Program-made: the position numbers and the translations under genes | Part shown: positions 1 to 64,000 of the stretch, in pieces | Layout of the letters: every line of letters starts with the position of its first letter | Numbering within the stretch: the stretch's first letter is position 1 | DNA from: Candidatus Latescibacterota bacterium | Lineage (GTDB): Bacteria > Latescibacterota > UBA2968 | NCBI GenBank assembly: GCA_965198115.1 | Contig: OZ240241.1 | Location: forward strand, 3,744,001-3,808,000 | DNA: 64,000 nucleotides | Reading direction: 5' to 3' | The notes under the pieces: generated by a model | Seen by the model: only the letters and a program-made list of their open reading frames with translations | Databases searched by the model: none | What the model was told of the DNA's origin: nothing

Positions 1-2
1 TG

Positions 3-560
3 GGGACCCAATGGGGCATCGATCGATCCGAGGCCGATAACATCGGCATGCTCGGCACGATCATCAACGCCCTGATGCTTCGGGGCGTCCTCAACGCCAA
101 GACCGACGCCGAAGTCCGCGTCATGACAGCCATTCCGATCAACGCCGTCGCCGAACCCTTCATTCGGCTGCGCGCCGCGCACCATCTGGAAAACGGCTAC
201 ATCGTCATCTTCGCCGGGGGCATTGGCAATCCGTATGTCACCACCGACTATCCCGGTGTTCAGCGCGCCCTCGAAGTACGCGCCGATGCCATCCTCTACG
301 CCAAAAACAAAACCGACGGCATCTACACGAGCGACCCCAACCAGGACCCGAACGCCAAGCGGTTCCGAGAAGTCAGTTACAGCACCGTCGTCCATCGAGA
401 TCTCGGCGCCCTCGACCAGAGCGCGGTCATCCTCGCCCGCGACAACGGACTCCCGATTCACGTGTTCGACTTCGACCAAAAGGGCTCGATGAAGCGCATC
501 ATCGAGGGCGAAGACGTGGGCACATTGATCGCCAACGTTCACGAGGACGTCCTGTCCTGA
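3..560 (+). CDS. pyrH: UMP kinase, 5'-truncated by the window edge
   Basis: Frame is open from base 3 (GTQWGIDRSEADNIGMLGTIINAL); motifs D-x-IGMLGT, IFAGGIGNPYVTTD, DGIYTSDP, LDQSA, VGTLI. Confidence 0.9.
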   Translation, partial: GTQWGIDRSEADNIGMLGTIINALMLRGVLNAKTDAEVRVMTAIPINAVAEPFIRLRAAHHLENGYIVIFAGGIGNPYVTTDYPGVQRALEVRADAILYAKNKTDGIYTSDPNQDPNAKRFREVSYSTVVHRDLGALDQSAVILARDNGLPIHVFDFDQKGSMKRIIEGEDVGTLIANVHEDVLS

Positions 561-635
561 CGGGTCGTCCTGAACACAGCGATCGAATCGTCCCACACGG
601 TCAATCATGCCAAAAGAGACCTTCGAGGCCAAAGC

Positions 636-1916
636 ATGAAGATTCTGCTCGTCGGAAAGGGTGGACGCGAAGACGCCATCGCGTGGAAGATCGCGCAGAG
701 CCCGAGACTCACACAGCTTTATTGCGCTCCCGGAAGTCCGGGCATGGCTCGATTCGGCGAATGCCGTGAGATCGACGTGATGGACATCGACGGCCAGATC
801 GACTATGCACGGGAAGTGGGCGTCGACCTCGTCGTCATCGGACCCGAGAACCCGTTGGAAGCGGGCATCGTGGATCGGTTCGAGGGCGCGGGTTTTCAGG
901 TGTTCGGCCCGAGTGCGGCGGCCGCCAAGATCGAGACAGACAAAGACTTCGCGCTTGATCTGATGCACCGCCACGGCATCCCGACCGGAGCGTTTGCGAC
1001 CTTCACCGACCCTGACACCGCCATCCCCTACATCCGCGAGCAGGGCGCGCCAATCGTCCTCAAGGCGGCCGGACTCGCGGCGGGCAAGGGCGTGATCGTC
1101 TGCGAGACGCTCGACCAAGCGCTTGCCGGCGTGGAAGAGATCCTCGTAAACGCCAGATTCGGGGAGGCGGGTGCCAAACTCGTCGTGATGGAATACCTGG
1201 ATGGCGAAGAGGCCTCCATCTTCGGGTTCACCGACGGGAAGGACATCGTCTATGCCGTGTCCTCCCAGGATCACAAGCGCATCGGGGAAGGCGAAACCGG
1301 ACCGAACACGGGCGGCATGGGGGCCTACGCGCCGGCGCCCGTCATCACACCCGAGCTGCAGCAGGAAATCTACGACACGATCATGCAACCGACCGTCGAC
1401 GCCCTCGCGGCCGAGGGAACACCCTTCAGGGGGATCCTCTACGGCGGCATCATCGTCACCGCGAGGGGACCGCAGGTCATCGAATTCAACTGTCGGCTCG
1501 GCGACCCGGAGGCGCAGGTCGTGCTCCCCCTGATGAAAACCGACATCGTCGACATCTTCGAAGCCGGTGTGCGAGGAACGATCGGCAACATCACCGTCGA
1601 AACCGACGACCGTGCCGCGTGTTGTATCGTCATGGCGTCCGACGGCTATCCGACGTCCTACGACCAGGGCTTTCCCATCTACGGCATCGACAGTGCGGAG
1701 GCGCTCGGTGATGTCATCGTCTTCCACGCGGGCACAGGGAGGCGCGACGGTCAGCTGCTCACAGCCGGGGGTCGCGTGCTCGCCGTCGCAGCCCTGGGTC
1801 AAGAGATACTCGATGCCGTCGATCTCGCCTACCGAGCTGTCGACACCATCTCGTTCGAGAACATCTACACGAGACGCGATATCGCCTACCAGGCGCTCGC
1901 CCGCCTCTCGTCGTAA
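636..1916 (+). CDS. purD: Phosphoribosylamine-glycine ligase
   Basis: MKILLVGKGGRE, VIGPENPL, GLAAGKGV, QDHKR..GPNTGGMGAYAP, EFNCRLGDPE, TAGGRVL. Confidence 0.97.
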   Translation: MKILLVGKGGREDAIAWKIAQSPRLTQLYCAPGSPGMARFGECREIDVMDIDGQIDYAREVGVDLVVIGPENPLEAGIVDRFEGAGFQVFGPSAAAAKIETDKDFALDLMHRHGIPTGAFATFTDPDTAIPYIREQGAPIVLKAAGLAAGKGVIVCETLDQALAGVEEILVNARFGEAGAKLVVMEYLDGEEASIFGFTDGKDIVYAVSSQDHKRIGEGETGPNTGGMGAYAPAPVITPELQQEIYDTIMQPTVDALAAEGTPFRGILYGGIIVTARGPQVIEFNCRLGDPEAQVVLPLMKTDIVDIFEAGVRGTIGNITVETDDRAACCIVMASDGYPTSYDQGFPIYGIDSAEALGDVIVFHAGTGRRDGQLLTAGGRVLAVAALGQEILDAVDLAYRAVDTISFENIYTRRDIAYQALARLSS

Positions 1917-1939
1917 ACGCCTTGCAAGGAGCGACACGC

Positions 1940-3043
1940 ATGAGTCTTCGAGCAGCCGTCATCGGTCTGGGCAGAATGGGTAGCACCTTCGACGATGAAA
2001 TAGAGCAAGGCGGGTCGATCTTCCTACCCTATTGCCACACACCCACCTACGTGGCGTCGCCGCTCGTCGAACTCGTGGCCGGCGCAGACCTCCACGACGA
2101 GCAGCGGTCCATCTACGGCGACCGGTGGGGTCTCTCCTCCGATCATCTCTACGACGACTACCGGGAGATGCTGGAAAAAGAGAAACCCGACATCGTCAGC
2201 ATCTGCACGACCGCGCGGCTCCGGCATCAGATCCTCCTCGACGTCGCTCGCTCCAGCGCCAAGGCGATCTGGGCGGAAAAACCGATCGCGTTCAGTTTGC
2301 AGGAGGCCGACGAAATGGTCGAGGTGTGCGACGACCTGGGCGTCAAAGTGGCCGTCAACACGGCTCGACGTTACAACCCCTACTTCGCCGAGACACGACG
2401 CATGATCGACGAAGGCGTGTTGGGTGACATCCTGCAGGTCAACATCCACGCCCAGTGCGGTCTCTCCCACAACGGAAGCCACGCCATCGACACGATGCGC
2501 TATCTCGCGAAAAATGGGAACGCCACGTGGGTGTTCGGCGAGATGGAATCGGACGAAGCGGCCGCCGGAGACGACGACCTCAGCGGCAACGGCTATGTCG
2601 CGTTCGACAACGGGATCCGCAGTTTCCTCAGGGCAACCTCTTGCGGCGTCGCCAATTGGGAAACGGATGTCATCGGAACGAAGGGACGTGTCCGGTCGAT
2701 CGCGAACTGCCAACACGTGGAATGGATGCACCTGGCCCCCGGCGGTCCAAGAGGACGCGGCACTCCGGCCACCGGAGAGCTTTCACTCCCCCCCCGAATC
2801 GGTGGCATGGGGCTCACCATCGTCGCAGACCTGATCGACAGCATCGGGTCCGACCGACGTCCACGCGCCTCGATTCACGACGGCCGCGCTGCACTCGAAA
2901 TCGCCATCGGTCTACGCGAATCTCATCGACGTGACGGCAGCCGGGTCCGCCTGCCGCTCGAAGACAGGGCGCTGAAGATCGTATCGATCGAGACTCGGGA
3001 GGATCATACGCCCGCGAGGGTGAGGCGGTTGCAGGCTGGGTAG
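1940..3043 (+). CDS. Gfo/Idh/MocA family oxidoreductase
   Basis: AAVIGLGRMG Rossmann motif, AEKP motif, GSHAID; ATG at 1940 follows AAGGAG. Confidence 0.88.
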   Translation: MSLRAAVIGLGRMGSTFDDEIEQGGSIFLPYCHTPTYVASPLVELVAGADLHDEQRSIYGDRWGLSSDHLYDDYREMLEKEKPDIVSICTTARLRHQILLDVARSSAKAIWAEKPIAFSLQEADEMVEVCDDLGVKVAVNTARRYNPYFAETRRMIDEGVLGDILQVNIHAQCGLSHNGSHAIDTMRYLAKNGNATWVFGEMESDEAAAGDDDLSGNGYVAFDNGIRSFLRATSCGVANWETDVIGTKGRVRSIANCQHVEWMHLAPGGPRGRGTPATGELSLPPRIGGMGLTIVADLIDSIGSDRRPRASIHDGRAALEIAIGLRESHRRDGSRVRLPLEDRALKIVSIETREDHTPARVRRLQAG

Positions 3044-3167
3044 CCAATGGCGATGGACCAGGGCGTCCCCGAGGAGTACCAAACCATAAGGACAGGCTGA
3101 ACAGCGCCCTCGTGCGGAGCACGGGACGAGTGCAACAGTTGGAAATTTTTCAGCTGAGAGGAGAAAA

Positions 3168-3623
3168 ATGGCAGATCCGATTGTCGGCATCATCATGGGG
3201 AGTCAATCCGATGAATCGACGATGCAGAGGGCGGCGGACATTCTGGATGAACTCGGGATTCCCTACGACGTCACCGTGTGCTCCGCACACCGCAACCCTG
3301 AACGCACGGCGGAATACGCCGGTGGGGCCGCCGAGAGAGGCTTGAAGGTCATCATCGCCGGCGCTGGGCTGGCTGCTGCGCTCCCAGGCGTCGTCGCCGC
3401 GCACACGACATTGCCCGTCATCGGCGTACCCTGTGCATCGGGAGCGCTGCAGGGCGTTGATGCGTTATATGCGATCGTTCAGATGCCGCCAGGTGTGCCC
3501 GTCGCTTGTGTGGGAATCGGCAATGCGCGGAACGCGGCCGTGTTGGCCACTCAGATCATCGCGCTGACTGACGAGAACGTTGCCGTGCGTCTCGCCGACT
3601 ACAAGGCGAACCTGGGCAAATAG
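3168..3623 (+). CDS. purE: N5-carboxyaminoimidazole ribonucleotide mutase
   Basis: IIMGSQSD, SAHRNP, IAGAGLAAALPGVVA, VQMPPGVPVA; AGGAG SD. Confidence 0.96.
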   Translation: MADPIVGIIMGSQSDESTMQRAADILDELGIPYDVTVCSAHRNPERTAEYAGGAAERGLKVIIAGAGLAAALPGVVAAHTTLPVIGVPCASGALQGVDALYAIVQMPPGVPVACVGIGNARNAAVLATQIIALTDENVAVRLADYKANLGK

Positions 3624-3645
3624 GTCTCCTCTGCATCCCGGTCGT

Positions 3646-4215
3646 CTATCCCCCTTCCAGACCGGCAAGCGTCAAGATCTGCAGGCAGAATCGGTAGGTC
3701 AGCCCCCACAGGATTGGCTTCCTCTCGATTTCCAGCTCGATCCCGGGATGGTCGCGCTCGGTGTCGCCGACCCTGAATCGGCGAGTGACCCGTCGCCCGG
3801 GATTGGCTAAATCCACCAGAGGATACCAGAAGGTATCGGCCACTTCGTCGTTCGGCGTCAGCGTGGGCGTCCCTTCAACCTCGTAGGCGAAAGCCGAAAC
3901 ACAGACGGGGATCGTCACACCCGTTTGATCGTCCAGCTGACCCAGATAGCGTGCCGTTGTCAAGTTCAGACCGAGCTCCTCCGCTGCCTCCCGCTCGGCC
4001 GCTTCGCGAGCTCCGGGGTCTGCAGGTTCGATGCGACCACCGGGAAAGGCAATGTGGCCGGACCAGGGGTCGCCCTCGACCGTCGTCCGATGGATGAACA
4101 GCACCCTCGGCTCCATTTGGGCACAGAGCACGGCTGCGACCGCAGCGCGCCCGACGTCCCGGCCATCTCGCCGGGGCTCGTGCCCGGCGAGGCTCGCCCT
4201 CAGACGATCAAACAT
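3646..4215 (-). CDS. Nudix hydrolase, CoA-pyrophosphatase-like
   Basis: DPWSGHIAFPGG..AAEREAAEELG Nudix box, NDEVA, ILWGLT; ATG at 4215 overlaps the dinB stop. Confidence 0.9.
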   Translation of the reverse strand: MFDRLRASLAGHEPRRDGRDVGRAAVAAVLCAQMEPRVLFIHRTTVEGDPWSGHIAFPGGRIEPADPGAREAAEREAAEELGLNLTTARYLGQLDDQTGVTIPVCVSAFAYEVEGTPTLTPNDEVADTFWYPLVDLANPGRRVTRRFRVGDTERDHPGIELEIERKPILWGLTYRFCLQILTLAGLEGG

Positions 4216-5437
4216 CACCTTCCCACCACGCGTCATCGTCGTCTTCCCGCTCGCCCCAACGATGTTTATGCTCCTGCCCCCATCGAGTCTTGGAGCCACC
4301 GAACCTGTCGCGTACGTTGTCCAGCGCCTCCTGCATTCGATGGCCCCGGTCGTCACCCGATTGCCAGAGCGACAGCTGCTGGCCGGTCGAAGCGAACTGG
4401 CTGATGGCAACGCCTAGAAGCCGCACGGGTCTGCCCCTCTGCCACGCCGCGTCGAACAGGCTCTTGGCCGCCTGGTAAAGATCCTGATCGAGATCGGTCC
4501 CGTCCCTCAGCGTCACACGCCGCGTGATCGTCTTGAAATCCGACCATCGCAGCTTGATGGCGACGGTGCGACCCGTCAATGCCTCGTCGCGCAGCGATCG
4601 TCCGAGACGCTGGCTGAGCGAAAGCAACACTGCGTGCAGCCGGTCTTCCTCTGAGATGTCCTCCGAGAACGTCGTTTCGTGACTGATCGACTTCGCCCCC
4701 TCCCCTCCTGGGTCCACCGATCGATCGTCGACGCCGTGGGCGAACGCGTGAAGCTTCCTTCCGTAGGAACCAAGCTGGGACTCGAGCCGATCCGGCCCCC
4801 AGCCCTGAACATCGCCGAGCGTCGACAGTCCCAGCTGCTCCATCCGTTCCGCCATCTTCGGACCGACGCCCCACATAGCCCGCACCGGCAGAGGCGCGAG
4901 GAATTCAGGCTCCTCTCCGGGTGGAACGATCAGAACCGCATTGGGCCATCCATCGGTTTCCGTCCAATCTTTCCCCTCGTTGGTCGCGATCTTCGCGACA
5001 AGCTTACTCGTCGCCCCGCCCAGCGACGATGGCAGCTTCAACTCGTCGAATATCATCGTCTGAATACGGCGAGCGACGCGCTCCGCGGGCTCCTCGATGT
5101 CCGTGGCATCGATAAAACACTCATCGATCGAAATCTGCTCCACGTAGGGGGTCACCCGATCCAGCAACGTCATGACCTTCCTCGAATACCCCCCGTATCC
5201 CCCGTGGTGAGACACCACCTGGAGACCCGGACACAGACGCAGCGCCTGTGCCATCGGCATGGCCGAACGAACCCCGAACTTCCGTGCCGCGTAGGAACAG
5301 GATGCGACAACGCCGCGTCCCTCCGGCGTACCTCCCACGGCAAAGGCCTTCCCGTCCAGGGAGGGGTCCCGGATCACCTCGACGGCACAGAAAAACGCGT
5401 CCAGATCGAGGTGCAATATCGTGCGTGGCGCGGGCAT
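4208..5437 (-). CDS. dinB: DNA polymerase IV (Y family)
   Basis: HLDLDAFF, SYAARKFGVRSAM, SIDE, KLVAKIA, WGVGPK, KSISHETTF, VRLLGV. Confidence 0.96.
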   Translation of the reverse strand: MPAPRTILHLDLDAFFCAVEVIRDPSLDGKAFAVGGTPEGRGVVASCSYAARKFGVRSAMPMAQALRLCPGLQVVSHHGGYGGYSRKVMTLLDRVTPYVEQISIDECFIDATDIEEPAERVARRIQTMIFDELKLPSSLGGATSKLVAKIATNEGKDWTETDGWPNAVLIVPPGEEPEFLAPLPVRAMWGVGPKMAERMEQLGLSTLGDVQGWGPDRLESQLGSYGRKLHAFAHGVDDRSVDPGGEGAKSISHETTFSEDISEEDRLHAVLLSLSQRLGRSLRDEALTGRTVAIKLRWSDFKTITRRVTLRDGTDLDQDLYQAAKSLFDAAWQRGRPVRLLGVAISQFASTGQQLSLWQSGDDRGHRMQEALDNVRDRFGGSKTRWGQEHKHRWGEREDDDDAWWEGDV

Positions 5438-5578
5438 CAATCGTGTCCTTTGATCCAACAAGTCATGATGAATGTAGAGTCAACCCACGTTCACCCGTCA
5501 GGGTCGGTTGACGTGATCGTCGGGCCTCTTACCTTTAGGAACGCGAAAACGACGCCCACGCTCTGAACGACCGAACCC

Positions 5579-6772
5579 ATGTCCGAACCGCTCGAACGAC
5601 ACACGCCTTCGGCTCTTGCACACGAGCTGAACGCCCATTTTGACCAGATCGGCACCTACCGATCCTCGCGGGCGTTTCACGCGTCGGAGCTGTATCGGTC
5701 GCTTCGGGTGGAAATCGATCGTGTTCTGGATGGCATCGCTTGCGAGGGTTTTCCGGGGTCGGTGCACGATGGCCGGACTCCCCTGTCAGCAGTCGCGTGG
5801 AACGTAGAACGAGGTCGCCAGCTCGACGGCGTCGTGGACGTACTCAAGAGCCATCGACGTTTTCGATCCAGCGATGTACTCTTCCTGACCGAACTCGATA
5901 TCGGCATGGCACGGTCGGGCAACCTCGACATTCCCCGGGAGATCGCTTCGCGGGCGAACCTCAACTACGCGTTCGCGCCCTGCTACATCAACCTGCGGAA
6001 GGGGAGCGGACTCGAGGTGGAGGCGGCTGGCGAAAACCGAGAATCTCTCCACGGAAACGCAGTCTTCTCTCCCCACCCCCTGAGCGACATCCGCAGCATC
6101 GTGTTGCCCAACGGCAAGGACAAACTGCGGGGCAAGGAGAAACGGCTCGGAAGCCAACGGGCAGTCGTGGCAACCGTCGAGCACCCTTCCGGACCCTTCC
6201 GAGCCGTCAGTGTGCATCTCGACGCGCATTCTTCCCCCCGACACCGACGAAACCAGATGAAAATCATCCTGGACGACGTCACAGCCGATGAAGCGCGGAT
6301 GCCCATCCTGATCGGAGGGGATTGGAACACATCGACCAGCAATTCCCGCCGAGCGCTCTATTCGATCCTCGGGTTCTGTCGACGTGTCGGTATGGGCGTC
6401 GGCCACGTTCTTTCCAACCACTATCCCTACCCGGAACGCTACTTCGAAAGATCTCTCTTCGCGACACTCGAGGATAGCGCTTTCGACTACCGAACCCTGA
6501 ATGTGCCTGGTGCTTGCACGCTCACCTACGACATCGTCGACCTCGCCCAGAACTCGGGGATGGCCGACTGGCTCCCGCAGTGGTGCTTTGCCTGGATCGA
6601 GTGGGCGCTTCGGGACCACGACGGGCAGTGTGCGCTCAAGCTCGATTGGTTCGCTGGAAAGGACGTACGAGCCGTCGACGGCAGTCCCGAGGTCCTCTAC
6701 GACGTGCTGAGACAATACGGCAAGCTGTCCGATCACGACCCGATCGCCGTCAATTTCACTCTCACGAACTGA
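5579..6772 (+). CDS. Endonuclease/exonuclease/phosphatase (EEP) family protein
   Basis: WNVERG, LTELD, HGNAVFS, VHLD, GGDWNT, KLDW, SDHDPI. Confidence 0.88.
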   Translation: MSEPLERHTPSALAHELNAHFDQIGTYRSSRAFHASELYRSLRVEIDRVLDGIACEGFPGSVHDGRTPLSAVAWNVERGRQLDGVVDVLKSHRRFRSSDVLFLTELDIGMARSGNLDIPREIASRANLNYAFAPCYINLRKGSGLEVEAAGENRESLHGNAVFSPHPLSDIRSIVLPNGKDKLRGKEKRLGSQRAVVATVEHPSGPFRAVSVHLDAHSSPRHRRNQMKIILDDVTADEARMPILIGGDWNTSTSNSRRALYSILGFCRRVGMGVGHVLSNHYPYPERYFERSLFATLEDSAFDYRTLNVPGACTLTYDIVDLAQNSGMADWLPQWCFAWIEWALRDHDGQCALKLDWFAGKDVRAVDGSPEVLYDVLRQYGKLSDHDPIAVNFTLTN

Positions 6773-6779
6773 GAACATC

Positions 6780-7994
6780 GTGTCCCGACAGCGTATCAAG
6801 ATCCCGAACGCCGATGGCCTCGACCTGGGCGCCAGACTCGACCTGCCACCCGACGGCAAGGCCACCGCCTTCGCCCTCTTCGCCCACTGCTTTACGTGCA
6901 CGAAGAACATCAAGGCCATCAGTCACATTAGCGACGCCCTGATTCAGGTTGGGGTCGCCGTCCTGCGATTCGACTTCACCGGCCTGGGTGAGAGCGAGGG
7001 TGAGTTCGCTGACACCAACTTCTCTTCCAACGTCGCCGACCTCGTCGCCGCCTCGGAGTGGCTGGGCGAACATCACGAAGCCCCCGCTATCTTGATCGGC
7101 CACTCTCTGGGTGGGACCGCCGTACTTCGGGCAGCCGCTACGATACCGTCGGCTCGTGCCGTAGCCACGATCGGCGCCCCTGCCGATCCTGCTCACGTCT
7201 CCCATCTGATCGATAGCTCGCGGGAGGAGATCGAGTCGACGGGGGAAGCGGTCGTCCGACTCGGAGGACGGCCATTCAGGATCAAGAAACAGTTCCTCGA
7301 CGACCTCCAGGGCCAGGCGCTCCCTGACGCGATCGCCGACCTCAGACGGGCCCTCCTCATCTTCCACAGCCCGATCGACAACACGGTCGGCATCGACAAC
7401 GCATCCGCCATCTATGCGGCCGCCAAACACCCAAAGAGCTTCGTCTCCCTCGACCGGGCGGACCATCTCCTGTCGGACGAATCGGATGCCAGATACGTGG
7501 GGAGCGTCATCGGAGCCTGGGCTCGCAAATACATCGATGTGCCCGTCCCGGAAACGCCGATCGACCACCACGAAGACGAAGTCGTCGTCCACACGGGTCC
7601 CGCCGGTTATCGCACGGACATTCGTGCCGGTAGCCACGGGCTCGTCGCCGACGAGCCGGCCGACGTGGGGGGCACCGATCTCGGCCCCTCGCCTTACGAC
7701 TATCTGTTAACGGCCCTGGGTAGCTGTACCAGCATGACATTGCGAATGTATGCGGACCGAAAAAAATGGCCGCTCGAAGGCGTCACCATCCGCCTGAAGC
7801 ACGGGCGGATCCACGCCGAGGACTGCGAAACGTGCGAGACGCAGGAAGGGCGCGTCGACCTGATCGAGCGCACGATTTCTCTCGAGGGATCGCTCACGGA
7901 GGCGCAGAGAAGTCGACTGCTCGAAATCGCCGATCGGTGCCCCGTCCATCGCACGCTCTCGGGCGAGATCAGGATCGAAAGCACGCTCCTTTAA
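6780..7994 (+). CDS. Bifunctional alpha/beta hydrolase - OsmC-domain protein
   Basis: FAHCFTC, GHSLGG nucleophile elbow, ADHLL; C-terminal DEP..GG...GPSPYD..ALGSCT and CPVHRTL. Confidence 0.93.
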   Translation: MSRQRIKIPNADGLDLGARLDLPPDGKATAFALFAHCFTCTKNIKAISHISDALIQVGVAVLRFDFTGLGESEGEFADTNFSSNVADLVAASEWLGEHHEAPAILIGHSLGGTAVLRAAATIPSARAVATIGAPADPAHVSHLIDSSREEIESTGEAVVRLGGRPFRIKKQFLDDLQGQALPDAIADLRRALLIFHSPIDNTVGIDNASAIYAAAKHPKSFVSLDRADHLLSDESDARYVGSVIGAWARKYIDVPVPETPIDHHEDEVVVHTGPAGYRTDIRAGSHGLVADEPADVGGTDLGPSPYDYLLTALGSCTSMTLRMYADRKKWPLEGVTIRLKHGRIHAEDCETCETQEGRVDLIERTISLEGSLTEAQRSRLLEIADRCPVHRTLSGEIRIESTLL

Positions 7995-7997
7995 AAG

Positions 7998-9417
7998 GGC
8001 TATATCCGGATCTCTCAACGAGATGAAGTGGGTGAAGGTGCCGTGGTTCCTGGCATGGGGGCGCGGTTAGAGTGTGCGGAACCTCTTCGGAATCTGCTCA
8101 GGGATGTTTATGTCTCCGACGGTAAGGAAGATCATATCGTTGAATGCGTCGAGTGTGCGGAATCCGCTGGCTCGGTTCTTGACGATTTGGACGATTCGGT
8201 TGAGGCCTTCGGCGATGGCGTTGGTAAGACGCGTGTTCACGAATGCGAGGACGCCGAAGAAGTGCTGTCGCAGGGTCCTGACGAACTTTCGCAGGGGTTC
8301 AAGTCGACTTCTGAGTGCGGACGTCGTCCAGCATTTCAGGAAGCGTTCGGCAGCCCAGGGCGCTTTGTATTCCCAGAACTGCTCGAACTCGTCCTTGAGT
8401 CTCCAGGCTCTATAGATTCGGTAGTTCGCCTTCTCCAGTGCTTTGAGTGTCCGAGTATCCCCTCTGGAGCGTGTCGCTGAGTGCCGGTAGAGGAGCCATC
8501 GGAGGCCCTTCATGGCTTTGCGCTCATCCGGGGCAGCTTTACGCCACTGGTCCTTACGGACCTCGTCAACGGCGGCATTGAGAGCCTTGACGATGTGAAA
8601 GCGATCGAGGACCAGCTTGGCATTCGGACAGTGTTCCTGGATGGCTCCGATGTAAGCTTCGCTCATGTCGCAGCAGGCCCACTCGATCTTGGATCTCTGG
8701 TAGGGACTGAGAGCCTCTGTGAAGAACCGATCGATCGTTTTACGCGCCCTGCCGCGGCCAACCCACACCACGCAGGAGCGGTCCAGATCGTAAACGAGCG
8801 TGGCGTACCTGTGACGCTTGGCGTAGGAGATCTCGTCGATCCCGATGGTTTTGAGCCCTCGGATACGATGACCTTCACGAAGCCGCGTGATGGATCGGTG
8901 AAGGAGATCCGACAGCGTCGAGGCAGAGATGCGCAGTAACTCGGACGCCGCCTTCTGCGTCATGGTCTGGCAGTAGCGCAGCATGGCATACTCGAAGCGA
9001 TACGTCACCCGAGAGAACCGCTCCGCCCACGGAATCTCCTCGACCACACGACCGTGGGTAGGACACCGAATCTCCCGAGGATGGTAGAGAAGCCAGACCC
9101 TCCACCCGCACACCGGAATGTCACGCCACCGACGCGGATGGGGCATTGTGCGGACGATTTTACCTCGACGGCCGAACTCCGGACAACAACAACCATTCTT
9201 ATGTGGCTTTACGGCGATGACGAAGCAGCTTCTCCCCTCAAACCACCAGCTGACAACACGGAACCCCTTGAATCTCAGCAGTTTCGATAGTAATCTGCTC
9301 CCGGTCATAGGTCGCACCCCCTTCGCTTTGATTGTCCTACACACACAACCAAGCGTAGGGAACGATCTATGACCTTGTCATTCTATAGTTTCACCGTTGA
9401 GAAACCCGGATAGAGCC
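7998..9417 (-). mobile_element. ISL3-family insertion sequence, copy 1 (1,420 bp)
   Basis: Terminal IRs GGCTATATCCGGATCTCTCAACG / CGTTGAGAAACCCGGATAGAGCC; flanks TTTAAAAG / TTTAAAAT (7 of 8 match); near-identical to 32205-33624. Confidence 0.93.
8067..9308 (-). CDS. ISL3 transposase
   Basis: IGIDE, CCDM, LDRFH, TNAIAEGLN, GFRT; N-terminal zinc finger reads CPEF..CPTH here. Confidence 0.93.
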   Translation of the reverse strand: MTGSRLLSKLLRFKGFRVVSWWFEGRSCFVIAVKPHKNGCCCPEFGRRGKIVRTMPHPRRWRDIPVCGWRVWLLYHPREIRCPTHGRVVEEIPWAERFSRVTYRFEYAMLRYCQTMTQKAASELLRISASTLSDLLHRSITRLREGHRIRGLKTIGIDEISYAKRHRYATLVYDLDRSCVVWVGRGRARKTIDRFFTEALSPYQRSKIEWACCDMSEAYIGAIQEHCPNAKLVLDRFHIVKALNAAVDEVRKDQWRKAAPDERKAMKGLRWLLYRHSATRSRGDTRTLKALEKANYRIYRAWRLKDEFEQFWEYKAPWAAERFLKCWTTSALRSRLEPLRKFVRTLRQHFFGVLAFVNTRLTNAIAEGLNRIVQIVKNRASGFRTLDAFNDMIFLTVGDINIPEQIPKRFRTL

Positions 9418-9435
9418 TTTAAAATCCTTAGTCAC

Positions 9436-9473
9436 AAAAAGAGCGGCCCGCCCATTCGGACAGACCGCTCTTT
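9436..9473 (-). terminator. Rho-independent terminator after the transaldolase-family gene
   Basis: Minus strand GAGCGGTCTGTCC-GAAT-GGGCGGGCCGCTC-TTTTT. Confidence 0.8.
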
Positions 9474-9494
9474 CTATCCAACCCTGGTCGGTCG

Positions 9495-11453
9495 CTATCC
9501 CGCGACCTCCTTGGCAACATCCACGCACTTGGCGGCGAACGCGTCGTAGGCGGCCCTGAATTCGGTGCTGGTCTTCTGAACGGACCCGAATCCCGGCCAG
9601 TCGCCGGGTGGCATGCCACGCGTCTGCCATCCTCCGACGTCGACTCCGACTTCCTCGAGCAGCGACTTCAACTCCGGTGTCAGATCGAACCCACGCTGGT
9701 AATCCGGCAGCTCGTATAGACGTTGTGACACACCGGGGTCATAAGAGTCGAGAATCGAATCCCTGAGCGAGGGCAGGTCGAACCCTGCTTCTTCCGACGT
9801 CAGCTGAACGGCCCGCTGGTGATTCGGGAACTCGGTATGGCACATATTGGCGCCCAACGCTTGCAGCGTGTCATCCGGCATTCGCTTGGAGGCCGGCAGC
9901 ACGTCCATCGACGCTAGAATCCACGTGGCCTGAGCCTCGTCCACACCATGGGTCTCTTGCAGCCAGCTGATCCACTTGGGACGGTTCTCGGGCGCGTAGA
10001 AAACCCAGTTGACGCGACGCGCCACGAGATTTCCGGACTTTTGCAGATCCTCTTCCAAGATTTGCACCGACTCTGCCGACCGGCCGGCGGCCCCCGCCGC
10101 AGCAACCACCTGTGGATGGTCGATTCGGGGCATGCTCTTGAACGTGCAGATCGTCTGTGCTCGCTTCGCGACCGATTCGCCCGCCACGGGATCGACCCCG
10201 AGGTCGGCTGCCAGCGCATCCAGGAACTCGTGGGCCTTTCCTTCGCCCGCCTTATCGGCACATTCCGTGAAAACCCGCTCAGCCTCGACTTCGCGAAGAT
10301 GACTCGAAAACCGTCCGCCCATGTTCGTCTCGTACGTGCGAACGACGTCCTTGCCCGCCTTCGCAGCGGCGGCCTTGCCCTCGAACGCATCCAGAATCAG
10401 CTGAACTTCCTGAGCGACCGTGTAAACCACCGTGTTGTTCGACCCGATGCCATCACTGTTCAGAACAGTCGTGATCTTCCGCGCAGCCTCGTGACTCGCC
10501 GCCACTTTGAAGACCAGGTTTGGCGCGAGAGCACCCGACCGATCGCCCAACCCCAGCAGCTTGTCGTAGTTCCCGAGGAAACTCCCGGCGACCTGGAAGG
10601 CGCTCCTCGCGTCTTCGATGCTCTCGTCCGCCTTTTCCGCGATGTTCGGGTTCAGCTGGAAGCTCACCATATAATCTTTGAGCTCCGTATGAACCGCCAG
10701 CGGACGGAAAATCGACAAGTTCGGCCACAGGGCAATCAGGGTTGCGGCCATTGCAATCTCGTCGGCGTGGCCTTCGGGGTTCTGCTTCCAATCGTCGTGC
10801 TGGGCGATCTCTTTCTTGAGCTCCTCGGCCAGCCCGGGGTCTTCGTCGAACGCCTTCGCCGCCAGGACAGGATTTGTCGACACCTGACAGAACCCGTAGT
10901 GCCGCAGATACTCGAGTCCGCGTGCAAAATCGTTTCCAAATTTGCAGTAGTCCTCGCCGATCATCCTCCAGTAAACGCCACTTCGCAGCTGCTTCTTGAG
11001 CTCTGCCAGAAACGACCCCCCCGGATTGCCCTTGTCTAGATCGCCCTCGATCCGCTCGGCGAGAAGACCCGACAGACTGTCGGAGAGATTGACGGACTTC
11101 ATGTCGGCCAGGAATTCGTCGACGACACTGCCCATCGCGTCACTCTCTTCACCGGACAGACCCTCGATCGAGGTGAGCACGCTCGATAGGGCAGAATCGG
11201 CCTCGTCCGACCCGTAACCGACGATTTCGGCGTCCCGACCGACAAAATTCATCCCCAGACGAATCAGTGTGCGACACACTTCGTCGGCCGAGGCCCCGTT
11301 CCCCGTCACGGCGCCGATCAATTCGTCGACACGCGTCGACAGGGTGCCCGGCTCGGGATCAATCAGTACTCGATCGGCGACCGCCAGGCTTTGCCCCTGC
11401 TCGAGCGCCTCTGCGACGCCACTGGAAATCTGACTCATTCGATCGTCCTCCAT
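9495..11453 (-). CDS. Large transaldolase/FSA-family protein (652 aa)
   Basis: GND, VSTNPVL, SFQLNP, NLVFKV (Schiff-base Lys), NNTVVYTVAQ, preceded by a long N-terminal extension. Confidence 0.75.
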   Translation of the reverse strand: MEDDRMSQISSGVAEALEQGQSLAVADRVLIDPEPGTLSTRVDELIGAVTGNGASADEVCRTLIRLGMNFVGRDAEIVGYGSDEADSALSSVLTSIEGLSGEESDAMGSVVDEFLADMKSVNLSDSLSGLLAERIEGDLDKGNPGGSFLAELKKQLRSGVYWRMIGEDYCKFGNDFARGLEYLRHYGFCQVSTNPVLAAKAFDEDPGLAEELKKEIAQHDDWKQNPEGHADEIAMAATLIALWPNLSIFRPLAVHTELKDYMVSFQLNPNIAEKADESIEDARSAFQVAGSFLGNYDKLLGLGDRSGALAPNLVFKVAASHEAARKITTVLNSDGIGSNNTVVYTVAQEVQLILDAFEGKAAAAKAGKDVVRTYETNMGGRFSSHLREVEAERVFTECADKAGEGKAHEFLDALAADLGVDPVAGESVAKRAQTICTFKSMPRIDHPQVVAAAGAAGRSAESVQILEEDLQKSGNLVARRVNWVFYAPENRPKWISWLQETHGVDEAQATWILASMDVLPASKRMPDDTLQALGANMCHTEFPNHQRAVQLTSEEAGFDLPSLRDSILDSYDPGVSQRLYELPDYQRGFDLTPELKSLLEEVGVDVGGWQTRGMPPGDWPGFGSVQKTSTEFRAAYDAFAAKCVDVAKEVAG

Positions 11454-11555
11454 CGTCTCTGAATCATCACGTTTCGTCAGCTCGGTCCGGTCGTACGGAC
11501 AAGGACAAACGTCGCGAGCAATCGCAATATACCCATCCCTCCGCCGCCCGCCAAG

Positions 11556-12362
11556 CTACGCGATGCCGAGCACATCCTTCATATCACAGATACCTGGGCC
11601 AGCGTCCCGAATGAATCGGATCGCGCGCAGAACACCGGTCCCGAAGGTGTCCCTGCTCTGCGCCCGGTGGACGAGCTGGATCGTTTCGCCGATCCCACCG
11701 AAGGTGACCGTATGCTCGCCGACGAGGTCACCCGCCCGCATCGCGTGCACGCCAATTTCTTCTCGCGTGCGCGCGCCGGTGTCGCCGTGACGTCCGTAAA
11801 CGCCCACCTTCGACAGATCGCGCTCGAATCCCCGTGCGACCGCCTCGGCCAGTGCGATCGCGGTCCCGCTGGGCGCATCCGTCTTGAAGCGGTGGTGTGC
11901 CTCCACGATCTCGGCGTCGTAGTCGCCACCCAGAATACGTGCGGCTTCCTCCACGATTCGAGAAAGCACGGTAACACCGACACTGAAATTGGGTGCGAAG
12001 GCGCAGGGAATGCTCGCGACCGTCTCCCTGAAGGTCTTCAGCTGATCGTCGCTCAGCCCCGTCGTGCCGACGACCATCGCCTTGCCCGCACTCGCGCAGA
12101 TCTCGGCGGCCACCAACGTCGGATCGGGTGGCGCCGTGAAAGCGACGACCACGTCCGCCCCTCCCACGATGTTCTCCAGGCTGTCCACGACGTGGTGTCC
12201 GGTATGACCGGTCCCGGCGAATTCACCGATATCTCGTCCGATGGCGGCGTTCCCGGGTGCTTCGACGCCCCCGACGAGGTCGAGATCCTCGGCCTCCTCG
12301 ACCAGATGTGCGATCCGGCCGCACATACGGCCGGCGATTCCTACGATGGCGACTCGTGTCAT
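11556..12362 (-). CDS. dapB: 4-hydroxy-tetrahydrodipicolinate reductase
   Basis: GIAGRM, VVGTTG, APNFSVGV, EAHHRFKTDAPSGTA, RAGDLVGEHTV. Confidence 0.97.
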   Translation of the reverse strand: MTRVAIVGIAGRMCGRIAHLVEEAEDLDLVGGVEAPGNAAIGRDIGEFAGTGHTGHHVVDSLENIVGGADVVVAFTAPPDPTLVAAEICASAGKAMVVGTTGLSDDQLKTFRETVASIPCAFAPNFSVGVTVLSRIVEEAARILGGDYDAEIVEAHHRFKTDAPSGTAIALAEAVARGFERDLSKVGVYGRHGDTGARTREEIGVHAMRAGDLVGEHTVTFGGIGETIQLVHRAQSRDTFGTGVLRAIRFIRDAGPGICDMKDVLGIA

Positions 12363-12383
12363 CTTCCCTGGACCTCTTCGTGA

Positions 12384-13415
12384 TCAGGCGTAGACCAACC
12401 CGTCGAGCACGGCGGCGTCCGACAGCCGCGCCGACACATCGACTCCGAAAAACGATTCGATCGGTGCGAACACCTCGGGCGCCTTGTCGTGAACCTCTCT
12501 CGCGTTGTCGAGCACGATGTCCAAACCCGCTCGGTTCATTTTGCCGAGCGGACGGCGGCACGGTCCGGCCGGCATCCCCAGGATGTTCATCAGCGACTTG
12601 ATGGGAAGCGGGTTGCGAGCCTTCACGAGTGTCGATCCGAACGGGGTCTCCTCCTCCGAGGCCACACCGACCATCCCAAAGAGTGGGGCCATCGCATCGC
12701 ACAGTCTCTCGGCCTCGTCACGCTCTCCATCGAGCAGGGCCGTCGTCATACATTGGATGGCGCCTGGCGCCACATTCGACATGACGGAGATGACACCGGC
12801 CGATCGTATCCGGTCGTCCGTCATCATATCGAACGTCTTGTCGTCATCACCCGACATGATGAAAAAGTCGTCCCCGCAGCACGTCCTCGTCCGAGCCATG
12901 TTGTCGAGACTTCCCGTGGCTTCTTTGACCGTCTGGACGTTCGGGTATTCCTGGTGGAGGATAGCCAGATCTTCTGGCAGCAACTGTGTGCCGCTGCGCC
13001 CCGGAATCACGTAGGGGATCATCTGGATGGTCGGAAACGCTCGAGCAACCGGCTCGACGTACTCCTTCCGAATCTCGAGCGAACTCGGACCGTTGTAATA
13101 CGGATCCACCAGCAGCGCAGCATCCGCACCGGCGTGGGCGGCGTGTTCAGTGGCCTTCAACGTCTCATCGGTGGAGTTGCTCCCCGTCCCCGCGATCGCC
13201 AGTCCCTTGTCCTTTACCAGTCCGCAGATTCGCTCGGTCACCGTGTTGTGCTCGTCCCAGGTGAGCGTAGGGCTCTCGCCGGTCGTGCCGACGGCCAGAA
13301 CGCCACTCACGCCCTCGGACACCTGAAATTCGATGAGCCGTTCGAGTCCGGCTTCGTCCACTCGCCCGTCCGAATCGAAGGGGGTGATCAATGCAGTGTA
13401 GCATCCTTTGAACAT
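12384..13415 (-). CDS. dapA: 4-hydroxy-tetrahydrodipicolinate synthase
   Basis: TALITPF, GTTGESPTL, GTGSNST, PYYN, PGRSG, VKEATG, SGDD; ATG at 13415 after AGGAG. Confidence 0.95.
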   Translation of the reverse strand: MFKGCYTALITPFDSDGRVDEAGLERLIEFQVSEGVSGVLAVGTTGESPTLTWDEHNTVTERICGLVKDKGLAIAGTGSNSTDETLKATEHAAHAGADAALLVDPYYNGPSSLEIRKEYVEPVARAFPTIQMIPYVIPGRSGTQLLPEDLAILHQEYPNVQTVKEATGSLDNMARTRTCCGDDFFIMSGDDDKTFDMMTDDRIRSAGVISVMSNVAPGAIQCMTTALLDGERDEAERLCDAMAPLFGMVGVASEEETPFGSTLVKARNPLPIKSLMNILGMPAGPCRRPLGKMNRAGLDIVLDNAREVHDKAPEVFAPIESFFGVDVSARLSDAAVLDGLVYA

Positions 13416-13444
13416 CGTTCGCTCCTGGATAAGATCTCTGCAAT

Positions 13445-13484
13445 AAAAAGAAACAGCCGGCATCCTAAAAGGAATCGCCGGCTG
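13445..13484 (-). terminator. Attenuator terminator of the dapA leader
   Basis: Minus strand CAGCCGGC..GCCGGCTG followed by TTTCTTTTT, between the aptamer and the dapA start. Confidence 0.8.
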
Positions 13485-13535
13485 AGGCCGCTGTCTCAGG
13501 GGTACGGGCGATCCGAGGACGGAAATCGCCACACA

Positions 13536-13723
13536 CAAGAGAGCGCTCCACGCGGGACTTCCCGTGACACCCGTCGTGACAGTCCAGAAGATCTTATCGA
13601 CTGGACCAGCCCGCCGTCGCGGCAGATCGTCGACGGACTTCGGCGGGCTCACCCTTTGACCGGACACCAGATTCTGCCATCGCAGTGCCGGTTACTCATG
13701 TGGGCCCGCGCCTCTACCCTTGC
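13536..13723 (-). ncRNA. Lysine riboswitch (L-box)
   Basis: Minus strand shows the ordered L-box motifs AGAGGCGC, ATGAGTA, AAAGG, CGCCGAA, CTGG, CTGTC, GGAGCGCT, upstream of dapA-dapB. Confidence 0.9.
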
Positions 13724-13736
13724 TTGAGGAAGGCTC

Positions 13737-13765
13737 AAAGTAGCCACCCACATAGACGGGGTCAA
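13737..13765 (-). promoter_or_regulatory. Sigma70-type promoter for riboswitch-dapAB
   Basis: Minus strand TTGACC-N17-TACTTT immediately 5' of the aptamer. Confidence 0.65.
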
Positions 13766-13779
13766 GCCCTTTCCCCGTT

Positions 13780-15903
13780 TCAGTTTCTTCGTGAATCCGT
13801 GAGCTGCAGAGCGCGTGCGACCGTGTTGTAGACATCGTCCAGGTCGGAGAAAGGCTTGGCAAGATGAAAATCGAACAGACCGATCCGTGCGTCGTCGTTC
13901 GAAAGATTCCATCCCGTGATCAGGACGGTGGCGACGTCGGGGTCGATCGCCTTGATCTCGCCAACGATCGCGTTACCCGGTCGACCGGGAAGACCCAGGT
14001 CGATCAGGACCGCGTCGTAGCTTTTCTGTTGGACTGAGGACACCGCGCTGTTTCCGTCCGCCACGGTGTCGACCTCGTGGCGCCCTCGCAAGAGACTGCG
14101 CACCGCCGCGCGTACTTCAGAATCATCGTCCACGATGAGCACACGTCCCGGGCGCGTGTCCAGTCTGTCACCCCCCGCTGCCCCCTTCTCGATCGACTCT
14201 TTCGTCGACGGAAGCCAGATCGTGAACGTTGTTCCCCGTCCGGGGGTGCTCTCCACAGTGATGCGGCCATCGAAACCAGTAATCGTCCCATACACCGTCG
14301 ACAATCCCAGCCCACTGCCCACGTCCCGCTTCGTCGTAAAGAACGGCTCGAAAACACGCGCCGACGTCTCTTCGTCCATCCCCACGCCGGTGTCCTCGAA
14401 CGTCAGCTGAACACCCCCGGCCGCTTCCATCGTCCTGACCGTGATCGTCCCGCCCTTGGGCATCGCGTCGACAGCGTTCATGATCAGGTTGACCAGGGTG
14501 TCGTGAAGACCGCCGACCGTGGCCATCACCGCCGGCAAGGACGACAGGCGCTTGACGACTCTGACTTCGTCGCCGCGCGCTTCGGGTTCGTCGCGCCACC
14601 GCGGCCGGGTCGTCAGGAAAGCCTCCTCGACGATGTGGTTCACGTCGACGGGACTGACGACTTCGTCCTTGAGCCCACGTACGTAAAGGTGAAGACGCTG
14701 CACCAGATCGCGAGCTCTACGCGAGGCTCGAGAAACGATATCCAGATGCCGTCTGATCGCCTCGTCTTCAACCACTTCCTCCAAAATCTGCGTCGGACCC
14801 AGGATGCCCGTCAGGATGTTGTTCAGGTTGTGACTGACGCCCGCGGACAGCTCGCCGAGGGCACGTAGTCGTTCCAATCGCACGAACTCCTGCTGCGTCT
14901 GCTCCCGTTTGCTCACATCCCGAAAACTCCAAACGCGACCCGCGACCTCGCCCTCCCTCAAGAGGGGCCACGACAGTCGCTCGAACACCCGTCCATCCTT
15001 GAAGTGAAGCGTATCGACGAATTCCTGGTCTGTCGAGTAGATCTCCTCCAGACGTTTGGCGAAAGCTTCAGGATCTTTCAGCTGGGGTTTGGCGAACGTC
15101 AACATCTTGTCGCTGTCGGACCCGAAGAGATGGTTGGGCATTTGCCACAGTTCCTTGAATCGCTCGTTGCAGAGTACGACCTGATCGTCAGCGCCGACGA
15201 CCAGGATCCCGTCTTCGGTAGCCTCCATCGTGGACCTCAAAAGCTGCGCGTTGTCTCTCAGTTCTTCCTCCACGTGGATCCGCTGAGCGATTTCTTCTTT
15301 CAGCTGCCGATTGGCCTCCTCCAGTTCCGCCGTCCGGCTCGCAACCTGTTCCTCGAGCGAAGAGCGTGACAGCAGTGTGTCGAACACGCGTGCGACGGTC
15401 GCAATGCCGGAGGCCACGGCTTCGGCCGTCTCCAGGTGATCGTCAGAATAGACGTCGGGTGCCCGACTCGTGAAGTTGAACGTGCCCACGGTCTTCCCGT
15501 CGACCAGGATCGGGACGATCAGGTCAGACAACATACCCTCGGCAACACGACGACCATCGTGTTCGAACCGCATTTCTTTGGAGATGTCGCCCCGCAACAG
15601 GGACTGACGGTGGGCGATAGCCCACAGACTCGCCGATATCTCGGCATCTTCCAGCGGATACGGACGTCCGAAGATCTGCGTCCCCGACGCGCCCTTGACT
15701 CGACCGTCTTCGACGCGGTAGCATTGATCCCACACCTGCAGACCGAACGTGAAGCGATCGAACGGAATCAGCGGCAGCAGAATGTCATTGATCCGTAGGA
15801 CAATAGCTTCTGTCGGTTTTCCGCTATTGATCGTCTCGATGATATCGAGCACGGCGCGAGCCCGTTTGAGGGCAAGCGTTTCCGATGACGCAAGATCGGT
15901 CAT
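13780..15903 (-). CDS. Hybrid sensor histidine kinase (GAF-PAS-HisKA-HATPase-REC)
   Basis: GVSHNLNN H-box, NLIMNAVDAM, DTGVGM, FEPFFTTK, GSGLGL; REC LIVDDD..IDLGLP..KP. Start could be GTG 15921. Confidence 0.92.
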   Translation of the reverse strand: MTDLASSETLALKRARAVLDIIETINSGKPTEAIVLRINDILLPLIPFDRFTFGLQVWDQCYRVEDGRVKGASGTQIFGRPYPLEDAEISASLWAIAHRQSLLRGDISKEMRFEHDGRRVAEGMLSDLIVPILVDGKTVGTFNFTSRAPDVYSDDHLETAEAVASGIATVARVFDTLLSRSSLEEQVASRTAELEEANRQLKEEIAQRIHVEEELRDNAQLLRSTMEATEDGILVVGADDQVVLCNERFKELWQMPNHLFGSDSDKMLTFAKPQLKDPEAFAKRLEEIYSTDQEFVDTLHFKDGRVFERLSWPLLREGEVAGRVWSFRDVSKREQTQQEFVRLERLRALGELSAGVSHNLNNILTGILGPTQILEEVVEDEAIRRHLDIVSRASRRARDLVQRLHLYVRGLKDEVVSPVDVNHIVEEAFLTTRPRWRDEPEARGDEVRVVKRLSSLPAVMATVGGLHDTLVNLIMNAVDAMPKGGTITVRTMEAAGGVQLTFEDTGVGMDEETSARVFEPFFTTKRDVGSGLGLSTVYGTITGFDGRITVESTPGRGTTFTIWLPSTKESIEKGAAGGDRLDTRPGRVLIVDDDSEVRAAVRSLLRGRHEVDTVADGNSAVSSVQQKSYDAVLIDLGLPGRPGNAIVGEIKAIDPDVATVLITGWNLSNDDARIGLFDFHLAKPFSDLDDVYNTVARALQLTDSRRN

Positions 15904-15933
15904 ACGTCTCCCTGACAACACGCAAGACAGATT

Positions 15934-16903
15934 CTACAGCTGCTGGATCCGTGCCATAACCTCGTCGTCGATTTCCAGCCCTTCAGCCTGACGAGCCGAT
16001 CGCTCCCGAAACGCCCGCTCACCCGGAATCAGAATCTCGGCCACTCCTTCGGCTCGTTTCGACGACTTGACCCGCGATACGAACGCAGTGACGGAAGCGT
16101 CAAAGTCAGCCTTTTCGATGAAAATCTGAGGGTCGATCGCCACAATGAACAGCCCGTAGTCCTGACCGGGCTCCGGAACGGGGGCGCCTCCCATCATGAT
16201 GCCCGTGAGCACCTGAATCATCACGGCCAGCGCGTAGCCTTTGTGTCCACCGAAGGGTAGCGCACCGCCCGTCTGCGCCTTTTCCGGATCGGTGGTCGCC
16301 TCGCCGTCCGGTCCTACGGCAACACCCTCCGGGATGGGAAGGCCGTCCTTGATGGCCATCAGAATCTCGCCATTCGTGACGGCTGCAGAGGCCAGGTCGA
16401 CCAGGATTTGCCCGGACGTCGCCGGGAACGCAGCGGCAATCGGATTCGTCCCCAGAACCGGTTCGGCTCCGCCGTGAGGCACGATTCTTGGATTCGTGTC
16501 GCACATAGCCAGACCGACCATTCCCGCGTCAGCCATCATCGACACGTAGTAACCCAGCATACCGCAATGACTCGTGTTGTTGGCCCCGACCAGACCCACA
16601 CCGGATCGGTCGGCGCGCCCGATGGCCGTCCTTGCGGCTCGATGTGCGACCAGGTAGCCCAGATTCTCCTGACCGTCGATCAACGCATAGGCCGCTCTCG
16701 CGGGCGAGTTTCATGGCCTGGCGCGGGCGCTCACCCACGCGATCGGCAATCCCGGGCAGCCGGATCATCCCGTGTGTCGCGCGACCCCGAAGTTCGGCCT
16801 CGACCAGAATGTCGGTCACGATCTCGGCGTCTTCTTCGCTGAGGTTCCGATCGACCAGAACCCGGTTCGAAAGATCTCTGAGGTGTTCTTCCAGGATTCG
16901 CAT
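15934..16903 (-). pseudogene. Ldh_2 (malate/L-sulfolactate dehydrogenase-like) oxidoreductase, frameshifted near 16690
   Basis: N-terminus EAELRGRATHGMIRL in one frame; DGQENLG, SHCGMLG, GTNPIA, PFGGHKGYAL, IPGER in the next. May be an intact gene with a sequencing error. Confidence 0.82.
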
Positions 16904-17066
16904 CGAATCGCTCGATTCCAAAAGTCTGGGGCGAGGCAGGGGAAGATAGGGGCCACCGACTCCCATCGCAACACAGGTAGGGGGGATTGGGGTTGCCGCG
17001 GGACCCCCAGCCATCCATATTTTGTGATCATACACCGACTTACGCTGACTCGAGACCCACATAGCT

Positions 17067-17502
17067 ATGGCTAAACGCATCCGAACCGGCCTTCCGGCAC
17101 GCCGGATTCCAACCGCCCTGTCGGAACACCAAAGAGCCGCGATCATCCGACGAATGAATGCCCTCAGGGGACGCAAGCAATTCGTGGCGGAGATCGCGCG
17201 TCAGGCGACGCAGGCGCGTGGACGCATCGACGACGACGTCTACGGCATTGTCCAGGCCACTCTCGAAGCACTCGCCCATAACCGTGGAGCCCCGCCCCCT
17301 CGTGTTTGCCGTCAGCCACTATCAGACAGGCAAAGTCGAACAGGTCGGTTTCCTCCCTCCGGGCGTTCGGCAGTTCCCTTCACGTGGTCGCTTCATCACC
17401 AACGATCCTCGCTTCTCCCGCGAGCGGCTAACGGGCGTAGATCCCGACGCCCTACCCGCCCCACCCCGACAGCTCGAAGGCCCAGACCGTGCCGACCCCT
17501 AA
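17067..17502 (+). CDS. Hypothetical protein (~144 aa if a +1 frameshift near 17290 is repaired)
   Basis: MAKRIRTG..LEALAHNRG reads as protein, then the protein-like reading continues in the next frame (PLVFAVSHYQTGKVEQVGF..) to TAA 17502. Confidence 0.45.
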
Positions 17503-20500
17503 TCAAGGCGTCGCCATCAAATCCTATTCGCCTGGCGAGCTACGACTGCTCGCGGCCGAGGGCCGACTCAAGGGGCGGGCGTCGATCAGCTGGTCAACCT
17601 GCGAGGCACCGCCGACGCCGACCGAGCCATCGGCGAACACGCCTTCTACGCCCTCGCTGCAAGGATGTCCTGCTGGACCGATCCGCTCGACCTCGTTCGC
17701 ACGTTTCTCGCCCTGGCAAGAACACCGAGCCCCTCAGGCGAAGAGGACGCCGTCGCGGACGTGATCTTACCTCGACTCAACGAGCTCGGATTCGCGGTCG
17801 AACGCGACGCCGTGGGCAACCTGATCGCTCACCTGCCATTGACCTCAACCACCGCACCCAACTTGCTGTTCACCGCACATATGGACTGCGTTTACCCCGG
17901 TGGGTCCGCGCCAGTCGTAGCGGTTCTCCACCGCTCGGGCGACATCGCAACCGACGGCCGGAACAGTTTGGGAGCCGATGACAAGGCAGGCATCGCGGCC
18001 ATTCTCGCGGCCCTCCGTTTCATCGTCCACGGGGAATCGCCACACGGCGAAATCAGGGTGGTCTTCACAGTGCAGGAAGAACGCGGTTGGAGGGGCATCA
18101 AGCAGGTCCCCGCGCGTATCCTGAACGGGATTCACCTCGTCTTCAGTATGGATCCGCCGGTGCGCGTCGAACGGGACGAAACAGCTTTTATGGCCGTGCT
18201 TCACGCCCACCGGGGGCACCCGATTGAGGACCTGGTTCGGTCCGCCGCCCTCGACGTGGACGGGGATCCGCTGATCCTCTATGCCGAAGACGGCTACGTC
18301 GGTGGAGACACCATCTGCCTGTCCCCCCTGGGCGCCCTCGTCGTCGACTTCTGTTCGGGCAGCCGCTACTCCCACACGACCCACGAACACATCCGGCTCA
18401 TCGACTTCACGCGGCAGACGAGTTGGATGATCGCGACGGCCGAGCGCTTTCTGCGTCTGGATCGGAACGACCTCGAGCTGCGTGCCGTCTATGGCGAAGA
18501 ACCCATCGGCAACCTGACGGGTGTCCGCAAGCAGATCCCGCTCACACCCGACTTCCTCGCCGAGAAGATCGCCCAGGCCAGAAGCCTCCACACCCTTCCC
18601 GGTCCGAGTCTGGCAAACACACTGGCGCACCTCTCGGCGATGGCCCCGCGTGCGGGCGACCCCGACCTCCTCGACGCCGTCGTCCAGGCCTACGCGCAGG
18701 GCCTTCGCGTCGACCAGGTGCCGCAGGTTCAGCGCGCGATCACTTCGGCCCTGATGCACCTCGCTACGAACCTCGCCGACGTGCGTCCACTCGAACCGGT
18801 AATTCCTGTCGTTCGGAGCTTCATCGTTGGCGGAGGCGACGACACGGCTCGTGCCAGCGCCATACGGTTCCTCGAAGAGCTCTTCGTCAAAGAACGGCGC
18901 GTGCGTGTGAAGGAAGACCTCGTACGCACCCTGATCGTAATGCTTCAGAGTGCGTCTCCGACTGTAACGGAGTGTCTGACCAACTTCTTCCGGACGAACC
19001 TGGACGACACGATCCACGCGCTCACCCTGGCGTTCTGCAACCGTCACCGGGCGGGATGGGAGCGACTCACACGGGTCAACCAGGGCCGCCTCGTCGACGG
19101 TCGCAAGCGACGGTCCGACGCCCCGGGGTGGACCCTGATCCGTCAGCGCATACTCCAGCTCCTTTTGGAGGAAGACCGGCTCCTCCCGGAGATGCTCGAC
19201 TGGATCTTCACCCACGACGGAGGCGCCACCCAACGGATCGCGGTCGACTACATCGACCCGGGGAAGACCACGCGCGTCGCCGACCGGATCCTCAGAAACC
19301 TCAAGAGCCGCGAGCGCGGCGTTCAGGAAACAGCGTTACACTTCGTCGGCAGTCACCGAATGGAGCAGGCCATCCCGCCGCTGATCGACCTGCTCCTGAC
19401 GCCCCATCTCTGCCGCAATCGCAGCCTCGCCGAGTGGGCCCTCGACGCGATTGGTCGCCCGGCGCTCGACCCGGTCATCAACCGTCTCGGTGCCGACGCG
19501 GAGTACGAGACGTTGGTCTGGAGAATGTTCAACCGACACGACACGTCGACGGACGCGGACTTCGATCTGTTGATCGACAGGCTTGCGAACCAATACGGCA
19601 AAGCCTTCTCGCCGTCCGATCCGTCACAGGTGATGATCCTCTCTTATTACCTCAGCATCGACCCGTTCACCCACCTGACAGACCTCACCCGGTGGGATCG
19701 ACGTCGATCGATCGTCTTCTACGATCGACTGATGGAGCTCTACACGGATGGAGAGGAAGTCAATCGACTGGTCGAGCTGATCGAAGAGTGCGAGGGCGGA
19801 TCACGAACGTATTTCCTCCGAATGTCGATCCAGAAGAATCTGTTCGAAGATCCGGGCCTGCTGGCGCTCGTGTCACGCGAGAACGCTCGCTTCCTCGAAA
19901 ACTTCGTCCGTCTCGAAAATCAGATTCCTCAACACATCATCCTCGCGCGACTCAGGGAGTTCGCGAACGGCGCGCAGCTGGATATGCGCGACCCGAACGA
20001 CGTCGAGATCTACTACCTCTACCTGCTTCAGCAGAGCCCCCGGATGCCCGACCGGACGCAGTATCTGACCCACATCGCCGAAGCGGCCCGGTATCTGTTC
20101 CCGCCGTTGAAACCTTACTGCAAGGCCTTCAGCATTTCGGGCGATCGTATCGAGGAGGTCGGGACGGTCGATCGGGACCGCGTTCGCACGCTCATCGAGA
20201 GCCTCCCACAAAAGGCTTCGCGTTCGGAGCGTCTCCGCCGGCTCATTCTCGACAGCGGGCTCGCCAAACGCGAGCAGAACCGCCTCATCAACGGGCTGAG
20301 CGAGGCCATCGGCATCGACGTCAGCCCCTACAGCTCCGTCGAGGACCGCGCAGACGCTCTGATCCACGAAATCGACTTCGAATTCGACTCGGCCTACCGA
20401 ATCGTACCGCTCGTCGTGTATCCTGTCCTGATGCGCGTCCGGATGAACCATCGAAGCGACGGCGTCCTCAGTCCTCTGGCTGACTACGCGATCGAATTCG

Positions 20501-21708
20501 CGATGATCAACCACCCCGAAATCGCCGAAACCTTCGACACCAGCGAAATCGACCTGATCCTCGATGGGCTGAACGACCTGCTGACGGACCGGGTCTATGA
20601 AGCAGAGCGAGAGCTGTTGGAAGATGTGTTTCCAGAGCTCCTCGATCGTCACAAAGACACACTCGGGAAGTTCCACACCAGCCAGTGGCGCTCGATCGTC
20701 AAGCGACTCGAGAGCTACGTCGAAGACGGTCGCCAGCGCGATCTGTTCGACACGACCATCGAAACGATGGAAGACTACGACATCACCGACGACGAAGCGG
20801 CCGCCCTACTCGACACGAACCTCGCTCGTCTCGTCGCCGTCGTTCGACCCACCGATCGGGACCTCCTGACGACGCACGCTCGACACCGCGAATTCCACCA
20901 GGTTTACGATGCCATCCTGCGTGTACGGAATCTTCGACAGCTCAAACGGATCTACAAAGAGGTCTATCTGATCCTGCAGGACACGATCTCCTACGCGAGT
21001 CGCGAACACCCATCAAAAGAGAAGCCGTCGACGCGTCTGCAGGGTGGGGACGAGGCAGAAGAGGTCACGCGGTCGCCCTACGCCACGGAGAAGGGATACC
21101 TCAAATACGCGCGAAAGGAGCTTGGACGGCTCACCAAACTGATGAGCGATTTCGTGCTCGAGCGCACCCTGGCCGATCGGCTCCGCATCGTCCAGTCGGA
21201 AATCACGAAGCTGCGCCAGGTCGTCGTGGGCACCCATCAGATCCTCTGCGTGCCGAGCAAAGACGTCAGCATCATCTACCGAAGCTGGCCGGGCAACGAC
21301 TGCAACACGGGAGACATCAAGCAGATCCTTTGCCCCGACGGCTCCTTTTACAAGATCATCGCGGACGGGCACTGGAAGGGCTACTTCACGCTCGTCGAGC
21401 TCCGTCGTCGCAACCAGCGCGGATTTTTGCTCGACGTGTTGAACTTCAGCGGGCTGCGGATGGACAACGAGAGTTTCGTCAAGGTCCTGATGCACCAGAT
21501 CATCCAAACCGCACAGGCTGAGGGCGTCGACTACGTCCTGGCCAGCCCGAACGACGTCCATCTGTCGAACCGCGATTACATTCGACGCGCCTTCCGAAAA
21601 GTCTTCCCCGTTCTTGGTACCGAGCAGACCTTCGGTCTCATCAACGAACCCCGAGCCAACTTCCAATCGCTTCAACCGAACCTCGCCGTCGTCTGGAAAC
21701 GGGACTGA
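17489..21708 (+). CDS. Giant M20-like metallopeptidase - HEAT/helical repeat - C-terminal alpha/beta domain protein
   Basis: ORF 17665-21708 (1,347 aa) has AHMD, GADDKAG, QEERG, SMD, GGD, SHTTHE; HEAT-like AIPPLIDLL..AEWALDAIGRPALDP. Probable true start GTG 17489 with one G missing at 17572-17575. Confidence 0.8.
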
Positions 21709-21721
21709 CCACGACGATTGG

Positions 21722-21760
21722 TTCGTCTCTCGATTCTCAATCCTCAATTTTCGATTCTCC
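21722..21760. repeat. Degenerate heptamer tandem repeat
   Basis: TCGATTC TCAATCC TCAATTT TCGATTC units in the intergenic gap. Confidence 0.6.
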
Positions 21761-21767
21761 ATCACCA

Positions 21768-22673
21768 ATGCCCGAGTATCCTGATGTCGAAGTCTACGTC
21801 CGATGCCTCAGGAAGCGCGTCGTCGACCAGGTCATCGAAGACGCCCGCATCGCCAGTCCCTTCGTCGTCAGAACCTACGATCCACCGATCGGCGACATCG
21901 TTGGAAAGCGAATCCTGACCGTCAGCCGTCTCGGCAAGCGTATCGTCCTCGGCCTCCAGGATGACCTCCATTTCGTCCTGCATCTGATGATCGCCGGCCG
22001 GCTCCGCTGGAAAGAGCGCGGCGTCAAGCTTGCCCGCCGCCTCGGTCTGGCCGCGATCGATTTCTCCGACGGCAGCCTCAGCTTCACCGAAGCCGGAACG
22101 AAGAAACGTGCTTCGATCCATCTCGTCCGCGGCAGAGACACCTTGACCGAATTCGATCGCGGCGGCATCGAGGTGTTCGAAGCTTCCATCGACGCCTTCG
22201 ATCGTGCACTCCGGTGCGAAAACCACACCCTCAAGCGTTCCCTCACCGATCCTCGTCTCTTCTCCGGCATCGGCAACGCCTACTCAGACGAAATCCTGCA
22301 TCGTGCCGGACTTTCCCCCCTCAAGCACTCGACCCGGCTGACCGAAGACGAAGTCGAGCGACTCTTCGAAGCCACACGTGACACCCTCGCCGAATGGACC
22401 GAGCGACTCGAAGAGGAGGTCGGCGACGGGTTCCCCGACAAGGTCACCGCCTTCCATCCGGAAATGGCCGTCCACGGCAAGTATGATCAGCCCTGCCCCG
22501 AATGCGATTCCCCCGTCCAGCGCATCCGCTATGCCGAGAACGAATGCAACTACTGCGCAACGTGCCAGACCGACGGTAAGGTCCTCGCCGACCGAGGTCT
22601 CTCGCGCCTGCTCAAGCAAGACTGGCCCCGAACGTTAGAAGACCTCGAAGAACTTCGAAAACCAAACCCATGA
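21768..22673 (+). CDS. Fpg/Nei family DNA glycosylase
   Basis: MPEYPDV N-terminus, RLGK, HLMIAG, SGIGNAYSDEILH (H2TH), C-terminal CxxC..CxxC finger. Confidence 0.93.
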   Translation: MPEYPDVEVYVRCLRKRVVDQVIEDARIASPFVVRTYDPPIGDIVGKRILTVSRLGKRIVLGLQDDLHFVLHLMIAGRLRWKERGVKLARRLGLAAIDFSDGSLSFTEAGTKKRASIHLVRGRDTLTEFDRGGIEVFEASIDAFDRALRCENHTLKRSLTDPRLFSGIGNAYSDEILHRAGLSPLKHSTRLTEDEVERLFEATRDTLAEWTERLEEEVGDGFPDKVTAFHPEMAVHGKYDQPCPECDSPVQRIRYAENECNYCATCQTDGKVLADRGLSRLLKQDWPRTLEDLEELRKPNP

Positions 22674-23101
22674 AACACGAAGACGCGAAGACACCAAGAA
22701 AGGCGATGAGGCACCCTTCTCTGTCGGAGGAGGAGGAGAAATCGGGGTCCGAGATCGTCGATGTAGCATTTGCCGTACACGCTGCGATGGGTTCTGGACT
22801 CTTGGAGAGCATTTACGAAAAGTGCTTTGGCCACGAGCTCGGTCTTCGTGGCTTGAAAGTTGATCGTCAGGTCTCCATCCCTATTCGATACAAAGATCTT
22901 GACTTGAAGGACGGACTTAGATTGGATGTGTTGGTCGAGGATAAGGTGATCTGCGAGATTAAGGCGACCAATTCCGACACAGCAATCTTCGAGGCACAAC
23001 TGCTCACCTACATGAAACTCAGCCAGAAACGCCTCGGCTTCCTCATCAACTTCAACGTTCCCAAGATCGAGGACGGGATCACCCGAATGGTCCTTCGATG
23101 A
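22670..23101 (+). CDS. GxxExxY protein (PD-(D/E)XK nuclease-like)
   Basis: GSGLLESIYE, RLDVLVEDKVICEIKA, AQLLTYMKL, GFLINF; ATGA overlap with the glycosylase gene. Confidence 0.93.
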   Translation: MKHEDAKTPRKAMRHPSLSEEEEKSGSEIVDVAFAVHAAMGSGLLESIYEKCFGHELGLRGLKVDRQVSIPIRYKDLDLKDGLRLDVLVEDKVICEIKATNSDTAIFEAQLLTYMKLSQKRLGFLINFNVPKIEDGITRMVLR

Positions 23102-23142
23102 TTCCCCACCGGGTCTCCTTCGTGTCTTCGCGCCTTCGGGTT
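22674..23142. repeat. 25-bp inverted repeats (9-bp periodic) bracketing the GxxExxY gene
   Basis: AACACGAAGACGCGAAGACACCAAG (22674-22698) vs CTTCGTGTCTTCGCGCCTTCGGGTT (23118-23142): 22/25 complementary. Confidence 0.8.
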
Positions 23143-23165
23143 AGTCTTCTTCGTTTGGAGGTTCT

Positions 23166-24392
23166 ATGGGTGTTGACACCATAGAATTGCCAAACGGAAT
23201 ACGCGTCGTCGTGGAGCCGATGGCGGGGGCGAAATCTGTCGTGCTGGCGATGCGGTTCGGGTTTGGCGCGAAGGACGATCCGCACGATCGGTTGGGAATG
23301 GCTCGGATCGCGGAGGATGTCCTGTTCAAGGGCACACCCAGTCGGGATGCGCGGGAGGTCTTCGATGCGTTCGATGCCCTGGGCGTACGACGTGGGTCCT
23401 CGACGCAGGTCGAACACACGCAGTTCCAGGCGCAGTTTCTGCCAGAACATTTCGAATCCGTCTGTGCGCTCTACGAGGAAATGTTCAGCACGGCCTCGTT
23501 CCCCGCCGCGGAAGTCGACGTGACGAAGACCATCACGCTCGAGGAACTCAAGCGGCTCGAGGACAGTCCGATTCAACAGGCGATGCTGCTGACTTTCAAA
23601 GCCGCTCTGGGGGAACCGCTCGGGCGCGTGCCGCTCGGCGAACCGCAGACGCTCGAGCTGGTGACGCCAGCGGGCGTTCGGCGTTTCTGGACCGACCACT
23701 GTCGACCCGATACCCTCATCATCTCTGTCGCCGGCGGGATCGATCGAGAACGAGTCGTTGAAACGATCCAGGATGTCTTCGGTGGCTGGGCGAGCAATGG
23801 CACGGTTGAGCCGGATGACCACGCGGTGACGATCGTCGATCGTCAGGTCCATCACGAGAAAGAATCGGAACAGGAACACATCGGCATCGTCTTTGGATCG
23901 GTGCCGCGGGGACACGACTTCTACTATCCTGCGCAGGTGGCGATCGCCGTACTCTCAGGAAGCGGGTCGAGCCGGCTCTTTACCGAAGTGCGCGAGAAGC
24001 GTGGACTGGCCTACAGTGTCTCCGCCTTTTACAGGGCGCGAAGGAACGGTGGCCTGATCGCCCTTTACGCCGGCACCACGGCCGATCGTGCGGAGGAAAC
24101 GCTTCGTGTGTGTCGTCACGAAGTCGCCAGATTGGCCGAGGATGTGACCCGAGACGAGCTCGGGCGCGCCAAGACCGTCCTCAAGGGCGGTTTGTTCACG
24201 ACCGGTGATCTTCCCGAGGGGCGAGCGAGCAGCCTTCTCGAAGACGTGTTCCTCGACGGAAACACGCGGACGATCCAGGAAATCGCTGACCGGGTCGACA
24301 GCGTCACGCTCGACCAGATCTCGACCTACCTCAGAGCACACCCCACCGAACCCCAAACCATCGTCACCCTCGGCCCGAAACCTCTGAACTGA
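23166..24392 (+). CDS. M16 peptidase, non-catalytic subunit
   Basis: HXXEH replaced by RIAED; retains SRLFTEVREKRGLAYSV. Confidence 0.9.
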   Translation: MGVDTIELPNGIRVVVEPMAGAKSVVLAMRFGFGAKDDPHDRLGMARIAEDVLFKGTPSRDAREVFDAFDALGVRRGSSTQVEHTQFQAQFLPEHFESVCALYEEMFSTASFPAAEVDVTKTITLEELKRLEDSPIQQAMLLTFKAALGEPLGRVPLGEPQTLELVTPAGVRRFWTDHCRPDTLIISVAGGIDRERVVETIQDVFGGWASNGTVEPDDHAVTIVDRQVHHEKESEQEHIGIVFGSVPRGHDFYYPAQVAIAVLSGSGSSRLFTEVREKRGLAYSVSAFYRARRNGGLIALYAGTTADRAEETLRVCRHEVARLAEDVTRDELGRAKTVLKGGLFTTGDLPEGRASSLLEDVFLDGNTRTIQEIADRVDSVTLDQISTYLRAHPTEPQTIVTLGPKPLN

Positions 24393-24402
24393 CCGACCCG
24401 GA

Positions 24403-25674
24403 GTGTCGACAAAGCACATATCTCGGATCCAAATGAACTCACCATTCAGCAAACACACACTCAATAACGGCCTCACTCTCCTCTTCGAGGCCATCCCGAG
24501 AATCAACTCCGCCGCCGTCGGCTTTTTCGCGAACACCGGATCACGCGACGAGGCAGCCGAACAGGGCGGCATCTCGCACTTCCTCGAACATATGTGCTTC
24601 AAAGGAACCAGTAAGCGAGACTGGCGGCAGCTGAGTCTCGATGTCGATGACCTCGGCGCCACGTGGAATGCCTACACGTGGTGGGAAGGCACCGCCTATT
24701 TCCATTGGGTTCAGAGCGAGCGGGCGACGCAGTCGATCGAGATCCTCGCCGATATGATGCGATCGACGATTCCGAACGAGGAATTCGACACCGAGAAAAA
24801 GGTCATCCTCGAAGAGATCGCGATGTATCACGACCGTCCCGATTCGCTCATCTTCGACGAGCTGATCAGAACCGCCTTTCCCGATCATCCACTGGGACAA
24901 TCCGTGATCGGTACGGAGGACACCGTCGGCGCGCTGACCCGCGATCAGATGGCCGATTACTACGCGCGTCGATACGCACCTGACAATATGACGTTCATCG
25001 TAACCGGAAAGTTTGACCAGGACGAAATCGTCGCCACCGTCGAATCGCTCTGCGGCGACTGGACGCCCGGCGAATCGGGACGCGAACAGCCTGACCCGAC
25101 GTTCACAGGACAGACCCACGTGGTGGAACGCGACAACGTGACCCGCGAACACGTCACGATGGCCTTCCCGGCGCCGTTCGGCGCCAGTCCAGATGCCACG
25201 ACGGCAGAGATGCTCTCATCCTACCTGGGCGCATCGACCAACAGTCGCCTGTATTGGGCGGTCGTTCAGAACGGATTGGCCGACGAAGCCACAGCGGACT
25301 ACATCGGTCTCAGCGATACCGGACTGTTCTACATTTATCTCTCCGTCGATCCGAGCCGAACCGAAGAAGCCCTCGACGTCGTGCGCAGGGAATGCCGAGC
25401 CCTACACGAGCAGATCGATGGCGAATCACTCGAGCGCGCCAAGACCAGGGCCGCAACGTCCGTCGTGTGCAGCGGTGAGCATGGGCTACAGCGTTTCGGT
25501 CAGCTCGTCGGCGATATCAGCTGCAACGCCCCCCTCCGATCGCTCGATCAGCAGATCGACGAGATTCGCGCCGTCGATGCGGATCGAATCGCGGCCTACC
25601 TCGCGACCTATCCCCTCGACCGAGAACCCGCACTCGTCGCCCTCGGTCCGCTGTCTGACCTATCTCGTGCCTAA
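24403..25674 (+). CDS. M16 peptidase, catalytic subunit
   Basis: GSRDE..GISHFLEHMCFKGT, NAYT, EKKVILEE. Start may be ATG 24433. Confidence 0.92.
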   Translation: MSTKHISRIQMNSPFSKHTLNNGLTLLFEAIPRINSAAVGFFANTGSRDEAAEQGGISHFLEHMCFKGTSKRDWRQLSLDVDDLGATWNAYTWWEGTAYFHWVQSERATQSIEILADMMRSTIPNEEFDTEKKVILEEIAMYHDRPDSLIFDELIRTAFPDHPLGQSVIGTEDTVGALTRDQMADYYARRYAPDNMTFIVTGKFDQDEIVATVESLCGDWTPGESGREQPDPTFTGQTHVVERDNVTREHVTMAFPAPFGASPDATTAEMLSSYLGASTNSRLYWAVVQNGLADEATADYIGLSDTGLFYIYLSVDPSRTEEALDVVRRECRALHEQIDGESLERAKTRAATSVVCSGEHGLQRFGQLVGDISCNAPLRSLDQQIDEIRAVDADRIAAYLATYPLDREPALVALGPLSDLSRA

Positions 25675-25720
25675 CAGTTTGTTAAGTGCCATATAATCAA
25701 GTACATAAGATTTCTACCTT

Positions 25721-25744
25721 AAAAGTGGCCCCGGGGCCACTTTT
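25721..25744. repeat. Perfect 24-bp palindrome
   Basis: AAAAGTGGCCCC-GGGGCCACTTTT, no spacer, between convergent genes. Confidence 0.85.
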
Positions 25745-25806
25745 TTAAACCAGGATAGACTGACGTCCGTCTGGGTCGAGCAACAGGCAATGTCCAAAAA
25801 CACGAA

Positions 25807-25833
25807 GCCCCGATTGATTCATCCAATCGGGGC
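25807..25833. terminator. Hairpin between convergent genes (possible terminator)
   Basis: GCCCCGATTG-ATTCATC-CAATCGGGGC. Confidence 0.55.
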
Positions 25834-25929
25834 CCTCAATCGCTGGTCTCTATCTATCAAACGTGTTAGTCAACCGCCTGCCTACCCGAGCGACAAAGTC
25901 GCGTAGGGCCACCGCCTACCGTCTATCCG

Positions 25930-26808
25930 CTACCCCTTGAACGCGGTCACCTCGAACAGATCGATCCGTCTCTCCATTCCTCGTATCGTCGTCTCTCCCA
26001 GACGTTCGGTTTCGTAGTCGTCCTTGTTCCTGAGCTTGTCGTACGTGTCTCCGGTAATGATGAGACTGGCGCCAATCTCCTTCGTCAGACCCTCGCAGCG
26101 GGCAGCGAGATTGACCGTGCTCCCGAACGCGCAGGCATCCATCCGCTCCTGCGTGCCTGCAATACCCGTCGCTACGGTTCCCGAGTTCAGCCCGATCCCG
26201 ATGCGGATCGGATCGTAGCCCGCCCTCGCCCGTCCTGCGTTGTAATTCGGAATCACCTCACCCAGCAGATGCAACGAGGCCTGCACGGCATTGTCCGTGT
26301 ACTTTCCCTCCACCAGTGGGAACAGGGCCATAATGGAATCGCCAACGTACTGGTAGACGAACCCACCGTTTTCCCGGATCCCCGGCTCCATCACGGTAAA
26401 GAACGAGTTAAGAAACTTGAAACATTCCTGACACGGAATCGACTCGGTGAAAGAGGTGAAGTTGCGAATGTCCGTCGAGAGAACCGTGTAGTGACGCTCC
26501 ATCGACACGCCCCGCGAGACATCGAACCCCTTGCTGTCCATAATCCCGGACAGCGAGGCGGGGACGAACTTTTTGAACCGGCTGACCTGCTCTGTCAGCT
26601 CCTCGTTCTGCTCCTTCACGATGTCGTAGGCCGCATCCGCGGCCTTCTTGGCCAATTGGCGTTCCAGACTCCGCTTCTGCAAGCGTGCGTTCGCAGTCTC
26701 CAGGTCCGAGCGTGCCTCGGCCAGTTCCCGCTCCAGCTCCTGGATGCGGGTTGTATGGTCAGGATTGTCAGACAGGCGCGTCTCCGATGAGTCTGTGTCG
26801 TCAGACAC
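25930..26808 (-). CDS. Class III nucleotide cyclase with N-terminal coiled coil
   Basis: STDIRNFT, YVGDSIMALF, IGIGLNSG, GSTVNLAARCE. Confidence 0.9.
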   Translation of the reverse strand: MSDDTDSSETRLSDNPDHTTRIQELERELAEARSDLETANARLQKRSLERQLAKKAADAAYDIVKEQNEELTEQVSRFKKFVPASLSGIMDSKGFDVSRGVSMERHYTVLSTDIRNFTSFTESIPCQECFKFLNSFFTVMEPGIRENGGFVYQYVGDSIMALFPLVEGKYTDNAVQASLHLLGEVIPNYNAGRARAGYDPIRIGIGLNSGTVATGIAGTQERMDACAFGSTVNLAARCEGLTKEIGASLIITGDTYDKLRNKDDYETERLGETTIRGMERRIDLFEVTAFKG

Positions 26809-26811
26809 GGT

Positions 26812-28053
26812 TCAGGCGGTCTCGATCTCGAGAGTGGGGAACGCAGACAGCACGTCATCGAGTGTCTTTGTCCCTTGGAACAACGAAAGCACGCGCGTAA
26901 GCACGCCGTCGACGATGGCGTCCGGGCAAGAGGCCCCACACGTCAACGCAATGCGGAAGGGCGGGGGCCCAAGCCAATTTTGGCTCGTCACCACCTTACG
27001 GTTCTTCAGATCGAAGTGCCGAATCTCCTGGTCGGACAGGATTTCCTCCGAGTTCCGAATGAAATAGGTCGGCATCTCATCCGTGCATAAATCGACGATG
27101 TGAGACGTGTTGGACGAATTGTATCCCCCGACGATGATCGCCAGATCCGCGCCCTCCTCGATCAGGGCATACGTCGCATTCTGGTTCTCGTTGGTCGCAT
27201 AGCACAGGGTGTCGGTCGTATCGGCAAAGTGTTCGCCGATGTTGTCGGCTCCGTATCGATCGATCAACGCCTGGCGAATGCGACGAGCGATCTCACGCGT
27301 CTCGGTCGCCAGCATCGTCGTCTGGTTGACGACACCCAGTCGCTTCAGGTGAACCTGGGGATCGAACCCGTCCGAGCACTTTTCCTCAAAAATCTCCGGG
27401 AAGACATTCGACTCCACGTCCCCCCGAACCACGTCGCATAAAACGTCGGCTTCCTCCAGGTCTCGAACGATCACCGTTGGAGCGTTCCGGACGCTGTGAG
27501 AAAAGGTCGCCCGCGTTTCTTCGTGTCGCACCTTACCGTGAACTACCACGGCGTAGCCAGCTTCACCCAGCTCTTCGCTCCGAGTCCAGACTTTCTCGAC
27601 GAATGGACAGGTGGTGTTGTAAGTGTACGGGTCGATGTCTCGCGCCTCAAGGGCCTCCTGAATTTCAACGGTCGTCCCGAAGGCCGGAACGACGACGATG
27701 TCGTCCGGCTTCAACTCGGACCAGGGAATAATCTGTTCTCCCCCGGGGGTGAAGATGAATCGCACGCCACGATCTTCCAGATCCGTATTCACGTCGGGAT
27801 TGTGAATCATCTCGCTCAGAAAAAACACGCGGTCGTCGGGATGGGCTTCGAGCGTTTTGTAGGCGATCTCGATCGCGTTTTCGACGCCGAAGCAAAACCC
27901 GAAGTGGCGGGCGAGCGTGAAGCGCACCGGGCCGAAATCCAAAACCGCCGGGGAGAGATCTCGCTTGAGCGGATCGGCCTCACGGCGCGACGACTTGACG
28001 CGTCCGATGATCGGGCTTCGGTAGGAATCGGGAATGTCGAAGGTGCGTGCCAC
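26812..28053 (-). CDS. ispH: 4-hydroxy-3-methylbut-2-enyl diphosphate reductase
   Basis: FGFCFGV, IHNP, TTCPFV, HEET, NQTT, TLCYAT..NQ, GGYNSSNT, GASCP. Confidence 0.96.
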   Translation of the reverse strand: MARTFDIPDSYRSPIIGRVKSSRREADPLKRDLSPAVLDFGPVRFTLARHFGFCFGVENAIEIAYKTLEAHPDDRVFFLSEMIHNPDVNTDLEDRGVRFIFTPGGEQIIPWSELKPDDIVVVPAFGTTVEIQEALEARDIDPYTYNTTCPFVEKVWTRSEELGEAGYAVVVHGKVRHEETRATFSHSVRNAPTVIVRDLEEADVLCDVVRGDVESNVFPEIFEEKCSDGFDPQVHLKRLGVVNQTTMLATETREIARRIRQALIDRYGADNIGEHFADTTDTLCYATNENQNATYALIEEGADLAIIVGGYNSSNTSHIVDLCTDEMPTYFIRNSEEILSDQEIRHFDLKNRKVVTSQNWLGPPPFRIALTCGASCPDAIVDGVLTRVLSLFQGTKTLDDVLSAFPTLEIETA

Positions 28054-28084
28054 GGGGCTCCGTCGTTGTCGGTTCGATCAGCGT

Positions 28085-29098
28085 TTAGTGAGGCAACGTC
28101 ACGGGCTGGCCTGATTCGATCGAGTCGTAAGCGGCCAGCGCGATCTCCGTGGCCGCTCGGCCGTCCTGACCGCCCACGGGTGCGGGTTCTCCCAGGGCGA
28201 TAGCCTTCGCGAAGGCCTCGATCTCCTGGGCGACGGGTTTTAGCTCTTTCTCGAGCGAGGAGACCGGCACGAATCGCTCGTCCTCTTCGCCTACCTTCAC
28301 GGTCAGTCCGCCGTCTTCGCCCCAGAATCTTGGGAAAGTGATCGATCCACCCACGCAATCGACCCGCCCCCCATACCCACCGAGCGTGTTGGCATTGCTC
28401 GAATGGAGCGATCCGACCGACCCGTTCGCGTAGGACAATGACACCAGGGCCACATCCGGATAATCCTGGTCGCGATGGAGATACGTTCCCCCCGCGGCGT
28501 AGACGGTCCGAGCTTCGCCCATCACATTCCGCATGAAGTCGATTTCGTGGGCGTTGATTTCCATGAGGTTGCCCCCACTCTTCTCCCGTTGCAGGCGCCA
28601 GGGCACCTGCCATACGCCACCCAGGCCGCCACCCAATCGATGAACCGTCATACTCATCGGAACACCCAGGTCGCCTGACGTAACCAATCGCGCGACCTCG
28701 GTGTGAACAGGGTGGTAACGACACACCAGACCGACCCCGAGGGCAACCTGGTTCGAACGCGCAGCCTCGATGATTCGATCGCACGCCTCGAGCGAGGGTG
28801 CCAGTGGCTTTTCGCAAAAGACGTGCTTGCCGCTCTGTGCCGCGTCGACAGCCGGCGCCTCGTGCAGAAATCCGGGAGTCGCGATGAAAACCGCTTCCAC
28901 GTCTTCGCGCGTCAGTAGATCCTCATAAGCACTCGCAAAGTCGCACGTCAGATCCTCGGCCAGAACCCGTCCTTTTTCTTCGTCGACGTCGCTGACACAG
29001 ACGACTTTACAGCTCGAAAGACCGGCGGCATTCTCGGCCAGACTCCGGCCCATTACGCCGCACCCGATCAGGCCGAATTTCAACGGTTTATCACCCAA
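28085..29098 (-). CDS. Gfo/Idh/MocA family oxidoreductase
   Basis: GLIGCGVMG, GKHVFCEKP, SGGNLMEINAHEID. Confidence 0.92.
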   Translation of the reverse strand: MGDKPLKFGLIGCGVMGRSLAENAAGLSSCKVVCVSDVDEEKGRVLAEDLTCDFASAYEDLLTREDVEAVFIATPGFLHEAPAVDAAQSGKHVFCEKPLAPSLEACDRIIEAARSNQVALGVGLVCRYHPVHTEVARLVTSGDLGVPMSMTVHRLGGGLGGVWQVPWRLQREKSGGNLMEINAHEIDFMRNVMGEARTVYAAGGTYLHRDQDYPDVALVSLSYANGSVGSLHSSNANTLGGYGGRVDCVGGSITFPRFWGEDGGLTVKVGEEDERFVPVSSLEKELKPVAQEIEAFAKAIALGEPAPVGGQDGRAATEIALAAYDSIESGQPVTLPH

Positions 29099-29324
29099 AC
29101 AGCCACTCCTCCACCGTATTCGGATCGTGAAGGAATTAAGCCGACCCCTGCCGGACTGTCAACCGATTTGCCTGTTCACGGGAGCTCACCGCCTGTTCTG
29201 GCTTGCAAATTCGGGGTCGGACCCTACCTTGGATCCCGTTGCCAGGGCGCAACCTTCTTCAACCAATGTGCCAGAACGACGGAATCCATATCGAGCTGCG
29301 TCGTGGAGCCGACGGGTGGCAGTC

Positions 29325-29603
29325 GTGCAAGGAGACGAGCGTGAACGCACCCGACACGGAGGCCAATTGACCGTTGGCGAGCTGATCGATTTTCATCTCG
29401 CGATCCAGCAACCCGGTGCCCTCATCGGCTTCGACCAACTCTATGCCGATCGTATCGAGGCCCTGAAGCAGGCCATCCAGGAACACTACGGGTCGGAGGA
29501 AGCGTGGTTGTCGCTACCCGAAAGCTCGGAACTGCCCGATTCGGTCGAACAACACACACGGGAACTCGTCAAGCTGTATGAGGATTGGAAGAAAGAGAGC
29601 TGA
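29325..29603 (+). CDS. Hypothetical acidic helical protein
   Basis: Protein-like C-terminal part of ORF 29127-29603 from GTG 29325; start uncertain. Confidence 0.55.
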   Translation: MQGDERERTRHGGQLTVGELIDFHLAIQQPGALIGFDQLYADRIEALKQAIQEHYGSEEAWLSLPESSELPDSVEQHTRELVKLYEDWKKES

Positions 29604-29606
29604 GGC

Positions 29607-29975
29607 CTACAGATAGCCGTCGATACGGCCGTTCCGCCAGAGAGGGGCACGGTGAAGATCGCTGCCGATCGCGACATCGATGAACACCTTGCGGGGCGCA
29701 CCGTTGATTTCTCGGTATTCGTAGCCGACCACGCCGTGCTTGAGCAACTCGACAATCGTTTTGAATGCTTCGGCCAGTTTCTCTTTGGAGAGGTCGGTCA
29801 GATCCAGACCGCTACGGCCGAGGTCGAGAAACTGATCGACCAAATCCAACGCGTCGGACCGATCGAAAACCGACGCCATCGATGCAGGACCGCGTGCACC
29901 ACCCGGCGTCTGGTCAGCGAATTCGAGCAGCCTGGCTTCCACCGAGCTGGCGAACCCGTCATCGCCGATTCTCAC
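29607..29975 (-). CDS. Hypothetical protein (122 aa)
   Basis: Protein-like composition; convergent with the previous ORF with a 3-bp gap; no family recognised. Confidence 0.6.
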   Translation of the reverse strand: MRIGDDGFASSVEARLLEFADQTPGGARGPASMASVFDRSDALDLVDQFLDLGRSGLDLTDLSKEKLAEAFKTIVELLKHGVVGYEYREINGAPRKVFIDVAIGSDLHRAPLWRNGRIDGYL

Positions 29976-30838
29976 GACTGCACCCAGATCTCTTCCTTAG
30001 TGCATGGTTTCATAAACATTATTACGTATGTCCTGAACATTATTTGTAGCTTATGTTCTCCTTCAAAAGGAGGAGAACAATGCCAAGACGTTCGCCTTAT
30101 GTGGTGCTACTGTCTGAGAAGGAACGGGTCGACCTCGAGCGAATGGCTGGACAATATACGTTATCGTATTATCAAGTGATCCGATCGAAAATCGTGCTTC
30201 TCGCCGCCGAGGGATTATCCAACAAGATTATCGCCCAACGGTTGGATGTTCCGCGTCCGATCGTAAGCAAATGGCGTAAGCGCTTTTTCGAAGAGCGTCT
30301 TTCGGGACTCGAAGATAGATCTCGTCCCGGGCGCCCGCCCGGTTTTCCCCCCTCAGGTGGTCGTTCAGATCAAGGCGCTGGCGTGTGAACTACCGAGCGA
30401 GAGCGGGATACCGCTCTCGCGGTTCAGCTGTTCCGAGATTGCCGCCGAGGCAGTGCAAAGGGGCTTCGTTGCCAAGATCAGCGGCGCCACTGTCTGGCGC
30501 TGGTTGAACGAGGACGCGATTCGTCCTTGGTATCATCGCTCCTGGATTTTCCCACGGGACCCGGACTTCCAAACCAAAGCAGGTAGAGTCCTTGATCTGT
30601 ATCACCGCCAATGGCAAGGAAAGCCTTTAGGGCCGAGGGAATATGCCTGAATCATGCATGAATTTGAGTTTAGGTTGTTTTGGAGTGATGTGATCACGCA
30701 CAGGATTTGTTCTCGGCTTCTTCGGATGTCCAAGGTCCCGTAAGCGGTCTCTACGAGTCGCAAGAGTCACGATTTTCGTCCGGAACAGGTGTTGTTTTGC
30801 GACGTGTACATAGCTGTCCCCGGTATAGATCGGCGTTG

Positions 30839-32117
30839 TTACTGCGTGTTCGTTTCGAGCCTGGTGATGATTGACACCAAGACGTTTTTGAGTGGATACG
30901 ATGTTGGAAAATGGAATCGGATTCTTCGTGCGCTTTCAATGACTCTCGCGCCGATTTTGAGGAAACGGTTCTGTATCGTGTTGACCTGAGGTTTGGTCCA
31001 CGCGGTGCCCTTGAGTCCCTGTGATCGGAGTGCGTGAAGCAAGGCGTATGCAGCACTGTGTAGAAAGAGTCGGAACTGGTTGGCTTCAAACTTGTGGCAC
31101 GATGTTCGATCGGATACGATCATAGATAAAGCCGTCTCGATTACTCTGTAAATTGGTCACGCGGTATCTTGGATTTGCTTCGCCGTTTGTGACTTCAGCC
31201 TTGTGAATGATCCGGCGAGGCTGCCGGTAGGTGCCAGCCTGATATGAGAAGGATGAGAACAAGCGAATCGTCTCCTTATGCTCGCTCAGACGTAGCGCTT
31301 GGTCCATCAGGTTTTGTCCAGCCGCTTTGAGCTTGGAGTTGGCGCCCTGGCCCAGAACGTAGTAGATACCGTTGTCTTCGCAGAAATCGTGCATCTCTGG
31401 TGAGCTGAACTTTGAGTCTGCGCGAACGATGATCTCCACGTTTGGCCAAGATCCGCGTAGGTGTTCCACCAAGCGCTTGAGAATAGAAACGACCTGTTTA
31501 CCGTTCGTCGGATGCCCGGGTCTCAAGATCGTCGTAATGAGCTTGCCGCTTTGGCCTTCATAGATATGTAGCGGCATATAGCAGTGTTCATTGTAATACG
31601 CGTTGAAGAGTGAAAATTGTTGCGCACCGTGCGTTGGGTCATCCGTGTCGTCGATATCGAGAATGATGCTTGGGGGTGCCTGGTCATACGATGCGATGAA
31701 CCCGTCTACAAAAGCCCGTGCGAGCCGATACAAATCCGAGCGTCGCACATCATTCTCAAGTCGTGTCATCGTTGATTGGCTCCCGAGATCAGGACCGGAA
31801 AGAGGAAGCCGATCGCAGGCAGCCTTGACGCCCGGATCGTGGCGCAAATCATCACAATCGACGGCATCTTCATAGCCGCAAGCGATCTGAAAAACACGCT
31901 GCTTCACAAGATCCAAAAGCGTGTGATCGATATAGCTTGGGTGACGACGATCTCGCAAAGCATCTACCATTCTGGCGATCAATCCCATCTGAGACTCAAG
32001 GGCGCGAAGCAACAGAACTCCACCGTCACTCCTGACGGCGCCACCGGCAAAATCAGCCTCAACTACCTTGCCCGAAATGCTTGCGAATGGTAACCGGATC
32101 TGACTAGGTTCTATCAC
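30839..32117 (-). pseudogene. IS1380 transposase with internal deletion/frameshift near 31112
   Basis: SDGGVLL, GYEDAVD, SQSTMTRLEN, LDIDDTDD..HGAQQ, RADS; jumps from YDRI to SDRTSCHKFEANQF in another frame, lacking the usual RG..EN.IKE segment. Confidence 0.85.
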
Positions 32118-32204
32118 GGTAGTTCCTTCCAAGTGTTGTTTTGATGTGTCAGCCCTAATGTAGGGAAAAACAAACACTTGTACAAGGAGACTACCTTTTT
32201 TATG

Positions 32205-33624
32205 GGCTCTATCCGGGTTTCTCAACGGTGAAACTATAGAATGACAAGGTCATAGATCGTTCCCTACGCTTGGTTGTGTGTGTAGGACAATCAAAGCGAA
32301 GGGGGTGCGACCTATGACCGGGAGCAGATTACTATCGAAACTGCTGAGATTCAAGGGGTTCCGTGTTGTCAGCTGGTGGTTTGAGGGGAGAAGCTGCTTC
32401 GTCATCGCCGTAAAGCCACATAAGAATGGTTGTTGTTGTCCGGAGTGCGGCCGTCGAGGTAAAATCGTCCGCACAATGCCCCATCCGCGTCGGTGGCGTG
32501 ACATTCCGGTGTGCGGGTGGAGGGTCTGGCTTCTCTACCATCCTCGGGAGATTCGGTGTCCTACCCACGGTCGTGTGGTCGAGGAGATTCCGTGGGCGGA
32601 GCGGTTCTCTCGGGTGACGTATCGCTTCGAGTATGCCATGCTGCGCTACTGCCAGACCATGACGCAGAAGGCGGCGTCCGAGTTACTGCGCATCTCTGCC
32701 TCGACGCTGTCGGATCTCCTTCACCGATCCATCACGCGGCTTCGTGAAGGTCATCGTATCCGAGGGCTCAAAACCATCGGGATCGACGAGATCTCCTACG
32801 CCAAGCGTCACAGGTACGCCACGCTCGTTTACGATCTGGACCGCTCCTGCGTGGTGTGGGTTGGCCGCGGCAGGGCGCGTAAAACGATCGATCGGTTCTT
32901 CACAGAGGCTCTCAGTCCCTACCGGAGATCCAAGATCGAGTGGGCCTGCTGCGACATGAGCGAAGCTTACATCGGAGCCATCCAGGAACACTGTCCGAAT
33001 GCCAAGCTGGTCCTCGATCGCTTTCACATCGTCAAGGCTCTCAATGCCGCCGTTGACGAGGTCCGTAAGGACCAGTGGCGTAAAGCTGCCCCGGATGAGC
33101 GCAAAGCCATGAAGGGCCTCCGATGGCTCCTCTACCGGCACTCAGCGACACGCTCCAGAGGGGATACTCGGACACTCAAAGCACTGGAGAAGGCGAACTA
33201 CCGAATCTATAGAGCCTGGAGACTCAAGGACGAGTTCGAGCAGTTCTGGGAATACAAAGCGCCCTGGGCTGCCGAACGCTTCCTGAAATGCTGGACGACG
33301 TCCGCACTCAGAAGTCGACTTGAACCCCTGCGAAAGTTCGTCAGGACCCTGCGACAGCACTTCTTCGGCGTCCTCGCATTCGTGAACACGCGTCTTACCA
33401 ACGCCATCGCCGAAGGCCTCAACCGAATCGTCCAAATCGTCAAGAACCGAGCCAGCGGATTCCGCACACTCGACGCATTCAACGATATGATCTTCCTTAC
33501 CGTCGGAGACATAAACATCCCTGAGCAGATTCCGAAGAGGTTCCGCACACGCTAACCGCGCCCCCATGCCAGGAACCACGGCACCTTCACCCACTTCATC
33601 TCGTTGAGAGATCCGGATATAGCC
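32205..33624 (+). mobile_element. ISL3-family insertion sequence, copy 2 (inner layer, 1,420 bp)
   Basis: Same IRs as copy 1; direct repeat TTTTTTATG at 32196-32204 and 33625-33633. Confidence 0.93.
32314..33555 (+). CDS. ISL3 transposase (intact)
   Basis: CPEC..CPTH finger, IGIDE, CCDM, LDRFH, AEGLN. Confidence 0.93.
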   Translation: MTGSRLLSKLLRFKGFRVVSWWFEGRSCFVIAVKPHKNGCCCPECGRRGKIVRTMPHPRRWRDIPVCGWRVWLLYHPREIRCPTHGRVVEEIPWAERFSRVTYRFEYAMLRYCQTMTQKAASELLRISASTLSDLLHRSITRLREGHRIRGLKTIGIDEISYAKRHRYATLVYDLDRSCVVWVGRGRARKTIDRFFTEALSPYRRSKIEWACCDMSEAYIGAIQEHCPNAKLVLDRFHIVKALNAAVDEVRKDQWRKAAPDERKAMKGLRWLLYRHSATRSRGDTRTLKALEKANYRIYRAWRLKDEFEQFWEYKAPWAAERFLKCWTTSALRSRLEPLRKFVRTLRQHFFGVLAFVNTRLTNAIAEGLNRIVQIVKNRASGFRTLDAFNDMIFLTVGDINIPEQIPKRFRTR

Positions 33625-34263
33625 TTTTTTATGCATAATTCAGGTATGTACTTTCTGCCGACGAAAAGACCAGTATTCAAGCACGAGCTCGCAAGCACGT
33701 TACCCTACCGCCAGCCTCGAACAGAGCGGCACGCGTTGAAACACGAATACGAGCGGAAAGGAGCCCTGGCCTATCTGGCTGCTCTCGACGTGCACAATGG
33801 TCGAATCTTCGGTCTCTGTGAGTCTTCTTCGGGTATCGAGCCCTTCAACCGGCTCCTGAGCCTGATCATGAGCCGGAAACCCTATTGCTCGGCAAAGAAA
33901 GTCTACCTCATCGTGGATAATGGCTCCTCGCACCGAGGGCAAACATGCATCGACCGTATCCAGGGGAAGTGGCCAAACATCCACCCCGTTCACCTTCCGA
34001 TCCACGCAAGCTGGCTCAATCAGATCGAGATCTACTTCTCGATCCTCAAACGCAAGGCTCTGACACCTATCGAATTTGCATCGCTCGAAGAGCTTGAGGC
34101 AAGAATCCTCGGTTTTCAGGAACGCTACGGACGTATCGCCACACCCTTCAAATGGAAGTTCACACGAACAGATCTCGCGGAGATGATCGACAAACTCAGG
34201 TTCTACGATACGCCCTTGGCAAAGTCTGCTTAGAATACGTAACCGTATTTGCGAACAGGAGTA

Positions 34264-34434
34264 CTAAGGGCGTCGGTGGGTGAGCCGAAACAGACAATAG
34301 CCCAGACCAAGAATACCGAACACGACGCCGGACACGAACCAGGGCTCCGGCTTGACGCGTGACTCGTAGGCCAGATAGGCGCAGGATAGGCCGAAGGCCA
34401 CGTGAAGAATGAACATCAGATAGAACCAGGCCAA
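34264..34434 (-). CDS. Small two-TM membrane protein (56 aa), absent from the ORF track
   Basis: GGAGG SD then TTG; MAWFYLMFILHVAFGLSCAYLAYESRVKPEPWFVSGVVFGILGLGYCLFRLTHRRP; stop codon overlaps the IS630 TA. Confidence 0.65.
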   Translation of the reverse strand: MAWFYLMFILHVAFGLSCAYLAYESRVKPEPWFVSGVVFGILGLGYCLFRLTHRRP

Positions 34435-34544
34435 GGGGCACCTCCAGGAAAGAGATACTTAATATTACTTATTATTAATATCGGCCAAATTCTATTTCTC
34501 TTCAGTCCTCGTTTCTCACCTAAAATGCTTATTTAAACACACTT

Positions 34545-37121
34545 ATGTCTACACTTTCTCGCTTCAATCGAAAGATCCTCCCGACCCTCATCGATGCGAC
34601 AAGAGGATCCCGTATCCTGGCGGACATCCGGGAGATCTGCAAGACGGACCGCTGGAACTCTTTCGACCGGTTTCACGACACCACCAACACCCTCGTCGAG
34701 CGATACAAGGCGGCTGGTGCCCGGGTGGAGGTCACTCCCATCAAGACCGGCGGCCACATCGGCACGGGGCGATGGGTCATTCGCGAGACCACGGACGTGG
34801 TCTCGGCAACCGCAGACGTCATCGCACCCGTTCGAAGACGTCTGCTCAGCTATGCCCGGAATCCGTGGTCCGTCATCCAGTGGAGCGCGGCCACACCCGC
34901 CGATGGATTGACGGGTCCGCTCGTCATCCTCGACACCCCCGAGGCCATTCAGAAAACCGAGCGATCGCTCGAGGGGTGCATCGTCCTCACACGTCACAAC
35001 GTGCGAAACATCGTCCGCGATCTGTCCGACCGCGGAGCCGCCGCCGTCATCACCGACATCGCCGTCGACGGTCACCCCGACGCCAAGGCCTGGACCAAGT
35101 TCGGCTGGGGCGCCGTCGGACTCGAGGCCAGCGCCGCCAGGCTGGTTGGGCTCGTCCTCTCCGCCAACGAAGGCAAAGCCCTCCGTGCGCTCGCAAAGAA
35201 GGGCGAGGTCCGGCTTCATCTTCGCGTTGACATCCGGCCGAACATCGGAACGCACGACCTCGTCAGCGGTATCGTCAAGGGGTCGGCTGATCCACAGGAC
35301 GAACTCTGGGTCCTCGCCCACAGCGCCGAACCGGGCGCTCACGACAACGCATCCGGCGTCGCGCTTTGTCTGGAAACCGCTCGCGTCCTCGAGTCTCTCA
35401 TTCGAAGAGGCAAGATCTCGCGACCCAAGCGAACCCTCCGCCTCCTTTCGGGATTCGAGTGCTACGGTTTCTTTCACTACCTCGAACACCAGAATCGCTA
35501 TCAGCCGCCCCTCGCGGGAATCTGCGTCGACACGGTCGGCGCCCGACCCGACGTCTGTGACGGCAGACTTTCGTGGCGAGCGACCGTTCCCTCATCCGCG
35601 GGGTTCGTCGACCAAGTCGGAGGCGCCATCATCCGCGCGACGCTTCGACAGACACGACCGGGATATCGTCTGGTCGAAGGCGACTTCATCCCCACGAGCG
35701 ACACCCTCATCGGCGACCCGCGTTACGGTTTCCCCTGTCCGTGGATCAACACGCACTTACGGCGTGGCGATCGTGCGTGGAAGGCCTATCACTCCTCGGC
35801 CGACACACCCGACGTCCTGAGTCCTGTCGGCCTACAGGCCTGCTCGGCGGCCGTCACTGGCTACCTCGCCTACCTCGCAGACGCCGGAACCGTCGACCTC
35901 CTCGAAATGGCGGCAGCCGAGACTGCACGTGCGAAATCAGCGCTTGCCCGAACCCGTTCGGTCGACAAGGCGGACTTCATCCGTCAGCGTCACGCCGAAT
36001 CGCTTAAACGTCTCGAGCGTTGGATATGGGAAGGTGACAGGAACGAAACGCTGCGTCGACTCGCCGAGGAGAGATCGGCCGTCGACGGATCAGGACCCCG
36101 CGCTCGGCCAAAAACTTTGCGAACACGCGAGGCCCGTGTGGTAGTCAGACGGACACGGGCCCTGACGCCCACTGCGGAGAATACGCCCGTTCCGATCAAG
36201 AACGAGATTGCCGGTGCACAGCTTTCTCCGTGGGCGCTCTTCTGGGCGGATGGCCGGCGAACGCTCGGAGAGATCAATCGTCTGGTGTCGATCGAAAGCG
36301 GGAAGGACGTCACCCTCGATCGGGTCGTCCGATACTTCCAGGGGCACGCCGAGCTCGGCTACGTCGATCTCATTCAGCCCGACCGAATCGTCTCACGGAA
36401 ATCCGTCGTTGGTGACTTCCGCCGACTCGGATTGCGACCCGGCATGAACGTGATGGTCCACAGCTCCCTGGCGTCCGTCGGTCACGTCGCCGGTGGGCCC
36501 GACACCCTCATCGACGCGATGCTCGACATCATCGGCCGCGATGGCACGTTGATGATGCCTTCGTTCAACCACCGGGCTGCGCACGTCTACAACCCGAAGA
36601 CTTCACCCACGACGAACGGCGCGCTGCCCGACGCCTTCTGGCGACGCCCGGACGTCGTCAGAAGCGATCACCCAACCCACGCCGTCGCCGCTTTCGGCCC
36701 CAAAGCCGAAGCCTTCTGTCGGGACCACGTCGCCCTCGGGCTCTGGACGGCCGACAGCCCCATCGCCCGTCTCGTCGCCGAGAACGGTCACGTCCTTTCC
36801 CTCGGCGTCACCCATACCTCCAGCACAGCCTACCACGTGGGCGAGCTCTCCGTCCCCTGCCGGTGCATCGACCCCTTCGGCGGCAAGGGCCGCATTGTCA
36901 CGATCGAAGGCGCCGTCAGGGCCGTACGCGGACTGGCGTGGCGGGACGACACCTGTCCCGTTTCGCCCGACCGTCTCAACGACACACTCGCGAAGCGGCA
37001 GCGCTCAGGTCGCATCGGCGAGGCGACGGCCACGCTCGTGCCCGCCCGTCTGATTGTGCAGGCAAGACGGCGGCACTTGCGTTCGGTCTGTCCCACCTGT
37101 CGGATCCGGCCGAGGGCATAG
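34545..37121 (+). CDS. Fusion: M28/DUF4910-like metallopeptidase + AAC(3)-family N-acetyltransferase
   Basis: AHSAEPGAHDNASG, GFECYG, CVDTVG, YHSSADTP; then in frame LGLRPGMNVMVHSSL, GTLMMPSF, RSDHPTHAVAAFG, AYHVGE. Confidence 0.85.
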   Translation: MSTLSRFNRKILPTLIDATRGSRILADIREICKTDRWNSFDRFHDTTNTLVERYKAAGARVEVTPIKTGGHIGTGRWVIRETTDVVSATADVIAPVRRRLLSYARNPWSVIQWSAATPADGLTGPLVILDTPEAIQKTERSLEGCIVLTRHNVRNIVRDLSDRGAAAVITDIAVDGHPDAKAWTKFGWGAVGLEASAARLVGLVLSANEGKALRALAKKGEVRLHLRVDIRPNIGTHDLVSGIVKGSADPQDELWVLAHSAEPGAHDNASGVALCLETARVLESLIRRGKISRPKRTLRLLSGFECYGFFHYLEHQNRYQPPLAGICVDTVGARPDVCDGRLSWRATVPSSAGFVDQVGGAIIRATLRQTRPGYRLVEGDFIPTSDTLIGDPRYGFPCPWINTHLRRGDRAWKAYHSSADTPDVLSPVGLQACSAAVTGYLAYLADAGTVDLLEMAAAETARAKSALARTRSVDKADFIRQRHAESLKRLERWIWEGDRNETLRRLAEERSAVDGSGPRARPKTLRTREARVVVRRTRALTPTAENTPVPIKNEIAGAQLSPWALFWADGRRTLGEINRLVSIESGKDVTLDRVVRYFQGHAELGYVDLIQPDRIVSRKSVVGDFRRLGLRPGMNVMVHSSLASVGHVAGGPDTLIDAMLDIIGRDGTLMMPSFNHRAAHVYNPKTSPTTNGALPDAFWRRPDVVRSDHPTHAVAAFGPKAEAFCRDHVALGLWTADSPIARLVAENGHVLSLGVTHTSSTAYHVGELSVPCRCIDPFGGKGRIVTIEGAVRAVRGLAWRDDTCPVSPDRLNDTLAKRQRSGRIGEATATLVPARLIVQARRRHLRSVCPTCRIRPRA

Positions 37122-37314
37122 GGATTGCCACCCCAACAGGATCCAAAAAAAAGAGCTCGTAGTCTATGAACGAAACCGTTCATTGCCTTGCCCCCGATGG
37201 TGGAGCGGCTGAAGGTGGTTGCTTTATGAGCAGAAGTGTCTCCGGTCGGTGGCAGAAACGACTGTCATTGACAGCTTCTGCATCCTGGTTTAGGCAGACA
37301 CCTTGGGATTTCCA

Positions 37315-38106
37315 TCAGACCGGATACGTAATCGACTCGTTGTAGGGAATGATCAGCGGCAGCGGCCCATCTTCCGGGAAACTTTGAATGTAATCACCCG
37401 GATCGTAGTTGCGGCTGACGAAGCACTGATAGTGCGCGGGGACAACCGTGCGAAGACCCAGCTTGAACGCTGTTTCAACCGACCCCGGGAAGAACGGAAA
37501 TTCACCTTCGTCAGGATGGGTCGTCAGGATGCCGATGTTGGGTTCGAGTTGGGCGATAGGCTGGATGAGTTCATCGTGATTGGCGAAGGTGTTGATGGGA
37601 TCGCCGGAGAGATAGAGGTTCGTGACACCGAAACCGAGCACGTAGCCCAGGTGCTGAACGTCGGGCGGTTTGATGTCCTCTTCGGGCACACCTGCGGGCG
37701 GCTTGGCCCAGACGACGTGTGCTCTGACGTCTTCGAGATCCGTGACCTCACCCGCGGTGACCTCGGTCGTCAGTTCCATCGGAATCCCGTTGTCGAGCAG
37801 ATTCTCGATGCTCTCAGACGGACCGACGTAGCGGCAATCGGGAAAGGCATCGTGAATCCGCTGAATCGATTCGATGCAGGTGTGATCGCCGTGATTATGG
37901 GTGAGGATGACGTAGTGGGTTTCCAGATCGGCTTCGTTCAGAGGCGGTTCGGCGTGGATGAAACGATCGGCCGGCCGCTCGTGGGGAAAGTAAGGGTCGC
38001 ACTGGATGACCGTGCCTGCGCCCGACTTGAACGCGAATGAACTCTGCCCGAACCAGTGGAGTGCGACGTGATCGGGTGGTACGTCGATGTCGTTCAAGCG
38101 ATGCAT
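37315..38106 (-). CDS. Metallo-beta-lactamase-fold hydrolase (UlaG-like)
   Basis: WFGQSSF, CDPYF, LTHNHGDH, YLSGD, VPAHY. Confidence 0.88.
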   Translation of the reverse strand: MHRLNDIDVPPDHVALHWFGQSSFAFKSGAGTVIQCDPYFPHERPADRFIHAEPPLNEADLETHYVILTHNHGDHTCIESIQRIHDAFPDCRYVGPSESIENLLDNGIPMELTTEVTAGEVTDLEDVRAHVVWAKPPAGVPEEDIKPPDVQHLGYVLGFGVTNLYLSGDPINTFANHDELIQPIAQLEPNIGILTTHPDEGEFPFFPGSVETAFKLGLRTVVPAHYQCFVSRNYDPGDYIQSFPEDGPLPLIIPYNESITYPV

Positions 38107-38235
38107 AAGAGCCCCCGATACAATCGTGTGAAACGAGACAGGTGACGCGTATGGGGGATCAATAATCCCCTTGGACCGCATTGTGTCAAGCGATGCTTGG
38201 TTAGATGGGATGCCACGGATATATTCGATAGACCG

Positions 38236-40229
38236 ATGGCTGTGAACCGTTCTCCGTTCTCCGGATTATCGAATTTCTCGCGGGAATACTGCATTCTGCC
38301 TTCAAAAGTTTACCTCGTCGTCGCGCTTTCGACCGTGGCCGTTGCCTGCTTACAGGGCGATCCAGTCGACGACACCCTGGAGCAGAAGGTTCAGTCTGAA
38401 AAGCGATCGGTTCAGCCGCCGACTCGCGCTCCTCTGAGAATTGACCCGAGCATTCTCGAAGATCGAGATTTCAGGGAATCACCCGCGCTGGCGGGACGAG
38501 TGACGAAGGGGCGATTACCTCCTGTTGACGAAAGGTTGCCCGAGAATCCGCTGGTTGTCGTACCGATGGAGGAGATCGGACGATACGGCGGGACGATTCG
38601 GCGCGCGCTCGCAGGAGACATTGTTCAGACTGCAGGGGTGAACAAGACTCTCAGCGAGGGGCTGATGGGCTATCATCGCCCTTTGCCCGAGTCGATCGAA
38701 TACAACCTTGCGGAGAGCTACCATTACGAGGACGAAGGGCGGGTCGCGATCTTCAAGATCCGGAAGGGGATCAAGTGGTCGGATGGACATCCGTTTACGG
38801 TCGACGACATCCTGTTCTGGTATTACGACACGGAGGTCGACGACGACGCCCGCAACGATGCGGTGATGTCGTTGGTGTGGTTGGTGGGCGACGAGCCGAT
38901 CCAGATGGGAGGATCGACGACCACACCCTGCGCGTGTTCTCGCCGAAACCACTCGGACGCGTGCTCCAGGCCTTCTGCTCGAACGAGGTGGTGTTACCCA
39001 AGCACCACTTTTCGCGCTTTCACCCGCGCTACAATCCGGAAAGCGACTACGAAACGTTCAGGGACAGTACGACCAACGCCCAGCGAGTGCTGCAGCCGGG
39101 CGTTCCTCGCCTGTCCGCGTGGCACCCCGTCCGGTGGGAGCGAGGGCAGCGAGTCATCTACGAAAGGAACCCGTATTACTGGAAGGTCGACACGGAAGGG
39201 AATCAGCTGCCCTACGCGGACCGGATCGAGTTCAACGTGATCCAGGACTCTCAGGTGATTCTACTTAAGTTCATGAATGGAGAAATCGATCTGTTCGGGC
39301 GCTACGCCCAGACGAGCATGTATCCCACCCTTAAGGCGGGCGAGCGGAACGGGAAGTTCAAAGTCCGCGTCACGGGGCCCGAGCGAGGGTTGACGCTTTA
39401 CCTGAACTGGGATGCGCCGAACCCGGCCTTGCGGGAGGCTTTCCGGGAACGGAAGGTGCGGATGGCGCTCTCGCACGCGATCAATCGCGAGGAGCTGAAC
39501 CAGATCATCTTCCACGGTCTGCTTGACCCGTCCGGCTACGCCCTCGCACGTCAAAGTCCTTACTTCGACGAGCGCCTCTACAAGCTTTATACCGAGTTCG
39601 ATCCGGACCTCTCTCGCAGGTTGTTGGACGAAGCCGGTTTCGTCGACCGCGATGGGGACGGCACGCGAGAACTGAAGGACGGAACGCCTTTCTCGCTGAG
39701 CATCGATGTTGTAATCACACCGTCGATGTGGGTGGACGCTGTCGAGCTGATTGTCTCGCAGTGGGCCGAAGCCGGTGTCGAAGCGCACATCAACGCGACG
39801 TTGAGGGACATCCTATGGCCACGCAGGACGAATGGTGAGTTCGACATTCACGTCTGGGGCCTGGAGGGACCGGCCGATCCGCTCGCGCGCCTGAACGACT
39901 GGGCGATTATGGCCCCGACCGTCCCGTTCTGGCATCGGAATGCGTTCAAGGAGGCGCAACCCTGGCTGCGTGAAGCGACGGAGCACGTCTTCGGGTCCCT
40001 CACGACGATCGACTCAGTTGTGCTCCGCGGACATATGGAACGAGTGAGAGATCTTCACACCGAGAACATCGCGGCGATCACGGTTGGCGCGAACTACCGT
40101 GTTTGGGGCGCGGGCACGCGGCTGGGAAACGTGCCTTACGAGAACACGGCCGCGACAGTGTTCCAGGGATGGGGACGGCCGGTTTTTCACGAGCAGATTT
40201 ACATAAAGGCAGTGAACCGTGAGCCGTGA
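38236..40229 (+). pseudogene. Family-5 ABC substrate-binding lipoprotein, frameshifted near 38908
   Basis: Lipobox AVAC, LPPVDERLPENP, KWSDGHPFTVDD; then in another frame IDDHTL, ERNPYYWKVDTEGNQLPY, RMALSHAINR. One base missing; start uncertain. Confidence 0.85.
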
Positions 40230-40301
40230 AGCGTTGGCCGGAGAGACGGCTCTACCCCAACGCACAGTGTTCACAGTTTAGGGATAACGGACAACGGAAA
40301 C

Positions 40302-40946
40302 GTGTCTTCCGACAACATCATCGAAGGTATCCCCGAGGCGGCGCCGGACAAAATGCCGGTTCGTGGCGACGGGGTGTCGCTTCAGGTCAACGAGATTTTC
40401 TACTCGATCGAGGGCGAGGGCGCGCGGGTCGGTCAGCCCACGACGTTCGTGCGATTGTCGAAGTGTAACCTGGCCTGTTTCTTCTGCGACACGGAGTTCG
40501 ATAGCTATACGGTGATGAGTGTCGCGGAAGTTGTGGAGGAGGTCGAGGTTCACGCAGCGAGATGGGTGAGTCTGACGGGTGGGGAGCCTCTCGGTCAGGA
40601 CATCCGGCCGCTTTGTGAGACACTGAGGAGCGCGGGCTATCGCCTTCACATCGAAACGAACGGGGTCACGAGGCCGGATCTAGAACTGTTTGACCTGATC
40701 GAATTCTGGACCGTGAGTCCAAAGCGTCGCCGAGTGATCGAGGGGTTCGTGCGGATCGACGAGCTGAAATACATCGTCGGAAAGACCTTCCGTGAAGATG
40801 ACGTTGAAACGGACCTGACAGGGGTGGTGTATCTGCAGCCGGAGTCGAGCAAACCCGAATACATTCACAAGACGCTAGAAATCCTGACACGTCATCCCGA
40901 CTGGCGATTGTCCTGTAGGATCCACAGGATGCTGAACTTGCCGTAA
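40302..40946 (+). CDS. queE: 7-carboxy-7-deazaguanine synthase (radical SAM)
   Basis: EIFYSIEGEG, FVRL..CNLACFFCDT, TGGEP, IETNG, TVSPK, YLQP. Confidence 0.93.
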   Translation: MSSDNIIEGIPEAAPDKMPVRGDGVSLQVNEIFYSIEGEGARVGQPTTFVRLSKCNLACFFCDTEFDSYTVMSVAEVVEEVEVHAARWVSLTGGEPLGQDIRPLCETLRSAGYRLHIETNGVTRPDLELFDLIEFWTVSPKRRRVIEGFVRIDELKYIVGKTFREDDVETDLTGVVYLQPESSKPEYIHKTLEILTRHPDWRLSCRIHRMLNLP

Positions 40947-41959
40947 GTCTTTTGCCGAGCAGGCGTGCAGCGAGCAGGCGTGGCAACGACATCATCAAAG
41001 GGCCAACGGGCCTTAGCCCACACCACGGGGCTGGGTTTGATGATCGGAGTCTCGGGGCCCAAGCGGTGTCACCCCGGTACGCTTCTTGGCCGGGGCCCAT
41101 TCTACTGTGGAGATAACGTTGTCACTAGTGTCACGTCCCAGGAATAACTAGAAAAACATTCGATTCTGTCGTATGGTTCCTCAAGCACTCATTCTTGGGA
41201 GGAACCGATGGCTAGAGGTCGTCCGTTACAGCCACTGAACATCAGTGATGAGGTCCACGATCAACTCGAGTCATTGTCTCGTTCGCGTAGCATGTCTCAC
41301 GCTTTGGTGCGTCGCGCGAAGATCGTCTTGATGAGCGATTGCGGTCTGACCAATCAGGAGATCGCGGAACGAGTCGGGTTGTCCGGAGCGTCTGTCGGCA
41401 AGTGGCGTCGTCGCTTCTGCGAGCAAGGCTTGATGGGACTGTATGACGAATTGCGTCCTGGAGGGCCACGGTCGGTCAGCGACGAAGAGATCTCCTCCCT
41501 CATCTACAAGACGCTCAAGAAGCAACCGAAGGGTGCCACCCACTGGGACCTGTCGTTCGATGGCCGACGAGACGGGGCTCTCCAAGTCCTCGGTTCAACG
41601 TGTATGGAAAGCTTTTGGACTGCAACCGCATCGACAGAAGCACTTCAAACTGTCGAACGATCCCTTCTTCGTCGAGAAAGTCAGGGATATCGTCGGTCTA
41701 TACCTGAACCCACCGGACAACGCGATGGTGCTCTGTGTAGACGAGAAGAGCCAGATTCAAGCACTCGAACGGACACAACCGATTCTTCCTTTGGGTCTCG
41801 GATACGTCGAGGGCGTCACTCACAGCTATATCCGGAACGGCACGACCACCCTCTTTGCAGCGCTCAACATCGCATCCGGCAAAGTTCTGACTCAGTGCAA
41901 GCCCAGACACCGCAACAAAGAGTTCCTTCAGTTCCTCAAGCACATCGACAAGAACGTCC

Positions 41960-43333
41960 GAGCTATAATCAAAAGGTGTGGAAAAAGAGAAAGGGCGACC
42001 CTACCCTTCCCGTGAGATAGTTGATTCACACAAAACCGGGTGAGAGGCCCGGTTGGGAAGGAGGATCGCCGTGAAGGAACATACGCATAGAGCCCCATTG
42101 AAGTCCATGCCGACGTGGGAGACGGTTGACGATTGGATCCGTGAAGAGATCCAGGGCCGGTTCCAGTCCATTCTGGAGGAGGAGGCGACCGCGTTCTTGG
42201 GCCGGTCGTGGTATGAGCGCCGAGCCGAGGTCGATAGCTCCACGGGCTACAGGAACGGCTACGGCAAGCCCCGGCGTCTCTCGACGAGCTGCGGAACGAT
42301 CAAGGTCCGGCGTCCCCGGGTTCGTGGTCTGGAAGAGCGGTTTGAAAGCCGCATCCTCCCCCTGTTCGCCCGGAGAACCAGGGCCATTGGAGATCTGCTT
42401 CCCGACCTTTATCTCCACGGTCTCTCCCAGGGCGACTTCGAGTTGTCTTTGCGTGCGCTGCTCGGTGATGGCGCGCCGCTTTCGCCGACCTCGATCGCTC
42501 GTCTTCGAGGGAAGTGGGAGGTCGACTTCCAGGACTGGAAAGAAAGGCGTCTGGATAATCGCGAACTGGTCTACGCCTGGGCTGATGGCATCTACGTCAA
42601 AGCCGGGCTCGAGCGCGAGAAGGCGTGTCTGCTGGTCGTGATCGGCGCGATGAGCGACGGCAGCAAGGAGATCCTGGCGATAGAACCCGGTTATCGAGAG
42701 TCTACAGAATCCTGGCTCACGGTGCTCCGGGATCTCCGGGATCGCGGGCTCGAACATCCTGTCCTGATCGCCGCGGACGGGAATATGGGCATCTGGGCGG
42801 CCGTTGATCAGGTCTGGCCAGAGAGCCGGCAACAACGGTGCTGGAACCACAAGATCCTCAACGTGCTCGACAAGGTCGCCAAGCGTGCACAGGCTGAAGC
42901 CCGCGCACTGCTCGTCCAGATCCCCTATGCCGGCACGAAAAAGGAGGCCGAGAAGCTCCGGAAACGCTTTGCCGCACGGTATCGCTCACAGTTCCCTGCC
43001 GCCGTGGAGACGCTCGAAAGAGACTGGGATCGGATGGTCACGTTCTACGACTTCCCGAAGGAACACTGGAAACACCTGAGAACCACGAACGTCGTCGAGA
43101 GCCCCTTTGCTTCCGTTCGGCTTCGCACAAACGCCGCCAGGCGATTCAAGAAAGTCAGGAACGCCACGGCTCTCATCTGGCGTACGCTCAAGGTCGCAGA
43201 GAGCCGATTCAGGAAACTCACCGCGCCACACTTGCTACAACAAGTCTACGATCAGAAACACTCAACCGAACCGCAGGTCGAAGCCGGGAAGATGGCCGCC
43301 TGATTTCTTTTACACACCTATTGACCTGAGCTC
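41960..43333 (+). mobile_element. IS256-family element, type A (1,374 bp)
   Basis: 8-bp duplication GAACGTCC at 41952-41959 and 43334-43341; IRs GAGCT..TCAA.AGGTGTG. Confidence 0.92.
42071..43303 (+). CDS. IS256 transposase
   Basis: YRNGY, PRVR, WADG, AADG, QRCWNHK, RTTNVVES. Confidence 0.93.
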   Translation: MKEHTHRAPLKSMPTWETVDDWIREEIQGRFQSILEEEATAFLGRSWYERRAEVDSSTGYRNGYGKPRRLSTSCGTIKVRRPRVRGLEERFESRILPLFARRTRAIGDLLPDLYLHGLSQGDFELSLRALLGDGAPLSPTSIARLRGKWEVDFQDWKERRLDNRELVYAWADGIYVKAGLEREKACLLVVIGAMSDGSKEILAIEPGYRESTESWLTVLRDLRDRGLEHPVLIAADGNMGIWAAVDQVWPESRQQRCWNHKILNVLDKVAKRAQAEARALLVQIPYAGTKKEAEKLRKRFAARYRSQFPAAVETLERDWDRMVTFYDFPKEHWKHLRTTNVVESPFASVRLRTNAARRFKKVRNATALIWRTLKVAESRFRKLTAPHLLQQVYDQKHSTEPQVEAGKMAA

Positions 43334-43696
43334 GAACGTCCCAAAGGATCTCGACATCCATCTGGTCGTCGATAACTACGGCACTCACAAGCACCAGAAC
43401 GTCAAACGTTGGCTCACCTCACGTAAAAGATACCACGTGCACTACACACCAACGTATGCCTCCTGGCTAAACCAGGTAGAGATCTGGTTCGGCATCATCA
43501 CACAAAGAGCAATCCGACGAGGAACCTTTCGGAACGTCAAGGACCTGATCGCCTGCATCAAGAAATTCACTGATCACTACAACGAGAATTCTACACCCTT
43601 CGTCTGGACCGCCACGGCAGATTCAATCCTCGAGAAAGTCCATAAACTTTTGAAGCTTATACGCGGGACGTGACACTAGTGGATGCGCGAAGAAAA

Positions 43697-43727
43697 TGGA
43701 TCCCGGCCTGAGACCTGCCGGGATGAC
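43697..43727. repeat. REP-like palindrome
   Basis: TGGATCCCGGC-CTGAGACCT-GCCGGGATGAC, the GTCATCCCGGC..GCCGGGATCCA type of REP. Confidence 0.55.
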
Positions 43728-43811
43728 AGTACGCTTCGCGTGCTGAGCCGGGTTGCATCTGAGGGCCAACGGCCCGTGCGGCCACTTTTCATTGTCCATT
43801 TGCATTCTGCG

Positions 43812-44924
43812 ATGATCGAATCTCTCCCAACACCACACGGTGAATTGCGGTTGCCAGCATTTCTGCCCGACGCGACGCGTGGCGCAGTGCGTGCAGTCGA
43901 TATGTGCGACGTTCGGAATGCAGGGATCGATGCGCTGATGGTGAACACGCTCCATCTGTCGTCACAGCCGGGAACCTCGGTGGTGAAGGAGGCGGGTGGC
44001 ATTCATCGTTTTTCGGGTTGGGATGGGCCGGTTGCATCCGACTCGGGTGGGTTCCAGGTGCTGTCGTTGGCGGCAGGGGGACCGAAGGGTGTCAGCGTGA
44101 GCAAGAGGGGCCTGTCCTACAAACCGGAAGGTCAGACGAAGCGACGCCAGCTGACGCCGGAGAAGTGCATCCAGTACCAGGTTCAATTGGGTGCGGACAT
44201 CCTGTTCTGCCTGGACCACTGTCCACCGGCTAGCACAGATGCTGCCACCCACCGTGAGAGTGTCGATCACACGGTGGCGTGGGCTGAGCAATGCAAGACG
44301 GCGTTCGAAGAGCGATATCCGAAATCCGATTTCAGATCTCCGATCTCCGATCGTCATTCCGGATCCAGGATCCCGGATCTCCGCCCCCTTCTATTTGCAG
44401 TCATTCAAGGCGGTGAGGACAGGGCCCTTCGTGCCGAATGCGCAGAACGACTCCAAGAGATCGGTTTCGATGGCTACGGCTTCGGTGGATGGCCGGTGGC
44501 GGACGACGGCGGGCTGGTCGATAGCGTGGGTCAGGTAGCAGACCTGTTGCCCGATGATCTTCCCCTGCACGGACTGGGCATCGGGAAGCCAGAGAACGTT
44601 GTGGCCGCCTGGCGTCTGGGATACCAAACGTTCGATTGTACCCTGCCTACGCGAGATGCAAGGCAGGGCCGTCTCTACGCTTCCACGTCGGATTCGTTCG
44701 ACGGCGACTACGACTACGTCCACATCGAGAAGGAGCGGTTCTCACGCGATCACCGGCCGATCGATGACGGATGTGATTGTACCACCTGCCTGCGTTACAC
44801 GAGGGCGTACCTCCATCATCTCTTTTCGGTCGGAGAACCGGTTGGTGCCCGGTTGGCGACGGTCCACAACCTTCGCTTTTATTCCCGGTTGATGGGTCTG
44901 TTGAACGCGGAATCAGGCGTTTGA
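43812..44924 (+). CDS. tgt: tRNA-guanine transglycosylase family protein (divergent)
   Basis: TPHG, NTLHL, DSGGFQV, LDHC, IQGG, FDCTLPTR, CDCTTC..YTRAYLHHL, HNL. Confidence 0.88.
   Translation: MIESLPTPHGELRLPAFLPDATRGAVRAVDMCDVRNAGIDALMVNTLHLSSQPGTSVVKEAGGIHRFSGWDGPVASDSGGFQVLSLAAGGPKGVSVSKRGLSYKPEGQTKRRQLTPEKCIQYQVQLGADILFCLDHCPPASTDAATHRESVDHTVAWAEQCKTAFEERYPKSDFRSPISDRHSGSRIPDLRPLLFAVIQGGEDRALRAECAERLQEIGFDGYGFGGWPVADDGGLVDSVGQVADLLPDDLPLHGLGIGKPENVVAAWRLGYQTFDCTLPTRDARQGRLYASTSDSFDGDYDYVHIEKERFSRDHRPIDDGCDCTTCLRYTRAYLHHLFSVGEPVGARLATVHNLRFYSRLMGLLNAESGV
44317..44386. repeat. In-frame heptamer repeat tract inside tgt
   Basis: ATCCGAA ATCCGAT TTCAGAT CTCCGAT CTCCGAT..CCGGATC CAGGATC CCGGATC, encoding PKSDFRSPISDRHSGSRIPDLRP. 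Confidence 0.7.
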
Positions 44925-45727
44925 GTTCACGGCCGTCCGTCGAGATGATTGTCACCGCGATCCGGCGGACACCCAAGTATGCGCCGCTCTGCGCATCGGT
45001 CATCGAAAGAGCGGCTGTTCAGGCGGTCGGCCGGTATCGTACACGAAAGGAAGCCGAGAAAGCCGCACGACGACGACTGCATCAGATCTACGGAGCCTAC
45101 CTGAGCGGCACGTGGCTCACCGTTCTTCAGCAGGCGCTCGGCGGTGTCGATGAGGGGACAGTGGAGGATTCCCGTGCGTTCTGTCGTCCATTGCTCGACC
45201 TTCACGCGTCGACGCGTGAACGCACGGACGATCTCGACCGCCTGTTTGTGGAGATTTTCACTCGGACGGGTCACCCTGAGCGCGTCCTGGATCTTGCGTG
45301 TGGATTGAGTCCGTTGACCATTCCGTGGATGGATCCGCTCGAATGCTGCGATTACACGGCGGTCGATCTGCACGAGGGACTAATAGAGGCACTCAACGCG
45401 TTTTTCAGCGCATTCTCGCTGAAGGGTGAAGCTGTGTGTGGCGATGTTCTCGAATGGTCCAGGTTCGAGGCGGATGTCGTCTTCTTGTTGAAGGTCCTGC
45501 CGTGCCTGGCTCGACAGAAGAAGGATGCCGACCTGCTGACGATCGCCCGCATCCCATCACAATGGGTGGTCGCCTCCTATCCCTCGCGCTCGCTCAGCGG
45601 TCGCAATGTAGGAATGGTCTCACACCACGAAACACGACTGCGCGAAATTGCAGAGCTTAGTGGGAGGAAGGTATTTCCGGTTCAGGGATTCTCCGAGGCC
45701 GTCTACGTATTGGAAAAATTGGCGTAA
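44921..45727 (+). CDS. ArmA/Rmt/FmrO-family 16S rRNA (m7G1405) methyltransferase homolog
   Basis: RRLHQIYGAY, HASTRER, VLDLACGLSPL, LLKVLPCL, SYPSRSLSGRNVGM; TTG start overlaps tgt stop (TTGA). Confidence 0.85.
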   Translation: MSSRPSVEMIVTAIRRTPKYAPLCASVIERAAVQAVGRYRTRKEAEKAARRRLHQIYGAYLSGTWLTVLQQALGGVDEGTVEDSRAFCRPLLDLHASTRERTDDLDRLFVEIFTRTGHPERVLDLACGLSPLTIPWMDPLECCDYTAVDLHEGLIEALNAFFSAFSLKGEAVCGDVLEWSRFEADVVFLLKVLPCLARQKKDADLLTIARIPSQWVVASYPSRSLSGRNVGMVSHHETRLREIAELSGRKVFPVQGFSEAVYVLEKLA

Positions 45728-45737
45728 GGTGTTGATT
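45725..45737 (-). promoter_or_regulatory. IHF-consensus site
   Basis: Minus strand AATCAACACCTTA matches WATCAANNNNTTR, 40 bp upstream of the -35 below. Confidence 0.4.
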
Positions 45738-45777
45738 TCAGGCGCGTTGTTGTGTCTGGCCAGGCTGGGCTTTTCCC

Positions 45778-45806
45778 TTGACTCTTTTCGGGCGAACCAA
45801 TAGATT
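45778..45806 (+). promoter_or_regulatory. Sigma70-type promoter, probable native thrS promoter
   Basis: TTGACT-N17-TAGATT pointing at thrS. Confidence 0.65.
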
Positions 45807-45858
45807 ATGCAGACTGTGGCTTAAAAGACGTTCACTCTTCCCCGGAGGCATCTCGGGT

Positions 45859-47246
45859 GGTCAAGTCCCATAGTCCGTTGAAACTCATCGGGCTCCGTGG
45901 TATTCATGCTCTCTGCCGAGCATCTTGATTGTCGCCGAGATTCAGGTTGTTTTTCAGTGCTTGCCTGAGCAGCGGGAGGTGTTTGTATCCGCTCACGCGT
46001 CGCAGGCGTGGTTCGATGTCGAGGAGTGCGGCCGCGACCCATCTGTGTCGCTGAGGAGAGTTGTTCCAGCGGTTGACCTTCCGTATCAGGTTGCCGGTCA
46101 TGCTGTTGAGCGCCTCGATGCAATTGGTGGTTCGGAAGCTTCGCTTCAAGAACGGGAGCATCCCCAGCCGGTGGAGGGTCAGGGTTTCCTCCAGTCCTTC
46201 CTCGAGGCTTGCCACGGCAGACTGATTCATCAGCTTGAGTTCGGGTTTGAGTGATTCGAGTGCGGCCTTTGCCTCCTCGTAGGTGTCGCAGTCATAGGCT
46301 TTCTGAAGTTTCCGTCGAACTCTTGGACGTTCTGCCTCCGGGAGGTAGCTGACGACGTTCTCGCGCTTGTGCCACTGACAGCGATGCACGCACACATCCC
46401 CTTTGAGGGCTTTGGTGACGGCACTGCGGAGTCCCTTTGAGCCGTCCAGCACAACGAGAAGGCCCTGGTCGTAGCACAGGCCTCTCCGGATGAGATCCTG
46501 GATCAGCTGACGGCAGATCCGTTCGTTCTCCGTCGCCGATTCGACGAAGCCCAGGGGGATCTTCTGGCCGTCCGTCGTGACGCCCGGAGCGATCACGATC
46601 TCTTCGTCGGCAAAGCTCTTTCCGTCGATGAACAGGGCGACCAAGTCGTAGTCGTCGAGCGGTCGTTCCTGGAACTGCTTCAGCTTCTTTGCGGTGGCTT
46701 TGATGAACCGTCGCGAGACGGAGGATGCCGAGATTCCGAACGCTTCGGGTACCGACTCTGCACAGGCTCTGTAGTTGCGACAGGAGATTCCCTTGAGCAC
46801 ACGAAGCAGCAGCTTCTCATCCATCGCTCTGGGCCTCTGCATCCCCCGGTATGCGGCCAGAGAAACCTCCGTATCGGACTCGACGTCGCGCACACGGGGA
46901 ACGGCCACCGGCAGCTTCTGGTCCATCAGATACACGGACCCTTTCTGGCTTCCCCATCGACGATGCGACTGCTCTGAACCCTTACGCGCATACCGAACGC
47001 CTGCGAGCTGCTCCACCTCCTGCTGGAGCACGTCGGCAACGGCCTCCAGACCCAGCGGAATCAGCGCCCGGATCACCGATAAACGCGTCTCCAAATCCAT
47101 AACGTCTGACCCAACCTTGACTTCGCCATCCCCTGCAAATAGCTTCTCCATCGTGGGCTCCTTTCTTACGGGTACACGCTCTCACACGCGTACCCACAAC
47201 GTAAGTTTGGAGCCCTTTAAGTTTCAACTAGGATAGGGACCTCACC
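45859..47246 (-). mobile_element. IS256-family element, type B copy 1 (1,388 bp)
   Basis: IRs GGTCAAGTCCC..GTTGAAACT / AGTTTCAAC..GGGACCTCACC; flanks TCTCGGGT / TCTCGGGA. Confidence 0.92.
45904..47151 (-). CDS. IS256 transposase
   Basis: PRVR, FIDG, VLDGSKGL, HRCQWHKRENV, RTTNCIE. Confidence 0.93.
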   Translation of the reverse strand: MEKLFAGDGEVKVGSDVMDLETRLSVIRALIPLGLEAVADVLQQEVEQLAGVRYARKGSEQSHRRWGSQKGSVYLMDQKLPVAVPRVRDVESDTEVSLAAYRGMQRPRAMDEKLLLRVLKGISCRNYRACAESVPEAFGISASSVSRRFIKATAKKLKQFQERPLDDYDLVALFIDGKSFADEEIVIAPGVTTDGQKIPLGFVESATENERICRQLIQDLIRRGLCYDQGLLVVLDGSKGLRSAVTKALKGDVCVHRCQWHKRENVVSYLPEAERPRVRRKLQKAYDCDTYEEAKAALESLKPELKLMNQSAVASLEEGLEETLTLHRLGMLPFLKRSFRTTNCIEALNSMTGNLIRKVNRWNNSPQRHRWVAAALLDIEPRLRRVSGYKHLPLLRQALKNNLNLGDNQDARQRA

Positions 47247-47332
47247 TCTCGGGACGGACATCTGCCTTACCCCATTTGCAGGATTCTCGATCAGGACGCG
47301 CAGATGGTGGATGGCGCGTCCATTCGTGTTTT

Positions 47333-49267
47333 ATGGCCAACCGCGAGATCACTGTTACACTGCCCGATGGGTCAGAAAAGGCCTACGAGGCGGGAACGAC
47401 GATCCAGCAGGTCGCCGAGTCTATCGGGGAAGGATTGGCACGCGCCGCGTTGGCGGGGAAGGTCGACAACCGCGTCGTCGACCTAAGCCACGCGCTCGAC
47501 GAAAACGCCGACGTTTCGATATTGACGTTTCGGGACGATGGCGGGAAAGAGGTTTACTGGCACAGCACCGCGCACGTGATGGCGCAGGCCGTGCAGGATC
47601 TGTTCCCAGACGCGAAGGTGACGATCGGACCGCCGATCGACAGCGGCTTCTACTACGATTTCGACGTCCCCGAGCCGTTTACGCCCGACGATCTGGAACG
47701 GATCGAAGGACGAATGGCGGAGATCGCGAAGGAAGATCAGCCGTTCGAGCGGGACGAGCTGCCGCGCGACGAAGCCTACAGGATGTTCGACGAGATGGGC
47801 GAGCCCTACAAGCTCGAGATTCTCGACGACATCGAGTCGGACGAAACGATCAGCATCTATCGGAACGTGGACAAGTTCTGCGATCTCTGTCGTGGCCCTC
47901 ACGTTTCAGGCACAGGGAAGATCAAGGCCGTCAAGTTGTTGAGCTCGTCGGGCGCCTACTGGCGCGGGGACGAGCGGAACAAGATGCTCCAGCGGATCTA
48001 CGGTATCTCGTTCCCCGACAAGAAAGGCCTGAAAGCGTATCTCGATCTACTGGAGGAGGCGAAGCGCCGGGATCATCGGACGATCGGGACACAGCTGGAT
48101 CTGTATTCGATCAACGACAACGTCGGGCCGGGGTTGGCGCTGTGGCATCCCAAGGGGATGCGGATCCGGCGCGAAATCGAGGACTTCTGGTATAAATCGC
48201 ATTTCAGTGGGGGCTACGAGCTCGTCGGCTCGCCTCACATCGGGCGGTCTTCACTGTGGGAGACGAGCGGTCACTTAGATTTCTACTCAGAGGGGATGTA
48301 CTCCCCGATGGATATCGACGGGCAGAGTTACTACGCCAAGCCGATGAACTGCCCGTTCCATTCGATGATTTACAAGAGCCGGCTCCGCAGCTACCGTGAG
48401 CTTCCGTTCCGGTGGGCGGAGATGGGGACTGTCTACCGTTACGAGGCGTCGGGCACGTTGCACGGGCTGATGAGGGTCCGAGGGTTCACGCAGGACGACG
48501 CCCACATTTTCTGCCGCCCCGACCAGGTCGAAGACGAAATCACGCACGTCATCAATTTCTCGCTGAACGTTTTGCAAGCGTTCGGCTTCGAAGACTATGC
48601 ACTCTACGTCAGTACGCGGCCAGAAAAGTACGTGGGGGACCCGGACGCGTGGGATCGGGCGACCGACGCCTTGAGGCGCACGGCGGATGAACGGGGATTG
48701 GTTTACGAGGTCGACGAGGGCGGAGGCGCGTTTTACGGGCCCAAGATCGACGTGAAAATCCGAGACGCTCTGAGCCGAGAATGGCAGTGCACGACGATTC
48801 AATTCGACTTCAACCTGCCCGAACGGTTCGACCTGAGTTTCATCGGGCAGGACGGCAAGCATCACCGGCCGTTTATGGTCCACCGGACCCTGCTCGGGTC
48901 GATGGAACGATTTTTCGGTACCCTGATCGAGCACTACGCGGGGAACTTTCCTGTCTGGTTGGCGCCGGTCCAGGTGGCGGTCCTGCCGATTTCGGATCCC
49001 TTCCTCGACTACGCTCAGCAGGTGGGACAGGATCTATCGGCGGCGGGTATCAGGATCGATGTCGACGACCAGGACGCCAAGCTGGGTTACAAGATCCGCG
49101 AAGCGGAAACACAGAAAATCCCCTACATGGTGATCGTGGGACAGGCCGAACAGGAGGCGGGTGAAGTCGCGGTTCGCCGCCACGGCGAGGGGGATCTTGG
49201 GAAGATGGCATTGGTAGATCTCATTGAACGGATACAACGTGAAATCGAGTCGAAGCAGCCACACTGA
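47333..49267 (+). CDS. thrS: Threonine--tRNA ligase
   Basis: TLPDGS TGS domain, HSTAHVMAQAV, DLCRGPH, KPMNCP, RVRGFTQDDAH, GAFYGPK. Confidence 0.98.
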   Translation: MANREITVTLPDGSEKAYEAGTTIQQVAESIGEGLARAALAGKVDNRVVDLSHALDENADVSILTFRDDGGKEVYWHSTAHVMAQAVQDLFPDAKVTIGPPIDSGFYYDFDVPEPFTPDDLERIEGRMAEIAKEDQPFERDELPRDEAYRMFDEMGEPYKLEILDDIESDETISIYRNVDKFCDLCRGPHVSGTGKIKAVKLLSSSGAYWRGDERNKMLQRIYGISFPDKKGLKAYLDLLEEAKRRDHRTIGTQLDLYSINDNVGPGLALWHPKGMRIRREIEDFWYKSHFSGGYELVGSPHIGRSSLWETSGHLDFYSEGMYSPMDIDGQSYYAKPMNCPFHSMIYKSRLRSYRELPFRWAEMGTVYRYEASGTLHGLMRVRGFTQDDAHIFCRPDQVEDEITHVINFSLNVLQAFGFEDYALYVSTRPEKYVGDPDAWDRATDALRRTADERGLVYEVDEGGGAFYGPKIDVKIRDALSREWQCTTIQFDFNLPERFDLSFIGQDGKHHRPFMVHRTLLGSMERFFGTLIEHYAGNFPVWLAPVQVAVLPISDPFLDYAQQVGQDLSAAGIRIDVDDQDAKLGYKIREAETQKIPYMVIVGQAEQEAGEVAVRRHGEGDLGKMALVDLIERIQREIESKQPH

Positions 49268-49293
49268 TCCGAACCCTATCGGAGGTAAACGGT

Positions 49294-49842
<549 letters not shown>

Positions 49843-49999
49843 TGCGGCCTGGCGGCCGCCAGTCGTCAGGGAAAGACAGGCTCGCTGACGTCTGACACTG
49901 CTCGCGGCACCACCGCGAGTCCAACGCGGTTCAGGGATCGAACGGAGTGCCCTTTGGCACTCGTCCTGCCCGCGGTCACCCCCAATCGAGGGTGTTAGA

Positions 50000-50194
50000 A
50001 TGCCGAAGATGAAGACACACAAGTCCGCGGCGAAGCGGTTCAAACGCAGGAAGTCCGGACAGATTGTTCGAGGGAAAACGCCGAAAAACCACAACTTGGC
50101 GAAGAAATCGCCCAAACATAAGCGACAGGTGCGACAACGCGGGTCGGTTAGTGCAGCCGACAAGGGCCGTGTTGAACGCATGCTGGGTGTCTGA
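50000..50194 (+). CDS. rpmI: 50S ribosomal protein L35
   Basis: MPKMKTHKSAAKRFK; position between infC and rplT. Confidence 0.96.
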   Translation: MPKMKTHKSAAKRFKRRKSGQIVRGKTPKNHNLAKKSPKHKRQVRQRGSVSAADKGRVERMLGV

Positions 50195-50212
50195 GCTGAA
50201 AGGAGATCGACT

Positions 50213-50569
50213 ATGCCCAGAACAACCAATCGTGTCGCTTCCCGGAGACGTCGCAAGAAGATTCTGAAAGCGGCGAAGGGGTACCGGGGTGGGCGAAGCA
50301 AACTGCTGCGGACCGCTAAAGACGCGGTCGATCGGTCGGGTAGCTATGCGTATCGCGACCGCCGACAGAAGAAACGTCAGTTCAGGTCGCTGTGGATCAC
50401 GCGGATAAACGCCGCCGCGCGTGTTCACGACGTGTCCTACAGCCGTCTGATCGATGGCCTTACTAAATCGGGTGTTGAGGTGAACCGCAAAGTCCTGGCC
50501 GATCTGGCCATTACCGACGATGCTGCCTTCGGGGCGCTCGTCGAGGAAGCGAAAAAAGCGATAAAATGA
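50213..50569 (+). CDS. rplT: 50S ribosomal protein L20
   Basis: [41 protein letters not shown]. Confidence 0.98.
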
Positions 50570-50590
50570 GGGGTTAGGACGAAGTTAGAC

Positions 50591-50626
50591 AGGCGGAGCC
50601 GCGTTTCGAGCGGCTCCGCCTTTTCT
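50591..50626 (+). terminator. Rho-independent terminator after rplT
   Basis: AGGCGGAGCCGC-GTTTCGA-GCGGCTCCGCCT-TTTCT. Confidence 0.85.
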
Positions 50627-50651
50627 ATGTACGCGTTCCAGGGCCGTCGGG

Positions 50652-50680
50652 TTGACTTGGCTCCTGGGACGTGTTACATT
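50652..50680 (+). promoter_or_regulatory. Sigma70-type promoter for zapB-zapA-rny
   Basis: TTGACT-N17-TACATT with extended -10 TG. Confidence 0.65.
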
Positions 50681-50746
50681 CGCGGTGTATGGATCTTTCG
50701 AAGCTATTGATTTTGAACCAGTTTCGCCAAATTCAGAGAGGTTGAA

Positions 50747-51052
50747 ATGAGCACCGAGGTTCAGGCGGAAACGGCGGTCAGCGAAGGCATCGACCGTCTG
50801 CTGGGAGAGATCGATCGGGCCGTGTCGCTTATCGATCGATTGCGGGGCGACATCGCGGCGTTGGAGGAGGAAAAGACTTCACTCGAATCCCGATTGTCCG
50901 CGCAGACGCAGGAAAACGAAACGCTCCGGACCGATCGGGATCGACTTCAGCGCGTGTACGACGACAATGCGTCATTGATCGAGCACAAGGGCGAAATCCA
51001 GAGCAAGATCGATCAAATGCTCAGCCGGCTCGACGACGTACACGCCACGTAG
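50747..51052 (+). CDS. Coiled-coil protein, ZapB-like
   Basis: Heptad pattern throughout, ends KIDQMLSRL; directly upstream of zapA. Confidence 0.7.
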   Translation: MSTEVQAETAVSEGIDRLLGEIDRAVSLIDRLRGDIAALEEEKTSLESRLSAQTQENETLRTDRDRLQRVYDDNASLIEHKGEIQSKIDQMLSRLDDVHAT

Positions 51053-51073
51053 CGATCGGGGAATAGATCGCGA

Positions 51074-51352
51074 ATGACCGACGGTCCAGTTACGAACGTC
51101 AGCATTTTCGGGACGGAGTACAAAATTTCGTCCTCTATTGATCCCGAGCGTACCCAACGCGTCGCCCGTCTCGTCGACCGGCAGATGCGCGAAGTTGCCA
51201 GCAGTCTTTCGTTACGTTCCGTGACTACGATCGCCGTCCTGGCGGTGGTAAATCTGGCCGACGAGCTCCGGCGAGAGCAGGCTGACGCCGAACGCCTGTC
51301 AAAGACCGTGGCTTCGTCGGCAGAACGGCTCGCGCTCGCTCTCAGGTCCTGA
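51074..51352 (+). CDS. zapA: Cell division protein ZapA
   Basis: VSIFGTEY, VARLVDRQM, IAVLAVVNLADEL. Confidence 0.9.
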   Translation: MTDGPVTNVSIFGTEYKISSSIDPERTQRVARLVDRQMREVASSLSLRSVTTIAVLAVVNLADELRREQADAERLSKTVASSAERLALALRS

Positions 51353-51488
51353 GCCGCGCCGACCGCGTTCCGAGCGACTCGATTCTATTCCCTTTCATCC
51401 GACTGTGTCGTCCACGACAGAGGGCTATTCGTCTGTGGACCGACCGCCGGGATGTCAGGGATGTTTGTTTTTAGAGAGGATACTGCAG

Positions 51489-53063
51489 ATGGATGCAACG
51501 GTTGGGACGCTGCCGGTCGTGCTGCTTTCCGGCGGCCTCCTGTTTCTCGGGTTTATCCTGGGATGGCTTCTGAGTACCAGGGCTGCGCACAGCAAGATTC
51601 ACCGTGCGGAGTCGACGGCTGAGCAACTGATCGAAGATGCCAGGCAGGAGGCCGATTCGATGAAGCGAACGTCGGTACTGGAAGCTCGAGACCAGATGCA
51701 CGAAGAACGTATCGCGTTCGACCGGAAGATGGAGGCCGACCAGGAGGAGCTGAAGCACACACAGGTTCAGTTGACGAGCCTGGATCGGCAGCTTGAGAAG
51801 CGAGCGGACCTTCTGAATCACAAGGAAGAGACGATTCTACACCGAGACGAGGAACTCTCGGCGAAAGAAGAATCCGTTCAGGAGATGCAGGATACACTCC
51901 AGGAGGGTCTGCAGGAGCAGACTCGTCGGTTGGAACGCCTTGCGGAAATGTCCCGTCAGGAGGCGAAGCAGGCCCTCATCGAGTCACTCGAAGACGAGGC
52001 ACGAGAAGACGCCGGTTGGCGCATCAAGGAAATCCGGGACGAGGCCCTTACACGGGCCAACGAGGAGGCGCGAGAAATCATATCCAGTGCGATCCAGCGT
52101 CTGGCCTCGGATCACACGGTCGAGTCGACGGTTGCATCCGTCAGGCTGCCGAATGAAGAGATGAAGGGCCGCATTATCGGTCGAGAGGGTCGCAACATCC
52201 GAGCGTTCGAGATGGCAACGGGGGTCGATGTCATCGTGGACGACACACCAGAGGCGGTTGTGCTTTCGGGATTCGACCCGATACGCAGGGCGGTCGCGAA
52301 GATGTCGCTCGAACACCTGGTGACGGATGGTCGTATCCATCCCGGTCGCATCGAGGAAGTCGTACAAAGGTCGCAAGAGTCGATTCAAGAGGTCATCCGG
52401 GAGTCTGGAGAACAGGCGGCCTACGACATCGGTGTTACCCGATTACACGAGCGATTGCAAGAAATCCTCGGCCGGCTTCGCTTCCGTACGAGCTACGGAC
52501 AGAACATTCTCAACCACAGCAAAGAAGTTGCTTTCCTGACAGGGATGATGGCGACCCATCTGGGGTTGGACACTCAACTGGCCAAGCGCGCAGGGCTCCT
52601 GCACGATGTCGGGAAGGGTCTCTACCAGGAGGCTGAAGGTACTGTAGGCGAGGTCGGCGCCGATGTGGCTCGCAAATACGGAGAAAACGAGATCGTCGTG
52701 AATGCGATCGAATCGCACCACAAGGAGGCGGATCCTTCGTCGCTGATCTCGGTGCTCGTGGACGCGGCCGATTCGATTTCGCGCGATCGACCCGGTGCGC
52801 AGCGAGAGGTGATCGAAAACTACGTGCGACGGCTGCAGCGTCTGGAGGATCGTGCCCGCGGAATCGACGGCGTGGAACAGGTTTACGCCATCCAGGCGGG
52901 GCGGGAGGTTCGCGTTGTCGCGAACTCCGATCAGATGAGCGATCGGGACACGGAACGTCTGGCCGGAGAGATTTCCAAGGGGTTGGAGAAGGACACGACG
53001 TTCCCGGGCCCGGTTAAGGTCACCGTGATCCGTGAGACACGCGCAGTGGAGTTTGCAAGGTAG
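51489..53063 (+). CDS. rny: Ribonuclease Y
   Basis: N-terminal TM, coiled coil, KH MKGRIIGREGRNIR, RTSYGQN, LLHDVGK, QAGRE. Confidence 0.97.
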   Translation: MDATVGTLPVVLLSGGLLFLGFILGWLLSTRAAHSKIHRAESTAEQLIEDARQEADSMKRTSVLEARDQMHEERIAFDRKMEADQEELKHTQVQLTSLDRQLEKRADLLNHKEETILHRDEELSAKEESVQEMQDTLQEGLQEQTRRLERLAEMSRQEAKQALIESLEDEAREDAGWRIKEIRDEALTRANEEAREIISSAIQRLASDHTVESTVASVRLPNEEMKGRIIGREGRNIRAFEMATGVDVIVDDTPEAVVLSGFDPIRRAVAKMSLEHLVTDGRIHPGRIEEVVQRSQESIQEVIRESGEQAAYDIGVTRLHERLQEILGRLRFRTSYGQNILNHSKEVAFLTGMMATHLGLDTQLAKRAGLLHDVGKGLYQEAEGTVGEVGADVARKYGENEIVVNAIESHHKEADPSSLISVLVDAADSISRDRPGAQREVIENYVRRLQRLEDRARGIDGVEQVYAIQAGREVRVVANSDQMSDRDTERLAGEISKGLEKDTTFPGPVKVTVIRETRAVEFAR

Positions 53064-53106
53064 TGCAATCGTTTCTTTCCGAGAGCCGGCGACACAGGGA
53101 GGGGAT

Positions 53107-53892
53107 GTGAAGATTCTGTTCGTGGGCGACGTGTATGGAAGGGCCGGGCGTCGGGCGGCTTCTGAATTGGTTCCGCAGCTGATGACCGATCACGCGGTCG
53201 ATTTCTGCATCATCAACGGCGAGAACGCAGCAGGCGGATTCGGAATCACCGAAAACCTCGGGAAGAAGCTCCACGCCTACGGCGCCGACGTGATTACGAC
53301 GGGAAACCACGTCTGGGACCAGAAGAGCGGCGTCCCTTATGTCCAATCAGGCGATCGGATCCTCAGACCCGCCAACTATCCACCTTCGGTCGGGGGAACG
53401 GGGAGCGGTTTGTTCGAGGCTCGGAACGGGCGGTTCGTGGGCGTCCTGAACATCCAGGGCCGTACGGGTCTGAGACCGGTGGACTGTCCCTTTCGCATCG
53501 GGCGGCGACTGGTCGACGACTTGAAGAAAGAGACACCGATCGTGTTCGTCGACTTTCACGCCGAGGCGACGTCCGAAAAGATCGCGATGGGCTGGTATCT
53601 CGACGGTCGAGCCAGCGCGGTCATCGGCACGCACACCCACGTGCAAACGGCGGACGAGCAGATCCTTCCCGGCGGCACGGCCTACATGACCGACTCCGGA
53701 ATGACGGGCCCCCACGACTCGGTGATCGGCGCCGAGAAAGAGGCTGTGATCCAGCAGTTCCTCGATCGGATGCCCACCCGCTACGAACCCGCGGAAGGGG
53801 ACACCAAGCTGTGCGGGGCGCTGATCGACGTGGACGACGACACCGGACGCTCCACCGCGATCGAGCGGCTGCGCATCGACGTTCCCGAATAG
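53107..53892 (+). CDS. ymdB: YmdB-family metallophosphoesterase
   Basis: FVGDV, NGENAAGG, TGNH, DFHAEATSEK, GTHTHV, GMTGP. Confidence 0.95.
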   Translation: MKILFVGDVYGRAGRRAASELVPQLMTDHAVDFCIINGENAAGGFGITENLGKKLHAYGADVITTGNHVWDQKSGVPYVQSGDRILRPANYPPSVGGTGSGLFEARNGRFVGVLNIQGRTGLRPVDCPFRIGRRLVDDLKKETPIVFVDFHAEATSEKIAMGWYLDGRASAVIGTHTHVQTADEQILPGGTAYMTDSGMTGPHDSVIGAEKEAVIQQFLDRMPTRYEPAEGDTKLCGALIDVDDDTGRSTAIERLRIDVPE

Positions 53893-54000
53893 CCAACGAC
53901 GGCGCGATTTCGATGCTCGGCGCGGATGCCGGACCCGTTTCCGCCACTCCCTCACGCGTCCCATTCTGTCTATATTCACTCTCGATTTCTCAGCCTTCCA

Positions 54001-55388
54001 GGTGAGGTCCCTATCCTAGTTGAAACTTAAAGGGCTCCAAACTTACGTTGTGGGTAGACGTGTGAGAGCGTGTACCCGTAAGAAAGGAGCCCACGATGGA
54101 GAAGCTATTTGCAGGGGATGGCGAAGTCAAGGTTGGGTCAGACGTTATGGATTTGGAGACGCGTTTATCGGTGATCCGGGCGCTGATTCCGCTGGGTCTG
54201 GAGGCCGTTGCCGACGTGCTCCAGCAGGAGGTGGAGCAGCTCGCAGGCGTTCGGTATGCGCGTAAGGGTTCAGAGCAGTCGCATCGTCGATGGGGAAGCC
54301 AGAAAGGGTCCGTGTATCTGATGGACCAGAAGCTGCCGGTGGCCGTTCCCCGTGTGCGCGACGTCGAGTCCGATACGGAGGTTTCTCTGGCCGCATACCG
54401 GGGGATGCAGAGGCCCAGAGCGATGGATGAGAAGCTGCTGCTTCGTGTGCTCAAGGGAATCTCCTGTCGCAACTACAGAGCCTGTGCAGAGTCGGTACCC
54501 GAAGCGTTCGGAATCTCGGCATCCTCCGTCTCGCGACGGTTCATCAAAGCCACCGCAAAGAAGCTGAAGCAGTTCCAGGAACGACCGCTCGACGACTACG
54601 ACTTGGTCGCCCTGTTCATCGACGGAAAGAGCTTTGCCGACGAAGAGATCGTGATCGCTCCGGGCGTCACGACGGACGGCCAGAAGATCCCCCTGGGCTT
54701 CGTCGAATCGGCGACGGAGAACGAACGGATCTGCCGTCAGCTGATCCAGGATCTCATCCGGAGAGGCCTGTGCTACGACCAGGGCCTTCTCGTTGTGCTG
54801 GACGGCTCAAAGGGACTCCGCAGTGCCGTCACCAAAGCCCTCAAAGGGGATGTGTGCGTGCATCGCTGTCAGTGGCACAAGCGCGAGAACGTCGTCAGCT
54901 ACCTCCCGGAGGCAGAACGTCCAAGAGTTCGACGGAAACTTCAGAAAGCCTATGACTGCGACACCTACGAGGAGGCAAAGGCCGCACTCGAATCACTCAA
55001 ACCCGAACTCAAGCTGATGAATCAGTCTGCCGTGGCAAGCCTCGAGGAAGGACTGGAGGAAACCCTGACCCTCCACCGGCTGGGGATGCTCCCGTTCTTG
55101 AAGCGAAGCTTCCGAACCACCAATTGCATCGAGGCGCTCAACAGCATGACCGGCAACCTGATACGGAAGGTCAACCGCTGGAACAACTCTCCTCAGCGAC
55201 ACAGATGGGTCGCGGCCGCACTCCTCGACATCGAACCACGCCTGCGACGCGTGAGCGGATACAAACACCTCCCGCTGCTCAGGCAAGCACTGAAAAACAA
55301 CCTGAATCTCGGCGACAATCAAGATGCTCGGCAGAGAGCATGAATACCACGGAGCCCGATGAGTTTCAACTGACTATGGGACTTGACC
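54001..55388 (+). mobile_element. IS256-family element, type B copy 2 (1,388 bp)
   Basis: 8-bp duplication GCCTTCCA at 53993-54000 and 55389-55396; inverted near-identical copy of 45859-47246. Confidence 0.93.
54096..55343 (+). CDS. IS256 transposase
   Basis: Protein identical to 45904-47151. Confidence 0.93.
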   Translation: MEKLFAGDGEVKVGSDVMDLETRLSVIRALIPLGLEAVADVLQQEVEQLAGVRYARKGSEQSHRRWGSQKGSVYLMDQKLPVAVPRVRDVESDTEVSLAAYRGMQRPRAMDEKLLLRVLKGISCRNYRACAESVPEAFGISASSVSRRFIKATAKKLKQFQERPLDDYDLVALFIDGKSFADEEIVIAPGVTTDGQKIPLGFVESATENERICRQLIQDLIRRGLCYDQGLLVVLDGSKGLRSAVTKALKGDVCVHRCQWHKRENVVSYLPEAERPRVRRKLQKAYDCDTYEEAKAALESLKPELKLMNQSAVASLEEGLEETLTLHRLGMLPFLKRSFRTTNCIEALNSMTGNLIRKVNRWNNSPQRHRWVAAALLDIEPRLRRVSGYKHLPLLRQALKNNLNLGDNQDARQRA

Positions 55389-55418
55389 GCCTTCCATCCT
55401 TCCGGACAAACACCCACT

Positions 55419-56648
55419 TTGGCCGATCGACCCTACAGCGTTACTGAAGTCACGCGCTCTCTTCGACAGACGATCGAAATGGAGTTCCCCCCATTGTGGG
55501 TCGTCGGCGAGCTCGCCTCCTACACCGAGCACGCGTCGGGACACCGATACTTCACGCTCAAGGATGAACGTTCCCAGCTGCGTTGTGTGATGTGGCGATC
55601 GACGGAGCTGCGGGACTTCAAGCCCGAATCGGGAATGGAGGTCGTGGCGCGTGGGCGACTGACGGTTTACGAACGAAGCGGGCAGTATCAGCTGACGGTA
55701 CAGCGATTGATGCCTGCAGGAATGGGTGCCCAGCAGCAGGCGCTCGAGGCCCTCAAACGCAAGCTGCAAAAGGAAGGGCTGTTCGACGAAGCGCGGAAGC
55801 GACCATTGCCCACCTTCCCTGCTGCCGCCGGAGTTCTCACCTCCTCCTCAGGCGCCGCGATTCGGGACATTCTGAACGTGCTGTCCCGACGCTTCGCCGG
55901 CCTGCACGTGGTGTTTCGTCCAGCCGTCGTTCAGGGTGCCGAGGCTGCGTCGAGTATCGCTCAGGGAGTGGCAGACCTGAACGCATTCGGTGGGCTCGAC
56001 GTACTGATTGTTGGCCGTGGGGGAGGAGCCGCCGAGGACCTCGCCGCTTTCAATACCGAGAGAGTCGTGCGAGCGGTGGCTGCGAGCGTCGTGCCGGTGA
56101 TTTCCGCCGTGGGTCACGAAATCGACTACACGCTGACGGATCTGGTGGCCGATGTGCGTGCGCCTACGCCCTCGGCGGCGGCCGAACTGGTGGTGCGAGA
56201 TGCGGGCGATCTGCGGTCCCGTGTGCGCGATCTGCATGGGCGCTTAGTGGACACGATGGATCGTCTCATCACAGAGAGCGACGAGCTGCTGGAGGGCTAC
56301 GGCGAGCGATACGGGCTCAGGCGTGTAGAAGATCTGTTGACGCAACACGTGCAGACGATCGACGATCTGGAACACGGTCTTGGTCGTGAAACGAGTCAGG
56401 TGTTCGAACGACACTACGCGGACTATCGCAGACTGACAGCCACGCTCGATACGTTGAGCCCCCTGTCGGTACTGAGCCGTGGCTACAGTATCGCCCAGCG
56501 GGTGGACAGTGGGGAACCCGTTCGGGACGCAGGCACGCTGACACAAGGAGATCGACTGTCGATTCGGCTGCACAAGGGGCAAGTTGGCGCGACGGTCGAC
56601 ACCGTCGAACCGGAAGACGAGGATGGACAGTTTAGATTGAAGATTTGA
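55419..56648 (+). CDS. xseA: Exodeoxyribonuclease VII large subunit
   Basis: SVTEV, SGHRYFTLKD, GAAIRD, GRGGG..EDL..FN, SAVGHEID, APTPSAAAE; native start probably TTG 55419 (the track's start 55383 lies in the IS end). Confidence 0.95.
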   Translation: MADRPYSVTEVTRSLRQTIEMEFPPLWVVGELASYTEHASGHRYFTLKDERSQLRCVMWRSTELRDFKPESGMEVVARGRLTVYERSGQYQLTVQRLMPAGMGAQQQALEALKRKLQKEGLFDEARKRPLPTFPAAAGVLTSSSGAAIRDILNVLSRRFAGLHVVFRPAVVQGAEAASSIAQGVADLNAFGGLDVLIVGRGGGAAEDLAAFNTERVVRAVAASVVPVISAVGHEIDYTLTDLVADVRAPTPSAAAELVVRDAGDLRSRVRDLHGRLVDTMDRLITESDELLEGYGERYGLRRVEDLLTQHVQTIDDLEHGLGRETSQVFERHYADYRRLTATLDTLSPLSVLSRGYSIAQRVDSGEPVRDAGTLTQGDRLSIRLHKGQVGATVDTVEPEDEDGQFRLKI

Positions 56649-56716
56649 CATCGAGAATCGAGAATTGAAGACCGGTGTTCCGCTATTCAGTTCTCGATAT
56701 CGATTCTCCGTATTCA
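56649..56716. repeat. Inverted heptamer repeats between xseA and xseB
   Basis: ATCGAGA ATCGAGA ATTGAA .. TTCAGT TCTCGAT ATCGATT CTC; same unit family as 21722-21760. Confidence 0.6.
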
Positions 56717-56741
56717 ATGCTTCGCGTAGCCGGAGGTGAAC

Positions 56742-57005
56742 ATGAGCGAGGAAGAAGAAGACGTTTCCTTCGAGGCGTCGCTTAAGGAATTAGAAGAGGC
56801 GGTCGATCGGCTCGAGACGGGAAACCTTCCGCTCGACGACGCGCTGAAATATTTCGAGGTGGGTTTAAAGGCGTCCAACGTCTGCCGTGCGAAGCTGGAG
56901 GAGGCCAAGCAACGCGTCGATGTCCTTATGAAGGAGAGTGGTGGGGCCCTGAGTCTGACACCGTTCGACGAGGACGAGTCGCCGGAAGAAGGCGCATCGC
57001 AGTAG
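56742..57005 (+). CDS. xseB: Exodeoxyribonuclease VII small subunit
   Basis: SFEASLKELE..LE.G.LPLDDAL..FE.G; GGAGGT SD. Confidence 0.95.
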   Translation: MSEEEEDVSFEASLKELEEAVDRLETGNLPLDDALKYFEVGLKASNVCRAKLEEAKQRVDVLMKESGGALSLTPFDEDESPEEGASQ

Positions 57006-57108
57006 GGTGTTCCCGACGGACCGCCTTGTCGGTGCCAGGAGATCTGGGTATTATGATGGCCGTCCAGGAGCTGAACGTGTTGTGGTTCAAAAAGATACGG
57101 GCGTTGCA

Positions 57109-57984
57109 ATGAATCGCATCGGGGTGTTCGCGAATGTGACGCGCGACGGTATGGGTCGACACGTCGAACGTCTTGCGTCGCTCGTCTCCGACCGAGGGGT
57201 CGAGGTCGTGCTGTTCGAGGATCTGGCCGACGTTTGTGCCGAATCGTCCCACGCCTTCGTCGACGGCGCCACCCTCGCACAACAGGCGGAGCTGGTGATC
57301 GCCATGGGGGGCGACGGGACGCTCCTACGGGCGGCCGCGTTGGTGCGGGAGACAGGCACGCCGATCCTCGGCGTCAACCTCGGGCGCCTTGGATTTCTCG
57401 CGGGCGCGGCGCCCGACACGCTCGACCGAAGTCTCGACCGGCTGACGAGCGGCGACTATGAAGTCGAGGAACGGCTCGCGCTCGAGGCTGTCGCGGATGG
57501 CAAAACGGCCTTTAGCCTGAACGAGTTCGTGATCGAACGCGGCACACTCGCCCGGATCATCCAGCTGACGACGCGGATCGACGAGGAATTGGTCAGCGCC
57601 TTTTGGGGCAATGGCCTGATCGTCTCGACGCCGACGGGATCGACGAGCTACAGCCTGTCGGGAGGCGGCCCTGTTCTGCACCCCTCGCTGGAGGCTGTGG
57701 TCATCACGCCGCTTTGCCCACACGCTTTGTCGCAGCGGCCGATCGTCGTGCCCGGGCACCAGACGATCGAAATCGAAGTGTTCGCAGAACACCAGGACAT
57801 CATCCTGACGGCGGACGGGTTGACGGTGACCAGCCTCGAGCCGGCCGATCGGGTAACGATTCGCACCGCGGACCGACCGGTCCGGCTGGTCAACCTGCAG
57901 GGTCTGTCGTTTTACGAACTGCTTCGGACAAAGCTCGACTGGAGCCTCGCCGATCCGGCTTCGGAGAGTCCAGACAGTGCTTAA
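57109..57984 (+). CDS. nadK: NAD kinase
   Basis: GGDGTLL, GVNLGRLGFL, LNE, STPTGSTSYSLSGGGP. Confidence 0.95.
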   Translation: MNRIGVFANVTRDGMGRHVERLASLVSDRGVEVVLFEDLADVCAESSHAFVDGATLAQQAELVIAMGGDGTLLRAAALVRETGTPILGVNLGRLGFLAGAAPDTLDRSLDRLTSGDYEVEERLALEAVADGKTAFSLNEFVIERGTLARIIQLTTRIDEELVSAFWGNGLIVSTPTGSTSYSLSGGGPVLHPSLEAVVITPLCPHALSQRPIVVPGHQTIEIEVFAEHQDIILTADGLTVTSLEPADRVTIRTADRPVRLVNLQGLSFYELLRTKLDWSLADPASESPDSA

Positions 57985-59677
57985 CCGCCTGCGAGTCTCG
58001 CACTACGCCCTAATCGACGAGGTCGAGATCGAATTCGGCGCCGGTCTGAACATCATCACGGGCGAAACGGGAGCGGGTAAGTCGATCCTGATGGGTGCGC
58101 TGGGCCTCGTCCTCGGTGTTCGAGCCAACGCCGACGTCATTCGAACGGGGGAGTCACGCTGCTCGGTCGAGGCGATTTTCGAATTCACTTCCGGTCATCC
58201 GTCCCTCGGGCTACTGGAAGCCATGGGTGTCGACGTCGACGATGGCGAGCTGATCTTGCGGCGAGAGGTCAACGTAGAGGGCCGGAGCCGCTGTTTTGCC
58301 AACGGGTCGGCGATTCCCGTTCGGTCCCTCCAGTCACTCGGGCGTCTGTTGGTCGATCTGCACGGGCAACACGATCATCAGTCGTTGCTCGACACGGATC
58401 GTCACCTCGAGTTTCTGGATGGATACGCTGGACACCCAGATCGGGTCGATGCGGTTAGAGAGTGCTACGGGGAGCTGTCGCTGCTGCGTGCACGACTGAA
58501 CGGCCTGGACACCGAATCGGCACGTCTGGGAGAACGGCGTGAATTGCTGTCATTCCAGCTCGACGAGATCGAAACGGCGGCGGTCGAGTCTGGCGAGGAC
58601 GAGGCGCTCGCGAACGAACGATCCCTGCTCGAGAACGCAGAGCGGCTGATCGAGACGGCCACACAGATCGAGCAGCTGCTGTATCAGGCCGAAGACTCAA
58701 TCGCCGATCGTGTGGGGTTGGCAGAAAATCTGCTAAGCGACGCCGCCCAGGTCGACACATCGTTGGCATCCCGTCTGAAAGAGCTCGAGGCGATCGGCTA
58801 CGAAGTCGAGGAGCTGTCGCGGTTCTTCACCAGTTATGGTCAGACGATCGAACACGATCCTGAACGGCTCTCGGTTGTCGTGGATCGCATCGAAACGCTC
58901 AGCCGGTTGAAGACGAAGTATGGGGGGGCCATCGCAGCGATTCTGTCGTATGCCCAAGACGCGCGCGAGGAACTCACCAGGGCAGATGCGTCTGACGCCG
59001 ATCAGCGAGCCGTCCTCGAAGAGATCGAGGCGGTTCGTGTCCGATTCGTCGAAGCGTGTGATCGGCTCTCGAGATCGCGTCTCGATGCCGCGGAAAGGAT
59101 GACGGCGGACATCGAGTCTTCGCTGGCCGAATTGGGGATGCCGGATGTGAAGTTCGAAGTGGTTTTCGTGCGAGACTCCGCGCCGGAGGGTGAAGTCGAA
59201 ATCGAAGGAGCGCGCTATGCCGCCGGAGCAGACGGGGCCGAGCGATGTGAGTTTCACCTGTCGACGAACCCCGGTGAAGCCGTGAGACCGCTCGTCCGCA
59301 TTGCGTCCGGGGGAGAGATTTCGAGGATCATGTTGGCTCTCAAATCGGTTCTGGCGCAGATGGATACGGTTCAGGTCTTGATCTTCGACGAGATCGATCT
59401 CGGCATCTCCGGGCGTGTCGCGGAGGTCGTCGGCCGGAGACTCAAGTCTCTGGCAGATACGTGCCAGACCGTGTCGATTACGCATCTGCCGCAGATCGCG
59501 AAGATGGCCGATCGGCATTTCTCCGTGCGGAAGGAGACGGACGGGGTCAGGACCGAGACGTTCGTTCGCCCCCTCGACGACGAGGAACGGATCGACGAGT
59601 TGGCCAAATTGCTGGGTGGCGAAGAGATATCGACCCTGACGGTCGAGCACGCACGGGAAATGTTGTCGAAGAACTGA
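57977..59677 (+). CDS. recN: DNA repair protein RecN
   Basis: TGETGAGKS, HGQHDHQ, ASGGEISR, IFDEID, ITHLPQ. Confidence 0.97.
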   Translation: MLNRLRVSHYALIDEVEIEFGAGLNIITGETGAGKSILMGALGLVLGVRANADVIRTGESRCSVEAIFEFTSGHPSLGLLEAMGVDVDDGELILRREVNVEGRSRCFANGSAIPVRSLQSLGRLLVDLHGQHDHQSLLDTDRHLEFLDGYAGHPDRVDAVRECYGELSLLRARLNGLDTESARLGERRELLSFQLDEIETAAVESGEDEALANERSLLENAERLIETATQIEQLLYQAEDSIADRVGLAENLLSDAAQVDTSLASRLKELEAIGYEVEELSRFFTSYGQTIEHDPERLSVVVDRIETLSRLKTKYGGAIAAILSYAQDAREELTRADASDADQRAVLEEIEAVRVRFVEACDRLSRSRLDAAERMTADIESSLAELGMPDVKFEVVFVRDSAPEGEVEIEGARYAAGADGAERCEFHLSTNPGEAVRPLVRIASGGEISRIMLALKSVLAQMDTVQVLIFDEIDLGISGRVAEVVGRRLKSLADTCQTVSITHLPQIAKMADRHFSVRKETDGVRTETFVRPLDDEERIDELAKLLGGEEISTLTVEHAREMLSKN

Positions 59678-59687
59678 GGAGCACGCT

Positions 59688-60833
59688 TTGGAGTGGATGA
59701 TCACCGATGACCTAAAGCCGATTCACGAGAAGGTCGTGGCTGGGCAACGACTGACGCTCGACGACGGAATGGCACTTTACGAGGCCGAGCTGAACGGCGT
59801 AGGCGCGTTGGCAAACATCATGCGTGAAAGGATGTGCGGGAACACGGCCTGGTACGTTCGCAACCAGCACATCAACTACACGAATGTTTGCAACAAGCTC
59901 TGCAAATTCTGCTCTTTCTACGTTGCGCCAAAGGATGATCGGGGCTACGTCCTCTCGCCGGACGATGTGCAAGACCGGGTTCGCCAGCACCTGGGGATTC
60001 CGATCACGGAAATCCACATGGTCGCGGGCATCAACCCGAAACTGCCCTACCACTACTACATCGACATCGTGCGCGCGGTGAAGGAGATCCGGCCGGACGT
60101 GGCGGTGAAGGCGTTTACGGCGATCGAGTGGGTACAGATCGCGCGTGCGGCGAAGAAGCCGCTCAAAGAGGTGATGCTCGAGCTGAAGGCCGAAGGGGTG
60201 TCGTCTATCCCGGGCGGGGGTGCGGAGGTGTTCAGCGAGCGCGTGCAGGACGAGATGTTCTGGACGAAAGCGGATTCCGAAGAGTGGCTGGACGTCGCCA
60301 GGACAGCGCACGAAGTCGGGCTGCATTCGAACGCGACGATGCTCTACGGCCATATCGAGAATCCGCGCGAGCGGGTCGAACACCTCGTGGCGCTGCGTGA
60401 CCTGCAGGATGAGACGGGTGGGTTTCTATGCTACATTCCCCTGTCCTTTCATCCGGAGAGGACAGAGATCGACCACTTGCCCGGCCCGACGGGGATTCAA
60501 GACCTGCGTGAGATCGCCGTGGGACGTCTGATGCTCGATAATTTCCCGCACGTCAAGACGTTCTGGATCATGAATACGATCGAAGTGTCTCAGGTCGCGC
60601 TTTGGTATGGGGCCGACGATGTCGATGGTACGATTCAGGAGTACGAAATCACGCGCCGCACCGAGGAGGAAACCCGGCAGGTGTTGACGAGAGGCCAGCT
60701 CGTCGAGCGGATCGTCGAGGCTGGACGCGACCCTGTCGAGCGCGACAACGTCTACAATGTTCTTTCGTCAAGCCGCGAAGTCGAAGACAGCGAACCCGTG
60801 GGGGTGTCGGGAGAGATGCCCATCGCTTCGTAG
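59688..60833 (+). CDS. mqnE: Aminofutalosine synthase (radical SAM)
   Basis: HINYTNVCNKLCKFCSF, KAFTAIE, PGGGAEVF, NATMLYGHIE, LDNFPHVK. Confidence 0.9.
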   Translation: MEWMITDDLKPIHEKVVAGQRLTLDDGMALYEAELNGVGALANIMRERMCGNTAWYVRNQHINYTNVCNKLCKFCSFYVAPKDDRGYVLSPDDVQDRVRQHLGIPITEIHMVAGINPKLPYHYYIDIVRAVKEIRPDVAVKAFTAIEWVQIARAAKKPLKEVMLELKAEGVSSIPGGGAEVFSERVQDEMFWTKADSEEWLDVARTAHEVGLHSNATMLYGHIENPRERVEHLVALRDLQDETGGFLCYIPLSFHPERTEIDHLPGPTGIQDLREIAVGRLMLDNFPHVKTFWIMNTIEVSQVALWYGADDVDGTIQEYEITRRTEEETRQVLTRGQLVERIVEAGRDPVERDNVYNVLSSSREVEDSEPVGVSGEMPIAS

Positions 60834-60843
60834 AGGCAACACA

Positions 60844-60889
60844 CTTCGACTCCGCTCAGTGCAGGCTTCGGCGCGAAGCCACGAAGAAG
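60844..60889. repeat. REP-like half-site plus short hairpin
   Basis: CTTCGACTCCGCTCAG, then GGCTTCG-GCG-CGAAGCC and a CACGAAG unit. Confidence 0.45.
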
Positions 60890-60943
60890 AGCATATACGG
60901 TGAGAGTGGCCTCCGGGCCACGAACCGCTGCCAAAGGAACCAG

Positions 60944-62047
60944 ATGAGCTTCAACGATATCGCACAGAAAGTGACCTCTGACGAGCGGATTTCGTCAGAA
61001 GAAGCCCGATTCTTGTTCGACTATCCCAACGTGACAGAGATTGGGATGCTGGCCGACCACGTGCGTCGTCGTCTTCATCCCGAAAGTCGCGTGACCTACA
61101 ACATCGGACGTAACATCAACTACACGAACGTCTGTTGGGTAAAGTGTGACTTCTGCGCCTTTTATCGTCCGCCCGGATCCTCGGAGGGATGGACGATTCC
61201 GAAGGAGCAAATCTTCGAAAAGATCGACGAGCTGGTCGAGGTCGGGGGAAACGAGACCAAAGCGAATGAGATTCTGATGCAGGGGGGCCTGAATCCGAAG
61301 CTTCGGATCGATTACTACGAAGATCTGTTCTCGTCGATCAAGGAACGTTACCCCGAAATCCATCAGCACTGTCTGTCAGCGACGGAGATTCTCTACATCG
61401 CGCACATCTCTCGGCTGTCGCTCGAAGACTGCATCAGGCGGCTGCGGGATGCAGGGTTGGACTCGATTCCGGGTGCCGGGGCAGAGATTCTGTCCGATGA
61501 GGTGCGAGACATCATCGGGTTCCGCAAGGATCGAACCCACGAATGGCTGGAAGTGCATCGTGTCGCTCACAAGCTGGGGATGCACACGACGGCCACGATG
61601 ATGTATGGTCACGTTGAGACGATCGATCAACGGGTCGAACACCTCGAACACGTGCGTAACCTGCAGGACGAAACAGGTGGCCTGACTGCGTTTATCGCTT
61701 GGAACTTCCAGCCCGATTCGACCGATCTCGCCGCGGATGAGGGCCGATGGGACGGCAAGAAAGCGACCGGTTTCGACTATCTGCGAACGATCGCTATTGC
61801 CCGCTGTTATTTGGACAACATTCCGAGTTTTCAGGCGTCGTGGGTTACTCAGGGTCCCAAGGTTGCGCAGATCAGTCTCAAGTACGGGGTGAACGATTTC
61901 GGAAGTACGATGATGGAGGAGAACGTCGTGTCGGCTGCGGGAACGAGCCACACGGGCGAAATGACCCTGCAGGAAATGCAACGACTGGTTCGCGACGCCG
62001 GCTACATCCCGGTCCGTCGTAACACGCGCTACGATATTCTCAATTAA
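60944..62047 (+). CDS. mqnC: Cyclic dehypoxanthine futalosine synthase (radical SAM)
   Basis: RNINYTNVCWVKCDFCAFYR, LMQGG, PGAGAEIL, QASWVTQG, DFGSTMMEENVV. Confidence 0.93.
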   Translation: MSFNDIAQKVTSDERISSEEARFLFDYPNVTEIGMLADHVRRRLHPESRVTYNIGRNINYTNVCWVKCDFCAFYRPPGSSEGWTIPKEQIFEKIDELVEVGGNETKANEILMQGGLNPKLRIDYYEDLFSSIKERYPEIHQHCLSATEILYIAHISRLSLEDCIRRLRDAGLDSIPGAGAEILSDEVRDIIGFRKDRTHEWLEVHRVAHKLGMHTTATMMYGHVETIDQRVEHLEHVRNLQDETGGLTAFIAWNFQPDSTDLAADEGRWDGKKATGFDYLRTIAIARCYLDNIPSFQASWVTQGPKVAQISLKYGVNDFGSTMMEENVVSAAGTSHTGEMTLQEMQRLVRDAGYIPVRRNTRYDILN

Positions 62048-62051
62048 AGGC

Positions 62052-62150
62052 GACACGAAGGCAAGAAGGCGCGAGGAAGAGATAGGGCCCGAAAGGCGGT
62101 GGCTGTGCCCGCCCACAGGGCTTTCCTTCGCGTCTTGGCGCCTTCGTGTT
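62052..62150. repeat. Empty (gene-less) copy of the GxxExxY-type inverted repeat pair
   Basis: GACACGAAGGCAAGAAGGCGCGAGG (62052-62076) and CTTCGCGTCTTGGCGCCTTCGTGTT (62126-62150) around a 49-bp spacer. Confidence 0.72.
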
Positions 62151-62158
62151 CTGTTTTT

Positions 62159-62953
62159 ATGGCTACACGACTTGGCGTCGTCAGTTACCTCAACACCAAG
62201 CCACTCGTCCACGCGTTCGAATCAGGGCTGGTCGATCACGACTTCGATCTGATCTACGACGTGCCGTCGGTCTGCGCGCGAAAGCTTCACGAGAAGGAGA
62301 CCGATGTCGCCCTGATTCCGGCGATTGAGATCGCCCGCGCATCCGAGCGGTATTCGATCGTAAGAGATGTGGGAATCACTTCGCGTGGTCCGGTCCGGAG
62401 TGTGTTTCTCGTGCTGAACCGGGACCCGGCGGATGTCAAGACGCTGGCCCTCGACACGAGTTCTCGATCCTCCGTGGCGTTGTCGCTGATTCTGTTGGAA
62501 GCGCACTACGGCGCACGAATCGACCGAACGATCGACGCCGAGCCGGACGTCGATGCGATGCTGGCCAGGGCGAACGCCGCAGTCGTGATCGGAGACGTTG
62601 CGCTGGAGTTGGATGTCGGGAAGTACGATGTGGTCGATCTGGGTGAGGCCTGGACGTCCTGGACGGGGCTGCCTTTCGTCTATGCGTGCTGGACCGGCAG
62701 AGCGGGGGCGATCGATGACGAGGGATGCGTCCGCCTTCGTGAAGGGCGCGCGCAGGGCCTGAAAAACATCGAATCGATTGCCCGGACGTATGCATCCGAT
62801 CATCCGAACACACCGGGCTTTTACGCGACCTACCTCACCGAGGCGATTCATTACGATCTCGGGGAAGCCGAGCTTGAGGGCATGCGTCGCTACTTTGCCT
62901 ACGCTGAAGAACTCGGGCTCATTGAACACACCCCCCGGGTAACCTTCTACTGA
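62159..62953 (+). CDS. mqnA: Chorismate dehydratase
   Basis: VSYLNTKPL, GPVRSV, SRSSVAL, IGDVAL, DLGEAW..TGLPFVYACW. Confidence 0.93.
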   Translation: MATRLGVVSYLNTKPLVHAFESGLVDHDFDLIYDVPSVCARKLHEKETDVALIPAIEIARASERYSIVRDVGITSRGPVRSVFLVLNRDPADVKTLALDTSSRSSVALSLILLEAHYGARIDRTIDAEPDVDAMLARANAAVVIGDVALELDVGKYDVVDLGEAWTSWTGLPFVYACWTGRAGAIDDEGCVRLREGRAQGLKNIESIARTYASDHPNTPGFYATYLTEAIHYDLGEAELEGMRRYFAYAEELGLIEHTPRVTFY

Positions 62954-62964
62954 TTCGCCGCGTG

Positions 62965-62997
62965 AAAAGGCCCGAAGCGAACCGCGCTCCGGGCCTT
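62965..62997 (-). terminator. Terminator between convergent mqnA and FAH genes
   Basis: Minus strand AAGGCCCGGAGCG-CGGTT-CGCTTCGGGCCTT-TT. Confidence 0.7.
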
Positions 62998-63078
62998 GAT
63001 CTTCACATCAAGAAAGTTTCAGCATCATCTGAATCGACTGAGAACGAAGTCGTCGGTTCCGCCCACGCTCCTCCGCAA

Positions 63079-63960
63079 CTACTCCGCCTTCACGTCACAG
63101 GAGAGAACGCCGATGCTCTCTATCTCGCCGTCCACCTTGTCCCCATCCTGGAGGAACTCACCCGTTGTCGCGCCGACACCTGCCAGGGTGCCAGTGGCGA
63201 TGATGTCACCGGGCTCGAGTGTGACGAGGTTGGACGCCCACGCGACGAGCTCAGCGACGGTATAGGTCATCTGGCCGGTGTTTCCGTCCTGTCGAGTCAC
63301 TCCGTTGACGCTCAGAGCGATGTGGAGACCCTGGGGATCGGGGATTTCGTCTTTGAGCGTGAGGACCGGGCCACAGGGGGCAAAGGTGTCGAACCACTTG
63401 CCATTGAGCCAGTCGAACCAGCTGTCACCCTCTTGTGATTCTCGACCGTCGGGCACTTTGAGACTCCGCTCGGAAACGTCGATGATGACGGTATACCCGG
63501 CGACGTAGTCGAGGCCTTCACTGGCCTCCACGAACCGAGCGTTTTTTCCCATCACGACCGCGAGTTCACATTCCCAATCGATCTGTTGGGCGTTGCGTGG
63601 CAAGACGATCGTGTCGCCCTGACCGATGATGGTGGTGCTCGGCGGCTTCATGAAAACGCGGGGCCAGGTTTTCTCTTTGCCGATGAAGCTGCCACCACCC
63701 TCTTCGACGTGAGATTGATAGTTCCCCGCGAGGCACAGGAGCTTGTTCGGGTTCGTGACGGGTGGCCGGACACGAACGTCCGCCATCCTAATCGACCCGT
63801 TGCCCTGCTCGACGAGGTCAACCGCCTTGCTGATGTTCGCATCCCCGCCCTCCAGGAAGGCTTTAGCCGATCCAAAGACATCGGTCAGGTCGACGATTCC
63901 ATCGCCTTTGAGAGCCCCGAAGCCCTGACGGCCGTTCTGTTCGAATGAGACGAGTTTCAA
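63079..63960 (-). CDS. Fumarylacetoacetate hydrolase family protein
   Basis: CLAGNY..H, FMKP, DWECEL, DVSER, GKWFDTFAPCGP, PGDIIATGT; AGGAGG SD before TTG. Confidence 0.93.
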   Translation of the reverse strand: MKLVSFEQNGRQGFGALKGDGIVDLTDVFGSAKAFLEGGDANISKAVDLVEQGNGSIRMADVRVRPPVTNPNKLLCLAGNYQSHVEEGGGSFIGKEKTWPRVFMKPPSTTIIGQGDTIVLPRNAQQIDWECELAVVMGKNARFVEASEGLDYVAGYTVIIDVSERSLKVPDGRESQEGDSWFDWLNGKWFDTFAPCGPVLTLKDEIPDPQGLHIALSVNGVTRQDGNTGQMTYTVAELVAWASNLVTLEPGDIIATGTLAGVGATTGEFLQDGDKVDGEIESIGVLSCDVKAE

Positions 63961-64000
63961 AATGCTCCTCCTTTTATGGCGAACTGGACACGCGGACCGT

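Follow-up and report, generated by a model that had tools for sequence, protein, structure and literature searches.

A giant Latescibacterota protein joining a lidless M20 metallopeptidase domain and a helical scaffold to an unnamed Asp-Cys domain of predicted GNAT fold

Background

The domain that we call xDC-GNAT, which carries a conserved Asp-Cys pair, is, judged by its sequence, an unnamed domain family with 37 distant members, and in a Latescibacterota protein of around 1,400 residues it is joined, through a long helical scaffold, to a clan MH metallopeptidase domain. Our preferred reading, which we hold tentatively, is that this giant protein is a scaffolded amine-editing enzyme, combining acyl transfer via a cysteine with the removal of peptide or acyl groups. 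In this reading the conserved cysteine of the GNAT-fold domain would be a thioester carrier, through which an acyl or aminoacyl group would reach an amino group of the target; the scaffold would hold that target, which would be a macromolecule; and from such a target the lidless M20 domain would remove an acyl group or an N-terminal residue. The two activities may be coupled, either as trim-then-cap or as writing and erasing.

The DNA analysed (hereafter the window) is 64,000 nucleotides long. A preliminary description of it had proposed an M20-HEAT-'GxDC' fusion with a small overlapping partner gene, acting perhaps as an acylation/deacylation module or a sensor-activated protease. Its observations are partly confirmed by the present work and its interpretation partly supported: the motifs that it quoted are all present in the sequence and, as it supposed, no characterised family matches the architecture (Pfam, curated families and PADLOC). 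The fusion is not peculiar to one assembly, since it is found in many and in a second, distant clade. Full-text literature searches found no paper on M20-HEAT-GNAT fusions, on M20-HEAT proteins of the Latescibacterota, on cysteine-bearing GNAT-like domains of large proteins or on PcfJ together with GNATs in polyvalent proteins.

Results and discussion

The C-terminal domain

The xDC-GNAT domain (21232..21708, + strand) is predicted by structure modelling to have the alpha/beta topology of a GNAT, with strands and helices in GNAT order, which bears out the earlier suggestion of a GNAT-like alpha/beta domain. Most of the 50 matches listed after re-alignment are GNAT acetyltransferases (rmsd 3.4-5.5), and the strand/helix order is predicted to be like that of GCN5, NatD/Naa40, RimI, AAC(6') and AtaT/TacT, at middling Z values of 6.0-7.5. 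Foldseek assigned the model probabilities up to 0.97-0.98, but with E >0.05, and returned nothing at E 0.001 or better. Four of 12 family members match Acetyltransf_4 weakly (best E 2.7e-4). An Atlas search gave, as a lead only, 29 unnamed clusters at ~0.94, and a deep profile of the domain found no paralog within the source genome and no relevant PDB sequence.

Across the 37 distant domains, D1212, G1239 and D1257 are invariant, C1213, S1301 and N1302 are each kept in 36 and N1260 in 34; by this conservation the set looks catalytic, and F1333 is also among the marked residues. The Asp-Cys pair (D1212-C1213, 21298-21303) thus survives from the earlier 'GxDC' label, whereas the glycine is kept in just 26 of the 37, and the motif is better named xDC. 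The pair is predicted to lie in a loop preceding the sheet, where pLDDT falls below 50. A CoA-contacting asparagine is common after strand 5 in GNATs, and N1302 is placed after strand 5 in the model. Unlike the GNATs, the xDC domain lacks motif A (Q/R-x-x-G-x-G/A), which none of 35 distant and none of 12 close sequences carries, so that its binding of acyl-CoA is uncertain. It also differs from them in its near-invariant Asp-Cys ahead of the sheet, in a DxxN placed on strand 4, in an SN that follows strand 5 and in its position behind a long helical scaffold.

The absence of motif A and the near-invariant Cys and Asp residues would also suit a thiol hydrolase (an amidase, peptidase or thioesterase) built on the GNAT fold and working, with an M16 peptidase pair encoded downstream, as a two-hydrolase degradation machine. 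We consider this unlikely, as no histidine is conserved in the columns kept at 70% or more among the 37 distant domains; the M16 genes are taken up below.

Alternatively, the GNAT domain might have no catalytic role and serve to sense acyl-CoA, turning the peptidase on in the manner of the C-terminal domain of Mycobacterium ICL2, a protein that likewise joins an enzyme to a C-terminal GNAT-like domain and was recovered as a fold match (6edw at Z 6.1). Passages of PMC6788997 report the activation of ICL2 by acyl-CoA, and a lidless M20 domain may require activation. The enzyme in ICL2 is, however, a different one, and the xDC family mostly occurs without an enzyme domain: a peptidase domain was seen in only three of 38 distant xDC proteins scanned, some of which are fragments, yet Asp-Cys, DxxN and SN are kept. 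With motif A absent as well, a sensor is decidedly improbable. The lack of a peptidase domain in most distant members also weakens the sensor-activated protease of the preliminary description.

In the PcfJ-like domain (PF14284) a strand and a helix are followed by a cysteine motif, a second helix and further strands, an order similar to that of the xDC domain. Membership of the xDC domain in that family is not supported: there was no Pfam match, and hhalign gave probabilities of 0.2% and 0.1% against 10 PcfJ sequences of the order, a shallow template profile. RimI-like GNATs are described in polyvalent proteins in passages of PMC5512222, and those passages on polyvalent-protein GNATs do not name PcfJ.

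The lidless peptidase domain

The N-terminal domain (17665..18474, + strand) matches Pfam M20 (E 1.2e-7) and, below the curated cut-off, TIGR01883 (E 2.4e-29; 102.5-114.4 bits against 274.25). Its clan MH metal ligands and active-site residues are complete, as had been described (H72, D74, D105, E138, E139, D163 and H237); they are invariant in all eight aligned rows and kept in three distant fusions whose M20 regions are 27-36% identical. Judged on the model, the closest fold is that of the PepT-like 3gb0 (Z 27.9, rmsd 2.3, 246 residues aligned) and 3rza (Foldseek E 1.2e-10). The domain shares the catalytic fold and all metal and catalytic residues with the M20B PepT-like tripeptidases (TIGR01883; 3rza, 3gb0, 1fno), a family with tripeptide aminopeptidase activity.

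The giant protein differs from these enzymes in adding about 1,080 further residues and in having a short, invariant DPPVR loop after D163 in place of the dimerisation domain of about 120 residues. The EE-to-His spacing is 96-97 residues, whereas the PepT-like paralog encoded in the source genome has 218, and the profile alignment jumps over PepT residues ~150-298; there is indeed, as first noted, no room for the M20 insert. With the spacing so shortened, the lid is gone and the site should admit larger substrates. Enzymes of clan MH without a dimerisation domain are found among the fold matches, namely the M28/M42 aminopeptidases (1rtq, 1cp7) and engineered DapE (4h2k, 4onw), with Z 20.0, 19.9 and 22.4; in contrast to these, the M20 sequence of the giant protein is PepT-derived. 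M28 enzymes function without a dimerisation domain. Engineered DapE without it is inactive according to passages of PMC4012986, from which a lidless M20 domain could be poorly active.

The scaffold between the two domains

Between the enzyme domains lie about 900 residues (18547..21231, + strand), all helical in the structure models, as had been anticipated; their HEAT-like character is confined to a HEAT_2 match below cut-off (residues 511-593, E 4.5e-4, 20.9 bits against 27.7) in the first half of the scaffold. The top helical structure match reaches Z 10.3, below the tool's bar of ~13 for bundles, and a match to the RIG-I/Dicer helical insert (Z up to 10.3) was taken as a common helical bundle. 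The models have mean pLDDT of 80.3 and 76.7 and a pTM of ~0.5, and at that pTM they give no support for both domains acting on one target. One segment of the scaffold, residues 819-836 (FxIxGDRIEEVGTV; 20119..20172, + strand), is invariant; the model positions it, tentatively, alongside the outer strands of the GNAT sheet, in a part with pLDDT below 50. Most GNAT structure alignments start at model residue ~197, and this segment, 370 residues upstream of the domain, may possibly supply the first strand of the sheet.

Eukaryotic N-terminal processing employs methionine aminopeptidase together with NatA/NatD and helical auxiliary subunits. An aminopeptidase, a helical scaffold and a GNAT acting jointly form the analogy to the giant protein, and it is an analogy only: the peptidase is of another clan, all parts lie on one polypeptide and the likeness is one of fold. 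The best GNAT matches include NatD, whose Z of 7.1-7.2 leads other GNATs by less than 1.

A damaged copy and its intact relatives

The frame of the giant gene, on the + strand, runs for 1,401 open codons past a TAA at 17500 to its stop at 21708; its first ATG, at 17665, would give 1,347 aa. The conserved N-terminus of the protein, from its true start at GTG 17489 to ~17578, lies in a frame different from that of the remainder, placing a frameshift near 17577 (17575-17582) within the N-terminal extension of 59 codons (17489..17664, + strand), a region of low confidence in the structure model. The small partner gene (17067..17502, + strand) is likewise split, reading in one frame from 17067 to ~17290 and in another from ~17290 to 17502 (break near 17285-17300). 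Both frameshifts escaped the preliminary description. The long frame that it reported is there, as is the 14 bp overlap of the two genes (GTG 17489 to TAA 17502), but intact products of 144 and 1,406 aa exist in relatives only, and the overlap is not conserved: L020 has a gap of 54 nt between the genes, L023 one of 74 nt and L031 one of 4 nt. Protein P0050, which is 87% identical to the window's giant protein, is unbroken and has 1,406 aa, exactly what the window's protein would measure had the break not occurred.

Contigs from three sequencing runs match the window without gaps; runs X1 and X2 may be the source of the window assembly. Contigs of a second sample carry both frameshifts, one of them (427 nt, depth 3.3) covering 17211-17637 and making sequencing error unlikely as their cause; this sample was probably sequenced with short reads, to judge by contigs that are 151 nt long. 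An assembly chimera is ruled out by the 27 homologs and the matching contigs of three runs, and a single protein encoded by both genes by their separate ORFs in relatives. The window copy of the module, that is, of the two genes, is probably a recent pseudogene.

In relatives the small gene retains its place upstream of the giant gene, confirming an association that had been put forward for checking, and disappears together with it. In relatives it encodes 138-159 aa with a basic N-terminus, and it evolves at dN/dS 0.06-0.08. No Pfam family came below E 0.06 in 10 rows of the small protein, no PDB match was found and there were no Atlas clusters; the prediction of a complex with giant residues 1-840 gave no verdict either way (score 0.00). 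The small protein may be a regulator or partner of the giant protein. Type II GNAT toxins (AtaRT, TacAT) are stand-alone proteins of less than 200 aa, whereas the xDC domain terminates a 1,400-aa protein; the same Pfam and PDB searches gave no sign of a ribbon-helix-helix antitoxin upstream.

Inheritance and loss of the module

Homologs of the giant protein number 27, with 57-88% identity, and its C-terminal half is matched in 12 of 168 Latescibacterota genomes, every one in a single order. The module is inherited vertically: in all loci it occupies one fixed position on the chromosome, surrounded by dap, ispH and M16 genes, and its gene tree broadly tracks that of its neighbours. It is under purifying selection (dN/dS 0.03-0.09) and is accessory, having been deleted at least six times. 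Half of the near-complete loci (5/10) are frameshifted, with broken alleles recurring on 6-11 contigs; the excess of frameshifts per kb in the module is not significant (p 0.05-0.17).

Beyond the order, the xDC family is scattered in the Spirochaetota and Saganbacteria, and three distant proteins repeat the M20-xDC fusion as the second clade. Thirty-four of 38 distant xDC proteins have no Pfam match. Several hundred residues usually precede the domain and are related within subgroups; P0086 has its scaffold in common with P0079, P0081 and P0082 but lacks M20, so that the peptidase is an addition to a core made up of scaffold and GNAT.

Repeated loss, recurrent broken alleles, this patchy distribution and a small gene ahead of a GNAT-bearing one might all be expected of an anti-phage or conflict system, in which the scaffold would sense a foreign protein, the enzyme domains would poison the cell or the invader and the small protein would inhibit; such a role is compatible with amine editing. 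It is nevertheless rather unlikely, given the single chromosomal site, the agreement of the trees and the non-significant frameshift excess. PADLOC 2.0 gave no match at E 0.001 in nine proteins (best E 0.0046) or in 21 distant proteins, a result that counts against a conflict system for three family members and the 21 distant proteins, and family members were absent from the plasmids and phages searched. At the viral locus L070 the motif occurs by chance, in a shadow frame of a phage-like gene that has nothing to do with the family. The phage response suggested earlier thus finds no support at what is a fixed housekeeping locus.

Genomic context

A sigma-70-type promoter is predicted at 16993..17021 (+ strand; -35 TTGCCG, 17-nt spacer, -10 CATATT). 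In an alignment of the region ATATT is found in all nine loci and TTGAC in six; the -35 of the window is degenerate, and a simple promoter scanner picked up none in the window. The predicted promoter would serve the small gene, the giant gene and probably an M16 peptidase pair (23166..25674, + strand), of which the first protein lacks HxxEH and the second has HFLEH. The pair lies directly downstream of the giant gene in eight of nine relative loci (L018-L020, L021, L023, L024, L028 and L031), the ninth, L025, terminating inside the gene, and is likely on the same transcript as the module. This adjacency favours the two-hydrolase machine considered above; against it, of 53 genomes from the order 48 retain the first M16 gene while the module is present in 12, and the pair is independent of the module.

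The neighbouring genes gave no clue to a substrate, and they remain where the module is gone. Since dapA and dapB adjoin the locus and M20 deacylases are established in such pathways, the two domains might add acyl groups to a small metabolite and take them off again, with diaminopimelate synthesis as one possible setting. This is most improbable: the genome has an LL-DAP aminotransferase above cut-off, which bypasses acylation, dapA is retained in genomes that lost the module, the M20 domain is PepT-like rather than DapE-like and such a reaction has no need of a 900-residue scaffold.

Conclusion

The amine-editing reading may be extended, though doubtfully, to xDC-GNAT as a new class of Cys-dependent acyl/aminoacyl transferases that, in several phyla with few cultured members, would sit at the end of large scaffolds of helices; in the Latescibacterota studied here, the class would be fused to a naturally lidless aminopeptidase, so that one chain could trim and re-cap protein N-termini under the control of a small, co-inherited partner. 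In Asp-Cys, DxxN and SN the xDC family offers a clear and testable signature of catalysis, borne on a GNAT fold, itself predicted, from which the usual CoA-binding loop is absent, and the peptidase is a natural M20 enzyme that, in two distant clades, keeps its active site without the domain that DapE needs for catalysis. Intact alleles, such as P0050 and P0009, are available for direct assay. If both domains act on one target, they would represent a new bacterial route of protein-terminus editing.

An unnamed domain family in an undescribed combination

The main finding is an unnamed domain family, of predicted GNAT fold, which forms the C-terminal end of the giant protein (P0001, to which all residue numbers refer) and which we call xDC-GNAT. 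The protein combines known kinds of enzyme in an undescribed way: our full-text literature search, which is thin for subscription papers, found no account of this combination. PADLOC, plasmid and phage searches gave no match for the giant-protein family, the peptidase part alone being matched in PHROGs, and a role for the pair of small and giant genes in conflict is rather unlikely.

GNAT topology is seen at residues ~1199-1345 of the predicted model. Acetyltransf_4 matches 4 of 12 members (best E 2.7e-4), Foldseek finds GNATs at a probability of up to 0.97-0.98, none with E <0.001, and structural re-alignment gave mostly GNATs among the matches listed, at middling Z values of 6.0-7.5. Unlike typical GNATs, the xDC domain lacks motif A; it is nevertheless unlikely to be a second hydrolase. 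When 1.84 billion representatives were scanned in full with HMMER, the domain matched 45: 4 close proteins, 3 short fragments and a more distant set of 38 (242-2,482 aa), 34 of which contain no Pfam family at E 0.001; the Pfam scan places an M20, M28 or M42 domain in three of the 38, and weak kinase-like and sigma-54 matches in one. The domain alignment keeps the 37 rows that span over 90 columns; one distant row fell out, and no close full-length member is included. In these 37 rows D1212, G1239 and D1257 never vary, and P1197, C1213, N1260, S1301, N1302 and F1333 are nearly invariant. Names were found for two of ten distant members checked (Spirochaetota and Saganbacteria). The domain lies within the very large proteins P0119 (1,641 aa) and P0117 (2,482 aa, Saganbacteria), the latter with a weak Kdo/WaaP kinase-like match beyond it.

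The full plan, of a lidless M20 domain with a DxPVR loop, a helical middle and an xDC domain, is repeated in three distant proteins (P0079, P0081 and P0082), whose M20 part is 27-36% identical to that of the giant protein; a fourth, P0086, shares their scaffold and is missing the M20 domain. The core unit appears to be the scaffold and xDC-GNAT, with the peptidase gained in one branch.

Peptidase domain, helical middle and proposed activity

The N-terminal domain is PepT-like by Pfam, NCBIfam and PDB sequence and structure comparisons, and H72, D74, D105, E138, E139, D163 and H237 are invariant (8/8 rows). Without the insert and with a score below the family cut-off, it fails membership of PepT. 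EE and the last His lie 97 residues apart, compared with 218 in the genome's own PepT-like paralog; an invariant DPPVR loop takes the place of the insert, in a region of low model confidence. M28 enzymes function without a dimerisation domain. Engineered removal of this domain killed DapE (PMC4012986).

Two models show the middle, of ~900 residues, as helical throughout (pLDDT 80.3 and 76.7, pTM 0.53 and 0.49); HEAT_2 matches it weakly at residues 511-593 and, in the structure search of the giant-protein models, it has no match above common-bundle level. An invariant segment (819-836) is modelled, at low confidence, beside the GNAT sheet. That the xDC domain is a sensor resembling that of ICL2 (PMC6788997) is quite improbable.

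The working of the giant protein is likened to known folds, and we tentatively regard it as a putative amine-editing enzyme. The xDC domain would transfer acyl groups via a thioester on its conserved Cys, as the Asp-adjacent Cys in the pre-sheet loop, a second Asp on strand 4 and the Asn after strand 5 fit such a reaction. A lidless aminopeptidase sharing its chain with the xDC domain would fit a target larger than a tripeptide. Acylation of a small molecule is very improbable, since an LL-DAP aminotransferase is present in the genome.

Reading frames of the pair

P0001 comprises 1,347 aa from the first ATG (17665) of a long plus-strand frame that ends at 21708, and every motif quoted in the preliminary description was found in the window. 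That description took the 1,400-aa giant and its 144-aa partner as single frames; in this window each is in fact broken by a frame change. The giant protein's conserved N-terminus is encoded from GTG 17489 onwards in a separate frame, with the shift near 17577, and the small gene switches frame near 17290. The divergent Ldh_2-family gene (15934-17176, minus strand) is split too, near 16700, giving three breaks inside ~900 bp; unlike these genes, dapA, dapB, tal, M16, ispH and gfo are intact in the window. The breaks are probably real, because contigs from two sequencing runs of one sample (possibly the assembly's source) align gap-free to 15800-22002, and a second-sample contig matches 17211-17637 with zero differences.

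An intact relative at 87% identity has 1,406 aa, the length expected for the giant protein. Of ten near-complete loci, five are frameshifted, each at its own position, and some broken alleles were found again on 6-11 contigs. The frameshift excess per kb over neighbour genes is not significant (p 0.05-0.17), and this genome and its congener show ~7 frameshifts among 132 ortholog pairs. In a chromosome-level assembly the giant gene is disrupted by a 20-bp tandem duplication (L024:8570-8640).

Distribution, locus and losses of the pair

A word-indexed search with residues 280-1347 found 27 further proteins that are 57-88% identical, those of full length having 1,397-1,469 aa; named loci among the homologs belong to Candidatus Latescibacterota. 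The C-terminal-half profile matched 12 of 168 phylum genomes, many of them incomplete, all in this order and spread over 8 genera, and none in the two largest genera (0/21 and 0/15 genomes). The small protein had zero matches in Pfam, PDB and Atlas, and its tie to the giant protein is genetic only; its profile found the gene in 10 of 53 order genomes, nine adjoining the giant gene and one a remnant.

Locus order is fixed: tal, dapB, (pckA), dapA, (HAD) and ldh2 on one strand, followed, behind an aligned, predicted sigma-70-like promoter, by the small gene, the giant gene and then an M16 pair. The HAD gene of relatives has no match in this genome at E 1e-15. The M16 pair (23166-25674, plus strand), whose first gene lacks HxxEH and whose second has it, resembles heterodimeric M16 enzymes; the first is present in 48/53 order genomes. 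Between it and the giant gene, this genus carries an Fpg-like glycosylase and a GxxExxY gene (21768-23101, plus strand), and P0047, a fusion of the giant protein's last 130 residues to an Fpg-like protein seen on 2-4 contigs, is a probable deletion scar. On the minus strand, a transaldolase-like protein (9495-11453) of 652 aa, much longer than usual and below every NCBIfam cut-off, is kept at the locus throughout the order; it adjoins an ORF judged by eye to be ISL3-type transposase-like (8067-9344). Four PcfJ-domain genes lie elsewhere in this genome (G000:C1:406041, 4568937, 5857015 and 7267158), and chromosomal-looking ones occur in 31/53 order genomes.

We inspected the site in eleven genomes without an intact module. 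Eight are clean absences and three are scars: the small-gene start joined to the giant gene's last 116 codons (G081), the giant gene's last 64 codons (G002) and a small-gene fragment (G010). In a midpoint-rooted dapA+dapB tree of 20 loci, which omits L021, a locus without these genes, the losses form six groups, nested at 98-100% support among carriers; the tree of the giant gene broadly agrees with it. In pairwise comparisons the giant gene has a dN/dS of 0.03-0.09, the small gene one of 0.06-0.08 and the neighbouring genes values of 0.04-0.14, all of them rough because dS is near saturation. From the distribution, fixed site, losses, dN/dS and frameshifts, it follows that the pair is an ancestral and selected, yet dispensable, unit.

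Follow-up and report, generated by a model that had tools for sequence, protein, structure and literature searches.

Ssn nucleases are encoded by small single-domain genes flanked by a repeat (NTS/SRM) that is also dispersed through intergenic regions, and many such gene-repeat pairs exist; according to the available text of PMC11893778, Ssn cuts single-stranded DNA (ssDNA) at its own repeat, and its authors suggest that the system is a domesticated mobile element. In RAYT/REP-REPIN systems (REPtrons), a low-copy, vertically kept gene is accompanied by long-persisting intergenic repeats that depend on the gene, together with doublets of facing repeats that lack a gene (10.1101/2021.07.10.451892, available portion). 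TIRtrons place the gene of a TIRYT between inverted repeats that sometimes form a dispersed family, and several gene-repeat types may occur in one genome, as far as the available text of PMC3733652 goes. IS200/IS605 elements act on ssDNA at the replication fork, which in the account available in PMC5027513 leads to an orientation bias toward the lagging-strand template. Some features of each of these systems recur at the locus described here, the arrangement of TIRtrons being the closest in layout and the IS200/IS605 bias being resembled by that of unpaired repeats.

The locus carries a gene of the GxxExxY family (PF13366/TIGR04256) and lies in a 64,000-nucleotide stretch of DNA from a Candidatus Latescibacterota genome (G000), the whole of which is referred to as the window. 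GxxExxY is a common family, also called PDDEXK_3, whose function is given as "Unknown" in PMC3424549, and the available text of that source makes no mention of repeats. Our literature search, which covered few subscription papers and main texts without supplements, found no description of a link between GxxExxY proteins and repeats. The present analysis newly corrects the repeat period, looks for and finds no signal of an RNA stem, dates the site as old, and describes a replication-strand bias. We propose, with confidence somewhat above even, that the protein and the arms around its gene form a nuclease-repeat system in which the protein likely binds a triple octamer and likely cuts beside an arm, probably on ssDNA, and in which repair would keep and spread the arms.

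RESULTS

The GxxExxY gene is enclosed by a pair of inverted arms between two host genes (Table 1). As the preliminary description had it, the arms are 25 nt long and complementary at 22/25 positions (88%); they are 419 nt apart. The pair ranked first among 42 inverted pairs found between positions 22300 and 23500, and its local score was 35 compared with a maximum of 23 over 30 shuffles (row L002). The units had been read as 9-mers, but autocorrelation was maximal at 8 in both arms (0.49 and 0.40), which rules out a 9-bp period for the window's arms; 9-mer arms do occur at other GxxExxY clades, e.g., at loci L001 and L035. A promoter and terminator scan found neither around the cassette. A 7,767-nt contig from three sequencing runs of one study spans positions 22256 to 25000 without differences, and no contig joint skipping the cassette was found in those data; because the runs possibly derive from the source sample itself, the contig lends no independent support to the cassette structure.

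Table 1. Features of the cassette and its surroundings, with positions in the window
Feature	Position	Strand	Remarks
Fpg/Nei-type DNA glycosylase gene	21768..22673	+	Host flank; stop overlaps outer end of left arm
GxxExxY gene (PF13366/TIGR04256)	22670..23101	+	143 aa counted from first ATG
Left arm	22674..22698	+	A then three 8-nt units, ACACGAAG ACGCGAAG ACACCAAG; 1 of ~98 genome-wide copies
Right arm	23118..23142	-	Reads A ACCCGAAG GCGCGAAG ACACGAAG on minus strand; same repeat as left arm
M16 peptidase-like gene	23166..24392	+	Host flank; first of a pair, second M16-like gene at 24403-25674
Gene-less facing arm pair	62052..62150		Arms 62052-62076 (+) and 62126-62150 (-); spacer of ~50 nt

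Several other features were observed in the window. The gene-less facing pair lies directly after a stop codon and has a small GC-rich stem inside its spacer. An imperfect 18-bp inverted repeat (83%, 9-nt loop) lies just outside the right arm at positions 23152 to 23196, where it spans the ribosome-binding site and start codon of the first M16 gene; it was not evident in G001, a genome of the same genus. Positions 17665 to 21708 encode, on the plus strand, a 1347-aa protein that has an M20/M42 peptidase domain at its N terminus as well as HEAT-like repeats, matches no Pfam family over about 750 residues, and is 84% identical in G001. Transposase-like open reading frames and fragments were recognized from translations at positions 30053 to 32225.

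The 143-aa open reading frame scored 124 bits against a cutoff of 22 for PF13366 and 130 bits against a cutoff of 35 for TIGR04256 and is a full member of the family, with the GxxExxY motif present as GLLESIY at residues 43 to 49. The whole protein matched only these two models, and neither an HUH Y1 transposase nor a GIY-YIG domain was found. Residues E46, D86, E96, K98, Q110, and Y114 are invariant across 15 diverse members and intact in the window's copy. The protein thus has the residues expected of a PD-(D/E)XK enzyme of the RecB family, namely, an acidic motif I, the motif II aspartate, E-x-K, and QxxxY after motif III, the last being a mark of RecB-family nucleases according to the available text of PMC2475608. 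The best Foldseek match of the AlphaFold model (pLDDT 90.5, with residues 9 to 14 below 50) was the Cas4 protein SSO0001 at an E value of 6e-3, none being below 0.001, and a VIA-align comparison with SSO0001 gave a Z score of 7.8 and an rmsd of 4.0 over 100 aligned residues; other PD-(D/E)XK folds gave Z scores of 7 to 8, values near 8 being common. The only PADLOC match was a weak one to Cas4b (E value, 0.004), and a search of the ESM Atlas returned GxxExxY clusters only. We conclude that the PD-(D/E)XK fold claimed earlier for the protein is borne out by its conserved active-site residues and that the model matches support this predicted fold, not a function.

The window's copy sits on a long branch (0.97 compared with a median of 0.21) and departs from the consensus at 13 well-kept positions, none of them catalytic, and it may therefore be decaying; dN/dS between it and the less diverged G001 copy is about 0.15. 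Six PF13366 matches are present in the genome, with no near-identical copies of the GxxExxY gene among them, as the paralogs are about 32% identical or fragments, and a search of genome contigs with the window's own protein found no relative. GxxExxY genes are carried by 55 of 151 genomes of the phylum. Among 72,556 plasmid records, 6 matched the protein, and a search of 50,697 phage records gave no match.

To relate arms and protein family, 171 loci were entered, 92 from this phylum and 79 across phyla found with the G001 protein; 169 had full-length genes, and 138 were kept after removal of those with short flanks or more than 90% identity. Inverted arms with a match score of at least 26 flanked 101 of the 138 loci compared with 1 of 138 intervals shifted by 1.1 kb, and flanking inverted repeats are therefore present at GxxExxY loci other than that of the window. 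No arms were found at this cutoff at 37 of 138 loci, and direct repeats were also present at 58 of 138. All 50 rows with octamer arms fell inside one 79-row branch of the protein tree (SH-aLRT, 97) that spans many phyla. Moreover, ten repeat labels needed 36 changes on the tree compared with 78.4 in shuffles, for a quick tree of 122 columns in which 34 rows were unlabeled, labels were set after the arms had been viewed, and kin are not independent. Paralogs within one genome carry different repeats, and at 41 of 50 loci, foreign arms from the same family gave a poorer fit than own arms.

The number of arms was also related to the protein. Among 151 genomes of the phylum, at least 10 8-mer arms were present in 14 of the 19 that have the matching clade, in 12 of 37 with other GxxExxY proteins only, and in 2 of 95 with none, the matching clade being set at an E value of 1e-26 or better, a cut placed at a gap in the list after the data had been seen. 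In genus g4, the sole matching-clade genome of 20 has 49 arms and the rest have 0 to 7; the contrast was weaker in genus g7, with 30 to 68 arms versus 9 to 44. Abundant arms also occur where the matching clade was not found (80 in G051, 44 in G150, and 38 in G035). We conclude that repeat type follows the protein tree and that repeat number follows the matching protein clade.

The loci with arms bear on the junction with the upstream gene. The preliminary description held that the left arm encodes the N terminus of the protein in frame and that an ATGA overlap couples the cassette to the gene before it. Both the overlap, between ATG 22670 and the stop of the Fpg-like gene, and the in-frame peptide KHEDAKTPR are present in the sequence, but the peptide is not conserved, and the stop inside the left arm of G001 argues against in-frame coupling as a feature of the element. 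A stop codon separates arm and gene at 51 of 101 loci, and a start upstream of the arm within the same open frame exists at only 28 of 101. These 28 loci, the G001 stop, and the poor modeling of residues 1 to 20 indicate that the working start is probably ATG 22706 rather than 22670. Since arms often abut upstream stops (below), the ATGA junction is one instance of a general habit.

A weight matrix identified 98 merged copies of the triple-octamer repeat in the 8.43-Mb genome from 118 raw matches, compared with 3 raw matches in a 6-mer shuffle at the same cutoff. The window's arms are two of these about 98 copies and are not unique to its gene. By a crude gene caller of our own (81% coding), 95 of 98 arms are intergenic, with the outer end nearer the gene edge in 81 of 95 (median distance, 23 versus 143 nt), as it is in 51 of 53 arms of a second family. 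An upstream stop codon is abutted by 25 of 98 arms (null mean, 5.5; maximum, 12). Within each arm, the 8-mers are arrayed as direct repeats, and the arms are not self-complementary hairpins of the REP or SRM kind. Most arms are unpaired; the matrix gave 10 facing pairs, 9 of them without a gene and with spacers of 47 to 123 nt. These 10 spacers are unrelated to one another (maximum score, 22; median, 14), by which a MITE with a fixed interior was rejected, and inspection by eye found no obvious target duplication at these pairs; near-identical copies with a shared interior and a target duplication, as expected of an insertion sequence or MITE, were not found. Within 600 bp inside an arm, GxxExxY genes or remnants occur only twice across the 98 arms.

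Related arrangements were noted in other genomes. G152 (via L171) and G153 have more than 200 related octamer arms, many of them in tight facing or back-to-back doublets, like BIME-like clusters; copy numbers above 200 occur in Planctomycetota genomes. Arm families are exchanged at orthologous sites of G000 and G001 (L224 and L225). The same insertion sequence of about 1.3 to 1.6 kb lies inside arm-bounded intergenic regions at G000:C1:5792513 and 6731943, and both sites are without it in G001.

To date the site, the Fpg-M16 junction was compared among relatives. In G001 the same junction is filled by a GxxExxY gene that has its own arms, and decayed cassette remnants are found there in G002, G007, and G010, which belong to another genus. 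No empty junction was found in 41 genomes searched, the flanking genes being adjacent in none beyond these four; in more distant relatives the M16 gene occurs without a cassette, as does an Fpg-like gene in G036, and the two genes are never adjacent. We conclude that the cassette site is old. The GxxExxY proteins of G000 and G001 at this site are 52% identical (dS, 2.7 to 3.1), whereas the flanking genes are 79 to 87% identical (dS, 1.2 to 1.6 by LWL85 and up to 2.8 in one segment by NG86) and another syntenic GxxExxY pair of the two genomes is 80% identical (dS, 1.55). This divergence of two intact copies suggests, from the sequences compared, either a swap or fast drift.

A swap would fit an autonomous mobile cassette, in which the nuclease moves arm, gene, and arm together into junctions or replaces residents and leaves gene-less arms as relics. 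We judge this explanation unlikely but not negligible. An AU test left common descent of the two copies standing (p 0.11), and at the site itself the filled junction of G001, the remnants in three further genomes, and the lack of an empty junction, an obvious target duplication, or a joint skipping the cassette all speak against the autonomous mobility first proposed. A mobile cassette would account for the grouping of GxxExxY proteins across phyla, for the multiple transfers of the family reported in the available text of PMC3424549, and for outgroup M16 and Fpg genes without a cassette, but not readily for the absence of near-identical gene copies, the 10 unrelated spacers without obvious target duplication by eye, or the finding of only two genes or remnants inside 98 arms. 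Two further loci are in its favor. One is a junction upstream of an N6-methylase gene (restriction-modification-like) at L034, L035, L059, L070, and L080 (G018, G029, G022, G088, and G136), at which three GxxExxY clades of 35 to 49% identity with different repeats are found in G018, G029, and G022; the other, L185:2470-4100 (G155:C5:123594-125220), has four tandem GxxExxY cassettes with a 401-bp period and shared arms. Thus, what endures of the RAYT/REPIN-like element claimed at the outset is a gene-arm unit that recurs across phyla and has gene-less copies, and what is left without support is autonomous mobility at the site.

The persistence of arms was followed in the same pair of genomes. 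Of 24 matches, 2 were duplicates, and the remaining 22 G001 arm loci were tested in G000; 12 were syntenic on both sides. An arm is present in G000 at 7 of these 12 sites; inspection by eye found worn traces at another 3, and the remaining 2 have no arm. Because arms persist at 7 of 12 sites despite a flank dS of 1.2 to 2.8, they are maintained. We conclude that arm turnover is slow, as for REPINs in the available portion of 10.1101/2021.07.10.451892.

The genome contains four further arm families (15, 58, 11, and 25 copies; reversed controls, 0 to 1). Other repeat families are found in the same intergenic regions as the arms, and for 11 of 98 octamer arms the facing partner within 300 nt belongs to a different GxxExxY repeat family, compared with 2% at random intergenic sites, so that pairing is not strictly clade specific. 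This sharing, and the survival of arms in genomes in which no matching gene was found, would be expected if another enzyme or host recombination spread the arms and GxxExxY genes were passive cargo between them. Such an origin is improbable in our view, given that repeat type tracks the GxxExxY tree across phyla, that paralogs of one genome differ in their repeats, that no other gene was seen inside any of the 10 facing 8-mer pairs of G000, and that the active site is conserved.

Arm orientation was compared with base skew. Of 70 unpaired octamer arms, 58 had their A-rich strand on the G-rich strand (raw skew, 25-kb half-window), and five arm families together had the same orientation in 131 of 158 (raw skew). 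The bias was alike in co-directional, convergent, and divergent gene contexts; seven control words ranged from 40 to 64%, and two other, G-rich repeat words of this genome were also biased (83/109 and 307/512). When skew was taken from four-fold codon sites, 60 of 66 unpaired arms in this genome, and 22 of 28 in G010 from another genus (p 0.004), had their A-rich strand on the G/T-rich strand. The bias was weak or absent in five more genomes, with counts of 15/21 in G001 (19 regions, six of 8 kb, at sites shared with G000), 23/36 in G018, 11/17 in G030, 12/20 in G027, and 19/38 in G150 (24 of 25 regions), and raw GC skew over the last four (58/111) was not supportive. All of these genomes are from this phylum, and the base skew from which the replication strand was deduced flips several times in this genome. 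The flips in G000 lie near 1.1, 4.8, 5.2, 5.6, 6.0, 6.2, 7.6, and 8.0 Mb and may reflect inversions of large segments or joins made in assembly, and arm orientation tracks the local skew. The G/T-rich strand corresponds in sequence to the leading strand and therefore serves as template for the lagging strand. Mutation pressure toward G and T would be expected to erode A/C-rich arms on the G/T-rich strand and so would not explain the bias. We conclude that the strand trend repeats in part and is not general.

The arms had also been supposed to form an RNA hairpin that loops out the insert. Across 101 loci, sense-strand G-U mismatches numbered 110 and A-C mismatches 127, and none of the three mismatches in the window's arms is a sense G-U. 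Moreover, the 10 facing pairs had a mean of 4.8 mismatches compared with 4.4 to 5.6 for random arm pairs in the genome. As facing arms match no better than random arms, the 22/25 of the window is what two copies of the motif give. With neither a G-U excess nor better pairing, the arms have the appearance of a candidate binding motif present twice and not of a selected stem. That the arms act as RNA, either through transcript pairing that loops out the gene or as processing sites of a GxxExxY ribonuclease, is thus very improbable: arms do hug gene edges, and the 526-nt region does fold somewhat better than shuffles (z, -2.09), but the arms pair only partly in that predicted fold, most arms have no partner, the strand bias does not depend on the direction of neighboring genes, and Rfam gave no match at the gathering score.

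DISCUSSION

We favor a nuclease-repeat system as the explanation of the cassette. The small predicted nuclease would bind its own three-unit, 8-base repeat, and the predicted cut would fall next to the arm, probably on ssDNA at the replication fork. Host repair after the cut would keep arms, convert them, and seed them at gene edges, and it might now and then swap an entire cassette. We know of no joining step for a PD-(D/E)XK nuclease. Facing arms would offer the protein one site per strand, with no need for a hairpin. Consistent with this proposal are the excess of arms at GxxExxY loci over shifted controls, their tracking of the protein tree, the relation of arm number to clade, the separate arm families of paralogs, the conserved active site, the PD-(D/E)XK model matches, the persistence of arms, the strand bias, and the rarity of the protein on plasmids and phages. 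Against it stand the weak bias in other genomes, arms without the matching clade, the loci without arms, labels assigned post hoc, and the long branch of the window's copy.

A bolder form of the proposal is possible, although we would sooner expect it to fail than to hold. GxxExxY proteins may be a third independent class of repeat-associated single-strand nuclease, beside HUH RAYTs and GIY-YIG Ssn. The class would be Cas4/RecB-like and about 130 residues long, would read a nonpalindromic tandem octamer on the lagging-strand template with clade-specific specificity, and would seed that octamer at gene edges across the chromosome and swap its own cassette between sites.

The flanking arm is a candidate substrate that can be read from the genome, and function is therefore directly testable with short oligonucleotides. 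If the protein does cut ssDNA at its own repeat, the family would amount to a large collection of natural site-specific nucleases of very small size, a class of abundant intergenic repeats in uncultured bacteria would be explained, and the design of a nuclease plus repeat would have arisen on three unrelated folds.

Of the systems compared, an HNH insertion inside a gene, as presented in the available text of PMC11855218, was not a close match. As in RAYT systems and TIRtrons, a gene flanked by inverted repeats was found here together with copies of the repeat dispersed between genes. RAYTs are HUH Y1 transposases and REPs are palindromes, whereas the arms here are mostly single, their spacers are unrelated, and the protein clades cross phyla. 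TIRYTs are likewise HUH tyrosine transposases, and the available text of PMC3733652 makes no mention of tandem octamers for their arms. The HUH enzyme of IS200/IS605 cuts and rejoins DNA at elements with subterminal hairpins (PMC5027513, available portion), whereas GxxExxY is a predicted PD-(D/E)XK protein. Ssn is a GIY-YIG enzyme with SRMs that are hairpins, as given in the available text of PMC11893778, whereas the enzyme here is a PD-(D/E)XK protein with QxxxY, known from sequence, and its repeats are tandem octamers that are not self-complementary. By analogy, we suggest that the GxxExxY cassette may work like Ssn/SRM and TIRtrons yet is a member of neither, having a different predicted fold and nonpalindromic arms.
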